From Myxococcota bacterium (GTDB lineage: Bacteria > Myxococcota > Myxococcia > Myxococcales > Myxococcaceae): a stretch of DNA of 48,039 nucleotides. The stretch covers positions 1 through 48,039 of the forward strand of contig JBKOYI010000109.1 in assembly GCA_046725335.1 (NCBI GenBank), written 5' to 3'. Each line of letters opens with the position of its first letter. The first letter of the stretch is position 1. The notes under the pieces are model-generated. The model saw only the letters and a list, made by a program, of their open reading frames with translations. It made no database searches and had not been told where the DNA came from. Both the position numbers and the translations under genes were made by a program. Below, one piece after another: positions 1 through 48,039 of the stretch.

Positions 1-540
1 GCCAAGGTGGGTCAGGAGGCGATGAAGAAGCTTCAGCCCAAGGAGGAAGCCATCAAGAAGAAGTTTCCCGAAGACCGGGAACGCCAGCAGATGGAGACGA
101 TGAAGGTCTACCAGGAGGCCGGGGTGAATCCCTTCGGCTCCTGCCTGATGCTTCTGATCCAGCTGCCGGTGTGGGCGGCCCTCTTCACCACCCTGCGCAA
201 CAGCTTCGAGCTGTACGGAGAGCCGTTCACCTCACACTTCCTTACCGACCTGACCATCAAGGACCCGACCTATTTGCTCCCGGTCCTCCTCGGCGTCTCC
301 CAGGTGGTGACGACCCTCCTCCAGCCTCCGGCGCTCGATGCTGCCCAACAGAGAATGATGGTCTGGTTCATGCCCATCTTCTTCACCGCCATCATGCTCA
401 ACTACCCGGCGGGGCTGCTGCTCTACATCTTCACCAACAACCTCCTCACCGTGGGCCAGCAGGCCGTCTTGAAGCGACTGTTGGCCCGGGGGGGAGATTC
501 GGCGGCTCCGTTGAAGCCGGCGCTGGAGAAGCGGAAGTGA
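1..540 (+). CDS. yidC: YidC/Oxa1 membrane insertase, C-terminal part (5' truncated by window edge)
   Basis: Frame-1 ORF open from base 1. Conserved YidC C-terminal segments are present (MKVYQEAGVNPFGSCLMLLIQLPVW, NYPAGLLLYIFTNNLLTVGQQ) plus a basic tail. It is followed by jag and mnmE, as in the conserved yidC-jag-mnmE cluster. Confidence 0.9.
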   Translation, partial: AKVGQEAMKKLQPKEEAIKKKFPEDRERQQMETMKVYQEAGVNPFGSCLMLLIQLPVWAALFTTLRNSFELYGEPFTSHFLTDLTIKDPTYLLPVLLGVSQVVTTLLQPPALDAAQQRMMVWFMPIFFTAIMLNYPAGLLLYIFTNNLLTVGQQAVLKRLLARGGDSAAPLKPALEKRK

Positions 541-1232
541 CCGATTCGCAGCTGGTCGCGGTGGCGGCGGTGCCAGAGGGCGACGGCCGTCGCGCCCAGG
601 CAGTGGAAACCCTGGAGCGGCTGCTCCGGGCGATGGAGGTCCCAGCCACCATCGACGCCAAGGACTTGCCAGACGGGGGCATCAGCCTGGCGGTGCATCC
701 CCAGGTGGAGCTCCAAGGGGTGACTCCGGGGCGTCGCAATCCGGTGGGAGATGCGCTCCAGTACCTGCTCAACAAGCTGGTCAACCGGCCAGGAGCGGAA
801 CGGCGCTGGGTGTCCGTCGGCATCGGGGCCCATCCCGAACCTCGCGTGCCCAAGGCGCATCGCCCGGCCCTTTCTCCGGCGGTGGTGAATGGGGCGAATG
901 GGCCGGCTCCGCAGCCGAGGCCGGCGGCGGCCCAGCCAGCTCCGTCCGTTCCTCCAGTGGACGAACGCTCCCTGGAGGTTCCCGAGGATCCCGGGTTCGC
1001 CGCGGCGGCTCGAGCGCTCGCGCTTCGCTCGGCCACCACGGGCCGCATCTACGGCATCGTCACCCTCTCGGCCGAGGACCGGGCTCGGCTGCTCCGGGCC
1101 ATCGAGTCGGTGTCCGGGGTGAGTGCCCGGGTCGAGGGAGAGGGGAGGTTGCGCCGGGTGGTGCTGACGCCGGCCCAGGTGGTCCCCATGCCCCGTCAGC
1201 GGCTTCCGGTGGACGACGTCGACGGGGACTGA
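537..1232 (+). CDS. Jag/KhpB-like RNA-binding protein (KH-like plus degenerate R3H-like C-terminus)
   Basis: GTG at 537 overlaps the yidC stop (GTGA). There is a KH-like stretch GDALQYLLNKLVNR and a C-terminal stretch SAEDRARLLRAIESVSGVSARVEGEGRLRRVVLTP resembling the Jag R3H region. The position between yidC and mnmE fits. The 5' part of track ORF 171..1232 is only out-of-frame overlap with yidC. Confidence 0.7.
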   Translation: MTDSQLVAVAAVPEGDGRRAQAVETLERLLRAMEVPATIDAKDLPDGGISLAVHPQVELQGVTPGRRNPVGDALQYLLNKLVNRPGAERRWVSVGIGAHPEPRVPKAHRPALSPAVVNGANGPAPQPRPAAAQPAPSVPPVDERSLEVPEDPGFAAAARALALRSATTGRIYGIVTLSAEDRARLLRAIESVSGVSARVEGEGRLRRVVLTPAQVVPMPRQRLPVDDVDGD

Positions 1233-1236
1233 GGCG

Positions 1237-1452
1237 ATGGGCAAGCCGAAAGCGCTCCGGGACAGGCTCTTCCGAGCCGCGGTGCTGAAGATGAGCTTTC
1301 GGCTGCGGGGCGACGAGCAATCGCCGGCCTTCAAGGGCATCTACCCAGGCGTGTTACGGGACCTCGAGCTCGACGACGCGGCGGTCGAGAAATACATCGA
1401 GGAGAATCGCGCCGCGGTCGAGACCGCTGCCCGCGGCAAGCCTCCTGGCTGA
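1237..1452 (+). CDS. small hypothetical protein (71 aa)
   Basis: ATG ORF 5 nt after the jag stop, with G/C-rich third codon positions like its neighbours. No recognisable motif. Confidence 0.4.
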   Translation: MGKPKALRDRLFRAAVLKMSFRLRGDEQSPAFKGIYPGVLRDLELDDAAVEKYIEENRAAVETAARGKPPG

Positions 1453-1471
1453 CGCATGGTCAGGTCATGTC

Positions 1472-2794
1472 ATGGCTGAGGACACCATCGTGGCCGTGGC
1501 CACGCCCCGAGGTCGGGGGGCGATCGGCATCGTTCGAATTTCCGGTCCCCAGGCCTTGGCCGTCTCTCGGCGGCTCGCTCCGCGCTTGCCCTCCGAGCCC
1601 ACTCCCCGGCACGCCTACTGGACCTCGCTTCTCTCTGCAGATGGCCGCCCGGTGGACGAGGGATTGGCCCTCTATTTCGCTCCCCAGGCCTCGACCACGG
1701 GGGAGCCGGTGGTGGAGTTGCACAGCCACGGGAGCCCTCGGGTGCAGTCCCTTCTCCTCGAGGGGCTGATGGCAGAAGGGCGGGCGAGATTGGCCCGCCC
1801 CGGCGAGTTCACCCAGCGGGCCTTCCTGAATGGGCGCATCGATCTGGCCCGAGCCGAGGCGGTGGCGGACCTCGTTGCCGCCGAGGGCGAGGCGGCCGTC
1901 CGGGCCGCCGCGGCCCAGCTCGGGGGTGCGCTCGGCGATGCCCTTCGAGCGGTGCGCAGCCCCTTGGCCGAGCTGCACGCGGACCTGGAAGCGCTGCTCA
2001 ATTTCCCTGAGGAGGCGTCCGAGGCAGAGGCCGGCATCGGGGCCCGGCTCTCGCAGAGCCGGGCTCAACTCGGGCGCCTGCTGGCCACTGCCCGGACGGG
2101 ACGGCTCCTGCGCCGCGGCGCCAGCGTGGTGCTGGCCGGTCCGGTGAATGCCGGCAAGTCGTCGCTGTTCAACCGTCTGGTGGGCGAGGAGCGGGCGCTG
2201 GTCGACCTCGAGCCCGGGACCACCCGGGATGTGCTCGAGGCACGGGTCGAGCTGGATGGGCTGGCGGTGACCTGGGTGGACACGGCCGGTTTCCGTGACT
2301 CGCCGGGGCGGGTGGAGGCGCTGGGACTGGAGCGGGCCCGCGCGGCTGTCCGGTCTGCCGAGCTCGTCCTGCTGGTCCTCCCCTGCGGGACGCCCGAACC
2401 GGAGCGGACCCATTGGCGGCAGGAGCTCGGTTCGGTGTCGAGTCTGCTGGTGGCCAGCAAGTCGGATCTCCGGGCCGCCGGGCCGGGGGAGGGCCTTCCG
2501 GTGTCGGCCTTGAGCGGCGACGGTCTGGACTCCCTCCGCCTCAGCGTGCTGGAGGTGCTCCGGGGGGGCGGCCTGGCCGATTCGGTGGCCCAGGTTTCCG
2601 AACGCCATGCCGAAGCTCTGGCCCGGGCCGACGAGGCGCTGGAGCAGGCCGAAGGCGCCCTGGCCGGCAATGCCCTGGAGGTCGTGGCCGGGGAAGTGGC
2701 CGGAGCGCTCCAGGCGCTCGGGGAGATCACCGGGGAGACCGCCAGCGAGGAGGTGCTGGCGGCCATCTTCTCCCGGTTTTGCATCGGCAAGTGA
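1472..2794 (+). CDS. mnmE: tRNA modification GTPase MnmE (TrmE)
   Basis: N-terminal DTIVAVATPRGRGAIGIVRISG, G-domain motifs GPVNAGKSSLFN, PGTTRD and DTAG, and the diagnostic C-terminal FCIGK. Confidence 0.95.
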   Translation: MAEDTIVAVATPRGRGAIGIVRISGPQALAVSRRLAPRLPSEPTPRHAYWTSLLSADGRPVDEGLALYFAPQASTTGEPVVELHSHGSPRVQSLLLEGLMAEGRARLARPGEFTQRAFLNGRIDLARAEAVADLVAAEGEAAVRAAAAQLGGALGDALRAVRSPLAELHADLEALLNFPEEASEAEAGIGARLSQSRAQLGRLLATARTGRLLRRGASVVLAGPVNAGKSSLFNRLVGEERALVDLEPGTTRDVLEARVELDGLAVTWVDTAGFRDSPGRVEALGLERARAAVRSAELVLLVLPCGTPEPERTHWRQELGSVSSLLVASKSDLRAAGPGEGLPVSALSGDGLDSLRLSVLEVLRGGGLADSVAQVSERHAEALARADEALEQAEGALAGNALEVVAGEVAGALQALGEITGETASEEVLAAIFSRFCIGK

Positions 2795-2820
2795 CCCGCC
2801 GCCGGCCTCATGACTCGCCA

Positions 2821-3462
2821 TCAGGCGAGCCGGTAGGCCAGCAGGGTGCGGGCATCCCCCGTCAGCGGGAGGGTGAAGCGGTCCACCCCTGGGCCTTCCC
2901 AGCCTGGAAGCGCCAGCGCCGGAGCAGGCCCCCCTCCCATCACGACCAGCATCCCGCCCGGAAGGAGGTAGGGACGGCCGAGGGCAGCCCACCGCTCCGG
3001 GTCGGCGAAGGCGCGCGACACCGCGACGTCGAACCGTGGCAGGCCCTCCCGTTGAGGATCCCCCACCAGGGTGCAGTGAAGGGCCCGGACCCGTGGGGCC
3101 AGCCCCAGCGCGGCGATGGCGTGTTTCACGAAGCCCACTTTCTTGGCCACCGAGTCCACCAGGGTCAGCTCCAGGGCGGGGTTGGCGATGGCCAAGGGAA
3201 GTCCGGGAAATCCGGCTCCTGTCCCGACATCGAGCACGGTGCGCGCCCTGGGGTCGAGGACCCGGAGAACGGCGAGGGAATCGAGAATGTGCTTGTCGGC
3301 GATTTCGATCGGATCGAGGATGGCCGTGAGATTGACCCGGGCGCTCCACCGAACGAGCTCGCCCGTCAACCACGACAGCGCGTCCGCTGCGGGCCCTTCG
3401 AGAGCGAGGCCCATTGAGCGGGCGCCCTCTTGGACCAGTCCGGAAATAGCCGGTTTATCCAC
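2821..3462 (-). CDS. rsmG: 16S rRNA m7G527 methyltransferase RsmG (GidB)
   Basis: NLTAI...HILDS and SAM-binding motif VLDVGTGAGFPGLPLAI. Start set at GTG 3462, which has GGAGGGG 6-7 nt upstream. The ATG at 3414 is an alternative. The track ORF extends to 3579 through AT-rich, non-coding-looking sequence. Confidence 0.85.
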   Translation of the reverse strand: MDKPAISGLVQEGARSMGLALEGPAADALSWLTGELVRWSARVNLTAILDPIEIADKHILDSLAVLRVLDPRARTVLDVGTGAGFPGLPLAIANPALELTLVDSVAKKVGFVKHAIAALGLAPRVRALHCTLVGDPQREGLPRFDVAVSRAFADPERWAALGRPYLLPGGMLVVMGGGPAPALALPGWEGPGVDRFTLPLTGDARTLLAYRLA

Positions 3463-3565
3463 AGGGCCCCTCCGTGCAGTGGCAGTTAACCTAGTGAAAT
3501 CCTTGGGATTGTACGTTGGCACGTTGTTTTCCCCAGGTCTCCCACAGAGGGAGGTTTCGGCTCTC

Positions 3566-5362
3566 TCAGGCTGCTGCACGTCGCTGCAAATGAATTCGGA
3601 GGAGAGCGAGGGCGACCGGGGTCAAGCCCGGGAGGCGGGCCGCGGCCTCGAGCGTCGGTGGCCGGTACCGAGCGAGGATGTCCTGTGCTTCGCGGGACAA
3701 GCCGCGAACGTCCTCGGGCCGCAACCCGGGGGGAATGGGCGCGTCCGGTCCGCCGAGGGTTCGGGCCTGGCGCCGGTCGGCTCGGGCGATGTAGCCGGCG
3801 TACTTGATCTCCGCTTCCACCTCCTCCACGACCTCAGCGGGCAGCTTCGGTCGGTCTGGGTCCAGGGCGGCCAGGTCGGTGTAACTCACGGCCGGGTTGC
3901 GGAGGCGCTCGGCCAGCCCGCAGCGCTCGAGCCTGTTCCGCTCCTGGGTGATGGCCAGGCGTCGTCGCTCCACCCGGGCCCACTGGTGGCCGCCCACGAG
4001 TCCGAGGCGAGCCGCCGCCTCGGCCATCCGGAGCTCGGCATTTCCTTCGCGCAGAGTCAGGCGGTGCTCGCTGCGGGAGGTGAGCATCCGGAAAGGCTCG
4101 TCCAGGCCCCGCTGGACCAGCTCGTCGATGAGCACGCCGGCGTGGGCCTCGGAACGACGGAGAACGAGCGGTGGCTCTCCCCGGAGACGAAGCGCCACGT
4201 TGGCCCCGGCGAGGAGTCCCTGCACCGCGGCTTCCTCGTACCCCGACGTCCCGTTGAGCTGCCCGGCGAACCAGAGACCTTGGATGCGGCGACTCTCCAA
4301 GGTCGGTTGGAGTTGGGTGGGCGGCGCGTAGTCGTACTCGACGGCGTAGCCCGGTCGAGCGAGCTCCACCCGCTCGAGCCCAGGGATGGTGCGGAGAAAG
4401 TGGAGCTGGGCATCCTGGGGCAGGCTGGTGGAGAGTCCAGCCGGGTAAATCAATGGCGAATCGAGCCCCTCCGGTTCGAGGAACACGGTGTGCCGAGCTC
4501 GCTCGGGGAATCGAACCACCTTGTCCTCGAGCGACGGGCAGTAGCGGGGACCCCGTCCGCGAATCGTCCCGTCATAGAGCGGCGAGCGATGGAGGTTGCT
4601 GCGCACCGTCGCATGGGTCGCAGCAGTGGTGTGGGTGAGGTGGCAAGGGCGCTGCGCGAGGACCGGGAAATGGCCCGTGCTCGCCGAGAAGGGACGCGGT
4701 TGGGCGTCTCCCGGCTGTAGCCCGCAGCGGGACCAGTCGATGCTCTCGGCCAGCAGACGGGGTGGGGTGCCGGTCTTGAAGCGGCCCAGGGTGAAGCCGA
4801 GGGCCCGCAGCGAGTCCGAAAGGCCGAGCGCCGGTGCATCCCCGTGCCGGCCGCCGGGAGACTGCACCGCCCCCACATGCATCACCGCCTGCAAGAACGT
4901 CCCGGTGGTGAGGGTGACTGCCTGAGCGTCGATGCGCTCACCGGTCGCGAGGACGATGCCGCGGACGGCCGGCCCCTCCACCTCGAGCCGGTCCACCCGG
5001 CCCTCCAGCACGGTGAGCCGGGGCTGGGCCCGGATGGTGTCCCGCAGGGTGCGGGCGTAGGCGTCGCGGTCGCAGAGCATCCGGGTGGCTCGGACGGCCG
5101 GGCCTTTCGAGGCGTTGAGCGTCCGGACGTGAATGGCGGTCTGGTCCGCAGCCCGGCCCATTTCGCCCCCCAGCGCGTCCATCTCCCGGACCAGGTGGCC
5201 CTTGGCCGTTCCACCGATGGCCGGGTTGCAGCTCATCAGGGCGATCCGGTCTTCTCGAAGGGTCACCGCCAGGGTGTGGAACCCCAGCCGCGCACAAGCC
5301 AGAGCCGCCTCGCACCCGGCGTGTCCCAGCCCCACCACGATGACCTCGAAGGCCCGCTCCAT
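3566..5362 (-). CDS. mnmG: tRNA uridine-5-carboxymethylaminomethyl synthesis enzyme MnmG (GidA)
   Basis: Starts MERAFEVIVVGLGHAGCEAALACARLG (FAD-binding GxGxxG). Conserved segments MSCNPAIGGTAKGHLVREMDALGG, GPRYCPSLEDKV and FAGQLNGTSGYEEAA are present. The track ORF 3566..6376 runs far upstream across parA antisense. ATG 5362 is the first start preceding the conserved N-terminus. Confidence 0.95.
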   Translation of the reverse strand: MERAFEVIVVGLGHAGCEAALACARLGFHTLAVTLREDRIALMSCNPAIGGTAKGHLVREMDALGGEMGRAADQTAIHVRTLNASKGPAVRATRMLCDRDAYARTLRDTIRAQPRLTVLEGRVDRLEVEGPAVRGIVLATGERIDAQAVTLTTGTFLQAVMHVGAVQSPGGRHGDAPALGLSDSLRALGFTLGRFKTGTPPRLLAESIDWSRCGLQPGDAQPRPFSASTGHFPVLAQRPCHLTHTTAATHATVRSNLHRSPLYDGTIRGRGPRYCPSLEDKVVRFPERARHTVFLEPEGLDSPLIYPAGLSTSLPQDAQLHFLRTIPGLERVELARPGYAVEYDYAPPTQLQPTLESRRIQGLWFAGQLNGTSGYEEAAVQGLLAGANVALRLRGEPPLVLRRSEAHAGVLIDELVQRGLDEPFRMLTSRSEHRLTLREGNAELRMAEAAARLGLVGGHQWARVERRRLAITQERNRLERCGLAERLRNPAVSYTDLAALDPDRPKLPAEVVEEVEAEIKYAGYIARADRRQARTLGGPDAPIPPGLRPEDVRGLSREAQDILARYRPPTLEAAARLPGLTPVALALLRIHLQRRAAA

Positions 5363-5413
5363 CGGCGGGCGCCAGCACTGCCACGTTCCTCCGACCTTGC
5401 CAAATCCAGTGCC

Positions 5414-5429
5414 TGTTCCACGTGGAACG
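5414..5429. promoter_or_regulatory. parS centromere-like site
   Basis: TGTTCCACGTGGAACG, whose inner 14 nt are a perfect palindrome, matches the parS consensus tGTTnCACGTGnAACa. It lies in the divergent mnmG/parA intergenic region, 96 nt upstream of the parA start. Confidence 0.8.
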
Positions 5430-5524
5430 TCGCCGGAAGGCGGCCCGGGCGAGTGGAAATTTGTCCTGTCATCCCAGCGTGCTACGCGTCCAGCGACGGC
5501 AGCGAAGGAATGGAGGAGGCAGCC

Positions 5525-6310
5525 GTGGGTCGCGTGATCTGCATCTCCAACCAAAAGGGTGGGGTCGGAAAGACGACCACGGCCATCAATCTGGCGGCGA
5601 GCCTCGCTTCCGCGGAGCGGAGGGTCCTGCTGGTCGACATGGACCCCCAGGGAAACGCCAGCAGCGGCCTGGGCCTGAAGCGCGACACCATCCGCGGGAC
5701 GGTTTACGAGGCGCTCCTCGAGCAGCGCCCGATGCGCGAGCTGCTCCATCCGACCGAGCTGCGCTTTCTCCAGGTCGTTCCTTCCACCCCAGACCTGACC
5801 GGGGCGGAAATCGAGCTGGTGAACCTTCCTCGCCGCGAATTTCGTCTGCGTGAGGCGCTCCGGCCGCTCGTGGCCGACCACGACTACATCGTCCTGGACT
5901 GCCCGCCCTCGCTGGGGCTGCTCACCCTCAATGCCCTGACCGCGGCGGATTCGGTCCTGATTCCGCTCCAGTGCGAGTACTACGCCCTCGAAGGCCTCTC
6001 CCAGCTCATGCAGACCGTGGAGCTGGTCCGGCGTGGGCTGAACCCGGGTCTTTCCACCGAGGGCATCCTGCTCACGATGTTCGACGTCCGCGCCAACATT
6101 GCCCACCAGGTGGCCAACGACGTCCGGGGCTACTTCAAGGACCTGGTCTTCCAGGCCGTCGTTCCCAGGAACGTCCGGCTCTCGGAATGCCCCAGCTTCG
6201 GCAAGCCCATCCTGCTCTACGACATCAAATCCAAGGGTTGTGAGAGCTACCTGGCGCTGGGCCATGAAATCATGCGCCGAGACCAAGGGCCCACGGACCA
6301 GGCGGCCTGA
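5525..6310 (+). CDS. parA: chromosome partitioning ATPase ParA (Soj)
   Basis: Deviant Walker A in VGRVICISNQKGGVGKTTTAINLA. GTG 5525 is preceded by GGAGGAGG (5512-5519) with a 5-nt spacer. ATG 5510 is an alternative start. Confidence 0.93.
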   Translation: MGRVICISNQKGGVGKTTTAINLAASLASAERRVLLVDMDPQGNASSGLGLKRDTIRGTVYEALLEQRPMRELLHPTELRFLQVVPSTPDLTGAEIELVNLPRREFRLREALRPLVADHDYIVLDCPPSLGLLTLNALTAADSVLIPLQCEYYALEGLSQLMQTVELVRRGLNPGLSTEGILLTMFDVRANIAHQVANDVRGYFKDLVFQAVVPRNVRLSECPSFGKPILLYDIKSKGCESYLALGHEIMRRDQGPTDQAA

Positions 6311-6315
6311 CTCCG

Positions 6316-7191
6316 ATGGACCCCTCTCCCATGGATCGAACCCCCAAGCGCGCGCTGGGCCGAGGACTTTCCGCACTCATCCCCCAGGCCAGCGTCCCCG
6401 TGCATGGTGCCCTGGCGGAGTCGGCGGGAATCGTCCGCCTCCCGCTGGAACGCATCCGCCGGGACCCTCGTCAGCCTCGCAAGACCTTCGATGAGGAGAA
6501 GCTGCGCGAGCTGGCTGAGTCAATTCGGACCCAGGGCCTCATCCAGCCCATTCTGGTTCGCCGGGAGGGGGCGGACTACCGGCTCATCGCCGGAGAACGG
6601 CGCTGGCGCGCCGCCCAGCTGGCGGCGCTGGAGGCCATCCCCGCCCTCATCCGGGAAGTGAGCGACGCCGAGGCCTTCGAGCTGGCACTGGTGGAGAACC
6701 TCCAGCGCACCGACCTCAACCCCCTCGAGGAGGCCGAGGGGTACCGCCGGCTCATCGAGGAATTCGGCCTGACCCAGGAACAGGTGGGCGAGCGGGTTGG
6801 CCGGGAGCGGGCCAGCGTGGCCAATGCCCTGCGATTGTTGCAGCTGCCTGCAGGGGTGAAGGAGCTCCTTGCCTCGGGCGCACTGGGGATGGGGCATGCC
6901 CGCGCGCTGCTGGGCATCGGCTCGGCTGCAGAGCTGATTGCCGCCGCCGAACGTGTGGTTCGCGAAGGCCTCTCGGTTCGGGAGACCGAGCGGCTGGTGC
7001 AGGCCCGGCGTCGGCCGCGGGCAACGCGCAAGTCCTCCAGCCGCGCCGCCGAGCAGGCGGTGGTGGAGGATCTGCAGCGGCGTCTGGGGACCAAGGTGCG
7101 ACTTGCCGATCGCGGCGGGAAAGGGACGCTGGAGATTGACTTCTTCTCGTACGAGGACCTGGAGCGTATCCTCGCGCTGCTGCGGCGATGA
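6316..7191 (+). CDS. parB: chromosome partitioning protein ParB (Spo0J)
   Basis: KRALGRGLSALIP N-terminal box, CTP-binding box LIAGERRWRAA, an HTH region and a C-terminal dimerisation segment. Lies 5 nt downstream of parA. Confidence 0.95.
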   Translation: MDPSPMDRTPKRALGRGLSALIPQASVPVHGALAESAGIVRLPLERIRRDPRQPRKTFDEEKLRELAESIRTQGLIQPILVRREGADYRLIAGERRWRAAQLAALEAIPALIREVSDAEAFELALVENLQRTDLNPLEEAEGYRRLIEEFGLTQEQVGERVGRERASVANALRLLQLPAGVKELLASGALGMGHARALLGIGSAAELIAAAERVVREGLSVRETERLVQARRRPRATRKSSSRAAEQAVVEDLQRRLGTKVRLADRGGKGTLEIDFFSYEDLERILALLRR

Positions 7192-7260
7192 GGTGTCGGG
7201 CCTGGCCTTCGCTGGCCTTTCGCGGCGCCCCGGCTCGATCCGAGAAAACGAGGGACCAGG

Positions 7261-7680
7261 ATGGCGGTGTTGAAACGCGAGGAGGAGAACGTGGTCGTTC
7301 GCGGTGGTGACGTTCACACGTTGCTTGGAAAGGGCAGCGAGTTTGAGGGCAAGCTGACCTTCGAAGGGCAGGTGCGCATCGACGGGAAGTTCTCCGGCCA
7401 GATCTTCACCAAGGACACCCTGGTGATCGGCGAGGGCGCCCGGGTCAACGCCGAGGTCAACGCCGGGACCGTCATCGTGAACGGGCTGGTGGAGGGGAAC
7501 ATCCGCGCCACCCAGCTCATCGAGCTGCACAACCCCGGTCGCGTCAAGGGCAACATGGAGACGCCGGCGCTCAGCATCGACAAGGGCGTCATGTTCGAAG
7601 GGTCGTGCAAGATGGAGAGCATCGGGAAGGGTGCAGCGCCCCCCACGCCGCTGCCCCCGCCCGAGCTGCCGAAGCGCTGA
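7261..7680 (+). CDS. bactofilin (DUF583) cytoskeletal protein, BacM-like by position
   Basis: Beta-helical bactofilin repeats (GKGSEFEGKLTFEGQVRIDGKFSGQIF...VIGEGARVNAEVNAGTVIVNGLVEGNIRA...GRVKGNM). Sits immediately downstream of parAB. Confidence 0.9.
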   Translation: MAVLKREEENVVVRGGDVHTLLGKGSEFEGKLTFEGQVRIDGKFSGQIFTKDTLVIGEGARVNAEVNAGTVIVNGLVEGNIRATQLIELHNPGRVKGNMETPALSIDKGVMFEGSCKMESIGKGAAPPTPLPPPELPKR

Positions 7681-7683
7681 GCC

Positions 7684-8205
7684 GTGCGCGTCGCCACCCG
7701 AGGCGCGCGCCGCTGGTGGATTCTCGGCCTGGTGCTGGGCTGCTCTCGCTCACCGCCGCCGGTTGCTCCGCCAGTCGAGGACGCGGGCCCCCCGGTGGGT
7801 CGGCCCGCCAGCGTGCACTTGCCGCTCCCTTCCGGGTGGACCGTCGTCACCGGCGCGGACGGGACGCTCCGGGTGGCCAGCGCTCCCGGTCGGGTGGTGC
7901 TGCGGGCCGAGCTGCGCCGGGAGGTGGGTCTGCCCACGGCGGAGACGATGCGCAGTGGGTTCACCGAGGGGCTGAAGCGACTCCGGGTCCGGCGTTCCTC
8001 GGCCACCGAGGAGCCGGGGTACGTGGCCCTGAACATGGTGGTGGGCGAACCGGCGGATGCCTCCCTCGACGAAGCGGTCTACCTCGCGGCGAGGCGGCTC
8101 GGCGACGAGACCTTGCTCTGCGCCTCGGTGCGTGGGGCGACAGCGGCGGAGCTGGAGATCGCCGAGCGGGCGAGCCGCGGGGCCGAGCGCCCCGATGGCG
8201 GGTGA
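7684..8205 (+). CDS. putative lipoprotein, unknown function
   Basis: GTG start 3 nt after the bactofilin stop. The N-terminus RGARRWWILGLVLGCS has a lipobox (LVLGC). No other motif recognised. Confidence 0.6.
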   Translation: MRVATRGARRWWILGLVLGCSRSPPPVAPPVEDAGPPVGRPASVHLPLPSGWTVVTGADGTLRVASAPGRVVLRAELRREVGLPTAETMRSGFTEGLKRLRVRRSSATEEPGYVALNMVVGEPADASLDEAVYLAARRLGDETLLCASVRGATAAELEIAERASRGAERPDGG

Positions 8206-8232
8206 GGCTCCGCCGCTCTCATATCATCAGCA

Positions 8233-9258
8233 TCAAGCGCTGCCGGGCTGGCTTTCCGGGACAGCGAGGGTGAGGGCGAAGTCCCCGCGCCCGTCGGTCC
8301 AGCGCTCCACCGTGCGGAGCCCGGCCGCGGCCAGCTCGGCGTCCACCTGGCGGCGGGTGAATTTGGCGCTGACCTCGGTGCGCAGCAGCTCGCCGTCTCC
8401 GAAATCCACATCCATCCCCAGATCGGCGATGCGGACGCGCTGGCGGCCCACCGAGCGCAGCAACATCTCGATCCACCCCTGCCGAGCGTCGTAACGCGCC
8501 AGGTGCTCGAAGGCCTGGAGAACGAAGTTGGCGTGAAGCTCGGTGTTGAGGACCGCCAGGACGTTCTTGTTGAAGGCCGCGGTCACGCCCTGGGCGTCGT
8601 TGTAGGCGGCTTCCAGGCGAGGGATGCCCTTCACCAGGTCGGTTCCCAAGAGGAAGCTGTCGCCGGGGGACATCTGCCGCGCCACCTCCCGGAGGAAGGG
8701 CGCTCGCTGCTCAGGCTTGAAGTTGCCGATGGTGCCGCCGAGAAAGGCGATGAGCCTCCGGCCCTCCCGGGGCAGGAGGGAGACGTGGTGCTCGAAATCT
8801 CCGACCACCCCGTGAATGGACAGCCCGGGGAATTCCCGGGCGATGCGCTGGGCCGAGGCCCGCAGGGTGATGGCATCCACGTCGAAGGGAACGAAGCGGC
8901 GCAGTGTCCCAGCCTCGCGGAGGGCGCGGAGCAGCAGCCGCGTCTTGTCCGAGGTGCCGCTGCCCAGCTCGACCAGGGTGTCGGCACCGGAGTGGGCGGC
9001 GATGGCCCGGGAGTGCTCCTGGAGAATCTCCCGCTCGCGCCGGGTGGGGTAGTACTCGGGTAGCCGGGTGATGGTCTCAAAGAGCTGTGAGCCCCGGGCA
9101 TCGTAGAAGTACTTGGGGGGGAGCTCGCGTGGTCGGGTTCCAAGCCCCGTGCGAACGTCGCGCTCCAGGGCTCGCCGGAGATCCGCCGGCCCCAGCAGGA
9201 CATCCACGGTGATCGCCGAGCTCGACCGGAGGTGCAGCGCGGGGCGTTCGACGCGCAT
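8233..9258 (-). CDS. egtD: L-histidine N-alpha-methyltransferase EgtD (ergothioneine pathway)
   Basis: PPKYFYDARGSQLFETITRLPEYYPTRRE, LVELGSGTSDKTRLLL, FLGGTIGNF and TDLVK are typical EgtD/DUF2260 segments. ATG 9258 has GGAGGA about 9 nt upstream. Confidence 0.9.
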   Translation of the reverse strand: MRVERPALHLRSSSAITVDVLLGPADLRRALERDVRTGLGTRPRELPPKYFYDARGSQLFETITRLPEYYPTRREREILQEHSRAIAAHSGADTLVELGSGTSDKTRLLLRALREAGTLRRFVPFDVDAITLRASAQRIAREFPGLSIHGVVGDFEHHVSLLPREGRRLIAFLGGTIGNFKPEQRAPFLREVARQMSPGDSFLLGTDLVKGIPRLEAAYNDAQGVTAAFNKNVLAVLNTELHANFVLQAFEHLARYDARQGWIEMLLRSVGRQRVRIADLGMDVDFGDGELLRTEVSAKFTRRQVDAELAAAGLRTVERWTDGRGDFALTLAVPESQPGSA

Positions 9259-9278
9259 CGAAAGGTTCCTCCAGGGGC

Positions 9279-10622
9279 TCAGGCGTCGCGGCAGCAGCGA
9301 AAGCCGGCAAAAATCTGCCGGCGGATGGGGTAATCCCAGTTGCGGAAGGTGTTCCTCATCACGTCGGGCGCGACGGTCCATGCCCCACCGCGCAGTACTT
9401 TGTATTCGCTCCCGAAGAAGACTTCTGAATATTCACGGTAGGGGAACGCCCGAAACCCTGGGTACGGGAGAAAATCCGAAGCCGTCCACTCCCAGACGTC
9501 TCCCACCAGCTGCTCGGCCCCGCAGGCGCTGGCCCCCCCGGGCAAGGTCCCGATGGCAAAGGGCTGTCCACCGGCCGGCCAGAGGTTGGCGCGCCGTCGG
9601 TCAGGATGTTCGTTTCCCCAGGGCCAACGCCGGCTGCCCCCCTTCGGGCTCCAGGAGGCCGCTTTCTCCCATTCCGCCTCGGTGGGGAGGCGTCGCCCCC
9701 GCCAGCGGGCATAGGCCTCGGCCTCGTACCAGGACACGTGGCAGACGGGCTCTTTGGGCGGGACCGGTTCCCAGCGGCGGAACCTTCGCCGCTCCCATCC
9801 GGTGGCGGTGCGCCGCCAGAACAGGGGACTTTCCAGCTCCGCGCTCGAGCGGTGAGCCCACCCGGCCTCACTCCACCACCGGCGCTCGGCGTACCCGCCG
9901 GCGGAGATGAACCGCTGGAACTCGCTGTTGGTGACGGGGAAACGGTCGATGAAGAAGGCCCCCAGCTCGACCCCGTGTTTCGGCCGCTCGTTGTCGTAGG
10001 CCCAGGGGTCGTCGGAGCCCATCTGCCAGGGGCCGGCGGGGACCAGGACCTCGCTCGGGCCCTGGACCGGAACCGGTCTGGGGGGGGTTCCGGCCGGCGG
10101 CTCGATCCCGATGTCCTCGGCCAGCTGAAGGGTGGCCAGGAGCGTCTCCGCGTGCTGCTGCTCGTGCTGAGCCACCATCCCGTAGACGAAGCCCTCGGCG
10201 AGAAGAGGGCCGGCGGCCTCCACCCCCGACCTCCCGAGGGCCTCCAGATGGCGCAGTGCCCGCTCGCGGACCGCCCGGAGGTAAGCCAGGGTTTCCGAGA
10301 CACCCAGCAGCGGCAACCCGCTCCGTGTCCGGCGGGGGTGCCGGAAGGCGTCGTAGATGGAATCGAGGCCGCCATCGGTGATGGTCCCCGCGCCGAGCGC
10401 ACGGAGCAGCCACTGCTCTTCGTAGTTGGCCACGTGGGCCAGGTCCCAGACGGTCGGGGACATCAGCTCGGAGTGCTGCCGCACCAGCACGGCCTCCGGC
10501 AACGGGGAGACCAGGGCCAGCAGTCGAGCCCGGGAGCGCTCCAGAGCCAACCGCGCCCGCTCCTTCCAGGCCAGTCGGTCGGTGGTTCCGGGAACTGCCT
10601 CTGGCGAGATCGGCGCACGCAT
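9279..10622 (-). CDS. egtB: EgtB-type sulfoxide synthase (DinB_2 plus FGE-sulfatase/C-lectin domains)
   Basis: DinB-type iron site VAQHEQQHAETL. The C-terminal FGE-like domain has NVWEWT-like GDVWEWTASDF and RGGAW, and ends GFRCCRDA. Lies 20 nt upstream of egtD. The track ORF 9279..11258 is over-extended, and ATG 10622 precedes the conserved N-terminus. Confidence 0.9.
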   Translation of the reverse strand: MRAPISPEAVPGTTDRLAWKERARLALERSRARLLALVSPLPEAVLVRQHSELMSPTVWDLAHVANYEEQWLLRALGAGTITDGGLDSIYDAFRHPRRTRSGLPLLGVSETLAYLRAVRERALRHLEALGRSGVEAAGPLLAEGFVYGMVAQHEQQHAETLLATLQLAEDIGIEPPAGTPPRPVPVQGPSEVLVPAGPWQMGSDDPWAYDNERPKHGVELGAFFIDRFPVTNSEFQRFISAGGYAERRWWSEAGWAHRSSAELESPLFWRRTATGWERRRFRRWEPVPPKEPVCHVSWYEAEAYARWRGRRLPTEAEWEKAASWSPKGGSRRWPWGNEHPDRRRANLWPAGGQPFAIGTLPGGASACGAEQLVGDVWEWTASDFLPYPGFRAFPYREYSEVFFGSEYKVLRGGAWTVAPDVMRNTFRNWDYPIRRQIFAGFRCCRDA

Positions 10623-10751
10623 GAGCCACCGAGAGGGTTTGCTGGGGATGGGCCGCCGCGCAACAGGAACTGCGCCGGCCTGACTCCGGCCGTCTTGCGG
10701 CGGCCGCTTCCCCGAGCCGTCCATCCAGGCTCGAGGGGGCATTGACAAATC

Positions 10752-10786
10752 ACAGACATGCAGGATTGAAGCGTGCCCATGTCTGT
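10752..10786. promoter_or_regulatory. 9-bp perfect inverted repeat spanning the start codon of the downstream ORF, next to a consensus -35 hexamer
   Basis: ACAGACATG (10752-10760) and CATGTCTGT (10778-10786) are separated by 17 nt. TTGACA lies at 10742-10747. The right arm covers ATG 10779 and follows GTG 10773. Confidence 0.4.
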
Positions 10787-11237
10787 CGAGAAGGCATTTC
10801 GAGACATGATTCGCGCCGAGGTCAGGCTGCAGCTGCGCCCCCTGCAGCGGACGGTGGAGCGGTTGGCCCAGGGCAGTGCCGAGCTGGACGGGCTCCGTGT
10901 CTTGGCCAGCCGTCTGCAACCTCTGGCTGGATTGCTCGCCGGCGATTCCGATCTGGGCCTCCGGCGCCGCCCCGGTCGACCTCCGGGCAGCGGGGCCCCC
11001 CGTCGAGCCTCCCCCGGTCGCCCGCCCTCGGTGAGCCGGCCCTGTGCGATCATCGGGTGCCGCCGGCCTAGCCGCACCAAGGGCTACTGCGCCGCGCATT
11101 ACCAGAAGCTGCGGATGCTGGTCCGGACCAACCGCCGTCCGGCCGAGTGGAAAGACGGTGCCGAGCCCCACAGCGTCCCCGACCTGGTCCTCCCCCGCGG
11201 CCGGGCGGCCTCCAAGAAGCGCGAGAGCGGCGGTTGA
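10773..11237 (+). CDS. hypothetical DNA-binding-like protein (AT-hook-like PGRPPG repeats plus Cys/His cluster)
   Basis: G/C-rich third positions. Contains [10 protein letters not shown] and SPGRPPS (AT-hook-like), followed by C-x4-C-x10-C-x2-H in [27 protein letters not shown] lies 7 nt upstream of GTG 10773, and ATG 10779 is an alternative start. Confidence 0.6.
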
Positions 11238-11247
11238 CGGGGCCAAG

Positions 11248-12102
11248 ATGGCCAACACCCGCGAGCTCGAGCCTGGCCTGAAGCTGGACCTCAGCGAGTC
11301 GATTACCTACGCCGACTACCTGCGCCTGGACCTCCTCCTGTCTGCGCAGCAGCCCCGCAGCCAGCCCCCTCACCACGACGAGCTGCTCTTCATCATCCAG
11401 CACCAGACCTCGGAGCTGTGGATGAAGCTCTTCATCCACGAGCTGGAAGCGGCGCGGGCCTACGTCCAGACCGACCGGCTGGAGCCGTCGTTCAAGATCC
11501 TGGCCCGGGTGGGGCAAATCCAGCGGATGCTGTTCGAGCAATGGAGCGTGCTGGAGACGCTCACCCCCTCGGAGTACCTCCAATTCCGCGGGGTGCTCGG
11601 ACCGGCCAGCGGCTTTCAGTCGGCGCAATACCGGGCCCTGGAATTCCTGCTTGGCAACAAGGACCGAACCGCGCTCCTGGTTCACCGGCAAACGCCCACC
11701 ATTCACGATTGGCTGGAGCGACTCCTGCTCGCTCCCAGCCTCTACGACGAGTTCCTGCGCCACCTGGCGCGGCGGGGCTTGCCGGTGCCTCCGGAGCGGC
11801 TGGAGCGTGACTTCTCCGGCCCTTACGAGGCTCATCCAGGGGTGGTGGCCGTCTTCCAGACCATCTACGAGCAGCCCGACCGCTGGTGGGACGGGTACGA
11901 GATGGCCGAGAAGCTGGTGGATGTCGAGGAGCGATTCCAGCTCTGGCGCTTCCGTCACATGATGACAGTGCAGCGCATCATTGGCGGAAAACGAGGGACG
12001 GGCGGCAGCTCGGGCGTCCCTTTTCTGAGGCGGGCGCTGGAGGTGAGATTCTTCCCCGAGCTCTGGGACGTGCGGACCGAGCTGAAACCGTCCTCTCCCT
12101 GA
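11248..12102 (+). CDS. kynA: tryptophan 2,3-dioxygenase
   Basis: [46 protein letters not shown] and [12 protein letters not shown]...GTGGSSG are the conserved TDO heme/substrate segments. Confidence 0.92.
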
Positions 12103-12169
12103 CAACTGGGGGCGTCCGCCCCAGCGCGTAGACTCCGAACGGGACCACCCTGGAAAGGGGATCTGCCTG

Positions 12170-12808
12170 GTGGACGCGAGGACCTACGCCGAGTCTGAGC
12201 TGTTGGTGAACCGGGCCTCGGTCCTGCTGTGGGGCGGAACCCCGGCGGATCGGGCGGCCTGGGCCCAGGAGGCGGCCGAGCTGGCGGGCCGTCCGCTCAT
12301 CACCGTCACGCGGCTGGAGCAGCTGCCGGCCGCCCTGGCCGTCCGCGACACCGTGCTGCACCTGCCGGACGTGCTGGCCCTGGGAGATGCGGGGCAGCAG
12401 TTGCTCGTCCGGAGCCTGACCTCCCTGGAGGATCGCCCCAAACTCGTCCTCGGGCTCGGCCGCTCGGATACCAGCGCTCGAAACGCAGGGTTGCTGCGGG
12501 AGGATCTCCACTACCGGCTCCGGATGGGACTGCTGAACCTGGACGAGCCCGGTCTCCAGGAGGCGATCGCCGCCCGTCGTCTGGCCGCCTCGCGCCGCCC
12601 TCCTCCATCGGCTCGCTCCATGCCGGCGGCTCGTCCCCTTGGGACTCCATCCCTTCCCGCCCGAGGGACCCCAGGGCGACCGTCGACTCCGCGCGCCGCG
12701 CCCAAGCCCACCCGACCGAAAGCGGCGGCCCGGAAGCGCCCGGCGGCGCGCGCCAAGCCGGCCCGCTCGCACAAAGCCCCCAAGAAGAAGTCGTCCAAGC
12801 GGCGCTAG
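12170..12808 (+). CDS. degenerate sigma54-activator-like AAA+ domain fused to a basic Pro/Ala/Lys/Arg tail
   Basis: Residues align by eye to the bEBP central domain (VLLWGGTPADRAAWA vs VLIxGExGTGKExxA; LLREDLHYRL vs FREDLYYRL). The Walker A lysine, the GAFTGA loop and the Walker B Glu are missing. The C-terminal 70 aa are PAKR-rich (KPTRPKAAARKRPAARAKPARSHKAPKKKSSKRR). Confidence 0.65.
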   Translation: MDARTYAESELLVNRASVLLWGGTPADRAAWAQEAAELAGRPLITVTRLEQLPAALAVRDTVLHLPDVLALGDAGQQLLVRSLTSLEDRPKLVLGLGRSDTSARNAGLLREDLHYRLRMGLLNLDEPGLQEAIAARRLAASRRPPPSARSMPAARPLGTPSLPARGTPGRPSTPRAAPKPTRPKAAARKRPAARAKPARSHKAPKKKSSKRR

Positions 12809-12859
12809 CTCCAGTCCCCGAAGCCCAGGGGGCGCTGAGGAAGCCGCCTCCGGCGGCTC

Positions 12860-13486
12860 TCAGACGTTGGGCTTGGCGGTCAGTTGTCTGGCATCGCGGA
12901 CCAGGCGCTCCAAGGCCTCGGTGTCGTTGGTGTCGTAGAAGCCGCGAATCCGGCCCTGGCGGTCGACCAGCACCAGGTGAACACCGTGGACGATGCCGAG
13001 AAAGTCGGCGCCTTCGCGGGTGAAGGCAACCTTGAAACCGGGGATGACCCGCTCCTGGATCTCTCGGCTCTCTCCGGTGAGGAAATGCCAGCGCGGCGAA
13101 TTCGCCCGATGGTGTTCGGCGAAGGCGCGCATTCGCTCGGGGGTGTCGTAGTCCGGGTCCACGCTCACCGAGACCAGCTCCACCGCTTCACCCAGCCGGG
13201 GCTGGAGCCGGACGAGCCGCCCGGTCATCTCCGGACAAATCGACGGGCAGCGAGTGAAGATGAAGTTCGCCACCCACACTCGGCCAGCCAACCGCTCCGG
13301 GCCAAAGACTGCGCCGGTCTGGTCCACCAACCGAAAGGCCGGCACCGACCCCAGGACGGGCGGCGGCGGAAGAGGCAGCTCCATCCGTTGGCGGAGGAGG
13401 GGGACGGCCATGATCAAGGCGATGAATCCCGCCCACAGCCAGGGCTGCAGACTCGGACGGGCAAGGGGAGGACGGGTGGTCTCCAT
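12860..13486 (-). CDS. SCO1/SenC family copper chaperone (thioredoxin fold)
   Basis: N-terminal TM helix. Contains FIFTRCPSICP (the CxxxC copper site), SVDPDYDTP and a distal His (IVHGVH). Confidence 0.88.
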   Translation of the reverse strand: METTRPPLARPSLQPWLWAGFIALIMAVPLLRQRMELPLPPPPVLGSVPAFRLVDQTGAVFGPERLAGRVWVANFIFTRCPSICPEMTGRLVRLQPRLGEAVELVSVSVDPDYDTPERMRAFAEHHRANSPRWHFLTGESREIQERVIPGFKVAFTREGADFLGIVHGVHLVLVDRQGRIRGFYDTNDTEALERLVRDARQLTAKPNV

Positions 13487-13637
13487 GGACGGGCAGGCCT
13501 TCTACCCGGGAAAGGCCCGGCAGAGTCAAACCTGCAGTCTTCTTGCGGACATCAGACCCCGGTGCTTGCCGGGGCGGGCGAAACTATTGACTTGGCGGGG
13601 GGGCGACAGCAAAAGGCCAAGGTAGAAACCCCGCCCG

Positions 13638-14285
13638 ATGAATCTCGATTACCAGCGGCATACCCGGACGCGGCTATTCCAGAACAACTTCCTGGAGTTT
13701 GCCTCCAACATCCATCCGGTCATCCCCTTCGTCGTGTACGGTCCCTTCATCCTGGCAATGATGGGCTGGGGGCTCTCGACCGGCCTCACCACCTGGGCGG
13801 TCAGCTTGTGGTGCATCCCGGTGGGTTGGGTGGTCTGGGACGTCACCGAGTACGCCATGCACCGCTGGTTCTTCCACTGGGAAGGGAGCGGACCCTTCAC
13901 CCGGAAGGTTCACGCAATCATTCACGGCTACCACCACCAGTATCCGGACGATCCCTTGCGGCTGGTGATGCCGCTGGGGGCCAGCATTCCCTTGGCGTTG
14001 GTCATCGGCGGGGCGTTGTGGCTGGTGGATGCACCTCGCTTCACCATCCCCGGCTTCGCTGGATTCGTCGCCGGCTATCTCTTCTACGACTTCACCCACT
14101 GGTCGACCCACGCCCGGACACCAAAGACCGCCTGGGGCAAGGCAGTTCGGGCGCACCACATGGCGCACCACTTCGCCGTCCCCGACCAGAACTTCGGCAT
14201 CAGCCATCGCTGGATCGACGCCCTGGTCGGCTCGTTGAGGCGGCGGGAACGGCAGTCTCAGGAATCAGCAGGTGACGCTGCGTAA
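13638..14285 (+). CDS. fatty acid hydroxylase / sterol desaturase superfamily membrane protein
   Basis: Three histidine boxes (HRWFFH, HGYHHQ, HHMAHH) within a multi-TM protein. Confidence 0.8.
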   Translation: MNLDYQRHTRTRLFQNNFLEFASNIHPVIPFVVYGPFILAMMGWGLSTGLTTWAVSLWCIPVGWVVWDVTEYAMHRWFFHWEGSGPFTRKVHAIIHGYHHQYPDDPLRLVMPLGASIPLALVIGGALWLVDAPRFTIPGFAGFVAGYLFYDFTHWSTHARTPKTAWGKAVRAHHMAHHFAVPDQNFGISHRWIDALVGSLRRRERQSQESAGDAA

Positions 14286-14424
14286 TTCGCCGGTTGCCGG
14301 CGCGGCACAGCGGTGATGTGTGACGGGGGGTTCCCGATGGCCGCTGCGCCGGCGTCGGGCTCGAGCGCAGCGAAGCGGTCCTCGCCGCAGTGGGTGAGTT
14401 GACCCGCTCGAAGTGAGCGCGGTC

Positions 14425-14943
14425 TCACCCGTCGGCGAGGAAGGCGTACTGAAACTGGTCGATGATTCGCCCCTCCTTGAGGGCGGCCCGCCGGAGCCGC
14501 GCCTCGAGGAAGTAGCCGGCCTTCTCCAGCACCCGACAGGAGGCGGTGTTCCATTCGAAGGGCAGGGCGTAGATGCGGGTGAGGCCGAGCGCTTCCAGGC
14601 CGTGCCGGGTAACGGCCCGGACCGCCTCGGTGGTGATCCCTCGCCCCCAGAACTCCTCGCCGAGCCAGTAACCCAGTTCGCCCGAGACCCGCTCCACGTC
14701 CTCGTGGAGTTTGAGCCCCACCGCTCCCACCGCCGCTCCATCGACGGCGATGGCGAAATCGTGCTCCGGTCGCTGCGACTGGGTCCGAGCGATGAACGCC
14801 ACCGCGTCCGCTTGGGCATAGGGGTGGGGAAAGAGGTCCCGGAGGTTTCGCCAGATGGCTCGGTTGTTGGCCTGGCGGGCCAGGGACGGCGCATCGCCGG
14901 GCTCGAAGGAACGGACTTCGCAATGCTGCAGCACCAGGCGCAT
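14425..14943 (-). CDS. GNAT N-acetyltransferase (RimJ/RimL-like)
   Basis: GELGYWLGEEFWGRGITTEAV (acetyl-CoA binding Q/RxxGxG/A) and NTASCRVLEKAGY. ATG 14943 gives the usual ~170 aa length. Confidence 0.85.
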   Translation of the reverse strand: MRLVLQHCEVRSFEPGDAPSLARQANNRAIWRNLRDLFPHPYAQADAVAFIARTQSQRPEHDFAIAVDGAAVGAVGLKLHEDVERVSGELGYWLGEEFWGRGITTEAVRAVTRHGLEALGLTRIYALPFEWNTASCRVLEKAGYFLEARLRRAALKEGRIIDQFQYAFLADG

Positions 14944-15077
14944 CGAGGTCCGGCAGCCTACCTGCCGCGAAACCAGAGCGTCAGCCGGAGGCGAAAGGCG
15001 AGCCCCGCTGTCTCCTCGAACGGCAACGTCCCCCGGGCCCAAACGGGGCCGATGCGCCCTGGGGCGCGAGCCCAGAG

Positions 15078-16622
15078 CTACAGCTTCCGCTCAGTCGGCT
15101 GGAACAGTCCGTTGAACTCCGCCACCGCCTTGTTCAGGTTGGCCCTGAGCTCGTTGGACAGCTCCCTCTTCTCCCGAATTTCCTTGGGAATGGCCGGATA
15201 CTTGGCGTCCAGGAAGTCCAGGAACTCCCTGGCCCACCGCTGCACGTCGTGGGTCGGCACGTCCCTGAGCCAGCCCCGCTTCTTCTCGTCGTCCTTGTTG
15301 GTGGCGGCGTAGATCTGCAGCACCTGCCGCTCCACCGGCATGGGCTCGTACTGGCCCTGCTTCAGGATCTCCACCAGCCGTTCCCCATTGGCCAGGGTCT
15401 CCTGGGTCGCCTTGTCCAGGTCGGAGCCGAACTGGGCGAAGGCGGCCAGCTCGCGGTATTGCGCCAGGGCCAGCTTCATTCCACCCGCCACCTGCTTCAT
15501 GGCCTTGATCTGCGCCGCCGAACCGACCCGGCTCACCGAGATGCCCACGTTGATGGCCGGACGGACGCCCGCGTAGAACAGGTCGGTCTCCAGAAAGATC
15601 TGGCCGTCGGTGATGGAGATGACGTTGGTGGGGATGTAGGCCGAGACGTCACCGGCCTGGGTCTCGATGATGGGGAGCGCGGTGAGAGATCCGGCGCCCT
15701 CCTCGTCAGAGAGCTTGGCAGCGCGCTCCAGCAGGCGGCTGTGGATGTAGAAAACGTCGCCGGGGTAGGCCTCTCGTCCCGGCGGGCGGCGGAGCAGCAG
15801 CGACAGCTGCCGGTAGGCCACGGCCTGCTTGGACAGATCGTCGTAGATGATCAGGGCGTGCATCTTGTTGTCGCGGAAGTACTCGCCCATGGTGCAGCCG
15901 GTGTAGGGGGCGAAGAACTGCATCGGGGCCGAGTCCGAGGCGCTGGCGATAACGACCGTCGTGTACTCCATGGCTCCGAACTTGGTCAGCTTCTCCACCA
16001 CCTGGGCCACCGTGGACTGCTTCTGTCCCACCGCCACGTAGATGCAGAAGAGGTCCTTGCCCTTCTGGTTGATGATGGTGTCGATGGCCACCGCCGTCTT
16101 CCCGGTCTGCCGGTCGCCGATGATGAGCTCACGCTGACCGCGCCCGATGGGCACCAGCGCATCCAGAGCCTTGATGCCCGTCTGCATCGCTTCGTGGACG
16201 CTCCGCCGCTTGACGATTCCAGGGGCCTTGATCTCCAGCCGGCGGCTCTCGGTGGCGTTGAGGGCCCCCTTGCCATCCACCGGTTGGCCCAGGGCGTCCA
16301 CCACCCGTCCGAGAAGCGCCTTGCCCACCGGCACCGAGGCAATCTGCTTGGTGCGCTTGACCGGGTCCCCTTCGCCGATGTCGCGGAACTCGCCCATCAC
16401 GGCGACGCCGACGTTGTCCTCCTCCAGGTTCAGGACCAGGCCGCGGGTACCGCTCTTGAACTCCACCAGCTCTCCGGCCAGCACGCCTTCCAGCCCGTAG
16501 ACCCGGGCGATGCCGTCGCCCTGGCTCAAGACGGTTCCCGTCTCGGCAACGGTGACCTTCTTGCCGTACTCCTGAATCTGCTCGCGAAGGATTCTGCTGA
16601 TCTCGTCGGCGCGGATGTTCAT
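15078..16622 (-). CDS. atpA: F1 ATP synthase alpha subunit
   Basis: [16 protein letters not shown] start, Walker [10 protein letters not shown], and the conserved [26 protein letters not shown]. 514 aa. Confidence 0.97.
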
Positions 16623-16836
16623 GGTTTCGTGGCCGGGATGGAGACGACGCCGGGCACCCAACCTCGGGCAGCCCCGGCCGGAACGTCGCTCGTCGGGGGT
16701 TTCGTGGGCCCAGCTGGAACCCAGCGGGCGCGGGGGCTCTACCACCCTGGTGGGTGGTCTCGCAACGAGAGTGAAGTCCGATCGCCGAACCCCCCCAGAG
16801 TGGCTCGCGGGGGTGAATCCGACGGCGGGCGGGCGA

Positions 16837-18840
16837 CTACCGGGGCAGGGCCAGCCGGACCGAGAAGTTGTACCCCACCGACACCGGCTTGCCCTGGTAG
16901 GTGACCGGCTGGAAACGCTCGCTCATGAGGTGCTCCACCACGGCCTCGGTCATGAAGGGGAGCGGCTTGAGGACGTTGCAGCGCTCGACCTTGCCCTCGG
17001 TGGTGATGACACAGCGGACGATCATCGTGCCTTCCACGCGGGCCGCGGTGGCCTCCCGGGTGTAGACGATGGGCCGCCCTGGCTGGAGGAGCACCGGGCG
17101 GGTCATCCCCTCGCCGAAAGGCACGACATCCCGGGGAGCCGCCTCGGGAAGCGGGGCTGGCGGCGGGGGTGGTGCCGGAGTCCGGGCCACGCTGGCCACG
17201 GTGCTCGCCGGGACCGGCTGGGGAGCGGCCACGGGGCCCCGGGCGACGGCGCCGCTGGCCTCGGAACGGACGGGGATGGGAGTCCGGGCTTCCTCCCGCT
17301 CCTTCTCCTCCTCGCGCTTGCTCAGGGGGACCGGTTTCTCCACCCGCATCACCACCTTCTTCTGCAGCTTGGCGGTCACCATCACATCCCCCGAACCGCC
17401 AGAGGTGATGGACTGGGTGGGATAGCCCTCGAGGATCAGCACCATCTCGGCACTGGCCATCCCGTCCTGTCCAGCCGGCATCTCGAAGCTGGTGGGGGTG
17501 CTGCCCATGTCGTGGCGCCCGATGAAGACATGGGCCCCGGTCGGCTCGGTGGTGACGTGGAAGCGGACGATCTTCTTTTCGGACGGGGGTGGAGGCTCCG
17601 GCGGCTTGGGCGCTGGCACGGCCACCACCGGTTCCGGTTGCGGCTGTGGCTTGGGCGCACTCACTTGCGCCTGCTCGCCCTTGGGCAGCATCAGCCACAC
17701 CAGCACGAATCCCAGCAGGACCGCGCTGCCGAAGAGGAGCGCGGGCAGCAGCTTGCCCCCCTTCCTCGGCTCATCTTCGTCCTCTTCGATGTCGATCTGC
17801 GGATCGGGCTGCGCGCGGGGAGCGGTCACCGGTCCGGAGACGGCGCGCGCATGCAGCCCGGAGGTGGAGATTGGACCCGAGCCGTTGCCGGTGATCTTTC
17901 GCTCGGGAAAGATCCCGGTCACCCCGGTGGCATGGGCTGCATCGCGGAGGGCCTCCAGGACCTCGTCCATCGACTGGAAGCGCGAGGCCGGATCCTTCTG
18001 CAGACAGCGCATCACCACCTGCTCGACTTCGGGCGGAATGTCGGCGGTGGCGTTGCTCTCCCGGAAGGAGCGCGGTGGCTCCTTCATGTGCTGGAAGATG
18101 ACCTCCAGGTAGTCCTTGCCCAGAAAGGGCGGACGGCCGGCCAGCATCTGGTAGACCAGGATGCCCAGCGAATAGACGTCGCTGCGGGGGTCGGCCACGT
18201 TCCGGGCCTGCTCCGGCGCCATGTACTGGGGGCTGCCGAGGAACACCCCGTTCTGGGTGACCTCCGGGTCGCCGGAGGTGCCGTCGACGAGAAAGGATTT
18301 CACCAAGCCGAAGTCGAGGACCTTGACCATGTCATGGTCGGCCTCGTTGAGCAGCATCACGTTGGCCGGCTTGAGGTCGCGGTGGATGACGCCCAGCTTG
18401 TGGGCCTCGCGCAGCGAGCGACAGATCTGCTGGGCGATGTCGAGCACCCGCCGCCAGGGCAGCGTCTTCTCGTGGGCCAGGACCTCCGCCAGCGTCTGCC
18501 CCTCCATGTACTCCATGGCGATGAAGTAGATGCCGTCCTCGGTTTGCCCGTAGTCGATGACCGTGACCGTGTTGGGATGGCGCAGCTTCGAGGTGAGGCT
18601 GGCCTCGAGGAAGAAGCGCCTTTTGAAGGCTGGGTCCTTTTCCGCCGGGAAGTTGGGGTTGAGGATTTTCAGCGCCACCACGCGATCGAGCGGCGTTTGA
18701 ACGGCCTTGTAGACCTTGCCCATTCCGCCCGACCCCAGCGGCGCCAGGATCCGGAAGCGGTCATTGAGCACGCGACCGATGAGCGGATCGGTTCCCGCGT
18801 GGACGGATGGCATGGGGCCTTGGGGATCGCCCTCGAGCAT
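16837..18840 (-). CDS. Ser/Thr protein kinase with one TM helix, a periplasmic PEGA domain and a TonB C-terminal-like domain
   Basis: Hanks motifs [25 protein letters not shown] and [10 protein letters not shown] helix [26 protein letters not shown]-like segment [21 protein letters not shown]. The C-terminal ~90 aa ([24 protein letters not shown]...[21 protein letters not shown]) match the TonB_C pattern. The start is uncertain: ATG 18840 has GGAG 10 nt upstream, and ATG 18813 and 18903 are alternatives. Confidence 0.9.
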
Positions 18841-18973
18841 TGAGCGGAGCTCCAGCGGTGGGGAGAAAGAACTCGCGACTACGTGGGAGCGATGAAACCA
18901 CAACTCACCGCGCGCCGGGCACCTCGCCGGAAGTTGTTGGAGCGGTCGCTGCGCGACCTACATCAGCGCCGAT

Positions 18974-19513
18974 CTAGCTCCGAAGTGCGCGGTGCAGCTC
19001 GTCGAGCTGGGTGCGCACCGTGCCATCGAAGACCACCGAGCCCACCCGGGTGCTGATCCCACCGAGAACATCCCGGTCCACCCGTGTCTCCAGCACCACC
19101 TGCTTGTTCAGGATCTGAGAGAGGCTCTTCTGCAGTCTCTCCACGGCTTCCGGGTCGAGCGGCACCGCGCTGACGACTTCTCCGCGGACGCGTCCGGCCC
19201 GAGCATCGGTCATGTCCCGGAACAGCCGAGCGATGTCCGGCAGGGCGCTCAGGCGTTTGCGGTCCACCAGCAGCCGCAGGAAGTTGGCAAGCACCGGGCC
19301 AGGGGAAGGGAGCAGCTGGATCAGACCTTCGATCACCCCGTGTCGTTGTGCCCGGGAGTAGGCCGGGTTGCCCAGTGCATCGGCCAGATCGGGGTTGGCT
19401 GCGATCAGCCCGGTGAGGGAGGCGAGCTGATCGGCGGCGGCCACCGCCTCCGTCTCTTCGCAGGCCTCGAGGAGGGCGCGGGCGTAGCGACGAGCGATGG
19501 AGACGTTCACCAT
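18974..19513 (-). CDS. atpH: F1 ATP synthase delta subunit (OSCP)
   Basis: SIARRYARALLEA start, and the C-terminal segment GGISTRVGSVVFDGTVRTQLDEL typical of the delta subunit. 179 aa. The track ORF is over-extended to 19849. Confidence 0.9.
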   Translation of the reverse strand: MVNVSIARRYARALLEACEETEAVAAADQLASLTGLIAANPDLADALGNPAYSRAQRHGVIEGLIQLLPSPGPVLANFLRLLVDRKRLSALPDIARLFRDMTDARAGRVRGEVVSAVPLDPEAVERLQKSLSQILNKQVVLETRVDRDVLGGISTRVGSVVFDGTVRTQLDELHRALRS

Positions 19514-19628
19514 GGCGGGCGGGCGCTTAGCATCCCCGGCGCACGCCTCGCAACGCGTCCGGTAGCCCGGGCGTCGATTGCGCAGTTGCTCCCACCGACT
19601 GGCAGCGTGCGACGCTCGCCGGCCTGGC

Positions 19629-21449
19629 ATGCACGAACCGGTGGTGGGCATCGACCTGGGGACGTCCACCAGCGCGGTGGCGACGCTGCAAGCCGGGCAG
19701 CCACGCATTCTGTATTCCCGGAACGGGCAGCCCCTCACCCCCTCCCTGGTGGGGTTTCGAGCCGACGGCGCCCGGGTGGTGGGAGAGGCAGCCCGGCAGC
19801 TGGCCGAGGAGCGGCCGGCCGACGTGGCCGCGGCTACCAAGCGCTTCATCGGCCGGCGCTGGACCCATGAGCTGGCGCAGTCCGCGCGGGGGCTGGTGCG
19901 CTATCCGCTCATCGAAGGGCCCAGCGGCGAAATTCGCATCAAGATCGCCGGCCGGGTCCTTCCGCTGACCCAGGTGTCGGCGCTGATCCTCGGCGAGCTG
20001 AAGCTCGATGCCGAGGCCCATTTCGGGCGGCCGGTCCACAAGTGCGTCATCACCGTGCCGGCCAACTTCGACGACATGCAGCGGGCCGCCACCCGTCAAG
20101 CCGCCCAGATTGCCGGCCTCCACGTCCTCCGCCTGGTCAACGAGCCCACCGCGGCGGCGGTCGCCTACGGCCTCACCGCCCAGTTCCAGGGCAAGGCGCT
20201 GGTCTTCGATCTCGGCGGCGGGACTTTCGACGTCTCCATCCTCGAGGTGGAGTCGGGGGTCTTCCAGGTTCGAGCCACCGGCGGCGATCCAGTGCTCGGT
20301 GGCGAGGACTTCGACGCCCGGATCGTCCAGTGGCTGCTCAGCCACATCCCGGAGACCCATCGAGAATCCGCCTTCCGGGACACCCTCTCGCTCCAGCGGC
20401 TGAAGGCCGCGGCTGAGCTGGCCAAGCGAGAACTGAGCCAGCATGACCAGGCCGAGATCGCCATCACCGGCCTTGGCGACCACGGACCGGGCGGAAGCGT
20501 GGTCAACCTCTCGGTGACCCTGTCCCGAACGGAGTTCGAGGCGCTGGTCGAGTCGCTGGTGGCCCGCTGCCTGGCGGTCACCGAACAGATGATGACCGAG
20601 GCTCGGGCCCGACCCTCCGACCTGGATGTCGTCTTGCTGGTGGGGGGGATGACCCGGGTCCCGATCGTTCGAAAACGGGTGGGAGACTTCTTCGGGAAGC
20701 TGCCGGTGGTGGGAGTGAACCCGGACGAGGTGGTGGCCCTTGGGGCGGCGGTGCACGCGGCGGAGATCGCGGCCCAGGAGGGGCAGACCCTGTTGATCGA
20801 CGTGGCCAGCCACTCGCTCGGGGTGGGTGTGCTCGGCGGTGGGGTCAGGCGGTTGGTGTTGAAAAACACGGCCATCCCGGTCGTCGCCCGGGAGGTCTTT
20901 CTGCCCTCCGGCTCCGGCCAGAGCCGAGCCCGCATCGTCATCTACCAGGGCGAATCCGCCGAGGCGGAGAAGAACGCGCGCCTCGGCGAGGTGGTGCTCA
21001 GCGACCTCAGGGTCAAGCACCGCGCCGACACTCCGCTGGAAGTGACCTTCGAGATGTCCAGCGAGGGGACGCTCAGCGTTCGAGCGATGGACCTCACCAC
21101 CGGACTGTCCGAGGCGGTGCGCATCACCCAGCGGACCGAGCTCTCCACCGAGGAGGTGAAGACGCTGCAGGCCGAGCAGGCCGCCTACCACGCCCAGACG
21201 ACGGATCCCGAGGCCAAGTCCATCGCTTCGTTCGAGCAGCTGCTGGAACGGGCGGAGCAGCTGCGGCGAGCCCTGGAGTCGCAGCGGCCTTCACTGGGAG
21301 ATGCGGCGGAGCGCGATTCGGCCACCCAGCTAGCCGAGAGCATGCGGAGCCTGGTTCACCTCGGGCGAACCGCGGCCCAGGCCGGGAACCGACGGCAGAT
21401 GGCCGAGGTGTCCGAGCGGCTGAGTGGGCTCCTGGCCGAAGCCAGCTGA
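19629..21449 (+). CDS. Hsp70-family chaperone (non-canonical DnaK paralog)
   Basis: VGIDLGTSTSAVA, ITVPANFDD, DLGGGTFDVSILE and VLLVGGMTRVP actin-fold ATPase motifs, plus a beta-sandwich substrate domain. Lacks the DnaK C-terminal EEVD-type tail. Confidence 0.9.
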   Translation: MHEPVVGIDLGTSTSAVATLQAGQPRILYSRNGQPLTPSLVGFRADGARVVGEAARQLAEERPADVAAATKRFIGRRWTHELAQSARGLVRYPLIEGPSGEIRIKIAGRVLPLTQVSALILGELKLDAEAHFGRPVHKCVITVPANFDDMQRAATRQAAQIAGLHVLRLVNEPTAAAVAYGLTAQFQGKALVFDLGGGTFDVSILEVESGVFQVRATGGDPVLGGEDFDARIVQWLLSHIPETHRESAFRDTLSLQRLKAAAELAKRELSQHDQAEIAITGLGDHGPGGSVVNLSVTLSRTEFEALVESLVARCLAVTEQMMTEARARPSDLDVVLLVGGMTRVPIVRKRVGDFFGKLPVVGVNPDEVVALGAAVHAAEIAAQEGQTLLIDVASHSLGVGVLGGGVRRLVLKNTAIPVVAREVFLPSGSGQSRARIVIYQGESAEAEKNARLGEVVLSDLRVKHRADTPLEVTFEMSSEGTLSVRAMDLTTGLSEAVRITQRTELSTEEVKTLQAEQAAYHAQTTDPEAKSIASFEQLLERAEQLRRALESQRPSLGDAAERDSATQLAESMRSLVHLGRTAAQAGNRRQMAEVSERLSGLLAEAS

Positions 21450-21454
21450 TGGCA

Positions 21455-21475
21455 CAGACCACCCAGGGTGGTCTG
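21455..21475. terminator. palindrome between convergent genes (possible bidirectional terminator)
   Basis: CAGACCACCC-A-GGGTGGTCTG has perfect 10-bp arms. It lies 6 nt after the hsp70 stop and 27 nt after the convergent gene's stop. There is no U-tract. Confidence 0.4.
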
Positions 21476-21501
21476 CGCCATGAGGGGTAGCCTCCTCGGC
21501 A

Positions 21502-21942
21502 TCAGTGCAGCGTCCTCTTGAGGGTGCTCAACGTGCCGTGCGTTCGCTCGGCCTGGGGGAGCAGCTGGGCCTCCACCCAGGAGCGGGTGTCGCCGTCCAG
21601 GCTGTCGAGCTCACGGCGGTATTCCCGCAGCCCGTGGTCCTCGCCGGACTCCAGGGCATCCACGGCGGTCTTCTCCCCCAGAAGGTTCCCCCCGGTCTGG
21701 AGGAGCTTGGCCCAGGTACCCCAGGCACCGGAGTCCTGGGAGGGCGTTCCCCCGAGCGCGGTAATGCGCGAGCGCAGCAGGTCGATGCGCTGCTGGTGGT
21801 TCTGCTCGCATTCCTCCAGCTGGGCGCGGGCCTGCGGGGCGGAGATCTTCTCCAGCGCCTGGCGGTAGGTCTCGACCGCGGAGATCTCCACGCGGAGCAA
21901 GGAGTTCAGCTTGGCGATGACGTGCTCGTCGGGGGTGGCCAT
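21502..21942 (-). CDS. PA2169/DUF2383-like four-helix-bundle (ferritin-like) protein
   Basis: Helical repeat pattern LLRVEISAVETYRQALE...ALESGEDHGLREYRREL resembles the PA2169 family (TIGR02284-type). 146 aa. Confidence 0.7.
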   Translation of the reverse strand: MATPDEHVIAKLNSLLRVEISAVETYRQALEKISAPQARAQLEECEQNHQQRIDLLRSRITALGGTPSQDSGAWGTWAKLLQTGGNLLGEKTAVDALESGEDHGLREYRRELDSLDGDTRSWVEAQLLPQAERTHGTLSTLKRTLH

Positions 21943-22065
21943 GGCGGGTCTCCTGGGTAGGAGCTGAAGCTGATCACCGCCGTTCTTCCTGGGAAGCGCG
22001 GTCGGCGGGGCGCGTGGCCGCCCGCCCGGTCGACGGTCATGGCGGAGACCCTGGGAACTGCGCCA

Positions 22066-23409
22066 TCAGGACTCTGCGTTCGGGTCGGAGGCGTCGAGCA
22101 ACTTGTAGAGCGTCTTGCGGTCCACCTCGAGGAGCCTGGCCGCCTCGGATTTGTTACCGCCCACCGTCTGCAGCACGTGCTGGGCGTAGCGCCGGTTCAG
22201 CTCGGCCAGAGTCGGCATGTCCCCTGCCAGCCCGGCCAGCTTCTTGGGGGCATCGCCGATGGGGGCAGGGAAGTCCGCCGGCCCGAGCACCCCGGTGACG
22301 TTCAGGGCCAGGGCCCGGGCCACCACGTTCTCCAGCTGCCGGACGTTTCCCGGCCAGTCGTAGGCGCGGAGGCGGGCCATCGCCTCCTCGGTCACCACCG
22401 GGCGAGCCCCCCCGCGGGCGTGCAGGGCTGCGAAGTGCTCGACCAGAGCCGGGATGTCCTCCCGGCGCTCGCGCAAGGGCGGCAGGTGGAGGTGGACGAC
22501 ATCGAGGCGGTACAGCAGGTCCTCCCGGAAGCGCCCTTCGCCCACCCGCGCCTTGAGATCCTTGTTGGTGGCCGCCACCACCCGGACGTCCACCCGGACC
22601 GGGGTGCTCTCGCCCACCCGGCGAATCTCCCCTTCCTGCAAGGCGCGGAGCAGCTGCGACTGAATCTTCGGACCGACGTCGCCGATCTCGTCGAGAAAGA
22701 GGGTTCCCCCGGTGGCTTCCTCGAACATTCCCCGTCGGAATCCGGAGGCCCCGGTGAACGCTCCCTTGGCGTGCCCGAACAGCTCGCTCTCCATGAGCGA
22801 CTCGGCGATGGCTCCGCAGTCCACCACCACGAACCGTCCGGCGCTCCGTGGCGAGCGCTGGTGCAGGCTCCGAGCCACCTGCTCCTTTCCGGTGCCGGTC
22901 TCACCGGTGATGAGGACCGGGACGTTGGTGGCGGCCGCCCGGGCCACCTGCTTGTACACCTCCAGCAGCGCCGCGCTCCGGCCCACCAGCTCGTGCTGCT
23001 TCACCCGGGCCCGGAGACTCTTGTTCTCTTCCACCAGGCGGCGCTGCTCCAGCGCTCGGCGCACCACCCGAACGATGGCGTCGACGTCGAAGGGCTTGGC
23101 CAGGTAGTCGAAGGCGCCCTGCTGGATGGTGTCGAGGGCGCCCTCGATGTTGCCGAAGGCGGTGAGGACGATGACGGGCGCATCCGGATGGTGTTCCTGG
23201 GTGGCCTTGAGTACCCGGAGCCCGTCGTCTGGGTCGGGCATGGCCATGTCGGTCAGCACCACGTCCACCCCGGGCGCTCCCCGCAGGGCCTCCTCCGCGG
23301 CCGGGGCCGAGGCTGCTTCGGAGACCGTTCCCAGCGGGGCCAGCAGACGCCGGAGGAGTCCCCGAGCGTGGGGATCGTCGTCGACGACGAGAATGTGCGT
23401 CGGCCTCAT
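22066..23409 (-). CDS. sigma54-dependent response regulator (NtrC family: REC-AAA+-HTH)
   Basis: REC domain (ILVVDDD...VVLTDMAMPD...AKP). AAA+ domain with Walker A GETGTGKE, ESELFGHAKGAFTGA, TLFLDEIGD and FREDLLYRL. C-terminal Fis-type HTH. Confidence 0.95.
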   Translation of the reverse strand: MRPTHILVVDDDPHARGLLRRLLAPLGTVSEAASAPAAEEALRGAPGVDVVLTDMAMPDPDDGLRVLKATQEHHPDAPVIVLTAFGNIEGALDTIQQGAFDYLAKPFDVDAIVRVVRRALEQRRLVEENKSLRARVKQHELVGRSAALLEVYKQVARAAATNVPVLITGETGTGKEQVARSLHQRSPRSAGRFVVVDCGAIAESLMESELFGHAKGAFTGASGFRRGMFEEATGGTLFLDEIGDVGPKIQSQLLRALQEGEIRRVGESTPVRVDVRVVAATNKDLKARVGEGRFREDLLYRLDVVHLHLPPLRERREDIPALVEHFAALHARGGARPVVTEEAMARLRAYDWPGNVRQLENVVARALALNVTGVLGPADFPAPIGDAPKKLAGLAGDMPTLAELNRRYAQHVLQTVGGNKSEAARLLEVDRKTLYKLLDASDPNAES

Positions 23410-24842
23410 TGGCTCTCGGCCAGCGCCTCGACCACGGCTGACGACGTTGCCGCGGCTGGCCGCGGCTGATCTGCGGCGCGGGGGAAGCGCACGGTGGCGG
23501 TGGTGCCCGCCCCGGGCGCGCTCTGGATCCGGAGCGTGCCTCCGTGTGCCTCCACCAATCGCTTGGTGGTGGCCAGTCCGAGTCCCTGGCCGGGAAGGCC
23601 GCGGGCCTCGGGGGCTCGAAAAAATGGCTGGAAGAGCCTCTTCAGCACCTCTTCCGACATGCCCGGTCCATTGTCGCTCACCTCGAGCACGACCTCTTCT
23701 CCCTCCAGCCCGGTGAAGACGGTCACCCGAGCCCCGGGCCGTCCAGCGGAGTACTTCACCGCGTTGGAGATGAGGTTCTGGGCGATGGATTGGACGAGCT
23801 GGGCCGGGATGTCCAGCCGCAGGTTGCGACGCAGCTTTCGCTCGATGACCACCCCATTCAGCGCCGCCACCTGGTCCTGCTCGAGGAGGATGGTGCTCAC
23901 CGCCGTCTCCACCTCACAGGAAGGGCCCTCGCTGCGCTTGCCGGCCCGGCAGAAGCGGAGCAGTGCCTCCACCAGCTCGGCCATTCGAGTGGCGCTGGCT
24001 TCGGCATCGGCCAGCATTTCCCGGATGTCCGGATCGGTGAGAGCCTCGGAGCGCCGGATGAGGGTGAGGTAGCCACGGAGCGGGCTCAAGGGGCTCACCA
24101 GATCGTGGGCCACCCGGCTGGCAAAGGCGTCCAGCTCGTGGTTTCGCCGATCCAGTTCGGCCATCTGCGCTTGGATGGTGTGCTCCTGGCGCCGGAGCAC
24201 GCGCACCATCGACGTTCCCACGACCATGGCCAGGACCACGCCCGACAGCGCCACCAGCGCGCCCACGAAGGTGGTCTTGGTCCGCAGGCCCTCCCGGCGC
24301 CGGAGCAGCGCTCGCGTCTCCTGGGCGTCCTTGTAGGCCAGCTCGGAGGCGACGGTGTGTAGCTGCTCGGTGATGGGCCGCAGCTCGGCTTCTAGGTGCT
24401 GCCGCGCCCGCTCGGCCTCGCGTCGGTTGCTGAAGCGCAAGGCCACCCGCGCGGACTGAGCCAGAGCGCGGGCGGTCTCGTCGAAGCGTTTCCAGATTTC
24501 TTTTTCGCCCTCCGGCAGCCCCTGGGTGTAGGCCAAACGGGCTTCCCTGGCGTCGGCCAGCGTCTCCTCCATCCTGGCGTCGACCACCTGGCGCGCATCG
24601 TCGTCGGTGGCGCGGATGTGATCGTCGACCAGGTTCTCCAACACTGCAGCGTCGACGCGGATCCGAGCGATGAGGGCTTCACGCTCCAGGGCGGCAGCGA
24701 ACAGATCGTCGATGCGGGCGTGGGTTCGCAGCTCGTTCCACAGAGTGAAGCCGGTCACGGCGGCCAGCAGGACGACGACGAAGAAGAAGGCGGCGCGGTA
24801 GCGGCGAAAAGACAGGGCAGCGTTCACAGGCGGAGGCGGCAT
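23406..24842 (-). CDS. membrane sensor histidine kinase (2 TM, HisKA, HATPase_c)
   Basis: TM helices AAFFFVVVLLAAVTGFTLW and FVGALVALSGVVLAMVVG. H-box FASRVAHDLVSPLSPLRGY, N-box NLISNAVKY, G1 DNGPGM, G2 GQGLGLA. The stop overlaps the ntrC-like start (ATGA at 23406-23409). Confidence 0.9.
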   Translation of the reverse strand: MPPPPVNAALSFRRYRAAFFFVVVLLAAVTGFTLWNELRTHARIDDLFAAALEREALIARIRVDAAVLENLVDDHIRATDDDARQVVDARMEETLADAREARLAYTQGLPEGEKEIWKRFDETARALAQSARVALRFSNRREAERARQHLEAELRPITEQLHTVASELAYKDAQETRALLRRREGLRTKTTFVGALVALSGVVLAMVVGTSMVRVLRRQEHTIQAQMAELDRRNHELDAFASRVAHDLVSPLSPLRGYLTLIRRSEALTDPDIREMLADAEASATRMAELVEALLRFCRAGKRSEGPSCEVETAVSTILLEQDQVAALNGVVIERKLRRNLRLDIPAQLVQSIAQNLISNAVKYSAGRPGARVTVFTGLEGEEVVLEVSDNGPGMSEEVLKRLFQPFFRAPEARGLPGQGLGLATTKRLVEAHGGTLRIQSAPGAGTTATVRFPRAADQPRPAAATSSAVVEALAESQ

Positions 24843-24993
24843 GCTGGCACAGGCCGATCTGACAGGGACCCGGACGTCCAGATTCACTGTAATCTCAAAA
24901 CTGTGGAGAATCTCCCCATTCGCTTCTGGACAGCTGCGGAGGGCGTCCCCAGCGGTTCCCCGCTTTGGAGCACACAGCCCTGGATCCACGCGG

Positions 24994-25009
24994 TGGCACG
25001 ACCCGTGCT
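24994..25009 (+). promoter_or_regulatory. sigma54 (-24/-12) promoter
   Basis: TGGCACG-ACCC-GTGCT with exact GG-N10-GC spacing, matching the consensus TGGCACG-N4-TTGCW at 11 of 12 defined positions. Lies 41 nt upstream of ATG 25050 and divergent from a sigma54 activator operon. Confidence 0.7.
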
Positions 25010-25049
25010 CGGAGGGCCCCCGCAGCACCAAACCCAAAGGAGCAACTCC

Positions 25050-25241
25050 ATGAAGAAGCTGATCGCCGCCCTGATTCTCGCCACCTCCTTCGCGGCCCTG
25101 GCCGAAGAGCCTGCCAAGCCGGCCACCGAGAAGAAGAGCGAGAAGAAGTCGGCCGACAAGAAGTCGTCGGAGAAGTCGCCGGAAAAGACGGACGCCACCA
25201 AGCCGGCCGCCGAGAAGACTCCGGCTCCGGAGAAGAAGTAA
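25050..25241 (+). CDS. small secreted Lys/Glu/Pro/Ala-rich low-complexity protein (63 aa)
   Basis: AAAGGAG SD 7 nt upstream. Sec signal peptide MKKLIAALILATSFAALA. The mature part is EEPAKPATEKKSEKKSADKKSSEKSPEK...APEKK. A paralog lies 143 nt downstream. Confidence 0.7.
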   Translation: MKKLIAALILATSFAALAEEPAKPATEKKSEKKSADKKSSEKSPEKTDATKPAAEKTPAPEKK

Positions 25242-25267
25242 CTCCCAGTTTCGGCTGTTGTCGTTTC

Positions 25268-25306
25268 GCCGGCGGGGTGGGTCCTTCGAGGGCTCACCCC
25301 GCTGGC
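25268..25306 (+). terminator. stem-loop after the first small ORF
   Basis: GCCGGCGGGGTG ... CACCCCGCTGGC forms a 12-bp stem with one G-U pair and a 15-nt loop. No U-tract. The 3' arm overlaps the -24 box of the next sigma54 promoter. Confidence 0.4.
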
Positions 25307-25318
25307 ACGTTCAGTGCT
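25303..25318 (+). promoter_or_regulatory. sigma54 (-24/-12) promoter, second copy
   Basis: TGGCACG-TTCA-GTGCT has the same defined positions as the copy at 24994. Lies 66 nt upstream of ATG 25384. Confidence 0.7.
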
Positions 25319-25383
25319 GAGCACTCTCATTGACGCAGCATTCCGCTGCCGTCCCCGTTTGTTTTTTCAGGAGCCCATCCCAC

Positions 25384-25569
25384 ATGAAGAAGCTGATCGC
25401 CGCGCTGGTTCTCGCCACCTCCTTCGCCGCCTTCGCCGACGACGCTGCCAAGTCGGACGCGCCCAAGGCCGAGAAGAAGCACAGCAAGAAGGCCAAGAAG
25501 GCCTCCAAGGACGCGACCACCGCCCCTGCTCCCGCGGCTGGTGATGCGGCCGCGGCCGACAAGAAGTAA
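25384..25569 (+). CDS. small secreted Lys/Ala-rich low-complexity protein (61 aa), paralog of 25050..25241
   Basis: AGGAG (25369-25373) upstream. Signal peptide MKKLIAALVLATSFAAFA. The mature part is DDAAKSDAPKAEKKHSKKAKKASKD...AADKK. Confidence 0.7.
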   Translation: MKKLIAALVLATSFAAFADDAAKSDAPKAEKKHSKKAKKASKDATTAPAPAAGDAAAADKK

Positions 25570-25615
25570 CTGACGCCCGCCGGGCCTGACAGTGGCCCCC
25601 GCGTCGAGCGTTCTT

Positions 25616-25921
25616 CTATGGCTTCGCCATTTCGTCCGGGGTGCGGTCGCGCGGCCGCGCGGTGAGGTGGTCCTCGACGTCCTCCGGCGTTGGCTCGTCG
25701 AGGGCTTCGGCCTCCGCGAACCGCTCCACGGTGGTGGGGGTCAGATCGGAGGGTTCGCTCTCGGGCTCGAGGTCGGGGGCGTGGCCGAGGTCGTCGTTCC
25801 CAGGGGCGAAACGGTCGCCCTCCACCGCCGAGGGCGGGAGGTCGGCATCGGGCATCAGCTGCCTTTCGCCCTCCAGCTCGACGTCGATGGGCAGCTCGTC
25901 CAAATCGGGGTCAATGGGCAT
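25616..25921 (-). CDS. hypothetical highly acidic, probably disordered protein (101 aa)
   Basis: ATG 25921 lies 35 nt downstream of the SanA-like gene stop. G/C-rich third positions. Rich in Asp/Glu/Pro (MPIDPDLDELPIDVELEGERQLMPDADLPP...). No motif recognised. Confidence 0.45.
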   Translation of the reverse strand: MPIDPDLDELPIDVELEGERQLMPDADLPPSAVEGDRFAPGNDDLGHAPDLEPESEPSDLTPTTVERFAEAEALDEPTPEDVEDHLTARPRDRTPDEMAKP

Positions 25922-25956
25922 GGCAGGACTCAAACTGGGGGTCGCGCCGCGAGCGG

Positions 25957-26574
25957 TCAACCGCCCAGCGGGCTCGCCGCCGGTAGCTCGGGCGTCCGGT
26001 GCACGAGCACATCCACGACCGCCAGAGGCCGAGCCAGCAGCTCTCGCCAGACGTAGGGCGCCGTCCAGCGCGGTTGTCTCCCGGCGGCCACCCCCACCGC
26101 GTCCATCCCCGCAGCCCGGGCCAGGTAGAGCGCCCGAGGCAGGTGGAAACCCTGGGTGACCAGGATGGCCCGCTGGATGCCGAAGACGCTCCGCGCTCGC
26201 CAGCAGCTGTCGAAGGTGGAGGTCCCCTCCAGATCCGAGGAAATGGCTCCCTCGGGCACCCCTCCCTTGTTGAGGTAGCGGCGCATGGAACGGATCTCGT
26301 CGTGGTACGGGTCGGAGTTGCCGGTGAGAAGCAGTCGCCTGACCCGGCCCGCCCGCCACAGATCGGCCGCGACTTCCAGCCGCTCAGCCAGGACGTTCGA
26401 GGGCTCGCCCCCGGGGGCCAGCCCGGCCCCGAACACGATGCCCCAGGGCTCGGCCGGAGCGGACTGGAGCGAGAGGATGTCCCTCCGGAACCGCAATTCC
26501 ATGTACACCGTGGGCCCGAACAGGAGCAGCGCCGCCCCCGCAGCCAATCCCAGTCCAGCCGCAGTTGTCCTCAT
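25957..26574 (-). CDS. DUF218 / SanA-YdcF-ElyC family protein
   Basis: N-terminal TM helix followed by IVFGAGL...[28 protein letters not shown]...EIRSMRRYL...GTSTFDSC...[12 protein letters not shown], the pattern of SanA-like DUF218 proteins. Confidence 0.8.
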
Positions 26575-26630
26575 GCTCCGCAGGGCCAGTCCTCCAGCGA
26601 GCGGTTGATTTGCGCTCTGCCGGGCTGTAG

Positions 26631-28994
<2,364 letters not shown>

Positions 28995-29030
28995 AGGGAG
29001 CGTGTCCTGGGCGGATGGCGCGGTGGCCTC

Positions 29031-29585
29031 TTGGTGCTCCTGGCCTTCGGGGCCCACGCCGAGCCGCGCCGCAGTGGCAGCCACGCCTCGACCAACGCCG
29101 AGTATGGAATCGTGATGCTGGAGGAAACGCCGGGGCACTGCCGGTTGGAAGTGACGCGGGACACCGACCCGCTCTGGACCTTGTCCCGCTGCCTGGGCTC
29201 GGTGGACGACCTGTACTTCATCAGCGACTCGGGCCAGCGCTTCTGGGTCCTGTCGGCGCTGCCCAGGAAGGTTCCGCCGCCTTCCAAGACGGCCAAGCCG
29301 GCGCGGTCGCGGTCAGTGCACGACAAACCGCCGGCCCACGATGCCTACGGCGGAGTGGTGGTGGCCGTGCTCTACGACCGACTGGGAAACGTTCTCTCCG
29401 AGCGGAGGCTGGGGGAGTTCCTCTCCTCGGCCAGCTACCACAAGCTCCGGGTCCTGGACCGACGCTTCGTCTGGCTGGAGGGGGTGGCCGGAGTGCCCGG
29501 CCGGGAGCCGCACGTGACGGAGAAGAACCAGGTGGAGTTCGACACGGTCGAGCCGCGGACGCACCGACTCGGCTTTCAGGAATGA
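29031..29585 (+). CDS. hypothetical protein inserted between atpD and atpC (probably secreted; start uncertain)
   Basis: Coding-like G/C-rich third positions over 184 codons. The N-terminus LLVLLAFGAHA-EP looks like the h/c regions of a signal peptide. It is in the same frame as atpD. A strong SD AAGGGAG (28994-29000) is followed by an in-frame CTG at 29007, TTG at 29031 and GTG at 29034. No family recognised. Confidence 0.6.
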   Translation: MVLLAFGAHAEPRRSGSHASTNAEYGIVMLEETPGHCRLEVTRDTDPLWTLSRCLGSVDDLYFISDSGQRFWVLSALPRKVPPPSKTAKPARSRSVHDKPPAHDAYGGVVVAVLYDRLGNVLSERRLGEFLSSASYHKLRVLDRRFVWLEGVAGVPGREPHVTEKNQVEFDTVEPRTHRLGFQE

Positions 29586-29595
29586 GGACGGGTTC

Positions 29596-30009
29596 ATGGC
29601 CAAGCTGAACGTCGACATCGTCACCCCCGAGCGGCGCCTCGTCTCTGCCCCGGCGGATGAAGTGGTGGCCCCCGCCGCAGAGGGGCTCTATGGGGTTCGT
29701 CCGGGCCACACTCCCTTCCTCTCCCTGCTCATGCCGGGTCCGCTGACGGTGCGGGAAGGGGCCAACACCCAGGCCTGGTTCGTGGCCGGCGGCTTCTTCG
29801 AGGTGCAGAACGACAAGGTGCTCGTCCTAGCCGACGAGGCCGAACCGCTGGCCAGCATCGACCTCGAGTCGGCCAGCCGGGCCCTGCACGAGGCAGAGCA
29901 GTCGCTGGCTGCCCTTGGCTCCGGCGACCCGCGCTTTGCCTCCGAGACGATCCGGGTTCAGCGGGAGAGGGCCCGGGTGGCCGCTGCCCGCGGCGCCGCC
30001 AAGACCTGA
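29596..30009 (+). CDS. atpC: F1 ATP synthase epsilon subunit
   Basis: LNVDIVTPERRLVS...GVRPGHTPFLSLL...FVAGGFFEVQNDKVLVLAD, followed by a helical C-terminus. Confidence 0.93.
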   Translation: MAKLNVDIVTPERRLVSAPADEVVAPAAEGLYGVRPGHTPFLSLLMPGPLTVREGANTQAWFVAGGFFEVQNDKVLVLADEAEPLASIDLESASRALHEAEQSLAALGSGDPRFASETIRVQRERARVAAARGAAKT

Positions 30010-30016
30010 GCTTACG

Positions 30017-30268
30017 ATGGCCATCCCGGAGCTATTCCACCGGCTCGAGGAGGAGAGTTCGGCTCGGGTCCGACGGTGGGTGGTGGACCACGAGCTGGTG
30101 GACCGGGTGCGTTTTCGGAACGTCCTTTATCCGGGGCCCGCCGGGGACCTGGCTGGCCACGGTGGCAGTGCCACCCCGGCGCTGTGGGACGGCACGCGGC
30201 TGTTCACCGGTGCCGAAGCGGTCATCGCTCGGTTGGAGGCGTTGCTGGACGTGGGGCGCAGCGACTGA
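30017..30268 (+). CDS. small glutaredoxin/thioredoxin-fold-like protein lacking the CxxC motif (83 aa)
   Basis: Lies 7 nt after the atpC stop. The pattern ...SSARVRRWVVDHEL...FRNV...TPALWDG-TRLFTGAEAVIARLE resembles a Grx fold (the vPxlxxdG...G part), with Ser where the active-site Cys would be. Weak assignment. Confidence 0.45.
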   Translation: MAIPELFHRLEEESSARVRRWVVDHELVDRVRFRNVLYPGPAGDLAGHGGSATPALWDGTRLFTGAEAVIARLEALLDVGRSD

Positions 30269-30275
30269 CCCGGGG

Positions 30276-30935
30276 TCATGGCTCCGGATTGGGCGGGCGA
30301 ATGCCCAGCTGTCGAGCCAGGAGCGCCAGCTGGGTCCGGTTCTGCTGCCGCAGCTTCCGGTAGAGGCTCGAGACGTGGGCCTTCACCGTGCGTTCGGTGA
30401 TCCGCAAGGACAGGGCAATCCGTCCGTTATCCGCCCCCGCCGAAACCCAGGCCAGGACCTGCCGTTCGCGCACGCTCAGTGGACGCAGCCGCTCGTGTTC
30501 CGGAAGTCGGGTGGCCTGGAAAGCCGCCCCCAGCATGGTTGCCGACACCGCGCGCTCGCCCCGGGCGAGCAACCCCAGCGCTTGCACGACCTCGTCGCAA
30601 GTGGCGACCCGGGCATCCAGATAGGCGGCGGCCCCGGCGGCGATGCACCGGTCGAGCAGCGCCGGCCCGTCTCCCAGCGCGAGAACTTGCACCTGGGGAT
30701 GGAATTGCCGGGCTTCGGCGACCACCTGGACGCCGTCATCGAACGGCAGGTCGGCATCGATGTAAGCCAGGGCTGGGTTCTCCTGGGAGAGCGAAGAGAG
30801 AAATTCGTCGGCCCGGGCATGACGGCCCACCACGGTGTAGCCGACTCCCGCCAGCACCCGAGCCAGCGCATCCCCGCGCAATGCTTGCCCGTCGAGGAGC
30901 GAGAGTCGCACGCTCCCCGATCCGTCTTCCGCCAC
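30276..30935 (-). CDS. NarL/FixJ-type response regulator (REC plus LuxR HTH)
   Basis: REC-like N-terminus (VRLSLLDGQ...AYIDADLP...VLALG). LuxR HTH: LSVRERQVLAWVSAGADNGRIALSLRITERTVKAHVSSLYRKL. GTG 30935 has GGAGGT 7 nt upstream. The track ORF start at 31094 uses rare codons. Confidence 0.85.
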   Translation of the reverse strand: MAEDGSGSVRLSLLDGQALRGDALARVLAGVGYTVVGRHARADEFLSSLSQENPALAYIDADLPFDDGVQVVAEARQFHPQVQVLALGDGPALLDRCIAAGAAAYLDARVATCDEVVQALGLLARGERAVSATMLGAAFQATRLPEHERLRPLSVRERQVLAWVSAGADNGRIALSLRITERTVKAHVSSLYRKLRQQNRTQLALLARQLGIRPPNPEP

Positions 30936-31120
30936 GGACTTGACCTCCGGCGCGTCGGTCGCGGCGAGCGCCCGCCAGGGAAGAACTCCGCACGCTTTTC
31001 CGAGGGTCAACCCGCGGCCCGAGGCGGATGTCACGGGTCGGTCATCAAGGGCAGACAGCCAGCCGTCGGAGGTCGGAGATGAACCTACACGCACTGGTTT
31101 GTTATTGAACGAACCTGCCA

Positions 31121-32164
31121 GTGGCCCGCCTCACGCTTGCCGTCTCGCTCCTTCTGTTGCCGTCATCCGTGTTCGCCCAACCTGGAGGGGTTCCCGTCCC
31201 GCTGGAACCGCCCGAGGTTGGAGTGCCCTTTGGCTGCGGGATGTCCTTTCCCGTGAGCCAGGTCCACAACGTCGGCAGCCACGTGAACAACGACGGCTGG
31301 GCCTGGGACTTCCGGATGCCGGAGGGCACGCCGGTGGTCGCCGCGCTCGACGGGGTGGTGCGACTGGCACGCGGGGACAGCAAGGACGGCGGGTGCGATC
31401 CGCAGCTCGCCCGCGAGGCCAACTACGTCGTGGTTGAGCACGACGGTGGGCTGGAGACGCAGTACTTGCACTTCTCCTCCGTCATCGTCCGTCCCGGCGA
31501 GCGCGTTCGTCAGGGGCAGCTGCTGGGTTACTCGGGAAGGACGGGGTGGGCCTGCGGCGCGCACCTGCACTTCAAGGTGGCGATCCCGGTCAGGGAGGGC
31601 TGGAACAATCCCTCGGTCGAGGCGCGGATCCGCGGCTATGGAGACCCGCGGCTGGAGACCTGGGTCTCCAGTCCTGCCTGCGGCGCCAACGCTCCGGTGG
31701 TTGCCGACAAGGGGGCTCCGAAGGCCCGGCCTGGAGCGGAGGTCGTTGAGCCTTCGTCGCAGGCTGCCGGAGGGACCGTGGCTCCGGCTTCACTTGCCAC
31801 CGGCCCGGACGCCGCAGGACCCGGCCATCCCTCCGGGCTCACCCTCGGTCCTGCCGGCGACCTGGGCGTGGAGACATCGCGGCCCCTTCCAGCGCCTGCT
31901 CTGCGGAGCGAGAGCCGAGCCGCTCCCGCGCCTGCGCTCCATCCGCTGTCCAGTGGCGGGGCGTCGCTGACCGTTGGAACTCCCCCGGCAGCGCCCAACT
32001 CGGTCCCTCTTGCTCCAGCCCAGCCCGCACCTTCCAGTCCGCCGAATTTGCTGCGTGTCGCGCCTCGCGGGCTGCAGGGTGCTGGGGCAGCGCCGGCGTC
32101 GCTGGGCGCCGAGCCGGAGCCGGAGGCGCAACCGGCAACGGAGCACAGTTCCTCGGCGCGGTGA
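31121..32164 (+). CDS. secreted M23 (LytM-type) metallopeptidase with a Pro/Ala-rich C-terminal tail
   Basis: Signal peptide MARLTLAVSLLLLPSSVFA. Zinc motifs HVNND (HxxxD) and AHLHF (HxH). The C-terminal ~170 aa are low-complexity P/A/S/G. Confidence 0.88.
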   Translation: MARLTLAVSLLLLPSSVFAQPGGVPVPLEPPEVGVPFGCGMSFPVSQVHNVGSHVNNDGWAWDFRMPEGTPVVAALDGVVRLARGDSKDGGCDPQLAREANYVVVEHDGGLETQYLHFSSVIVRPGERVRQGQLLGYSGRTGWACGAHLHFKVAIPVREGWNNPSVEARIRGYGDPRLETWVSSPACGANAPVVADKGAPKARPGAEVVEPSSQAAGGTVAPASLATGPDAAGPGHPSGLTLGPAGDLGVETSRPLPAPALRSESRAAPAPALHPLSSGGASLTVGTPPAAPNSVPLAPAQPAPSSPPNLLRVAPRGLQGAGAAPASLGAEPEPEAQPATEHSSSAR

Positions 32165-32236
32165 AGTGACGGGCGCCGAAGCGTCCCCAAACAAAGACTC
32201 CGCGTGGTCCGCTCAGTCCGGAGCAGCGCTCTGTCG

Positions 32237-33952
32237 TCAGCGGGCGACGAGTTGCCTTGCAGCCTCCAGCGGACCGCGCAGCGCCGCCGCCACCGACGCT
32301 CGAACATCAGAAAAGGCCGCCTCGAGTGCGCGGCGGAAGGCAACCTGCCCTGCTCGCCGCAGTCCGGCCGCCACCCCCGACAGTGTCAGCGCCACCACCA
32401 GCGTTCCGGCCACCGTCCAGGCTCCGGCCAGCACCGCGGCGTTGACGAAATAGCCCGCCGGGAGCCAGCGACCTTCCCAGTAGGCTCGCGCCACCCGATA
32501 GCCGACGTGGAGCACCAGGGCCAGCAACGGCAGCTGGACCAGCGGCACGAGGAGGAGGCGCGCCCACTGCCACCAGCGGGCCACCGCCTCGGCCAGCACT
32601 GCCCCTTCCACCTCGCGCCAGGCCAGGGCCCGGGCTCCGGCCAGCGTGGCCACCCAGCTCGGATGACTGGGAAGCCCGAGCAACTCCGGAGCCAGTCCGC
32701 GAGACGCTGCCGCGGTCCGCGCCGGTCCGAGCGATTGACGCCCCAGGTTGTCCAGCGCTCCGTCGGCAGTGGAAAGCACGGCGCGTTCAGCGGCGGCATC
32801 GCGGCTCCGGGACTGCACCTCGTCCAGAACGGCTCCGGTGGCGGCCACCAGCAGCCCGGCGGGGAGGCTGGCCTGGGCCGCCAGCGCCGCTCCGGCCAGG
32901 CCTCCCGAGCCCCAACCCGAGAGGCGCAATCCCCAACCGATGGGCCCACTCAGCCGTGCCGCCGCCTGCCGGCGCACCGTCTGGCGCAGATGCGCCGAGG
33001 CCGCCTCCAGCCGAACGCGGAAATCCTCCTCCAGCGGTCCGTGGGTCTGGGTCAGCCCAAGCTCCAGGGCGGCCTGCACTTCGGACCGAGTGGCCTCCGT
33101 CTCCTCGAGCGCCCGGGCCACGCGCTGCTGGAGCTGCCCCAAGGCCGCCCGGGCATTGCGGCGTCGCAGCTCGGTGGCCACCCCCTCGTCGGCGAGCCGC
33201 TGCAGTGCCTCGCGCAGTCGGGGCCAGTCCTCTCCGTCCGCCTCGCCCATCCGAGCTTGCAAGGCACTCACCACGTAGATGGGCGGAGCCTCGTCCACCC
33301 CCAGCTCCGCCTGGGCCACCCTGGCCACCTGAGCCCGCAAGGCCTGCCGGGCCTCGGTCCCCAGCTGGTCGGCGAAATTCAGCACGCACAACAGTGCCCG
33401 TCGGCGAGCAAAGGGACGGAGCGCATCGGCCGGCCGTGCCTCGGCCACCGAGCCGCGGTGCAGAACCAGCAGCACGGCATCCACATGCTCCAGCACCGCC
33501 AGGGCCGTGGCGGCGTGGTTCTGAGCGATGGAGTTGAGATCCGGCGTGTCCACGAACACCTGTCCGGCCCAACCGCCAGCGGGATCCGGCAGGTAGCGGA
33601 TGATGCGAGGCACGACCTCCGCCAGGGCATCCAGATCGGCCTCCACCGGGGCATAGGCCACGGCCTCGGTGGAGGTGGGGCGATCGATTCCTTCGCGGGC
33701 CAGCAGCGTGCCGGCCAGCGCGTTCAGCAAGGTGGACTTGCCAGACCCGGTCGAGCCGACCAGAGCCAGGCGAAGTGGGCGCTCGGCCAGGGCCAGCGTT
33801 CGGGTGTAGTCGTCGGCCAGCCGCAGCAGCAGAACGCGTGACTCGGCCAGGGCGGGGAGCATGACCGCGGAGTCCAGGCGGGCCCGAAGCACTTCCGGCT
33901 CGGGAAGCTCGGGCTCCTCGGCTTTGCGGCGCAGCCGCCGGAACCAGTTCAT
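32237..33952 (-). CDS. membrane-anchored dynamin-like/YfjP-like P-loop GTPase (downstream member of a pair)
   Basis: G1 GSTGSGKSTLLNALAG, switch II VFVDTPDLNS, G4-like LNFAD. About 200 aa of Ala/Arg/Leu-rich helical region follow, then three hydrophobic segments (GWGLRLSGWGSGGLAGAALAAQASLPAGLLVAATGAVL; LLLVPLVQLPLLALVLHVGY; AAVLAGAWTVAGTLVVALTLSGVAAGL). The start overlaps the upstream stop (ATGA). Confidence 0.8.
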   Translation of the reverse strand: MNWFRRLRRKAEEPELPEPEVLRARLDSAVMLPALAESRVLLLRLADDYTRTLALAERPLRLALVGSTGSGKSTLLNALAGTLLAREGIDRPTSTEAVAYAPVEADLDALAEVVPRIIRYLPDPAGGWAGQVFVDTPDLNSIAQNHAATALAVLEHVDAVLLVLHRGSVAEARPADALRPFARRRALLCVLNFADQLGTEARQALRAQVARVAQAELGVDEAPPIYVVSALQARMGEADGEDWPRLREALQRLADEGVATELRRRNARAALGQLQQRVARALEETEATRSEVQAALELGLTQTHGPLEEDFRVRLEAASAHLRQTVRRQAAARLSGPIGWGLRLSGWGSGGLAGAALAAQASLPAGLLVAATGAVLDEVQSRSRDAAAERAVLSTADGALDNLGRQSLGPARTAAASRGLAPELLGLPSHPSWVATLAGARALAWREVEGAVLAEAVARWWQWARLLLVPLVQLPLLALVLHVGYRVARAYWEGRWLPAGYFVNAAVLAGAWTVAGTLVVALTLSGVAAGLRRAGQVAFRRALEAAFSDVRASVAAALRGPLEAARQLVAR

Positions 33953-35760
33953 GCGGCACCTCCGCTCAGCGCTGCCGCTCCCTGCTCGAAGGCGGTGGCT
34001 GCCGTCTCGGCCGAGTGCACCTGAGCGTCGAGCCGGGAGAGAAGAGAGGCGAAGAGCCGCGCCTCGAGCGCCCGTCCCAGCGAGGCGCCGTGCGACTCCG
34101 ACCAGGAACGGGTGACTTCACTGCGAACCCCAGCTCCCAGGAGGTCGACGAAACGCTCCATGAGCGGTGTGGTCAGCAGCGTCCCGGCCCAGACCACTGC
34201 GTCTTGCCCGACTCCGCCGGTCACCACCGTGACCACCGCGGCGGTGCTGGCCGGAACGCTGTAGACGAGCGTGGTGAGGGCCTGGAGGGCGCCCCCCTCC
34301 AGGCCGCCGGGGAGGTGGGCCGAGATGAGCTCGCGGCAGCGGGCGTGGAGCTGGGCCCGGTCCTCCCGCAGCGAAGCGTCTTCCACCAGGGGCCCGGGGC
34401 TCTGCAGAACGGCCAGAGTGGGGAGGCCGAGGGCCTCGACCAGCGCGGCAGCGGTGGCCGGGTCTCCACGCCAGGCGGCCAACTCCGGACCCAAGGCTTC
34501 GAGCAGCTGGCGCACCCCATCCCGAAGGGCCGCGTCCACCGCCTGTGCCGCCTCCGGGGCGAGGGCGGAAGGCGGCGGCGGAGCGAAGGAGGCTCGCAGG
34601 CGCCGCCCGACTGCCGAGAGCACCGCCGCCAGTCCTCGGAACGGCCGACGGATCCAGCGATGGACGGGGCTGCGGGCATCGAGCTCGTCACGAAAGGCTT
34701 CCACCAGGACGTCCGCCGGGACGGCCCGGAGTGCGGCTCGCGCTCCCACTTCCCGCAGGCCATGGCGGAGCCGGCTTCGGAGCCGCTCCGGCTCGCTCGC
34801 CGCATCCCGGATGCGAGCGGCCAGTGCACTCAGATCGGCGGCAGTGTCGCGCAGGGCCGCCGCTCGGGCCTGGGCCCGCAGCTCGGCGCCGCGCCCGACG
34901 TCTCCGAGCAGGGTGGAAACCGGTGGAGCACCGTTCAGCGGTTCGACGGTGAGGGGTCGGCGCCCGGCTTCGACCTCCGGATCATGCGGACAGCGGTACC
35001 GCGCAAAGGGGAGGGCCCCCACGTCGCGCTCCAGCTTGTCCAGATGGGCACGGGTGGTGGCCGCCTCAGGGGCCTCGTTGTACACCGCGATCCACGGCCG
35101 CCCGCGGCCCACCGCATCCCGCACCACCTCCACCAGGGTGGCGTTCTGGTAGGTGTGGCGGGAGACGACGAAGACCACTACGTCCACGGTCACCAGCAGT
35201 GCCTCGGTCCGGATCCGGTTGTCGCGAACCACGCTATCGAAGTCGGGGGTGTCCACCAGCACCAGGCCCGGCGGCAGGCGAGCCGAGGGCAGCAGGAACA
35301 GCCGCCCCGGAGGTCCTGGCTCGGTCACCGGGGCCCGTGCCCCCGGGGGGAGCAGCACCACTTCGTAGCGAGCCGACAGGGCCAGCCGCCCCGGCCCGTC
35401 GGCGGTCGTGGGATGGGCCACCGCCAGGCATTGCTGGGTCAGGCCTCCTTCGGCCCGAGCCGGGGAGAGGGCTTCGCCGGCCAGGGTGTTGAAGAGGGTG
35501 GACTTGCCCACGTTGTTCGGCCCGGCCAGGGCCACCAGGAGGAGTGCGCCGGTGTCGGACAGCCGCGGCAACAGGTCACGCCCGATGCGATTGCTGACCC
35601 GTGCGGCGAGCGCGCGAATGGCCGGATCGGCGCCGTCGGGCAACCGTTGGGCTGCCTCGGCGACCCGCTCCAACACTGGGACGAGCCTGTTCGCCTCGGT
35701 CACGTCACCCAGAGGCACTAGCACAGGAAGCGGCGCCGACCCGCCCCGGGGTGCTACCAT
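33949..35760 (-). CDS. dynamin-like/YfjP-like P-loop GTPase (upstream member of a pair)
   Basis: G1 GPNNVGKSTLFNTLAG, switch II LVDTPDFDS, G4 position VYNEA. A long Ala/Arg/Leu-rich helical region follows, then a hydrophobic patch near the C-terminus (STAAVVTVVTGGVGQDAVVWAGTLL). The first ~19 codons use rare A/T-ending codons, so the true start may be GTG 35703. Confidence 0.75.
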   Translation of the reverse strand: MVAPRGGSAPLPVLVPLGDVTEANRLVPVLERVAEAAQRLPDGADPAIRALAARVSNRIGRDLLPRLSDTGALLLVALAGPNNVGKSTLFNTLAGEALSPARAEGGLTQQCLAVAHPTTADGPGRLALSARYEVVLLPPGARAPVTEPGPPGRLFLLPSARLPPGLVLVDTPDFDSVVRDNRIRTEALLVTVDVVVFVVSRHTYQNATLVEVVRDAVGRGRPWIAVYNEAPEAATTRAHLDKLERDVGALPFARYRCPHDPEVEAGRRPLTVEPLNGAPPVSTLLGDVGRGAELRAQARAAALRDTAADLSALAARIRDAASEPERLRSRLRHGLREVGARAALRAVPADVLVEAFRDELDARSPVHRWIRRPFRGLAAVLSAVGRRLRASFAPPPPSALAPEAAQAVDAALRDGVRQLLEALGPELAAWRGDPATAAALVEALGLPTLAVLQSPGPLVEDASLREDRAQLHARCRELISAHLPGGLEGGALQALTTLVYSVPASTAAVVTVVTGGVGQDAVVWAGTLLTTPLMERFVDLLGAGVRSEVTRSWSESHGASLGRALEARLFASLLSRLDAQVHSAETAATAFEQGAAALSGGAA

Positions 35761-35777
35761 TCAGGGCCTTGGGCCTC

Positions 35778-37757
35778 ATGAATTCCCGTTCGGGCCTGGT
35801 GCTCTTGCCGGAACGTTCCGGCGCACGCGACCGGGTCAAGCAAGCACTCCAGGAAAGCGGCATCGAGCTGTGGCCCTCGGCGCTGGCCAGCGAGGCGGAC
35901 TACGTCGTGGTCGATCTCACCGCCCCGGGCGGTGACGAATCGCTGGACCGGCTCCGCCGTTCCGGGTCCCCGGCGGCGGTCCTGGCCCTGGTCGACGCAG
36001 CCGTGCTCCAACGTCGCTCGGCCGCGGGGGTTTCGGCCGATTCCCTCCTCTCCTATTCCGAGCTGGAGCGGGAGCTCGCCTGGCGGATGCAGAAGGCCCG
36101 GGTTCGCCAGGCGCTGGAGCTGCAGAGCCAGGAGCAGGAGCGAAACCTGGAAGTGCTGCTCGAGCTGACCGCCCGCTACGCCGAGAGCGCGGACCTGGAC
36201 GGGCTGCTCTACGACGTCACCCGGCGGCTGGCCGAGACCCTGGACATCGTCCGGGCCAGCCTGGTGCTCCTCGACGGTCCCGAGGTGGGAGTGGTGGTTG
36301 CCGCCAGCGACGAGCCGGGACTCAAGGATCTCCGGATCGACCTCGACCGCTACCCGGAGATCCGGGAATGCGTCCGGACCGGCCGCCCCATCCTGGTCCA
36401 GGACGTTCCCAGCCATCCGTTGCTGGAGGGGATGCACGAGCAGGTGGCCGCCGCGGGCATCCGCTCCCTGGCCACCCTCCCCCTCACGGTGCAGGACAAG
36501 GTCCTGGGAGTGCTGCTGGTCCGTGCTTCCTCGCGGCGTCCGGCTTTGAGCGGGCGGGAGGTGGATTTTCTGGCCACCGTCGCTCACGCCACGGCGGTGG
36601 CTCTGCGCAACGCCCGCGCCTTCGAGACCGTGCGAGGCCAGTCCGAGCGCGAGAAATCGGCCCGCATCGTCGCCGAACGCCGCGCTGCCGAGCTGAAGCG
36701 CTACGAGTCCTTCTTCGCCCACGTTTCCGAGGGAATCGCCATCCTCGACGAGGAGGGGCGGGTCCTGCTGCTCAACCCGGCCGGGGCAGCCTTGCTGGAG
36801 TTGACCCCCGAGAAGGTCCGCGGGCGCCCGATGCAGGAGCTCATTCGAACCGACGACTGGGAGGCACTGGCCAGCGTGCTCGCTGCGGTGGGAGAGGGCC
36901 TCCCCCAGCGTGACGTCGACCTCTCGCTCCGCACCGCCACGGACCGGCTGCTCACGCTGTCCTTCAACGGAGCGCCTCTCCGTGAAGGAGAGGCGGCGGT
37001 CATCCTCAGCTTCCGGGACGTGACCGCTCCCCGGCGTATGGAGAACGAGCTGCGCCGGACCAAGGAATTCCTGGAGAAGCTCATCGACAGCACCGTGGAC
37101 GCGGTGGTGGCCCTGGACACCAGGGGGCGTTTCATCCTCTTCAACAAAGGGGCGGAGGCGCTCACCGGTTACACCGGCCGGGAGGCCATCGAGGGCCTCT
37201 CGGCGGCCAACTTCTTCGTGGGGCAGCACATGCCGGAGGAGCTGCTGATGCGAATGCGCTCCGAGGAGCACGGAGGGCCCGGCCGGCTGGCGCTGACCCG
37301 GCAGGAGATCGTGACCAAGTCCGGCGAGTGCGTTCCGGTCAACATGACCGGGAGCATCCTCTACGAGGAGGACCGGGAAGTGGCGGCGGTGGGCATCCTC
37401 ACCGACCTCCGCGACCGGGTTCAGCTGGAACGTAGGCTTTCCGACGCCACCATTCGCCTGGAGCGCAGCGAGCGCAGCGCGGAGATGATCGCCCTGGCCG
37501 GCACCGCTGCCCACGAGCTGAACCAGCCCCTCACCTCGGTCCTCGGCTACGCCGAGCTGCTCAAGCGCAAGCTCAAGGAGGAGGATTACGCCTGGGCCAA
37601 GGTGGACATCATCCACCGCGAGGCGGAGCGGATGAAGGACATCGTTCGCAAGATCGGTCGCATCACCCGGTACGAGACCAAGGCCTACGTGGGCGAGGCT
37701 CGCATCCTCGATCTCGAGCGGGCCTCCGACGAGGACGGCGCCAGTTCCGAGGGGTAG
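35778..37757 (+). CDS. REC-like / GAF / PAS / PAS / HisKA(DHp) signalling protein without an HATPase_c domain
   Basis: N-terminal receiver-like fold (YVVVDLTAPGG). GAF domain (LDGLLYDVTRRLAETLDIVRASLVLL...LGVLLVRA). Two PAS domains (FFAHVSEGIAILDEEGRVLLLNPAG; LIDSTVDAVVALDTRGRFILFNKGAEALTGY). H-box GTAAHELNQPLTSVLGYAELL. The ORF ends about 55 aa after the H-box, with no N/G1/F/G2 boxes. Confidence 0.85.
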   Translation: MNSRSGLVLLPERSGARDRVKQALQESGIELWPSALASEADYVVVDLTAPGGDESLDRLRRSGSPAAVLALVDAAVLQRRSAAGVSADSLLSYSELERELAWRMQKARVRQALELQSQEQERNLEVLLELTARYAESADLDGLLYDVTRRLAETLDIVRASLVLLDGPEVGVVVAASDEPGLKDLRIDLDRYPEIRECVRTGRPILVQDVPSHPLLEGMHEQVAAAGIRSLATLPLTVQDKVLGVLLVRASSRRPALSGREVDFLATVAHATAVALRNARAFETVRGQSEREKSARIVAERRAAELKRYESFFAHVSEGIAILDEEGRVLLLNPAGAALLELTPEKVRGRPMQELIRTDDWEALASVLAAVGEGLPQRDVDLSLRTATDRLLTLSFNGAPLREGEAAVILSFRDVTAPRRMENELRRTKEFLEKLIDSTVDAVVALDTRGRFILFNKGAEALTGYTGREAIEGLSAANFFVGQHMPEELLMRMRSEEHGGPGRLALTRQEIVTKSGECVPVNMTGSILYEEDREVAAVGILTDLRDRVQLERRLSDATIRLERSERSAEMIALAGTAAHELNQPLTSVLGYAELLKRKLKEEDYAWAKVDIIHREAERMKDIVRKIGRITRYETKAYVGEARILDLERASDEDGASSEG

Positions 37758-37978
37758 TCAAATGACGGACCCCTGCGGTTGCCGTCCCGTGCGAAAAATG
37801 TCCAGGGGTTGCGCGTACTTCCCTACCCGGTTCCTTGACAGATTGCGCAGCCGACGACGTAGGATGCGAGGACACGGTTGATCCACACCAAGGCAATGCA
37901 CAAACCCTGGAGCTTCCAGGGTCTCGGCCATCCATCGCTCCTCGCGGTGGCTGACGCCGGCCATCTAGGGAGGCATCG

Positions 37979-38713
37979 ATGAGCGTGGGGTTCTTGTCCC
38001 GTCTGACGCTGCTGGCTGCCGACGTCACCAGCTCGGGCTCCTTCTTCGACCAGCTGGCTGCGCGTTTCCGGGCCGGCAAAGCTGGCATGTATCCCATCGC
38101 GATCTGCGCCGTGGTCGCCCTGGCCATCGTCATCGAACGGGTGGTCGTGCTTTTCTTCTCGGCGCCCATCAACAAGGACGGGTTCCTCCGCGGGCTGAAG
38201 AAGCACATCTACTCCGGCGACCTGGACAAGGCCATCAACTACGTCGCCGGCCAGAAGAACACCCCCCTCACCAACGTGGTGAAGGCTGGGCTGATGAACG
38301 TGCCCAAGGGGGAGGAAGAGGTTCAGGCCGCGCTGGACGAGGCCAGTCTGCGGGAGACGCCCAAGCTCGAGGCTCGAACCGGGTATCTGGCCATGCTCGG
38401 AAACGCGGCGATGCTTCTCGGGCTCCTCGGAACGGTGAACGGGCTGATCCAGTGTTTCGAGGCGGTGGCCCACGTCAACCCCGCGGACAAGGCCACCATC
38501 CTCTCCCAGGGCATCTCCGAGGCCATGAACTGCACCTTCTTCGGACTGCTCGTCGCCGTCCCGGCGCTGATCATGTTCTCGGTGCTCAACGGCCGGACTC
38601 AGAGTCTGATCAACGACGTCAACGAAACCAGCGTCTCGGTGCTGAACCTGGTGGTGAACAATCGGGACAAGTTCAAGAACCTGAACGTCTCGGCTGGTCG
38701 CGACGAGGACTAG
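37979..38713 (+). CDS. MotA/TolQ/ExbB-family proton channel
   Basis: GGGAGG SD upstream. Three TM helices. Contains the conserved LGLLGTVNGLIQCF and GISEAMNCTFFGLLVAVPAL. Confidence 0.92.
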   Translation: MSVGFLSRLTLLAADVTSSGSFFDQLAARFRAGKAGMYPIAICAVVALAIVIERVVVLFFSAPINKDGFLRGLKKHIYSGDLDKAINYVAGQKNTPLTNVVKAGLMNVPKGEEEVQAALDEASLRETPKLEARTGYLAMLGNAAMLLGLLGTVNGLIQCFEAVAHVNPADKATILSQGISEAMNCTFFGLLVAVPALIMFSVLNGRTQSLINDVNETSVSVLNLVVNNRDKFKNLNVSAGRDED

Positions 38714-38756
38714 TTTTTCCTAGCCACCCCGAACCGCAGGACGCGAGGAGCGACGC

Positions 38757-39239
38757 ATGGCTGGCGGGATGGACCTGGGTGATTCCAAAGGCCCCAAGAA
38801 GCCTTTGGACGCCACCATCAACCTGGTCCCCTTCATCGACCTGATGGCGGTGACCATCAGCTTCCTCATCATGACCGCGGTGTGGACGCAGATTGGCCGG
38901 CTCCAGGTGGCCGGCGGTGGCGGCGACGGCGACCCCACCCCGGAGAAAGACGACAAGACCGTCCCGGTGACCCTGCTGCTCTCGGAGAAGGAGCTCCGGC
39001 TCACCGTGGGGACCACCGCCTTCGAGCCCATTCCCGCCACCCGCGACGCCAAGCAGCAGCTGGACTTGACCAAGCTCACCGCCCGGTTCAAGGACGTGAA
39101 GGAGAAGCTGGGGCCTGACCAGACCGCCATCACCGTCCAGACCGAGGACGGCGTGCGCTACGAAGACTTGGTCCACGTCATCGACGAATGCATCGGCGAT
39201 GGCTTCCCCTCCGTCTCGGTCGCGCCGGTGAATACCTGA
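38757..39239 (+). CDS. ExbD/TolR-family protein 1
   Basis: INLVPFIDLMAVTISFLIMTAVW is a single TM helix with the conserved Asp. Followed by a periplasmic alpha/beta domain (AITVQTEDGVRYEDLVHVIDEC). Confidence 0.9.
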   Translation: MAGGMDLGDSKGPKKPLDATINLVPFIDLMAVTISFLIMTAVWTQIGRLQVAGGGGDGDPTPEKDDKTVPVTLLLSEKELRLTVGTTAFEPIPATRDAKQQLDLTKLTARFKDVKEKLGPDQTAITVQTEDGVRYEDLVHVIDECIGDGFPSVSVAPVNT

Positions 39240-39254
39240 GGCGCTGAACCCACC

Positions 39255-39827
39255 ATGGCCATCGAGACACCAGGCAAGCGGTTCGGCAAGCGGCTCCGGC
39301 GGTCGAAGGTCTTCGGCCACGGCCATGTCTCCAAGAAGCCCTCCAACATCGATCTGTTGATCACCCCGATGGTCGACATGTTCGTCATCATCGTGCTCTT
39401 CCTGATCGCCAACTTCTCGGCGACCGGGGAAATCCTGAACATGACCAAGGACATCCAGCTGCCCACCGCCACCCATGTGGACGAGCTGGAGCTGGCCCCG
39501 GTCATCATGGTCAGCAACGACGACGTCATCATCAACGGCATCTCGGTGGCCCGGGTGGCCGACCTGGGACGCGAGGACTACCTCAGCATCCCGGCCCTGG
39601 AGGAGAAACTCCGCGAGCAGCGCAAGGAAACCGAGGAGCTGCACGCCCTGGCCAACGACGGCACCGCCTTCAAGGGAGTGGTGAACATCCAGGGCCACAA
39701 GGACGTGCCCTTCCGAGTCATCAAGCGAGTGATGTTCAGCTGCCAGTCGGGCGGCTATGCCAACATCAACTTCGCCGTCCTCCGCGGCAGCACCGGCGAG
39801 GAAGGCGAGAAGACCGCCTCCCGCTGA
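39255..39827 (+). CDS. ExbD/TolR-family protein 2
   Basis: DLLITPMVDMFVIIVLFLIANF is a TM helix with the conserved Asp. Followed by a periplasmic domain (VNIQGHKDVPFRVIKRVMFSC). Confidence 0.9.
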   Translation: MAIETPGKRFGKRLRRSKVFGHGHVSKKPSNIDLLITPMVDMFVIIVLFLIANFSATGEILNMTKDIQLPTATHVDELELAPVIMVSNDDVIINGISVARVADLGREDYLSIPALEEKLREQRKETEELHALANDGTAFKGVVNIQGHKDVPFRVIKRVMFSCQSGGYANINFAVLRGSTGEEGEKTASR

Positions 39828-39842
39828 ACCGTCGGCCTTCGG

Positions 39843-40088
39843 TCAGAGCGAGCGCCAGTCCAGTCGTCGGGGCAGCCCCTCCTGGAGTTCGGCCCGGTGG
39901 TAGGCGGTGAAGGCCGACAGCAGATGGACGATCCACCCCAGGAGGCCGGCGCTCCCGATCCACAGCGCCGGGGTGATGATCAGCCAGAACAGGCCTCGCA
40001 GCACCTCCCGGTTGTAGATCTGCCCCAGCCCCGGGATGAGGAACGAGAGCAGGGCGGCGATGGCGGGTCGAGACATGAACGCATCCAC
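39843..40088 (-). CDS. small two-TM membrane protein (PGLGQIYN motif)
   Basis: AALLSFLIPGLGQIYNREVLRGLFWLIITPALW plus a second hydrophobic helix. Lies 8 nt downstream of the YqaA-like gene. The start is either GTG 40088 or ATG 40076. Confidence 0.55.
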   Translation of the reverse strand: MDAFMSRPAIAALLSFLIPGLGQIYNREVLRGLFWLIITPALWIGSAGLLGWIVHLLSAFTAYHRAELQEGLPRRLDWRSL

Positions 40089-40095
40089 TCCTTGT

Positions 40096-40707
40096 TCAAG
40101 TCTCTACGGCGGACGGTTCCGGTGATTGCAGCGAATGGGCATGGGCGTGCCGGAGCAGCCAGCTGCGGACCCCCGGGCCGCCAAACCGGGCCAGACCGGC
40201 GGCCACCGCGAAGCGCACCAGCCGAGCCACCACGCAGGCCGCCAGGAAGGCCGGAATGGGCACGCCGACCAGCCCGCTCCCGATGGTCGCCAGCTTGAAG
40301 GCCGGGGCCAGCATGCAGACCACCGCCAGCGACCACCAGTTCTGGCCCAGCAGCTCGGCGATGGTGCCGTGGACTCCCAGCCGGTCGATGTCCAGCCGGA
40401 CGTTCAGGTCGACGTGGATGAGCTGGAGCCCGTGCTGCATCGCCAACCCGATGCCGTAGCCGAGCAGGCTTCCCAGCACCGAAGCGAAGGTGCCCCACAG
40501 CACCAGGCGGAGCCACCGTTTGGGGTCCGCCACCACCATGGGGATGAGCAGGACGAAGGGGGGCACCGGGAGGAAGGCCGAATCGATGGCCGAGACCACC
40601 ATCAGGGCGCCGAAAGCGGCCGGGGTGTTGGCGTACCACTCCACCCGGGCATAGAGGCGGCCCAGCCAGGCGCGGTAGCGCCGCCACCAGGAAGGTCCAG
40701 AGGTCAT
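40096..40707 (-). CDS. YqaA/DedA-family membrane protein
   Basis: VSAIDSAFLPVPPFVLLIPMVVA and a multi-TM topology typical of YqaA/SNARE-associated proteins. Confidence 0.75.
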   Translation of the reverse strand: MTSGPSWWRRYRAWLGRLYARVEWYANTPAAFGALMVVSAIDSAFLPVPPFVLLIPMVVADPKRWLRLVLWGTFASVLGSLLGYGIGLAMQHGLQLIHVDLNVRLDIDRLGVHGTIAELLGQNWWSLAVVCMLAPAFKLATIGSGLVGVPIPAFLAACVVARLVRFAVAAGLARFGGPGVRSWLLRHAHAHSLQSPEPSAVET

Positions 40708-40790
40708 GCGAGGCCCGCAGCGTAACAGCCCGGGCCGGGTCCGGGGCGTGTGTGGCAGCGGGAGTTCGGGGTGTTAGGTTGCCAGACATC

Positions 40791-41447
40791 ATGACGGCCC
40801 TGGAAAGGGTGGAGCGCTCCGCCGCGGCGCTGAAGGTTTTTCCGCTCCCCTCGGCCGTGCTGTTCCCAAACACTGTCTTGCCGCTGCACATCTTCGAGCC
40901 GCGCTATCGGAATCTGGTGGCCGACGCCTTGGCCAGCGACAAGGTGATGGCAATGGCCCAGCTCGAGCCTGGCTACGAGGGCAGCTACGCCGGCCGCCCG
41001 CGGATGCGGCCGATGGTCTGCGCCGGGCTCATCGCCTGGCACGAGGAGCTGGAGGGCGGCCGGTACAACATCATCGTCCAGGGAGCCGTCCGGGCCCGCA
41101 TCCTGGAGGAGCTGCCCTCGGAACGGCTCTACCGGCAGGTTCGGGCCGCCATCCTCCCCGACGCCGAGTACCACGGGGAAGAGGAGGAGCGGCTTCGCCA
41201 GGCGATGCTCGAGCTGGCGGCGCGACTCCCCCCTCCGGTGGCCCAGGGACTGCTGCAGGCCTCGGCCCGCGCCGGTGGTGGCGCCCTGGCTGACGTGGTG
41301 GCCAGCAGCGTGGTGGCCGACGTGGAGCGACGGCAGGATCTGCTCTGCGAGCTGGACGTGGAGACCCGGCTCCGGGCCGTCCTGGCCGAGGTGAGCGAGG
41401 TGCTGGCTCGGCTGGCCCCGGCCAAGCCCGAAGGACTGATCAACTAG
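40791..41447 (+). CDS. LON N-terminal substrate-binding (PUA-like) domain protein
   Basis: LKVFPLPSAVLFPNTVLPLHIFEPRYRNLV and GRYNIIVQGAVRARI are the standard Lon-N domain pattern. No AAA+ or protease domain follows. Confidence 0.85.
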   Translation: MTALERVERSAAALKVFPLPSAVLFPNTVLPLHIFEPRYRNLVADALASDKVMAMAQLEPGYEGSYAGRPRMRPMVCAGLIAWHEELEGGRYNIIVQGAVRARILEELPSERLYRQVRAAILPDAEYHGEEEERLRQAMLELAARLPPPVAQGLLQASARAGGGALADVVASSVVADVERRQDLLCELDVETRLRAVLAEVSEVLARLAPAKPEGLIN

Positions 41448-41458
41448 GTGCGCGCCCC

Positions 41459-43360
41459 ATGCGACTGGTGAAGGTCGGCCTGGCCTCGGTGAATACGACG
41501 GTGGGGGCTACCCACGCCAACGTCGAGCGCGCCCTGCGCCTGGCCGGAGAGATGGCCTCGGCAGGGGTCACGGTGGCCGCCTACCCCGAGCAGATGGTGG
41601 GGGGTTATCCGCCGGAGGATTTGATCCAGTGGCAGGGCTTCGTCGAGGAGCAGTGGCGAGCCCTCCAGCTCTTCGCCGAGTCGACCCAGAAGCAGCCCCT
41701 GGTCCACGTGCTGGGGGTAGCCGTCATCCACCAGGGGCTCCGCTACAACTGTGCGGCGGTGGTGGCTGGCGGCGTCGTCCGGGGGCTGGTCCCCAAGGAG
41801 AAGCTGCCCACCTACAACGTCTACTACGAGGGGCGCACCTTCGACCGGGGGATCCCCTACCAGCGGGATTTGCACAAGGGAGTGCCGTTCGGCGACCTCA
41901 TCTTCCGCTTCGACTTCGGCGTGCTGGCCCCGGAGGTCTGCGAGGACGCCTGGACGGCGGAATGCCCCATGCGCCGTCGCACCTATTCCGGGGCCGAGCT
42001 GGTGGTGAACATCTCCGGCTCTGTCTTCCGGGTGGGAATCGATGAAACCCGGCGGGAGATGCTCACCACCCGTGCCGCCGACCATCAGTGCACTCTGGCC
42101 TACGTGAATCTGGTGGGCGGCAATGATGGGCTGCTCTTCGACGGGGGCGGCTACCTGTTCCAGAACGGCAAACCGATGCTGGCCGCTCCCCGATGGCGCG
42201 AGGGTTGGGCAGCCACCACGGTCGACCTGGACCGGACCATGCGGCTGCGGAGCGAGAACACCACCTGGCGACAGGACCGGGCCGGCTGGGCCAGTGCCCA
42301 CCCGCCGGTTCCGACCATCGAAATTCCCTCGAGCGAGTTCCGCACCCGCCGCGAGCAGCTCAGCTACCCCGTGCCCGCCCACGGGAGCTTCTTTCTGCCT
42401 GCGCCCGAGCGCCCGGTCTCGGGTCGTGCCCTTTACTGCGAGGACATCCTCGACGCGCTGGCCACCGGCGTGGGCGACTACTTCGAGAAGAACCGGGTCT
42501 TCAAGACGGTGGGGGTGGCGCTCTCGGGCGGCCGGGATTCGTTGCTCACCCTGCTCATCGCCCACCGCTGGGCTGCGCGAGTCAAACCCGAGGCGCCGGC
42601 CTCCCTGCTCCGGGCCTTCTACATGCCCTCTCGCTACTCCTCGGCAGAGACCGAACGGGCTGCCCGGACCGTCTGCGCCGAGCTGAACATCGCGCTGAGG
42701 GTGGTGAGCATCGACGCGGCCTTCGAGCGAGAGCTGGAGGCGGTGCGGGCCATGCTCCAGCCCGGGGAGAACCTGACCCAGCTCACCGAGCAGAACGCCC
42801 AGGCTCGGCTGCGGGGCCAGCGAATGTGGAGCTGGAGCAACTCCGCGGCTGGGCTGTTTCTGCAGACCAGCAACATGAGTGAGCGCTCGGTGGGTTACAC
42901 CACCGTGGGGGGCGACTTGGAGGGCTCGCTGGCGGTCATCGCCAACGTTCCCAAGACGGTGGTGATGTACCTGCTCGATTACCTCCAGGAAGTGCATCGG
43001 CTGGAAGGAATTCGCCTCGTCTTGCAGAAGCCGCCCGGGCCCGAGCTGGCCCCCAACCAGATTGGCGAAGAAGAGCTCATGCCCTACCGGGTGCTCGATG
43101 CCTGCTTTCACCTCTTCGCCGAGGAAAAGCTGCTCCCCGACGAGGTGGAGCAGGCGGTGGCCAGCATGTTCCCCGATCTGCCCCGGGAGGCGGTTCATGG
43201 CTACGTCGCCAAGTTCGTCCGCCTCTTCCTGGCCAGCATCTACAAGTGGGTGCAGGCGCCGCTGTCGCTGCACGTGGGAAATCTGGACCTCGACCGGGAG
43301 CGGGCGCTGCAGGTGCCGGTGGTGACCCAGGCCGACTGGGCGCTCAAGCCGAAGGGGTAG
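41459..43360 (+). CDS. nadE: glutamine-dependent NAD+ synthetase (CN-hydrolase plus NAD synthase domains)
   Basis: Nitrilase-like N-terminal domain (FPEQ-type YPEQMVGGYPPEDL, and CED within EVCEDAW). PP-loop GVALSGGRDS in the C-terminal synthetase domain. Confidence 0.93.
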   Translation: MRLVKVGLASVNTTVGATHANVERALRLAGEMASAGVTVAAYPEQMVGGYPPEDLIQWQGFVEEQWRALQLFAESTQKQPLVHVLGVAVIHQGLRYNCAAVVAGGVVRGLVPKEKLPTYNVYYEGRTFDRGIPYQRDLHKGVPFGDLIFRFDFGVLAPEVCEDAWTAECPMRRRTYSGAELVVNISGSVFRVGIDETRREMLTTRAADHQCTLAYVNLVGGNDGLLFDGGGYLFQNGKPMLAAPRWREGWAATTVDLDRTMRLRSENTTWRQDRAGWASAHPPVPTIEIPSSEFRTRREQLSYPVPAHGSFFLPAPERPVSGRALYCEDILDALATGVGDYFEKNRVFKTVGVALSGGRDSLLTLLIAHRWAARVKPEAPASLLRAFYMPSRYSSAETERAARTVCAELNIALRVVSIDAAFERELEAVRAMLQPGENLTQLTEQNAQARLRGQRMWSWSNSAAGLFLQTSNMSERSVGYTTVGGDLEGSLAVIANVPKTVVMYLLDYLQEVHRLEGIRLVLQKPPGPELAPNQIGEEELMPYRVLDACFHLFAEEKLLPDEVEQAVASMFPDLPREAVHGYVAKFVRLFLASIYKWVQAPLSLHVGNLDLDRERALQVPVVTQADWALKPKG

Positions 43361-43369
43361 ACCTCATGG

Positions 43370-43858
43370 TCAGCGGCGATGCACGCTTCGGTTGCGTCCA
43401 CCCTGCTTGGCCCGGATGCAGGCTTGCTCTGCGGCCTCGAGCAGGTTGCCCCAGGCTTCGCCGGGACGGAGCGAGGCCACCCCCACGCTGACCGTCGCTC
43501 GCACGTCCGGGTCGGTCCGGGCCGCGCTGCGGATCCGATCCGCCAGTGTGCAGGCGCGAGGCAGCGCCCACCCCAGCAGGAGCAAGGCGAAGGTGTCCGG
43601 CCCCAGACGCCCCACCGGCCCGGCACCGTTCCCCTCCCCGGCAATGCGCTCCACCAGCGCCTCCAGACAGGTATCGGCGGCCAGCTCTCCGTGGACGTCC
43701 CGGAGCGACTGAAAGTCGTCCACGTCCACCACCAGGAGGCTGCAGGGTTGGGCTGCCCGTCGGGCCACGTGGACCGCCTCGGCCACCAGCCGTTGGAAGG
43801 CGGGCCGGGTCCAGGAACAGGTCTCCAGATCCAGCTCGGGAGTGACGGTGGCGCTCAT
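43370..43858 (-). CDS. stand-alone degenerate GGDEF domain protein
   Basis: LLVVDVDDFQSLRDVHG, then RLGPDTFALLL where RxGGDEF would be expected, then SVGVA and the C-terminal AKQGGRN. 162 aa with no sensor domain. Confidence 0.8.
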   Translation of the reverse strand: MSATVTPELDLETCSWTRPAFQRLVAEAVHVARRAAQPCSLLVVDVDDFQSLRDVHGELAADTCLEALVERIAGEGNGAGPVGRLGPDTFALLLLGWALPRACTLADRIRSAARTDPDVRATVSVGVASLRPGEAWGNLLEAAEQACIRAKQGGRNRSVHRR

Positions 43859-44478
43859 CGGGCCTCCGCCCCGCTGGCGGCGCGCGTCTTGGCTGAAACC
43901 CGAGCGAACCCGTCGTAGTGGCGGAGTGCGGCCTCTCCCACCATCTGGATGTGGTGGTTGTTGAGCCAGGCCGTGACCGGCGCGGCCACCAGCGGCAGGG
44001 CCCGGCCCAGAGAGGAGAACCCGCCGCGTTCGGCCAGGACGGCGGCCACCTTGCCCAGCACTTTCGGACCGGCCCGCTTCAGGGGACCGACGCCGTTGGC
44101 CTCACCCAGGACATCCAGAAGCTCACTGCGGGCCCGGTCGAACTTGAGATTCACCCCGTGGGCCGTGGCGATGTCGGTCAGCAAACGGATCTGCAGCCAG
44201 GCCATGACCACGAAGTCGGCCGGCACGCTGGCCAATCCGAAAACGCCGGTGATGCTCCCTGAGAGCGCGGCCAGGTTCTTGGCCGAGTCGAGGGAATGCT
44301 GGCCCAGCTGGCGCGGAAGCGCCCCCGGGTGTCTTTCCCGGGCCCTGGCCACCCGCCGCTTGGCGCGCTTCGCCTCCAGGGCCACCACGTCCTGGAGCCG
44401 CAGACCGGAGAGCTTCTTCAGCTCGGACGGGCGCAGCTTCCCGAGGAAGGCCAAACGTTCGTGTTGGAAGAGCGCCAC
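43855..44478 (-). CDS. hypothetical protein (possibly EcsC-like)
   Basis: Coding-like ORF whose stop overlaps the GGDEF gene start (ATGA). The segment SGSITGVFGLASVPADFVVMAWLQIRLLTDIATAHG resembles EcsC-family proteins, but the assignment is weak. GTG 44478 has AGGA about 10 nt upstream, and the track start at 44562 is possible. Confidence 0.5.
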   Translation of the reverse strand: MALFQHERLAFLGKLRPSELKKLSGLRLQDVVALEAKRAKRRVARARERHPGALPRQLGQHSLDSAKNLAALSGSITGVFGLASVPADFVVMAWLQIRLLTDIATAHGVNLKFDRARSELLDVLGEANGVGPLKRAGPKVLGKVAAVLAERGGFSSLGRALPLVAAPVTAWLNNHHIQMVGEAALRHYDGFARVSAKTRAASGAEAR

Positions 44479-44601
44479 GGGTGAGGATCCTGTCAGCGGG
44501 CGACGCCTCGAGCAACACGCGCTTGGGTGTGCGCCAGCCTCCTTCGAAAACGCTCGCCACACGCTTGGTATTGCGTTCCGAGGCCGGTCGTGGCAGCCGA
44601 T

Positions 44602-45420
44602 TCACCCCTGTCCGAGGCGGGAAGCCACCCGGGTGGCCTCTTCCACGGCGCGGGCCAGCACCGATCGGATGCGCCCGTCCTCCAGGGTGAGGAGCCCGGC
44701 AATGGTGCAGCCGGCCGGCGTCGTCACCTGGTCCTTGAGGGCCGCGGGATGTAGCCCGGTCTGGAGCACCATCCTCGCCGAGCCCTGAAGCATCTGGGCG
44801 GCGATCTCCATGGCCACGTCCCGGCGCAAGCCCATCATCACCCCGCCCTCGGCCAGCGACTCCATGATGACGTAGGCGAAGGCCGGCCCGCTGGCGTTGA
44901 GACTGGTGACCACGTCCATGTGGCGGTCCTCCAGCTCGATGCACCGGCCGACCGCCTGGAACAGTCGTAAGGCCGTCGCCGCATGGGCCTCGGTCGCCAG
45001 ATGTCCGCGGGCAATGACCGTCATCCCCTCGCCGATGAGGCAGGGGGTGTTGGGCATCGCCCGAACCAGCGCGCTCTCGGGGAGCCAGCGCTGCAGTTGT
45101 TCCAGCCGCACGCCCGCGGCCACGCTCACCACCAGCTTGCCGCGGAGAGCCTCCCGCATCTCCGGGCGATCGAGCACCGAGGCCAAGTGCTGCGGTTTGA
45201 GGCACACCAGGGTGGTGCCGGCCTCGCGCGCCACGGCCAGGTTGTCCAGCCCAGTTCGGATGCCATGCCGAGTCGCCAGCGCCTCGGCCGCCTCCTGACG
45301 CCGGGTGGTGGCGAGCAACCGAGAAGGCGTAATGCTGCCCGAGCTCAGAAGCCCGCGGACGATTGCCTCGCCCACGGTGCCACAACCCAGGACACCCAGA
45401 GTACCGTTGTCGTCCAGCAT
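44602..45420 (-). CDS. proC: pyrroline-5-carboxylate reductase
   Basis: NADP site LGVLGCGTVGEAI, plus VRAMPNTPCLIGEGMT, SGPAFAYVIMESLAEGGV and TTPAGCTIAGL. Confidence 0.92.
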   Translation of the reverse strand: MLDDNGTLGVLGCGTVGEAIVRGLLSSGSITPSRLLATTRRQEAAEALATRHGIRTGLDNLAVAREAGTTLVCLKPQHLASVLDRPEMREALRGKLVVSVAAGVRLEQLQRWLPESALVRAMPNTPCLIGEGMTVIARGHLATEAHAATALRLFQAVGRCIELEDRHMDVVTSLNASGPAFAYVIMESLAEGGVMMGLRRDVAMEIAAQMLQGSARMVLQTGLHPAALKDQVTTPAGCTIAGLLTLEDGRIRSVLARAVEEATRVASRLGQG

Positions 45421-46588
45421 GCCCCTGGACCTACCACAGGCCCCATCCCGCTCGTCGCTGACGGGCGCCCAACGCATCGTGGTGAAGCTGGGAACCCAGG
45501 TCGTCACCCACGACGGGCGCTCCCTGGCCCTGGGCCGTGTCATGTCGCTGGTGGAGGAGATGGCCGCCCTCCGGCATCAGGGACGAGAACTGATCCTGGT
45601 CTCCAGCGGGGCGGTGGCGCTGGGAATGCGTCAGCTGGGGCTGGCCGAGCGTCCCCGCTCGCTGGGGCTCCGGCAGGCCTGCGCCGCGGTGGGGCAGGGG
45701 CATCTGATGGCGCTCTACACCTCGGCCTTCGCTCAGCTGGGACTGACCGCCGCCCAGGTTCTCCTCACCGAGGGCGATCTGGGCGACCGTGACCGGGCGC
45801 TCTGCCTGCGGACCACCCTCATGCGACTGCTGCAGTTGAAGACCGTTCCGGTGCTCAACGAGAACGACAGCGTCAGCATCCGCGAGCTGGTGGAGCACCG
45901 CCGAGCGCAGGGTGAGCCCAGCTCCGAGCCGGCGTTCGGGGACAACGACGGGCTGAGCGCACGGGTGGCGGTGGGCATCGATGCCGACCTCTTGGTTCTT
46001 CTCACCGATGTGGAAGGTCTCTACACCGCCGATCCCCGCTCCGATCCCGAGGCCCGACGTCTGGAGACATTGGAAGTCGAGCCGGAGCAGCTCGCGGGGA
46101 AGAGTCCGGGTGGAACCGGGGGGATGGCCAGCAAGCTGGAGGCGGCCCGCTTGGCCACCCGGGCTGGCATCCCCACCGTCATTGCCGCCGGCGCGGAGCC
46201 TTCGGTTCTCCGTCGACTGCTGGCCGGTGAGCCGCTGGGCACCCTGGTTCCGGCTCTGGACCGGCGAGGCGCCCGCCGGCAGCGCATCGCCCTGGCTCCC
46301 CACGCCGGGGCCCTGGTGGCCAACGGAGGTGCGCTGGTGGCCCTGGAGGCTGGGCAGGCTTCGCTGCTCCCCATCGGAGTGGTGGATGTGGAAGGCGACT
46401 TCCGGGAGGGGGAGGTGGTGGAGATCCGCGACGGCTCCGGACGTGTCCGGGGACGGGGGCTGGTCAACTACGACGCCCGCGCCTGCCGCGCCTTGGCTGG
46501 CCGCCACAGCGATGAGATTGAGGATGTGCTGGGCTGGCGTGGTTACGACGCCCTGGTGACGCGGGACAACCTGGTGATGGGCACATGA
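45419..46588 (+). CDS. proB: glutamate 5-kinase (with C-terminal PUA domain)
   Basis: RIVVKLGTQVVT, LVSSGAVALG, FGDNDGLSA and GTGGMASKLEAA, plus a PUA-like C-terminus (GEVVEIRDGSGRVRGRGLVNY). Confidence 0.92.
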   Translation: MPLDLPQAPSRSSLTGAQRIVVKLGTQVVTHDGRSLALGRVMSLVEEMAALRHQGRELILVSSGAVALGMRQLGLAERPRSLGLRQACAAVGQGHLMALYTSAFAQLGLTAAQVLLTEGDLGDRDRALCLRTTLMRLLQLKTVPVLNENDSVSIRELVEHRRAQGEPSSEPAFGDNDGLSARVAVGIDADLLVLLTDVEGLYTADPRSDPEARRLETLEVEPEQLAGKSPGGTGGMASKLEAARLATRAGIPTVIAAGAEPSVLRRLLAGEPLGTLVPALDRRGARRQRIALAPHAGALVANGGALVALEAGQASLLPIGVVDVEGDFREGEVVEIRDGSGRVRGRGLVNYDARACRALAGRHSDEIEDVLGWRGYDALVTRDNLVMGT

Positions 46589-47865
46589 ACGAGGTCGCTG
46601 AGCGGGTGGGGCGCGCGGTCCGGGCCGCCGGGGTGTTGGCTCGGGCAGAAGCCGCGGCGCGGACTGCGGTCCTGGAGCGGTTGGCCACGGAGCTCGATTC
46701 GCCGGAGGTTCGGAGCGCTGTCCTGGCCGCCAACCAGCTCGACCGGAGCCAGGCCGCAGGGCTTCCGCCAGCACTGGTCAAGCGCCTGGGGCTCGACGCC
46801 AGCAAGCTCGACGCGCTGGCCGATGGAGCGCGGCAGCTGGCGGCCCGGGCTGACCCGGTGGGCACGGTGCTGGTCCGGCGCCGGCTGGACACCGGGCTCG
46901 TCCTCGAGCAGGTGCGCTGTCCGCTCGGCGTCCTGGCGGTCGTCTTCGAGGCCCGCCCGGACGCGCTGGTCCAGATCGCCTCGCTGGCCATTCGCTCGGG
47001 CAACGGTGTCCTCTTGAAGGGAGGACGGGAGGCGCGGGAATCCAACCGCGCCCTGGCGGCAGTGGTGCGGAGGGCGCTGGCTTCCTGTGGGCTCCCGGAG
47101 GAAGCGCTCCAGCTGCTCGACGAGCGGGCCGAGGTGGAGGCCCTCCTGGGGCTGGAGCGCGGAGTGGACCTGGTGGTGGCCCGCGGCTCGAAGCAGTTCG
47201 TGGAGCACGTCCGTGCCCGGACCGACATTCCCGTACTCGCACACGGGGAAGGGATCTGCCACCTCTTCCTCCACGCCTCGGCCGACCCCACCAAGGCGGC
47301 CCGCATCGGCGTGGACAGCAAGTGCAACTATCCGGCGGCCTGCAACGCGGTGGAGACGCTCCTCTGGGAGCCAGGAGCGGAGGCTGCACTCGAGGCCACC
47401 GTGAAGGCCCTGCGGGCCGAGGGGGTGGAGCTGCGAGGGGATGCCTCGACCCGGACTCGGTACGAATGGATGTCCGCGGCGACCGACGCGGACTGGGACA
47501 CCGAATACGGCGCTCTGGTTCTTTCCATCGCCAAGGTCGATGACCTGGACGGGGCCTTGGTCCACATCGCACGTCACGGCTCGGCCCACACCGAGGCCAT
47601 CGTGGGCGAGGACCGGTCCGCCGCGGAGCGTTTCCTGGCCGAGGTGGATGCGGCCTGCGTCTTCCACAATGCAAGCACGCGCTTCGCCGACGGCTACCGC
47701 TTTGGCCTGGGCGGAGAAGTAGGCATCGGGACGGGAAAGCTGCACGCCCGGGGCCCGGTGGGCGTGGATGGCCTTCTCACCTTCCGTTGGCTGCTCCGGG
47801 GCAGTGGACAGGTGAGTGCCGACTACGGCCCCGGAAAGCGGCCCTTGCTCCACCAGGACGTCTGA
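46585..47865 (+). CDS. proA: gamma-glutamyl phosphate reductase
   Basis: The start overlaps the proB stop (ATGA). Contains NGVLLKGGREA, the catalytic Cys context YPAACNAVETLL, HGSAHTEAIV and NASTRFADGYRFGLGGEVGI. Confidence 0.95.
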   Translation: MNEVAERVGRAVRAAGVLARAEAAARTAVLERLATELDSPEVRSAVLAANQLDRSQAAGLPPALVKRLGLDASKLDALADGARQLAARADPVGTVLVRRRLDTGLVLEQVRCPLGVLAVVFEARPDALVQIASLAIRSGNGVLLKGGREARESNRALAAVVRRALASCGLPEEALQLLDERAEVEALLGLERGVDLVVARGSKQFVEHVRARTDIPVLAHGEGICHLFLHASADPTKAARIGVDSKCNYPAACNAVETLLWEPGAEAALEATVKALRAEGVELRGDASTRTRYEWMSAATDADWDTEYGALVLSIAKVDDLDGALVHIARHGSAHTEAIVGEDRSAAERFLAEVDAACVFHNASTRFADGYRFGLGGEVGIGTGKLHARGPVGVDGLLTFRWLLRGSGQVSADYGPGKRPLLHQDV

Positions 47866-47899
47866 CCCGCGGATTTCCGAGGACGGGCTGCGCCCCCGC

Positions 47900-47918
47900 C
47901 GAGGTGTCAAACACCTCG
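47900..47918 (+). terminator. stem-loop 35 nt after the proA stop
   Basis: CGAGGTGT-CAA-ACACCTCG is a perfect 8-bp stem. No U-tract. It overlaps the first unit of the 28-bp tandem repeat. Confidence 0.35.
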
Positions 47919-47959
47919 TATCGTCAAGCAAGTGTCAAACACCCCGTATCGTCGAGCAA
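47904..47959. repeat. two abutting 28-bp direct repeats (2 mismatches)
   Basis: GTGTCAAACACCTCGTATCGTCAAGCAA (47904-47931) and GTGTCAAACACCCCGTATCGTCGAGCAA (47932-47959). An inverted partial copy GGTGTTTGAC lies at 47990-47999. Confidence 0.85.
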
Positions 47960-48039
47960 GTATCCGTAATACCGGGAGAATTCTTGCAAGGTGTTTGACC
48001 TCGTAAGGGACACCTCGTGGTCCGTGACCGGCCCTGGAC

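Follow-up and report, generated by a model that had tools for sequence, protein, structure and literature searches.

Sequence comparison across the Myxococcaceae suggests that the window, the whole 48,039-nt stretch of Myxococcota DNA analyzed here, quite probably holds a local Nla28S/Nla28 two-component system together with its immediate divergent sigma54 output; this judgement concerns the circuit and not the function of the peptides that it would produce. The sequence-only reading had proposed a circuit leading from a two-component system through sigma54 to small exported effectors, and the proposal is supported by invariant promoters, linkage at ~40 loci and a homologous enhancer.

In the proposed circuit a membrane kinase with a periplasmic sensor would, as expected of its family, phosphorylate an NtrC-type activator, which would bind two imperfect inverted repeats, CTGnGGAG-N3/4-(C)TCCCCA, centered 60 and 93 bp upstream of the -24 element; binding at both repeats, 33 bp apart, is expected from their homology to tested M. 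xanthus sites. The activator would then remodel sigma54-RNA polymerase at a first promoter (P1) and act at a second (P2) either from afar or via a half-site at the end of gene 1, with P1 and P2 each driving one small gene. The pre-proteins would leave the cytoplasm via Sec and be cleaved by signal peptidase I, leaving disordered peptides of ~43-45 residues in the periplasm or medium. A hairpin after gene 1 most likely marks or stabilizes the 3' end of the first mRNA, and a stem-loop in the 5' leader of the second mRNA most likely governs how stable this mRNA is or how well it is translated.

The kinase and activator operon

The gene at 22066-23409 (reverse strand) encodes an NtrC-type sigma54 enhancer-binding response regulator (Pfam REC, Sigma54_activat, AAA_lid_14 and HTH_8) with D54 in the REC domain, an AAA+ domain with GAFTGA (read from the translation) and a Fis-type HTH. 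It is 78% identical over the full 447 aa, with a near-identical HTH, to M. xanthus Nla28 (MXAN_1167), which is encoded beside nla28S. The gene at 23406-24842 (reverse strand), whose stop overlaps the activator start, encodes a membrane sensor histidine kinase (Pfam 4HB_MCP_1, HisKA and HATPase_c) in which two transmembrane segments surround a ~150-aa periplasmic four-helix-bundle sensor, followed by HisKA and HATPase_c; it aligns ungapped with Nla28S of DK1622 (ABF89976.1) at 55% identity. By these alignments the activator is the orthologue of Nla28 and the kinase that of Nla28S (MXAN_1166), and the pair belongs to a recognized system, Nla28S/Nla28, which corrects the earlier account of it.

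The kinase start is placed at ATG 24842 rather than at TTG 25037 because CAT is kept there in 12 loci and the orthologues are 476-478 aa long. About 45 nt before this start, the block ACTGTAA (TTACAGT on the kinase strand; 24886-24892) is invariant in 12 of 12 aligned loci and is possibly the -10 element of the kinase operon promoter; no sigma70-type consensus was called at 24886-24892. The AGATT-N6-AATCT dyad (24880-24895), earlier considered part of an activator site, is present, but it is not kept as a dyad in relatives, where only the core ACTGTAA is invariant.

Tandem small genes and their predicted products

The sequence-only reading had also described two paralogous ORFs of 61-63 aa divergent from the regulators, and both were confirmed: they start MKKLIAAL[I/V]LATSFAA[L/F]A and end in KK. 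Gene 1 (25050-25241, forward strand) encodes a 63-aa pre-protein with a Sec-type signal peptide (MKK followed by LIAALILATSFAALA) and a mature part of ~45 aa rich in K, E, A, P and S; judged by eye, cleavage is most likely after ALA18. Gene 2 (25384-25569, forward strand), which has orthologues in all tandem loci, encodes a 61-aa pre-protein with the same signal peptide and a mature part of ~43 aa that opens with acidic residues (DD), contains the basic cluster EKKHSKKAKKASK and closes with an Ala/Pro tail whose last residues are KK. The good Shine-Dalgarno sequence claimed for each ORF is present and kept across loci: AAGGAG at 25037-25042 (forward strand) for gene 1, with (A)AGGAG retained 7-9 nt before the ATG in all loci, and AGGAG at 25369-25373 (forward strand) for gene 2, with [AG]GGAG in all loci (AGGAG in 11 of 12, GGGAG in L093).

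The mature peptides, at ~43-45 residues, contain 24-27% K, carry a net charge of about +3 to +4 and include zero or one hydrophobic residue. For gene 1, AF2 returned a helix at residues 2-12 only, in the signal peptide (pLDDT 81), with block means of at most 50 past residue 20, and the products gave no Pfam (E <= 0.01) or NCBIfam match; they are predicted to be Sec-exported, lysine-rich, disordered peptides. The hydrophilin-like or polyanion-binding role suggested earlier for them is hypothetical. The homologue search that had been suggested returned 28 database homologues, with independent gene calls present in public data. At ~40 Myxococcaceae loci in Myxococcus, Corallococcus, Pyxidicoccus, Citreicoccus, Archangium, Hyalangium, Vitiosangium and MAGs, the orthologous kinase operon is accompanied by a divergently oriented sigma54 promoter and small secreted ORF rich in A, P, E and K, in one or two copies, and some family members carry His-rich repeats (e.g., HDAKTHDAAK). 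Mature sequences are conserved in composition and not in sequence, and their function therefore cannot be inferred from sequence.

The layout resembles that of ZraP-ZraSR, the envelope stress system of E. coli and Salmonella, in which a membrane kinase and NtrC-type operon likewise diverges from a gene that depends on sigma54 and encodes a small periplasmic protein, and a single intergenic enhancer serves the small-protein gene. ZraP, however, is a member of the CpxP/Spy family, ~140 aa long, folded and acting as a zinc-binding chaperone, whereas the window peptides lack a Pfam match, a predicted fold or a His/Cys metal motif, and the resemblance is one of analogous layout, not membership. Membership of the ZraS/ZraR families was rejected, with the kinase scoring 87 bits against the ZraS cut-off of 479 and the activator 365 against 760 for ZraR.

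CpxP tunes CpxA through periplasmic contact, and by analogy the exported peptides might contact the periplasmic four-helix bundle of the kinase and damp or tune signaling as accessory or feedback partners. The strict family-wide association of the small gene(s) with the kinase operon, the near-invariance of the N-terminal 20 residues in the tandem clade, and the match to zraP-zraSR, where ZraP represses ZraSR, would fit such a role; yet the mature parts diverge freely (43-70 residues) against a kinase sensor that is ~55% conserved, which is unusual for a specific partner, and with no fold predicted and no CpxP/Spy/ZraP family similarity we consider this role unlikely.

Two predicted sigma54 promoters and associated RNA hairpins

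The TGGCACG-N4-GTGCT elements with GG-N10-GC spacing that had been reported before each ORF were confirmed on the forward strand at 24994-25009 (P1, TGGCACG-ACCC-GTGCT; GG at 24995-96, GC at 25007-08) and 25303-25318 (P2, TGGCACG-TTCA-GTGCT), with transcription starts predicted near 25020 and 25329, respectively. Both match TGGCAC-N6-TGC exactly, and an exact scan of both strands of the window returned just these two matches, in agreement with the claim that no further correctly spaced site exists there. Shuffled windows gave an expectation of 0.56 matches, and at least two in 9 of 100 shuffles; because the count taken alone is only mildly unusual, the case for P1 and P2 rests on position and conservation. 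The P1 element, GTGGCACG-N4-NTGC, is invariant in 12 loci, including L081 with its disrupted spacer, and the P2 element, CTGGCACGTTC[AG]GTGCT, is invariant in the 11 tandem-clade loci with an intact gene 1-gene 2 spacer, while the bases flanking both -24/-12 elements vary among tandem-clade loci. Both promoters, the Shine-Dalgarno sequences, the signal peptides and the intergenic hairpin are kept in ~10 uncultured Myxococcaceae species. In M. xanthus, rpoN is essential.

The intergenic hairpin is a GC-rich stem-loop of 18 bp after gene 1 (25268-25306, forward strand), and, as had been noted, its 3' arm overlaps the TGGC of the P2 -24 box. The 92-nt stretch that holds it (25239-25330) folds at -49 kcal/mol (z = -5.9); 17 pairs are kept in 11 loci, mostly invariant or wobble with one compensatory pair, and the apical loops in relatives are mostly 4-nt and GNRA-like (GCGA, GGAA, GCAA, GUGA, GAGA, GAAA). 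No U-tract follows, and the terminator scan found no canonical terminator at 25268-25306. Of the proposed entanglement of termination with initiation, the overlapping, compact layout stands, but the hairpin is not a canonical terminator and the mechanism is not demonstrated.

A second stem-loop, GACGCAGC-AUUCC-GCUGCCGUC (25332-25353, forward strand), lies in the 5' leader of gene 2 and begins at about +4 of the predicted transcript. A hairpin is found at this position in most of 56 distinct long leaders from the whole family; the paired arms covary, reading GACGGCGC/GCGCCGUC in M. xanthus, CCGAUGC/GCGUCGG in Corallococcus and AACGCCGC/GCGGCGUU in Archangium, and 23 of the 56 leaders carry the loop A(A)UCUC exactly. 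The distance from TGGCA to ATG is 81 nt for gene 2 vs. 56 nt for gene 1 and is typically 73-83 nt in the wider family. Judged by leader length and leader hairpin, gene 2 is the copy that retains the ancestral mRNA leader.

It might be supposed that P2 is not independent in vivo, gene 2 being expressed mainly through read-through from P1 and the P2 motif being conserved for another reason, since P2 lacks a tandem enhancer arrangement like that of P1 and a hairpin with no U-tract may not terminate. This we regard as improbable, given that all 16 nt of P2 stay the same in 11 loci while the bases beside them vary, that P2 retains the family-typical ATG distance and the leader hairpin, and that second copies in other clades each have their own TGGCA-N6-TGC.

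The Myxococcus xanthus counterpart

The M. xanthus locus (L178) was found by means of the exact published half-sites, GTGGGGAG-N3-CTCCGCAG-N25-CTCCCCAG, and the published nla28 -24/-12 string, with locus tags and coordinates taken from an eLife table and a primer table. Nla28S/Nla28 is an early starvation-response two-component sigma54 activator system of M. xanthus, and the half-sites have been assigned in print to nla28S-nla28 autoregulation, with the promoter on the opposite strand. The published accounts consulted treat them solely as an autoregulatory enhancer and do not mention the divergent small gene, and Nla28 control of this gene is not reported in the published data. The gene, MXAN_RS05615, lacks an old locus tag, and the literature search turned up no text that names it; it is transcribed, at RPKM 122-452 vs. 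30-64 for nla28S (eLife table).

The window and M. xanthus share the orthologous pair, its kinase-then-activator operon with overlapping stop and start, a tandem enhancer in the upstream divergent region, and a divergent sigma54 promoter with a small secreted ORF. Unlike M. xanthus, the window clade lacks an MXAN_1165-like coiled-coil lipoprotein gene between enhancer and kinase and has two tandem small genes rather than one, with products of 61-63 rather than 80 aa. The kinase-linked small genes persist amid rearranged neighborhoods, the module lying among ATP synthase (atp) genes in the window clade and among GAF and Ser/Thr kinase genes in Myxococcus.

Published work ties Nla28 to the production of A-signal, and A-signal (cell density) has been put forward as an input to Nla28S/Nla28. 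By analogy, the peptides might be an exported cue or substrate, broken down by extracellular proteases or directly sensed, that feeds A-signal input in an autoinducing loop; besides the published A-signal link, such a loop would suit a small exported peptide gene located beside its own two-component system, which probably induces it, and a conserved export leader joined to a variable mature part. It nevertheless appears quite improbable: the low-complexity mature region and its compositional conservation better fit a bulk physicochemical role than a specific ligand, no processing or modification genes lie nearby, and passage of the peptides through the outer membrane is only hypothetical. The loop can be likened to Gram-positive peptide-plus-two-component cassettes.

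The predicted enhancer region

Site A (CTGTGGAG-AAT-CTCCCCA, 24901-24918, forward strand) is an imperfect inverted repeat and lies 93 bp upstream of P1, counted from the T of its TGGCAC. It is kept across the clade as (G)GGGAAAAACTCCCCA, and its position matches that of M. xanthus CTGGGGAG-N4-CCCCCA at -95, which contains published Nla28 half-site 3. Site B (CTGCGGAG-GGCG-TCCCCAG, 24934-24952, forward strand) lies 60 bp upstream of P1 and 33 bp from site A; its CTGCGGAG matches the Nla28 half-site consensus CT(C/G)CG(C/G)AG exactly, and the site is homologous by sequence and position (-62) to M. xanthus CTGCGGAG-TTT-CTCCCCAC, comprising published half-sites 2 and 1, both of which were needed for in vitro binding of the Nla28 DBD in published EMSAs. 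The offsets from the promoter, -93/-60 in the window and -95/-62 in M. xanthus, are similar in most loci. The half-site consensus is not enriched in the window (10 found vs. 11.6 expected); position and homology are therefore what the enhancer call is based on, and the comparison supports sites A and B as a tandem enhancer positionally homologous to the Nla28-bound M. xanthus sites. The dyad GGAGAATCTCC (24905-24915), picked out earlier, is real and conserved and makes up one half of this tandem enhancer.

P2 has a single half-site and no tandem site of its own. An exact Nla28-type half-site, CTCCGGAG (25225-25232, forward strand), lies in the final codons of gene 1 and precedes P2 by 78 bp; it is a candidate proximal enhancer half-site for this promoter. 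At -77 to -80 of P2, 8 of 11 loci carry CTCC[CG]GAG, read in frame as GCT-CCN-GAG. Nine loci have A-P-E at this point, and in 8 of them Ala is specified by GCT, a minor codon that accounts for 21% of the Ala codons in these genes; as a sign of an enhancer half-site this bias is suggestive only, because the loci are related.

M. xanthus has ~53 sigma54 activators, and control of the small gene by the adjacent activator is a predicted link in every species, so that another activator could serve P1 and P2 and the adjacency be coincidental. [quoted passage not shown]

Relation to other systems and the role of the peptides

Two further NtrC-like systems of Myxococcus have a sigma54 target that is nearby or dedicated to them: PxrK/PxrR (MXAN_1077/Nla19) with the sRNA Pxr, and SasS/SasR with spiA (Omega4521). 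Neither is orthologous to the window pair: the M. xanthus locus with the orthologous kinase lacks the Pxr probe sequence, and SasS (MXAN_1249) and SasR (MXAN_1245) are not adjacent, with spiA being MXAN_4276. That the ORFs are untranslated and the promoters drive small non-coding RNAs, for which the sigma54-dependent sRNA Pxr adjoining the NtrC-like gene nla19 sets an M. xanthus precedent and the conserved structured 5' leader and 3' hairpin around short transcripts might speak, is scarcely credible in view of an in-frame GC3 of 0.89 (gene 1) and 0.87 (gene 2) against 0.84-0.89 in neighboring genes, almost entirely synonymous codon variation in the signal peptides of 20 gene copies, the conserved Shine-Dalgarno and ATG, a signal-peptide plus K-rich ORF design kept across genera despite sequence turnover, and no Rfam match.

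For the exported peptides, a likeness is offered by Asr, the E. coli acid shock protein, which is small, Lys/Ala/Pro-rich and disordered, has a signal peptide, is periplasmic and strongly stress-induced, and recalls the family members with His-rich repeats. Its induction proceeds via the two-component systems PhoBR and RstAB; to our knowledge, Asr is neither sigma54-dependent nor adjacent to its own regulators. The window peptides, in contrast, are about half the size of Asr and have no detectable homology to it (no Pfam match, E <= 0.01). Asr has been reported to be a disordered chaperone that supports outer-membrane integrity. By analogy with Asr and ZraP, we tentatively favor a role for the peptides as protective or charge-buffering disordered proteins of the envelope or periplasm under the starvation response, although at somewhat less than even odds; some other role, such as association with matrix, eDNA or peptidoglycan, is possible but more doubtful. 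Whatever the role, comparison across loci gives good support to the view that the small genes are a conserved and overlooked sigma54-driven output beside the Nla28-type pair.

Identity of the kinase and activator

The operon that diverges from the two small genes encodes a kinase (23406-24842, minus strand) with the Pfam domains 4HB_MCP_1, HisKA and HATPase_c and an activator (22066-23409, minus strand) with REC, Sigma54_activat, AAA_lid_14 and HTH_8 domains; the kinase stop and the activator start overlap. The activator has its receiver Asp in the stretch VVLTDMAMP and also contains GAFTGA in the corresponding loop. An ORF finder also offered a kinase start at TTG 25037; we place the start at ATG 24842 because the CAT there is invariant in 12 loci and the orthologues measure 476-478 aa.

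Pairwise comparison found the activator to be 78% identical to Nla28 of Myxococcus xanthus over the full 447 aa, with the helix-turn-helix stretch GGNKSEAARLL[E/D]VDRKTLYKLL conserved, and the kinase to be 55% identical to Nla28S without gaps. The best NtrC-type matches to the activator outside the clade reached no more than 48% identity in a pattern-based genome scan, which returned one close locus and generic NtrC proteins. Full-length orthologues of the kinase, 53-57% identical, were found in cultured Myxococcus, Pyxidicoccus, Corallococcus, Archangium, Cystobacter, Hyalangium and Vitiosangium, and all cultured top matches of the kinase search shared the same locus design. The nla28 locus has been assigned the half-sites GTGGGGAG-N3-CTCCGCAG-N25-CTCCCCAG and a putative -24/-12 element TGGAGCG-N4-CTGCT (PMC9765219, Table 1); exact copies of both published strings are present at the M. 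xanthus locus of the orthologous kinase, where the divergent intergenic region contains the half-sites and a lipoprotein gene contains the -24/-12 string. Additionally, nla28S is MXAN1166 in the primer table and MXAN_1164 a GAF protein in the target table of that study (PMC9765219), and the RNA-seq table of eLife 2019 gives the gene order as MXAN_RS05610 (MXAN_1164), MXAN_RS05615, MXAN_RS05620 (MXAN_1165), MXAN_RS05625 (MXAN_1166, nla28S) and MXAN_RS05630 (MXAN_1167, nla28). Judged by pairwise identity, by locus design and by the published strings found at the kinase locus, the window pair is orthologous to Nla28S/Nla28.

Two other assignments fell away. For PxrK/PxrR (Nla19), suggested by the M. 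xanthus position at about 1.36 Mb, the Pxr probe target is absent from the orthologous M. xanthus locus, where just 15 nt between the activator stop and the next called gene leave no room for pxr, and Rfam searches were empty for the window and related loci. SasS/SasR with spiA (Omega4521) was rejected because SasS (MXAN_1249) and SasR (MXAN_1245) are not adjacent and spiA is MXAN_4276.

Two small genes for lysine-rich proteins predicted to be secreted

On the plus strand, divergent from the regulators, lie gene 1 (25050-25241, 63 aa) and gene 2 (25384-25569, 61 aa), present as the sequence-only reading had called them. Their GC3 is 0.89 and 0.87, respectively, next to 0.84 in the kinase and 0.89 in the activator. 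A protein search returned 28 homologues of 53-70 aa (2 of the 28 are longer and represent read-through calls), all of them from metagenomes or MAGs labelled Myxococcaceae, and a degenerate DNA pattern for the signal peptide matched 11 stretches in a set of species-representative genomes. In ten of these stretches there are two copies, spaced 310-335 bp, and a contig end cuts the eleventh (L086). Across the first 18 codons of 20 gene copies, 13 positions use 2-5 alternative codons and the amino acid differs at just two of these positions (I/V at 9, L/F at 17). The codon choices specific to gene 1 and to gene 2 are maintained across genomes, so the duplication predates the clade and the copies are not being homogenised. 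The good Shine-Dalgarno sequence noted ahead of each ORF is conserved across the aligned loci of the tandem clade, the related uncultured Myxococcaceae with two small genes. By GC3, homologues, synonymous variation and Shine-Dalgarno conservation, the small ORFs are genes. At one compared locus, L081 (ENA contig_44594), frameshifts break up both small genes as well as the kinase and activator genes, giving for example the 86-aa read-through protein P0015; these frameshifts are most likely assembly errors rather than pseudogenes.

By inspection, both genes encode a Sec/SPase I signal peptide of textbook layout, with an MKK n-region, an LIAALILATSFAALA h-region and small residues at -3 and -1, the hydrophobic stretch running to 15 residues as judged by eye; the near identity claimed for the two signal peptides extends across the 20 copies, with two variable residues. 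Cleavage is predicted between A-L-A and EE in gene 1 and between A-F-A and DD in gene 2, and a lipobox Cys is absent, as is any other Cys. The mature parts contain 24-27% Lys, together with Glu/Asp, Ala, Pro, Ser and Thr and essentially no hydrophobic residues; their net charge is about +3 to +4 and their pI 9.3-9.6. With the family alignment as input, AlphaFold2 predicted a helix at residues 2-12 only, with a mean pLDDT of 81 in the first block and block means of 50 or less past residue 20.

No family had been recognised for the products on first reading, and profile searches of Pfam and NCBIfam (E <= 0.01) likewise returned no match for either ORF. The closest likeness by product is to Asr, a disordered, Lys-rich periplasmic stress protein, and the layout of the system is like that of ZraPSR. 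The window small proteins belong to neither the ZraP nor the Asr family: no ZraP/CpxP/Spy profile in Pfam or NCBIfam matches either ORF at E <= 0.01 and AlphaFold2 shows no helical fold past the signal peptide, and the resemblance to Asr is compositional only, with no Pfam match for either ORF. Most family members have a C-terminal Lys (…EKK, …PAK, …AETK, …ADTK), and some tandem-clade members contain His-containing repeats (HDAKTHDAAK). The C-terminal Lys recalls, as a speculation, the attachment of Braun lipoprotein to peptidoglycan; in Myxococcus, a gene for a YkuD L,D-transpeptidase is found a few genes further downstream.

Predicted sigma54 promoters and a putative tandem enhancer

P1 (24994-25009, plus strand, TGGCACGACCCGTGCT) precedes gene 1 and P2 (25303-25318, plus strand, TGGCACGTTCAGTGCT) precedes gene 2. 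Both read TGGCACG-N4-GTGCT and have GG-N10-GC in a TGGCAC-N5-TTGCW-like context, so that the correctly spaced -24/-12 elements reported for the two ORFs are in place, and they are the only two exact matches to TGGCAC-N6-TGC on either strand of the window. From shuffled sequences 0.56 exact matches are expected, and two were reached in 9 of 100 shuffles; with one mismatch allowed the window has 12 matches vs 16 expected. These counts weigh little by themselves, and the case for the promoters is carried by position and conservation. The P1 core GTGGCACG-N4-NTGC is invariant in all 12 aligned tandem-clade loci and the P2 core CTGGCACGTTC[AG]GTGCT in all 11 with an intact spacer, each element being constant at orthologous positions between varying flanks. 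No sigma70-type promoter was called in 24700-25750.

Upstream of the kinase operon lies what appears to be an Nla28-type tandem enhancer. Read towards the small gene and counted from the T of TGGCAC, it consists of site A (24901-24918), CTGTGGAG-AAT-CTCCCCA at -93, and site B (24934-24952), CTGCGGAG-GGCG-TCCCCAG at -60. Against the half-site CT(C/G)CG(C/G)AG, CTGCGGAG has no mismatch and CTGTGGAG has one, and their offsets are those of the published M. xanthus half-sites. The M. xanthus counterparts, read and counted in the same way, are CTGGGGAG-CCTG-CCCCCA at -95, which holds half-site 3, and CTGCGGAG-TTT-CTCCCCAC at -62, which corresponds to half-sites 1 and 2, both of which are needed for binding of the Nla28-DBD in vitro; this binding and the starvation-responsive regulation are established for M. 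xanthus only (PMC9765219). The two composite sites are 33 bp, or three helical turns, apart, and half-site matches recur near -95, -80, -62, -50 and -40 in most family loci. The CTSCGSAG half-site is not enriched in the window (10 found vs 11.6 expected), and its counts are therefore not used as evidence.

Alignment of the 12 loci delineated three conserved blocks upstream of P1: ACTGTAA, the palindrome GGGGAAAAACTCCCCA (TGGAGAATCTCCCCA in the window) and TGCGGAG-N4/5-TCCCCA. Of the two AT-rich dyads previously pointed out in this region, GGAGAATCTCC stands as the second conserved block; AGATT-N6-AATCT is conserved only in its ACTGTAA core. That core (24886-24892; TTACAGT on the kinase strand) is invariant in 12 of 12 loci, lies just upstream of site A and about 45 nt before the kinase ATG, and may be the -10 element of the kinase operon. 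In most relatives, and not in the window, ACTGTAA is followed at sigma54 spacing by TTGCA, without the GG.

The positions of the two sites are standard for an enhancer of the divergent consensus sigma54 promoter. By contrast, 310-360 bp lie between them and the published nla28 promoter, in which the consensus C at position 4 of TGGCAC is missing (TGGAGCG vs TGGCACG). By analogy with ZraR, whose enhancer serves both zraP and zraSR, one enhancer may serve both directions; the window clade has no room for a second sigma54 promoter, site A being just 58 bp away from the kinase ATG.

P2 is without a tandem enhancer site. One exact half-site, CTCCGGAG, lies 78 bp upstream of it in the last codons of gene 1 (25225-25232), CTCC[CG]GAG is found at -77 to -80 of P2 in 8 of 11 loci, and the minor Ala codon GCT, which makes up 21% of the Ala codons in these genes, is used in eight of the nine loci with A-P-E there. 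In loci that are related to one another, this pattern is suggestive of a candidate proximal enhancer element for P2. Furthermore, P2 lies 81 nt from its ATG, a family-typical spacing with a family-typical leader, and P1 has the ancestral enhancer but a short leader of 56 nt. The tandem thus looks like a duplication in which the ancestral control region was partitioned, each copy keeping a different part.

Hairpins in the predicted small-gene transcripts

The stem-loop described after gene 1 is real, and its 3' arm does overlap the TGGC of P2. It is long and GC-rich and lies within 25239-25330 (plus strand), a 92-nt stretch that folds at -49 kcal/mol (z = -5.9). Across 11 loci, 17 of its pairs are mostly invariant or show wobble changes, with one compensatory pair, and the apical loops in relatives are mostly 4-nt and GNRA-like. 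No terminator was called that would bear out the proposed entanglement of gene 1 termination with gene 2 initiation: the hairpin is not followed by a T-run, and a scan of 24700-25750 gave 0 terminator-like sites. We read this hairpin as a putative 3'-end or stability element packed against P2, and not as demonstrated coupling.

A second stem-loop (25332-25353, plus strand) is located at the predicted 5' end of the gene 2 mRNA. Stem-loops of 7-9 bp occur 28-35 nt after the T of TGGCA in most of 56 distinct long leaders, which places their start no more than ten bases into the predicted transcript, and their arms covary across genera (GACGCAGC/GCUGCCGUC, GACGGCGC/GCGCCGUC, CCGAUGC/GCGUCGG and AACGCCGC/GCGGCGUU); the loop A(A)UCUC is present in 23 of the 56. 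Such a conserved loop on a 5'-terminal hairpin suggests that mRNA stability is controlled here or that a specific partner binds. Rfam gave no family for the window or six related loci, the leader stem-loop included. The stem-loop is seen in the window, in the M. xanthus locus (L178), in L096, L098 and about 50 other leaders, and is absent from gene 1 of the tandem clade. A T-rich run, GTTTGTTTTTT (within 25354-25368), follows the gene 2 leader hairpin by 5 nt in the window and is absent from the other loci; together the two look like an attenuator. Reading the loop as an anti-Shine-Dalgarno element was, by eye, unconvincing.

Conservation and neighbourhood of the module

The synteny of the tandem clade is constant: atpH, an Hsp70-like gene, sometimes DUF2383, the activator, the kinase, the two small genes, DUF218 on the other strand, atpG and atpD. 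In the window this ATP synthase neighbourhood (19578-21449, 21502-21942, 25957-26700 and 26700-29000) places atpH and the Hsp70-like gene on one side of the module and DUF218, atpG and atpD on the other. Following the activator, the window and L081 have the DUF2383 gene, which is absent from the related loci L082-L084. A probable extra gene (25616-25921, minus strand) converges on gene 2 and encodes a very acidic, Asp/Glu/Pro-rich product of 101 aa at a GC3 of 0.88; its product has no signal peptide and no Pfam match, and the region is absent from related loci, where gene 2 directly precedes DUF218.

The orthologous Myxococcus module is located elsewhere, beside GAF and Ser/Thr kinase genes. 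Upstream of the kinase-activator operon, Myxococcus and Archangium carry a coiled-coil lipoprotein gene (product about 150 aa), which lies between the enhancer and nla28S (L096 6497-6952, L098 6543-7004 and L178 8488-8955; MXAN_1165 in M. xanthus). Divergent from the lipoprotein gene is an 80-89-aa ORF behind TGGCACG-N4-[CA]TGCT; its product has a signal peptide, a middle part rich in Ala, Pro and Glu, and basic residues clustered close to the C-terminus. MXAN_1165-like genes are found in Myxococcus, Corallococcus and Archangium and are absent from the window clade and several MAG lineages. About 40 of about 48 loci scanned in the wider family share one design, comprising a sigma54 element, a leader of 73-83 nt and a secreted, A/P/E/K-rich ORF of 67-103 aa, most often with a final K; in several lineages the small gene is present twice, each copy behind a promoter of its own.

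The M. xanthus member is MXAN_RS05615 (243 nt, minus strand; L178 7947-8189, DK1622 1359329-1359571), whose sigma54 element TGGCACGCCGCCTGCT lies 62-95 bp from the published nla28 enhancer upstream of it. In the eLife 2019 data, with two replicates per time point, its RPKM was 194 and 256 at 0 h, 136 at 24 h, 395 and 270 at 48 h, 204 and 122 at 72 h, and 452 and 187 at 96 h, several-fold higher than that of nla28S (30-64); points are missing at 6-24 h, as is common for short genes there, and the gene was left out of that analysis for this reason. A full-text literature search found no paper that names MXAN_RS05615. It has no old MXAN tag and so was probably absent from the arrays that defined Nla28-dependent genes and from the target lists. 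The published motif scan covered only the 500 bp upstream of annotated genes and gave MXAN_1164, the next gene downstream, a different, weaker promoter (PMC9765219).

Discussion

In the starvation and developmental response of M. xanthus, Nla28S/Nla28 are among the regulators that act earliest. The circuit proposed by the sequence-only reading, from a two-component system through sigma54 to small effectors, is supported at the sequence level by the genes, the two sigma54 elements, the tandem enhancer and the orthology of the regulators. The kinase would sense an extracytoplasmic cue and phosphorylate the activator, which would bind sites A and B, activate P1, and activate P2 by looping or via the proximal half-site; the products would be exported, and cleavage would leave peptides of about 43-45 residues. 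The regulators are already known, as is the logic of a two-component system, sigma54 and a divergent periplasmic product. What is new is the small secreted-peptide family as a conserved and best-placed Nla28-type output, the tandem duplication and the leader hairpin.

Because Nla28 acts in early starvation and spore formation (PMC9765219), we favour a function of the peptides in protection of the envelope or periplasm or in charge buffering. Feedback of the peptides on the kinase is a live alternative, as is a role of the peptides as an exported cue. A more specific proposal, that the peptides are the missing extracellular link of Nla28S/Nla28, either as a self-induced secreted cue or as a protease substrate yielding A-signal amino acids, and are sensed by the four-helix bundle of the kinase, is in our estimate quite improbable. 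If true, it would provide a Gram-negative, sigma54-based counterpart of the Gram-positive peptide autoinducer cassettes and would explain the ties of Nla28 to both A-signal production and A-signal response.

The comparison adds a family of very short, Lys-rich, exported proteins, predicted to be disordered, and a conserved 5'-leader hairpin to the uncharacterised envelope-associated elements. The enhancer that defined Nla28 binding is canonically placed, at about 60 and 95 bp, for the consensus sigma54 promoter of a small secreted protein gene on the opposite strand. Family-wide, no other feature is linked as tightly to the kinase/activator pair as this small gene, which is even duplicated in some lineages. 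It is thus, in a genetically tractable model, a candidate primary physiological output of Nla28S/Nla28, or else a candidate feedback or signal element.

What the first reader, a model, noticed from the sequence alone, without database searches (positions are those of the whole stretch)
32237..35760. Translationally coupled pair of divergent dynamin-like membrane GTPases with DTPD in place of the DxxG switch II
Two ~570-600-aa ORFs overlap by ATGA (33949-33952). Each starts with a P-loop GTPase (G1 GPNNVGKST / GSTGSGKST) and continues with more than 300 aa of Ala/Arg/Leu-rich, presumably helical sequence. The downstream protein ends in three clearly hydrophobic segments, and the upstream one has a shorter hydrophobic patch. 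A GTPase head, helical stalk and membrane paddle encoded as an adjacent pair is the layout of bacterial dynamin-like proteins (DynA halves, LeoB/LeoC, IniA/IniC, Campylobacter DLP1/DLP2). The unusual point is that both paralogs carry DTPD (LVDTPDFDS, VFVDTPDLNS) where all classical GTPases have DxxG, whose Gly contacts the gamma-phosphate. The upstream one also has YNEA where NKxD is expected, while the downstream one keeps NFAD. I could not place either protein in a named family by eye. The pair is flanked divergently by an ATPase-less GAF/PAS sensor on one side. On the other side are a secreted M23 peptidase and a LuxR-type regulator. This suggests, but does not show, an envelope-remodelling or stress module. 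This is my best candidate for an undescribed system in the window.
Basis: partly seen in the sequence, partly recalled or inferred. Interest (0 to 1): 0.7.

Follow-up and report, generated by a model that had tools for sequence, protein, structure and literature searches.

The report
Myxobacterial DynA/DynB-type dynamin-like GTPase pair

Summary
Two minus-strand genes, A (33949-35760, 603 aa) and B (32237-33952, 571 aa), overlap by ATGA. Both carry DTPD where GTPases have DxxG. DTPD is invariant in 120/120 homologues of each and aligns with the DTPG of IniA.

AlphaFold2 models (pLDDT 80 and 85) match bacterial dynamin-like proteins best (BDLP, IniA, Campylobacter DLP1/2, mitofusin).

The pair is not an unplaceable system. 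A genome scan found the same adjacent pair throughout Actinomycetota. Published S. venezuelae dynA cloning primers match the ends of the upstream gene exactly. That pair is therefore DynA/DynB, and it has DAPD and DLPD at G3.

A resembles DynA: best BLAST and profile hit, and no guanine-specific G4 Asp. B resembles DynB: best BLAST hit, a C-terminal two-helix membrane hairpin, and NxxD kept. Gene order is the same. Deep tree nodes are weakly supported.

Adjacent A-type/B-type pairs also occur in a planctomycete. DxPD relatives occur in Gammaproteobacteria.

Within Myxococcaceae-type contigs, 36 evaluable loci keep the genes adjacent. One Myxococcus-like clade has them apart.

Verdict: a new member of a known kind. 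Function in myxobacteria is untested. The family-wide DxPD switch II appears undiscussed in the searchable literature.

The parts
33949..35760 (-). Gene A: DynA-like dynamin-like GTPase, 603 aa as called. The true start is probably about 13-25 codons downstream.
   Evidence: ORF. Pfam MMR_HSR1 and Dynamin_N. AF2 pLDDT 80, pTM 0.75. Foldseek top hits are BDLP, IniA, Drp1 and mitofusin. Best BLAST and hhalign partner is the actinobacterial DynA.
32237..33952 (-). Gene B: DynB-like, membrane-anchored dynamin-like GTPase, 571 aa.
   Evidence: ORF. Pfam Dynamin_N 30.2 bits against a cut-off of 27. PADLOC LeoA 1.8e-10. AF2 pLDDT 85, pTM 0.74. Foldseek top hits are BDLP 5e-11, IniA and Cj-DLP1/2. Best BLAST partner is DynB, 3e-19.
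33949..33952 (-). ATGA overlap of the A stop codon and the B start codon (translational coupling).
   Evidence: Sequence read. The same 4-nt or 11-nt overlaps occur in Engelhardtia (GTGA) and in L138.
33959..33963 (-). GGAGG Shine-Dalgarno-like sequence 6 nt upstream of the B start, inside the 3' end of A.
35497..35523 (-). A G1 / P-loop, GPNNVGKST.
   Evidence: Invariant in 120/120 homologues.
35431..35448 (-). A candidate G2 / switch I, GGLTQQ. Thr108 is invariant.
   Evidence: Invariant columns G105, G106, L107, T108 in alignment A2. Its role as G2 is inferred from position.
35242..35253 (-). A G3 position, DTPD in place of DxxG.
   Evidence: D170, T171, P172 and D173 are invariant in 120/120.
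35071..35082 (-). A G4 position, YNEA. The guanine-specifying Asp is missing.
   Evidence: Y, N and E are invariant. It aligns with VLDRVP of the Streptomyces DynA orthologue. The same YNEA is present in the planctomycete A-type protein.
34150..34278 (-). A residues 495-537: a conserved, weakly hydrophobic, low-confidence segment at the position of a DLP paddle.
   Evidence: Hydropathy. pLDDT below 50 for residues 502-532. Many invariant columns between 497 and 535. A membrane role is inferred.
33731..33757 (-). B G1 / P-loop, GSTGSGKST.
33671..33685 (-). B candidate G2 / switch I, DRPTS. R91, P92, T93 and S94 are invariant. The RPTT equivalent is present in DynA and DynB.
33539..33550 (-). 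B G3 position, DTPD in place of DxxG.
   Evidence: Invariant. Aligned residue for residue with the DTPG of M. smegmatis IniA, PDB 6j72.
33368..33379 (-). B G4, NFAD (NKxD-like; Asn and Asp retained).
   Evidence: N192, A194 and D195 are invariant. It aligns with LNQID of the DynB orthologue.
32843..32935 (-). B residues 340-370: a Gly/Trp-rich, weakly hydrophobic tip between stalk helices.
   Evidence: Low pLDDT for residues 349-352. Weak hydropathy peak at 352-370. W340 and G341 are nearly invariant.
32498..32569 (-). B hydrophobic helix 1, residues 462-485 (first arm of the membrane hairpin).
   Evidence: Maximum Kyte-Doolittle value 2.24. Helix in the AF2 model. It lies at the same position as the DynB hydrophobic block, published as deltaTM 468-517.
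32357..32449 (-). B hydrophobic helix 2, residues 502-532 (second arm of the membrane hairpin).
31121..32164 (+). Convergent neighbour: a secreted M23 peptidase. It is context only and not shown to be part of the system.
   Evidence: Peptidase_M23. It stays next to B in window-clade contigs and in loci where A lies elsewhere, L003 and L005. It is absent next to the pair in L138 and L140.

Best explanation
The two genes encode a heterotypic bacterial dynamin-like protein (DLP) pair of the same family as Streptomyces DynA/DynB.

**Shown**
- Both proteins have a dynamin-type G domain followed by a long helical neck and trunk.
- B carries a two-helix hydrophobic hairpin near its C-terminus, where BDLP has its paddle and where DynB has its two transmembrane segments.
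- A has only a weakly hydrophobic conserved loop at that position.
- The genes are co-oriented and overlap by ATGA.
- The A-type then B-type arrangement recurs in Myxococcota, a planctomycete and, as dynA-dynB, across Actinomycetota.

**Inferred mechanism**
- B sits in the cytoplasmic membrane.
- A is made in matched amounts and is recruited to B through nucleotide-dependent G-domain and stalk contacts.
- The A-B assembly scaffolds or remodels the inner membrane. By analogy with DynAB, this would most likely happen at sites of constriction such as division or sporulation septa.
- The G3 Asp (DxPD) is a family-wide, fixed feature. Its backbone NH can still reach the gamma-phosphate, but loss of the Gly should alter switch II flexibility. 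The acidic side chain may take part in cation or water positioning.
- A-type and DynA proteins lack the guanine-reading Asp of G4, whereas B-type and DynB proteins keep NxxD. This suggests an asymmetric pair with one specific GTPase and one partner of relaxed or regulatory nucleotide use.
For: - **Fold.** Foldseek top hits for both AF2 models are BDLP, IniA, Cj-DLP1/2, mitofusin/Fzo1 and EHD, at E = 1e-7 to 5e-11.
- **Pfam.** Dynamin_N is at or above its cut-off for both proteins.
- **Identity of the actinobacterial relatives.** Primers ss65/ss66, used to clone S. venezuelae dynA (vnz_12110), match the first and last bases of the upstream DxPD gene in L007 and L008 with 0 mismatches. The dynB deltaTM primer ss189 matches the hydrophobic region of the downstream gene with 2 mismatches.
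- **Homology by BLASTP.** A vs DynA is 2e-17 over 345 aa, against 3e-11 for DynB. B vs DynB is 3e-19, against 8e-9 for DynA.
- **Homology by hhalign.** The A family vs DynA scores 223 over 431 columns.
- **Shared derived characters.** DxPDx[D/N]S at G3 in all four groups. A and DynA lack NKxD. B and DynB keep NxxD and a C-terminal hydrophobic hairpin at about residues 460-530.
- **Pair conservation.** The genes are adjacent in 36 evaluable Myxococcaceae-type loci, in L138 and in Engelhardtia mirabilis with a GTGA overlap.
- **Published function of DynAB.** DynB has two TM segments, recruits DynA in a GTP-binding-dependent manner, and both stabilise Z-rings (PMC8748795; 10.1101/2025.06.23.661029).
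Against: - No experiment exists on any myxobacterial member.
- The deep nodes linking A to DynA (18/40 bootstraps) and B to DynB (0-9/40) are weak in a G-domain NJ tree. hhalign does not separate B-DynB (207) from B-DynA (200). One-to-one orthology is therefore probable, not proven.
- The Streptomyces partners SsgB and SepX are actinobacterial (PMC8748795, read; their presence in Myxococcota was not searched here), so a divisome role cannot simply be transferred.
- In a Myxococcus-like clade A and B are not adjacent: about 22 kb apart in M. stipitatus, and B is absent from the sequenced downstream flank in six metagenome contigs. Strict co-translation is therefore not essential.
- Foldseek TM-scores are low (0.2-0.5), as expected for elongated multi-domain proteins in different conformations.
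Confidence: 0.6

Rival explanations
1. The pair is a membrane-repair or anti-phage DLP system, like B. subtilis DynA or the LeoABC-type defence DLPs. It would be recruited to damaged membrane rather than to the divisome.
For: B matches the PADLOC LeoA model at 1.8e-10 over residues 128-330. B. subtilis DynA is reported to act in membrane integrity and phage defence (PMC12998192 abstract). The fold evidence fits any DLP equally well.
Against: A matches LeoA only at 0.025, and LeoBC matches are 0.005 or weaker. The neighbourhood is housekeeping (ATP synthase, ExbB/ExbD, sensor kinase), stably syntenic, and not a defence island. Both genes have homologues across many Myxococcaceae genera and the pair recurs across phyla, unlike patchy defence systems. 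The closest characterised relatives by sequence are DynA and DynB, not LeoA.
Confidence: 0.2
2. The proteins are nucleotide-binding scaffolds that do not hydrolyse GTP efficiently. Gly to Asp at G3 in both, plus loss of the G4 Asp in A, would turn them into slow switches or pseudo-GTPases. Function would then depend on binding only, or on ATP in the case of A.
For: From established GTPase biochemistry (own knowledge), the DxxG Gly is needed for the switch II transition in Ras, G-alpha and EF-Tu. DxPD is invariant here. A and DynA lack the NKxD Asp. The DynAB phenotypes reported so far rest on P-loop (binding) mutants, and the 2025 preprint discusses hydrolysis only as a possibility.
Against: G1, the switch I Thr and the Walker B Asp are strictly conserved, which argues for a working catalytic site. 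The conservation of DxPDx[D/N]S over at least four phyla looks like a functional alternative, not decay. This reading is compatible with the best explanation and concerns only the chemistry.
Confidence: 0.15
3. The proteins are not dynamin-like at all. They would be ordinary Era/Der-type '50S ribosome-binding' GTPases or ABC-type ATPases, as public annotations call them (EcfA2, MnmE, 50S ribosome-binding GTPase).
For: Pfam MMR_HSR1 is above its cut-off for both proteins, and ABC_tran is just above its cut-off for B (26.4 against 25). Source names use these labels.
Against: The ABC_tran match covers only the P-loop (residues 61-89), and no LSGGQ signature exists. All NCBIfam equivalog scores are far below their cut-offs, for example Era 22 against 237. 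More than 300 residues of DLP-like helical stalk follow the G domain, and fold search ranks DLPs first.
Confidence: 0.03

Closest known systems
Streptomyces DynA/DynB (S. venezuelae vnz_12110 / vnz_12105; Schlimpert et al. 2017, PNAS 114:E6176; PMC8748795)
   Same: - Two adjacent co-oriented paralogous DLP genes.
- DxPDx[D/N]S instead of DxxG in both proteins.
- The upstream protein lacks the NKxD Asp.
- The downstream protein keeps NxxD and has a two-helix membrane hairpin at about residues 460-530.
- They are the best pairwise matches: A-DynA 28% over 345 aa, B-DynB 38% over 261 aa.
   Different: - Identity is only 28-38% and mostly confined to the G domain.
- The P-loop of A is GPNNVGKS, against GSTGAGKS in DynA.
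- A has a conserved weakly hydrophobic loop that DynA lacks.
- The host is a Gram-negative myxobacterium. The known DynAB partners SsgB and SepX are described as actinobacterial, and they were not searched for here.
- Orthology at deep nodes is weakly supported.
- No functional data exist for the myxobacterial pair.
Nostoc punctiforme BDLP (PDB 2j68/2j69)
   Same: It is the best Foldseek match for both models, at E = 5e-11 and 2e-8. It shares the G domain, helical neck and trunk, and a hydrophobic membrane element near 80-90% of the chain length.
   Different: BDLP has a canonical DxxG at G3 (own knowledge; not re-checked here). It is a single gene product that self-assembles. Sequence identity is 12-16%.
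Mycobacterial IniA/IniC (PDB 6j72/6j73)
   Same: It has the DLP fold and is a top-3 Foldseek hit. It is the only PDB sequence match beyond the P-loop, and its DTPG aligns with the DTPD of B. Its genes are also paired (own knowledge).
   Different: IniA keeps Gly at G3. It is a drug-induced membrane fission protein according to the PMC6715688 abstract. It is a different DLP lineage from DynAB within Actinomycetota.
Campylobacter jejuni DLP1/DLP2 (PDB 5owv/5oxf)
   Same: It is an operon-encoded heterotypic DLP pair. It gives the highest full-length TM-score to B, 0.40 for 5oxf_C.
   Different: Identity is 10-14%. It has a canonical G3 (own knowledge). It forms a soluble tetramer that tethers membranes, with no integral TM hairpin partner.
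LeoABC / PADLOC Leo defence DLPs
   Same: B matches the LeoA HMM at 1.8e-10, and LeoA (4aur) appears in the fold hits.
   Different: Leo is a three-gene system. A barely matches it, and there is no defence-island context.

Membership tests
Dynamin superfamily / bacterial dynamin-like proteins | Match to the Dynamin_N profile at or above Pfam's gathering score | tested here: met
   A scores 27.3 bits and B 30.2 bits against a cut-off of 27. Both are marginal. The planctomycete B-type protein scores 49.5 bits.
Dynamin superfamily / bacterial dynamin-like proteins | G domain followed by a helical neck/trunk with the BDLP/mitofusin-like fold | tested here: met
   The AF2 models have pLDDT 85 and 80. 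Foldseek top hits are BDLP, IniA, Cj-DLP1/2, Mfn1, Fzo1 and EHD, all at probability 1.00. TM-scores normalised to the truncated Mfn1/Fzo1 targets are 0.44-0.52.
Dynamin superfamily / bacterial dynamin-like proteins | Canonical G3 DxxG (switch II glycine) | tested here: not met
   Both proteins have DTPD. It is invariant in homologues and aligns with the DTPG of IniA. The characterised DLPs DynA and DynB share this deviation, so it does not exclude DLP membership.
Dynamin superfamily / bacterial dynamin-like proteins | G4 N/TKxD guanine-specificity motif | tested here: inconclusive
   B has NFAD, with Asn and Asp conserved. A has YNEA and lacks the Asp.
Dynamin superfamily / bacterial dynamin-like proteins | Membrane-binding element (paddle, TM or PH) | tested here: met
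   B has two hydrophobic helices, 462-485 and 502-532, with Kyte-Doolittle maxima up to 2.24. A has only a weak patch. Actual membrane insertion was not testable.
Dynamin superfamily / bacterial dynamin-like proteins | Nucleotide-dependent self-assembly, stimulated GTPase activity and membrane remodelling | not testable with these tools
   This needs purified protein and liposome assays.
DynA/DynB-type DLP pair (Streptomyces) | Sequence homology to DynA and DynB, with A closest to DynA and B closest to DynB | tested here: met
   BLASTP gives A-DynA 2e-17 (against 3e-11 for DynB) and B-DynB 3e-19 (against 8e-9 for DynA). hhalign gives A family vs DynA 223 against 169 for DynB, but B family vs DynB 207 against 200 for DynA. 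The DynA identity of L007/L008 is fixed by the published primers.
DynA/DynB-type DLP pair (Streptomyces) | One-to-one orthology in a phylogeny | tested here: inconclusive
   In the NJ tree of 197 G-domain columns, each of the four groups is recovered in 40/40 bootstraps. A-type plus DynA is recovered in 18/40. B-type plus DynB is recovered in 0/40, or 9/40 when three unplaced sequences are included.
DynA/DynB-type DLP pair (Streptomyces) | Adjacent co-oriented genes, soluble partner first and TM-anchored partner second | tested here: met
   The window pair overlaps by ATGA. The actinobacterial loci have the same order. The DynB-like protein has a hydrophobic block at 462-519, matching the published deltaTM 468-517.
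DynA/DynB-type DLP pair (Streptomyces) | Localisation to the divisome and interaction with FtsZ-associated proteins (SepF2, SsgB, SepX) | not testable with these tools
   This is known only for Streptomyces (PMC8748795). Whether these partners exist in Myxococcota was not tested.
LeoABC-type defence DLP system (PADLOC) | Three components LeoA, LeoB and LeoC matching the PADLOC models, in a defence context | tested here: not met
   Only B matches LeoA, at 1.8e-10. LeoBC matches are 0.005 and 0.026. There is no third gene, and the neighbours are housekeeping genes.
Era/Der/HflX-type ribosome-associated GTPases (MMR_HSR1) | Score at or above the NCBIfam equivalog cut-off, and the family's accessory domains (KH, second G domain, etc.) | tested here: not met
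   The best scores are 20-25 bits against cut-offs of 237-380. Matches cover only the P-loop region.
ABC-transporter ATPase (public annotation 'EcfA2') | Full ABC_tran domain with the LSGGQ signature | tested here: not met
   The ABC_tran match covers profile positions 13-41 of 137 only. No [LIV]SGG[QE] is present in either protein.

The most novel reading that the evidence does not exclude
DynAB-type proteins may form a large, mechanistically separate branch of the dynamin superfamily.
- **Size and spread.** At least 2236 clusters at 50% identity match at E <= 1e-10, from Actinomycetota, Myxococcota, Planctomycetota and Gammaproteobacteria.
- **Chemistry.** The universally conserved switch II Gly is replaced by Asp (DxPDx[D/N]S). 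This could give a different way of sensing or hydrolysing the gamma-phosphate, for example Asp-assisted water or cation positioning, or a binding-only switch.
- **Asymmetry.** One partner of each pair has given up guanine specificity.
- **Test system.** The myxobacterial pair would be a Gram-negative, genetically tractable entry point through the M. xanthus orthologues. It could test whether this branch is a general bacterial constriction or division module.
Probability: 0.3. Interest if true: 0.65.

Novelty: new member of a known kind. Interest (0 to 1): 0.4.

Why it matters
- **Reach of the family.** DynA/DynB are described as actinobacterial cell-division DLPs. One recent preprint regards homologues in other bacteria as rare and eroded. 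This window shows intact, strongly conserved, translationally coupled homologues in Myxococcaceae. The follow-up shows the same pair in a planctomycete and related DxPD proteins in Gammaproteobacteria. The module is therefore older and more widespread than described.
- **An unremarked signature.** Asp replaces the switch II Gly across the whole family, including the experimentally studied DynA and DynB. I found no mention of this in the searchable literature. It bears directly on how these DLPs use GTP.
- **Annotation.** These proteins are currently labelled EcfA2, MnmE or '50S ribosome-binding GTPase' in public records. They should be labelled DLPs.

Tried and rejected
- **Sequence-only PDB searches** with single sequences and with profiles were dominated by P-loop matches to ABC proteins and Der/Era. 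They did not place the proteins. Only a P-loop-free fragment gave the informative IniA alignment.
- **NCBIfam** gave no family-level match.
- **PADLOC** gave only a weak LeoA similarity, which I rejected as membership.
It returned 77 actinobacterial loci and only 3 myxobacterial ones. This was lucky for finding DynAB but poor for Myxococcota statistics. I compensated with the metagenome scan.
- **The listing of cluster members** gave almost no names.
- **The primary DynAB paper** (PMC5544309) is not held. I could not check whether its supplement already notes DxPD. Literature searches for DxPD, DTPD, DLPD and DAPD, and for Myxococcus plus dynamin, found nothing relevant.
- **The dynB terminal primers** did not match any held locus, because the termini are variable. 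An internal primer did match.
- **The 355-aa gene downstream of A in M. stipitatus** is unrelated to B.
- **The sigma-70 promoter scan** found nothing. The terminator-like hits are at chance level.
- **Bootstrap support** for deep paralogue relationships is weak.

Full report
**1. The observation**

The window (about 68-73% G+C) carries two minus-strand ORFs. A is at 33949-35760 (603 aa) and B is at 32237-33952 (571 aa). Reading the DNA shows ...GGAGGTGCCGCATGAACTGG.... The TGA of A and the ATG of B share ATGA at 33949-33952, and a GGAGG lies 6 nt upstream of the B start.

- A: GPNNVGKST, DTPD, YNEA.
- B: GSTGSGKST, DTPD, NFAD.

The two proteins are paralogues in the G domain: 33% identity over 183 aa, E = 3e-9.

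In 120 database homologues of each protein, D-T-P-D is invariant. So are Y-N-E in A and N-x-A-D in B. A P-loop-free fragment of B aligns FVDTPDLNS with FVDTPGVGG of M. smegmatis IniA. DTPD therefore sits at the real G3 position.

Two small corrections apply.
- B has two strong hydrophobic helices (462-485 and 502-532) plus one weak patch. A has one weak patch.
- The called start of A lies 17 bp from the divergent sensor gene's ATG, and homologues start about 16-25 residues later. The real start is probably downstream.

**2. What the proteins are**

Profile searches are weak but point one way.
- Pfam: MMR_HSR1 is above its cut-off, and Dynamin_N is at or just above its cut-off (27.3 and 30.2 bits against 27).
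- NCBIfam: nothing at family level.
- PADLOC: LeoA at 1.8e-10 for B only.

AlphaFold2 with family alignments gave confident models: B with pLDDT 85 and pTM 0.74, A with pLDDT 80 and pTM 0.75. Each has an alpha/beta G domain followed by very long helices.

Foldseek against the PDB ranks only dynamin-superfamily structures at the top for both models. These are BDLP (5e-11 and 2e-8), IniA, Campylobacter DLP1/DLP2, mitofusin-1/2, Fzo1, EHD2/4, Drp1, OPA1 and SynDLP. Global TM-scores are low (0.2-0.4), as expected for elongated hinged proteins. Against the compact Mfn1 and Fzo1 constructs they reach 0.44-0.52 normalised to the target. The dynamin-like reading of the first stage is therefore supported.

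**3. The decisive lead: the actinobacterial pair**

The latter include Streptomyces, Mycobacteriales, Nonomuraea, Micromonospora, Cutibacterium, Arthrobacter and Demequina.

In nearly every one of these I found two adjacent co-oriented paralogues.
- Upstream gene: GSTGAGKS ... LLD[A/T]PDIDS.
- Downstream gene: GATGSGKS ... LLDLPDHDS.

The published cloning primers for S. venezuelae dynA (vnz_12110; ss65/ss66, supplement of PMC8748795) match the first 20 and last 28 bases of the upstream gene in L007 and L008. There are no mismatches. The primer used to delete the DynB transmembrane segments (ss189) matches the hydrophobic region of the downstream gene in L008 with 2 mismatches.

The sizes and P-loop lysine positions also fit. 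The preprint (10.1101/2025.06.23.661029) names K74 for DynA, against K73 in L007 (my count from the sequence). The hydrophobic block of the DynB-like protein lies at 462-519, against the published deltaTM 468-517.

The actinobacterial DxPD pair is therefore DynA/DynB, the DLP pair reported to stabilise FtsZ rings in Streptomyces. So the characterised DynA and DynB themselves carry DAPD and DLPD at G3. DynA also has VLDRVP where NKxD is expected.

**4. Relation of the window pair to DynA/DynB**

- BLASTP: A hits DynA at 2e-17 (28% over 345 aa, running into the stalk), against 3e-11 for DynB. B hits DynB at 3e-19 (38% over 261 aa), against 8e-9 for DynA.
- Profile-profile: the A family vs DynA scores 223 over 431 columns, against 169 for DynB. 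The B family scores 207 with DynB and 200 with DynA, which is a tie.
- Shared characters agree with A~DynA and B~DynB. A and DynA have lost the G4 Asp. B and DynB retain NxxD and a C-terminal two-helix hydrophobic hairpin at the same position. Gene order is the same.
- An NJ tree of 197 G-domain columns recovers each of the four groups in 40/40 bootstraps. It joins A-type with DynA in only 18/40, and B-type with DynB in 0/40, or 9/40 when three unplaced sequences are included.

I treat family membership as established and one-to-one orthology as probable.

**5. How widespread and how conserved**

A full HMMER scan of 1.84 billion representatives with the B profile gave 6681 clusters at E <= 1e-3 and 2236 at E <= 1e-10.

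The nine apparent DxPG matches are all false positives upstream of the true motif. The sequences the expression missed, where inspected, read W[IL]DxPD[IF]DS.

The family therefore shows a fixed DxPDx[D/N]S signature. Members occur in Myxococcota, in Planctomycetota and in Gammaproteobacteria.
- Planctomycetota: Engelhardtia mirabilis has an A-type gene (GPNNAGKS / DTPDFDS / YNEA) followed by a B-type gene, with a GTGA overlap.
- Gammaproteobacteria: a subfamily with GGTGVGKS and a mitofusin-like N[HQR]WD at G4.
- An unassigned 71% G+C contig (L138) has the same A-type/B-type pair with an 11-nt overlap.

**6. Pair conservation within Myxococcaceae**

A metagenome scan with the A family, followed by tblastn mapping, gave these counts.

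| State of the pair | Loci | Notes |
|---|---|---|
| A followed directly by B | 36 | A identity 49-100% |
| No B within the available >= 4 kb downstream | 7 | All with A identity about 58-59% |
| 3.7 kb apart | 1 | L006 |

In Myxococcus stipitatus, A and B lie on the same strand in the same order but about 22 kb apart. The traA/traB genes lie downstream of A, in the intervening DNA. Adjacency is thus ancestral and has been broken in one clade. Both genes stay intact there.

The wider synteny (ExbB, sensor kinase, A, B, M23 peptidase, LuxR) holds in the window clade. The M23 gene stays convergent to B even when A is elsewhere (L003, L005). None of these neighbours accompanies the pair in L138 or in Engelhardtia. 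I count them as context, not as parts.

**7. How it most likely works**

*Shown.* Both proteins have the DLP fold. They are a conserved coupled pair. B has a hydrophobic hairpin at about 81-93% of its length (residues 462-532 of 571). By my recollection, the BDLP paddle occupies a comparable part of its chain; this was not re-checked here. A has a strongly conserved but only weakly hydrophobic, low-confidence loop at the equivalent place (residues 495-537).

*Inferred by homology with DynAB* (PMC8748795; preprint 10.1101/2025.06.23.661029).
- B is the membrane-anchored subunit.
- A is recruited to B in a nucleotide-binding-dependent way.
- The complex scaffolds or remodels the cytoplasmic membrane, most plausibly at constriction sites.

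*Inferred from chemistry* (own knowledge of GTPases).
- The backbone NH at the fourth G3 position can still contact the gamma-phosphate.
- Replacing Gly with Asp should stiffen switch II and puts a carboxylate near the active site.
- A-type and DynA proteins have lost the guanine-reading Asp. The two heads are therefore probably not equivalent.

I put 0.6 on this overall picture. Within it, I put about 0.85 on 'DynAB-family DLP pair with B membrane-anchored'. I put only about 0.35 on 'acts at the divisome in myxobacteria'.

**8. Rivals**

- A repair or defence DLP (0.2). This is compatible with the fold and the LeoA similarity. The housekeeping synteny and broad conservation argue against it.
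- A binding-only or slow switch (0.15). This is not exclusive of the main model.
- The public annotations as ribosome GTPase or ABC ATPase (0.03). Domain coverage, cut-offs and fold reject these.

**9. Novelty and interest**

This is a new, phylogenetically distant member of a known kind, the DynA/DynB-type DLP pairs. It is not an undescribed system.

Two things I could not find in the searchable literature.
- The existence of intact DynAB-type pairs outside Actinomycetota.
- The family-wide Gly-to-Asp change at switch II.

The primary DynAB paper was not available for checking. That gives moderate interest (0.4). The most novel reading left open is a mechanistically distinct DxPD branch of the dynamin superfamily.

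Noticed in passing
window 35740-35780: The called ATG of gene A (35760) and the ATG of the divergent sensor gene (35778-35780, + strand) are only 17 bp apart. Homologues of A are about 16 residues shorter and align from residue 22-26, and the first 18 residues have pLDDT below 50. The start of A is probably one of the in-frame GTGs downstream.
   Followed up: partly
window 35778-37757 (+): The divergent neighbour is a GAF-PAS-PAS-HisKA protein. Only about 80 residues follow the H-box, so it has no HATPase_c domain and is a kinase core without the ATP-binding half. It is syntenic with the pair in window-clade contigs (51-73% identity) but absent near the pair in more distant lineages.
   Followed up: partly
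window 31121-32164 (+); L003 11540-12370; L005 11777-12247: A signal-peptide-bearing M23 peptidase lies convergent to gene B. It stays next to B even in genomes where A is elsewhere. Whether this reflects function (septal peptidoglycan hydrolysis?) or only family-level synteny is open.
   Followed up: partly
L002 and L003 (Myxococcus stipitatus CP147913, about 5.29-5.32 Mb): In M. stipitatus, A and B are on the same strand in the same order but about 22 kb apart. The stretch downstream of A holds a glycosyltransferase and the outer-membrane-exchange genes traA/traB (Myxo_TraA_N, OmpA). The ancestral pair looks split by inserted DNA.
   Followed up: partly
window 29031-29585 (+): A 184-aa ORF with no Pfam match is called as a gene in the public record. 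It sits between the ATP synthase beta (27552-28994) and epsilon (29596-30009) genes, an unusual interruption of atpD-atpC.
   Followed up: no
L052, L060, L071 (Timonella, Isoptericola, Actinotalea): These actinobacterial loci carry two complete DynA-like/DynB-like pairs within about 10 kb of each other. The whole pair has been duplicated in some lineages.
   Followed up: no
proteins P0316-P0380 (Gammaproteobacteria, e.g. Methylothermaceae MAG): A gammaproteobacterial subfamily of about 540-560 aa shares the DxPD G3 (W[IL]DxPD[IF]DS). It has a GGTGVGKS P-loop and a mitofusin/BDLP-like N[HQR]WD at G4. Its gene context was not examined.
   Followed up: partly
public annotations of homologues: Family members are variously named 'energy-coupling factor transporter ATP-binding protein EcfA2', 'tRNA modification GTPase MnmE', '50S ribosome-binding GTPase', 'ABC transporter' and, rarely, 'dynamin family protein'. 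This is systematic mis-annotation driven by P-loop-only matches.
   Followed up: yes
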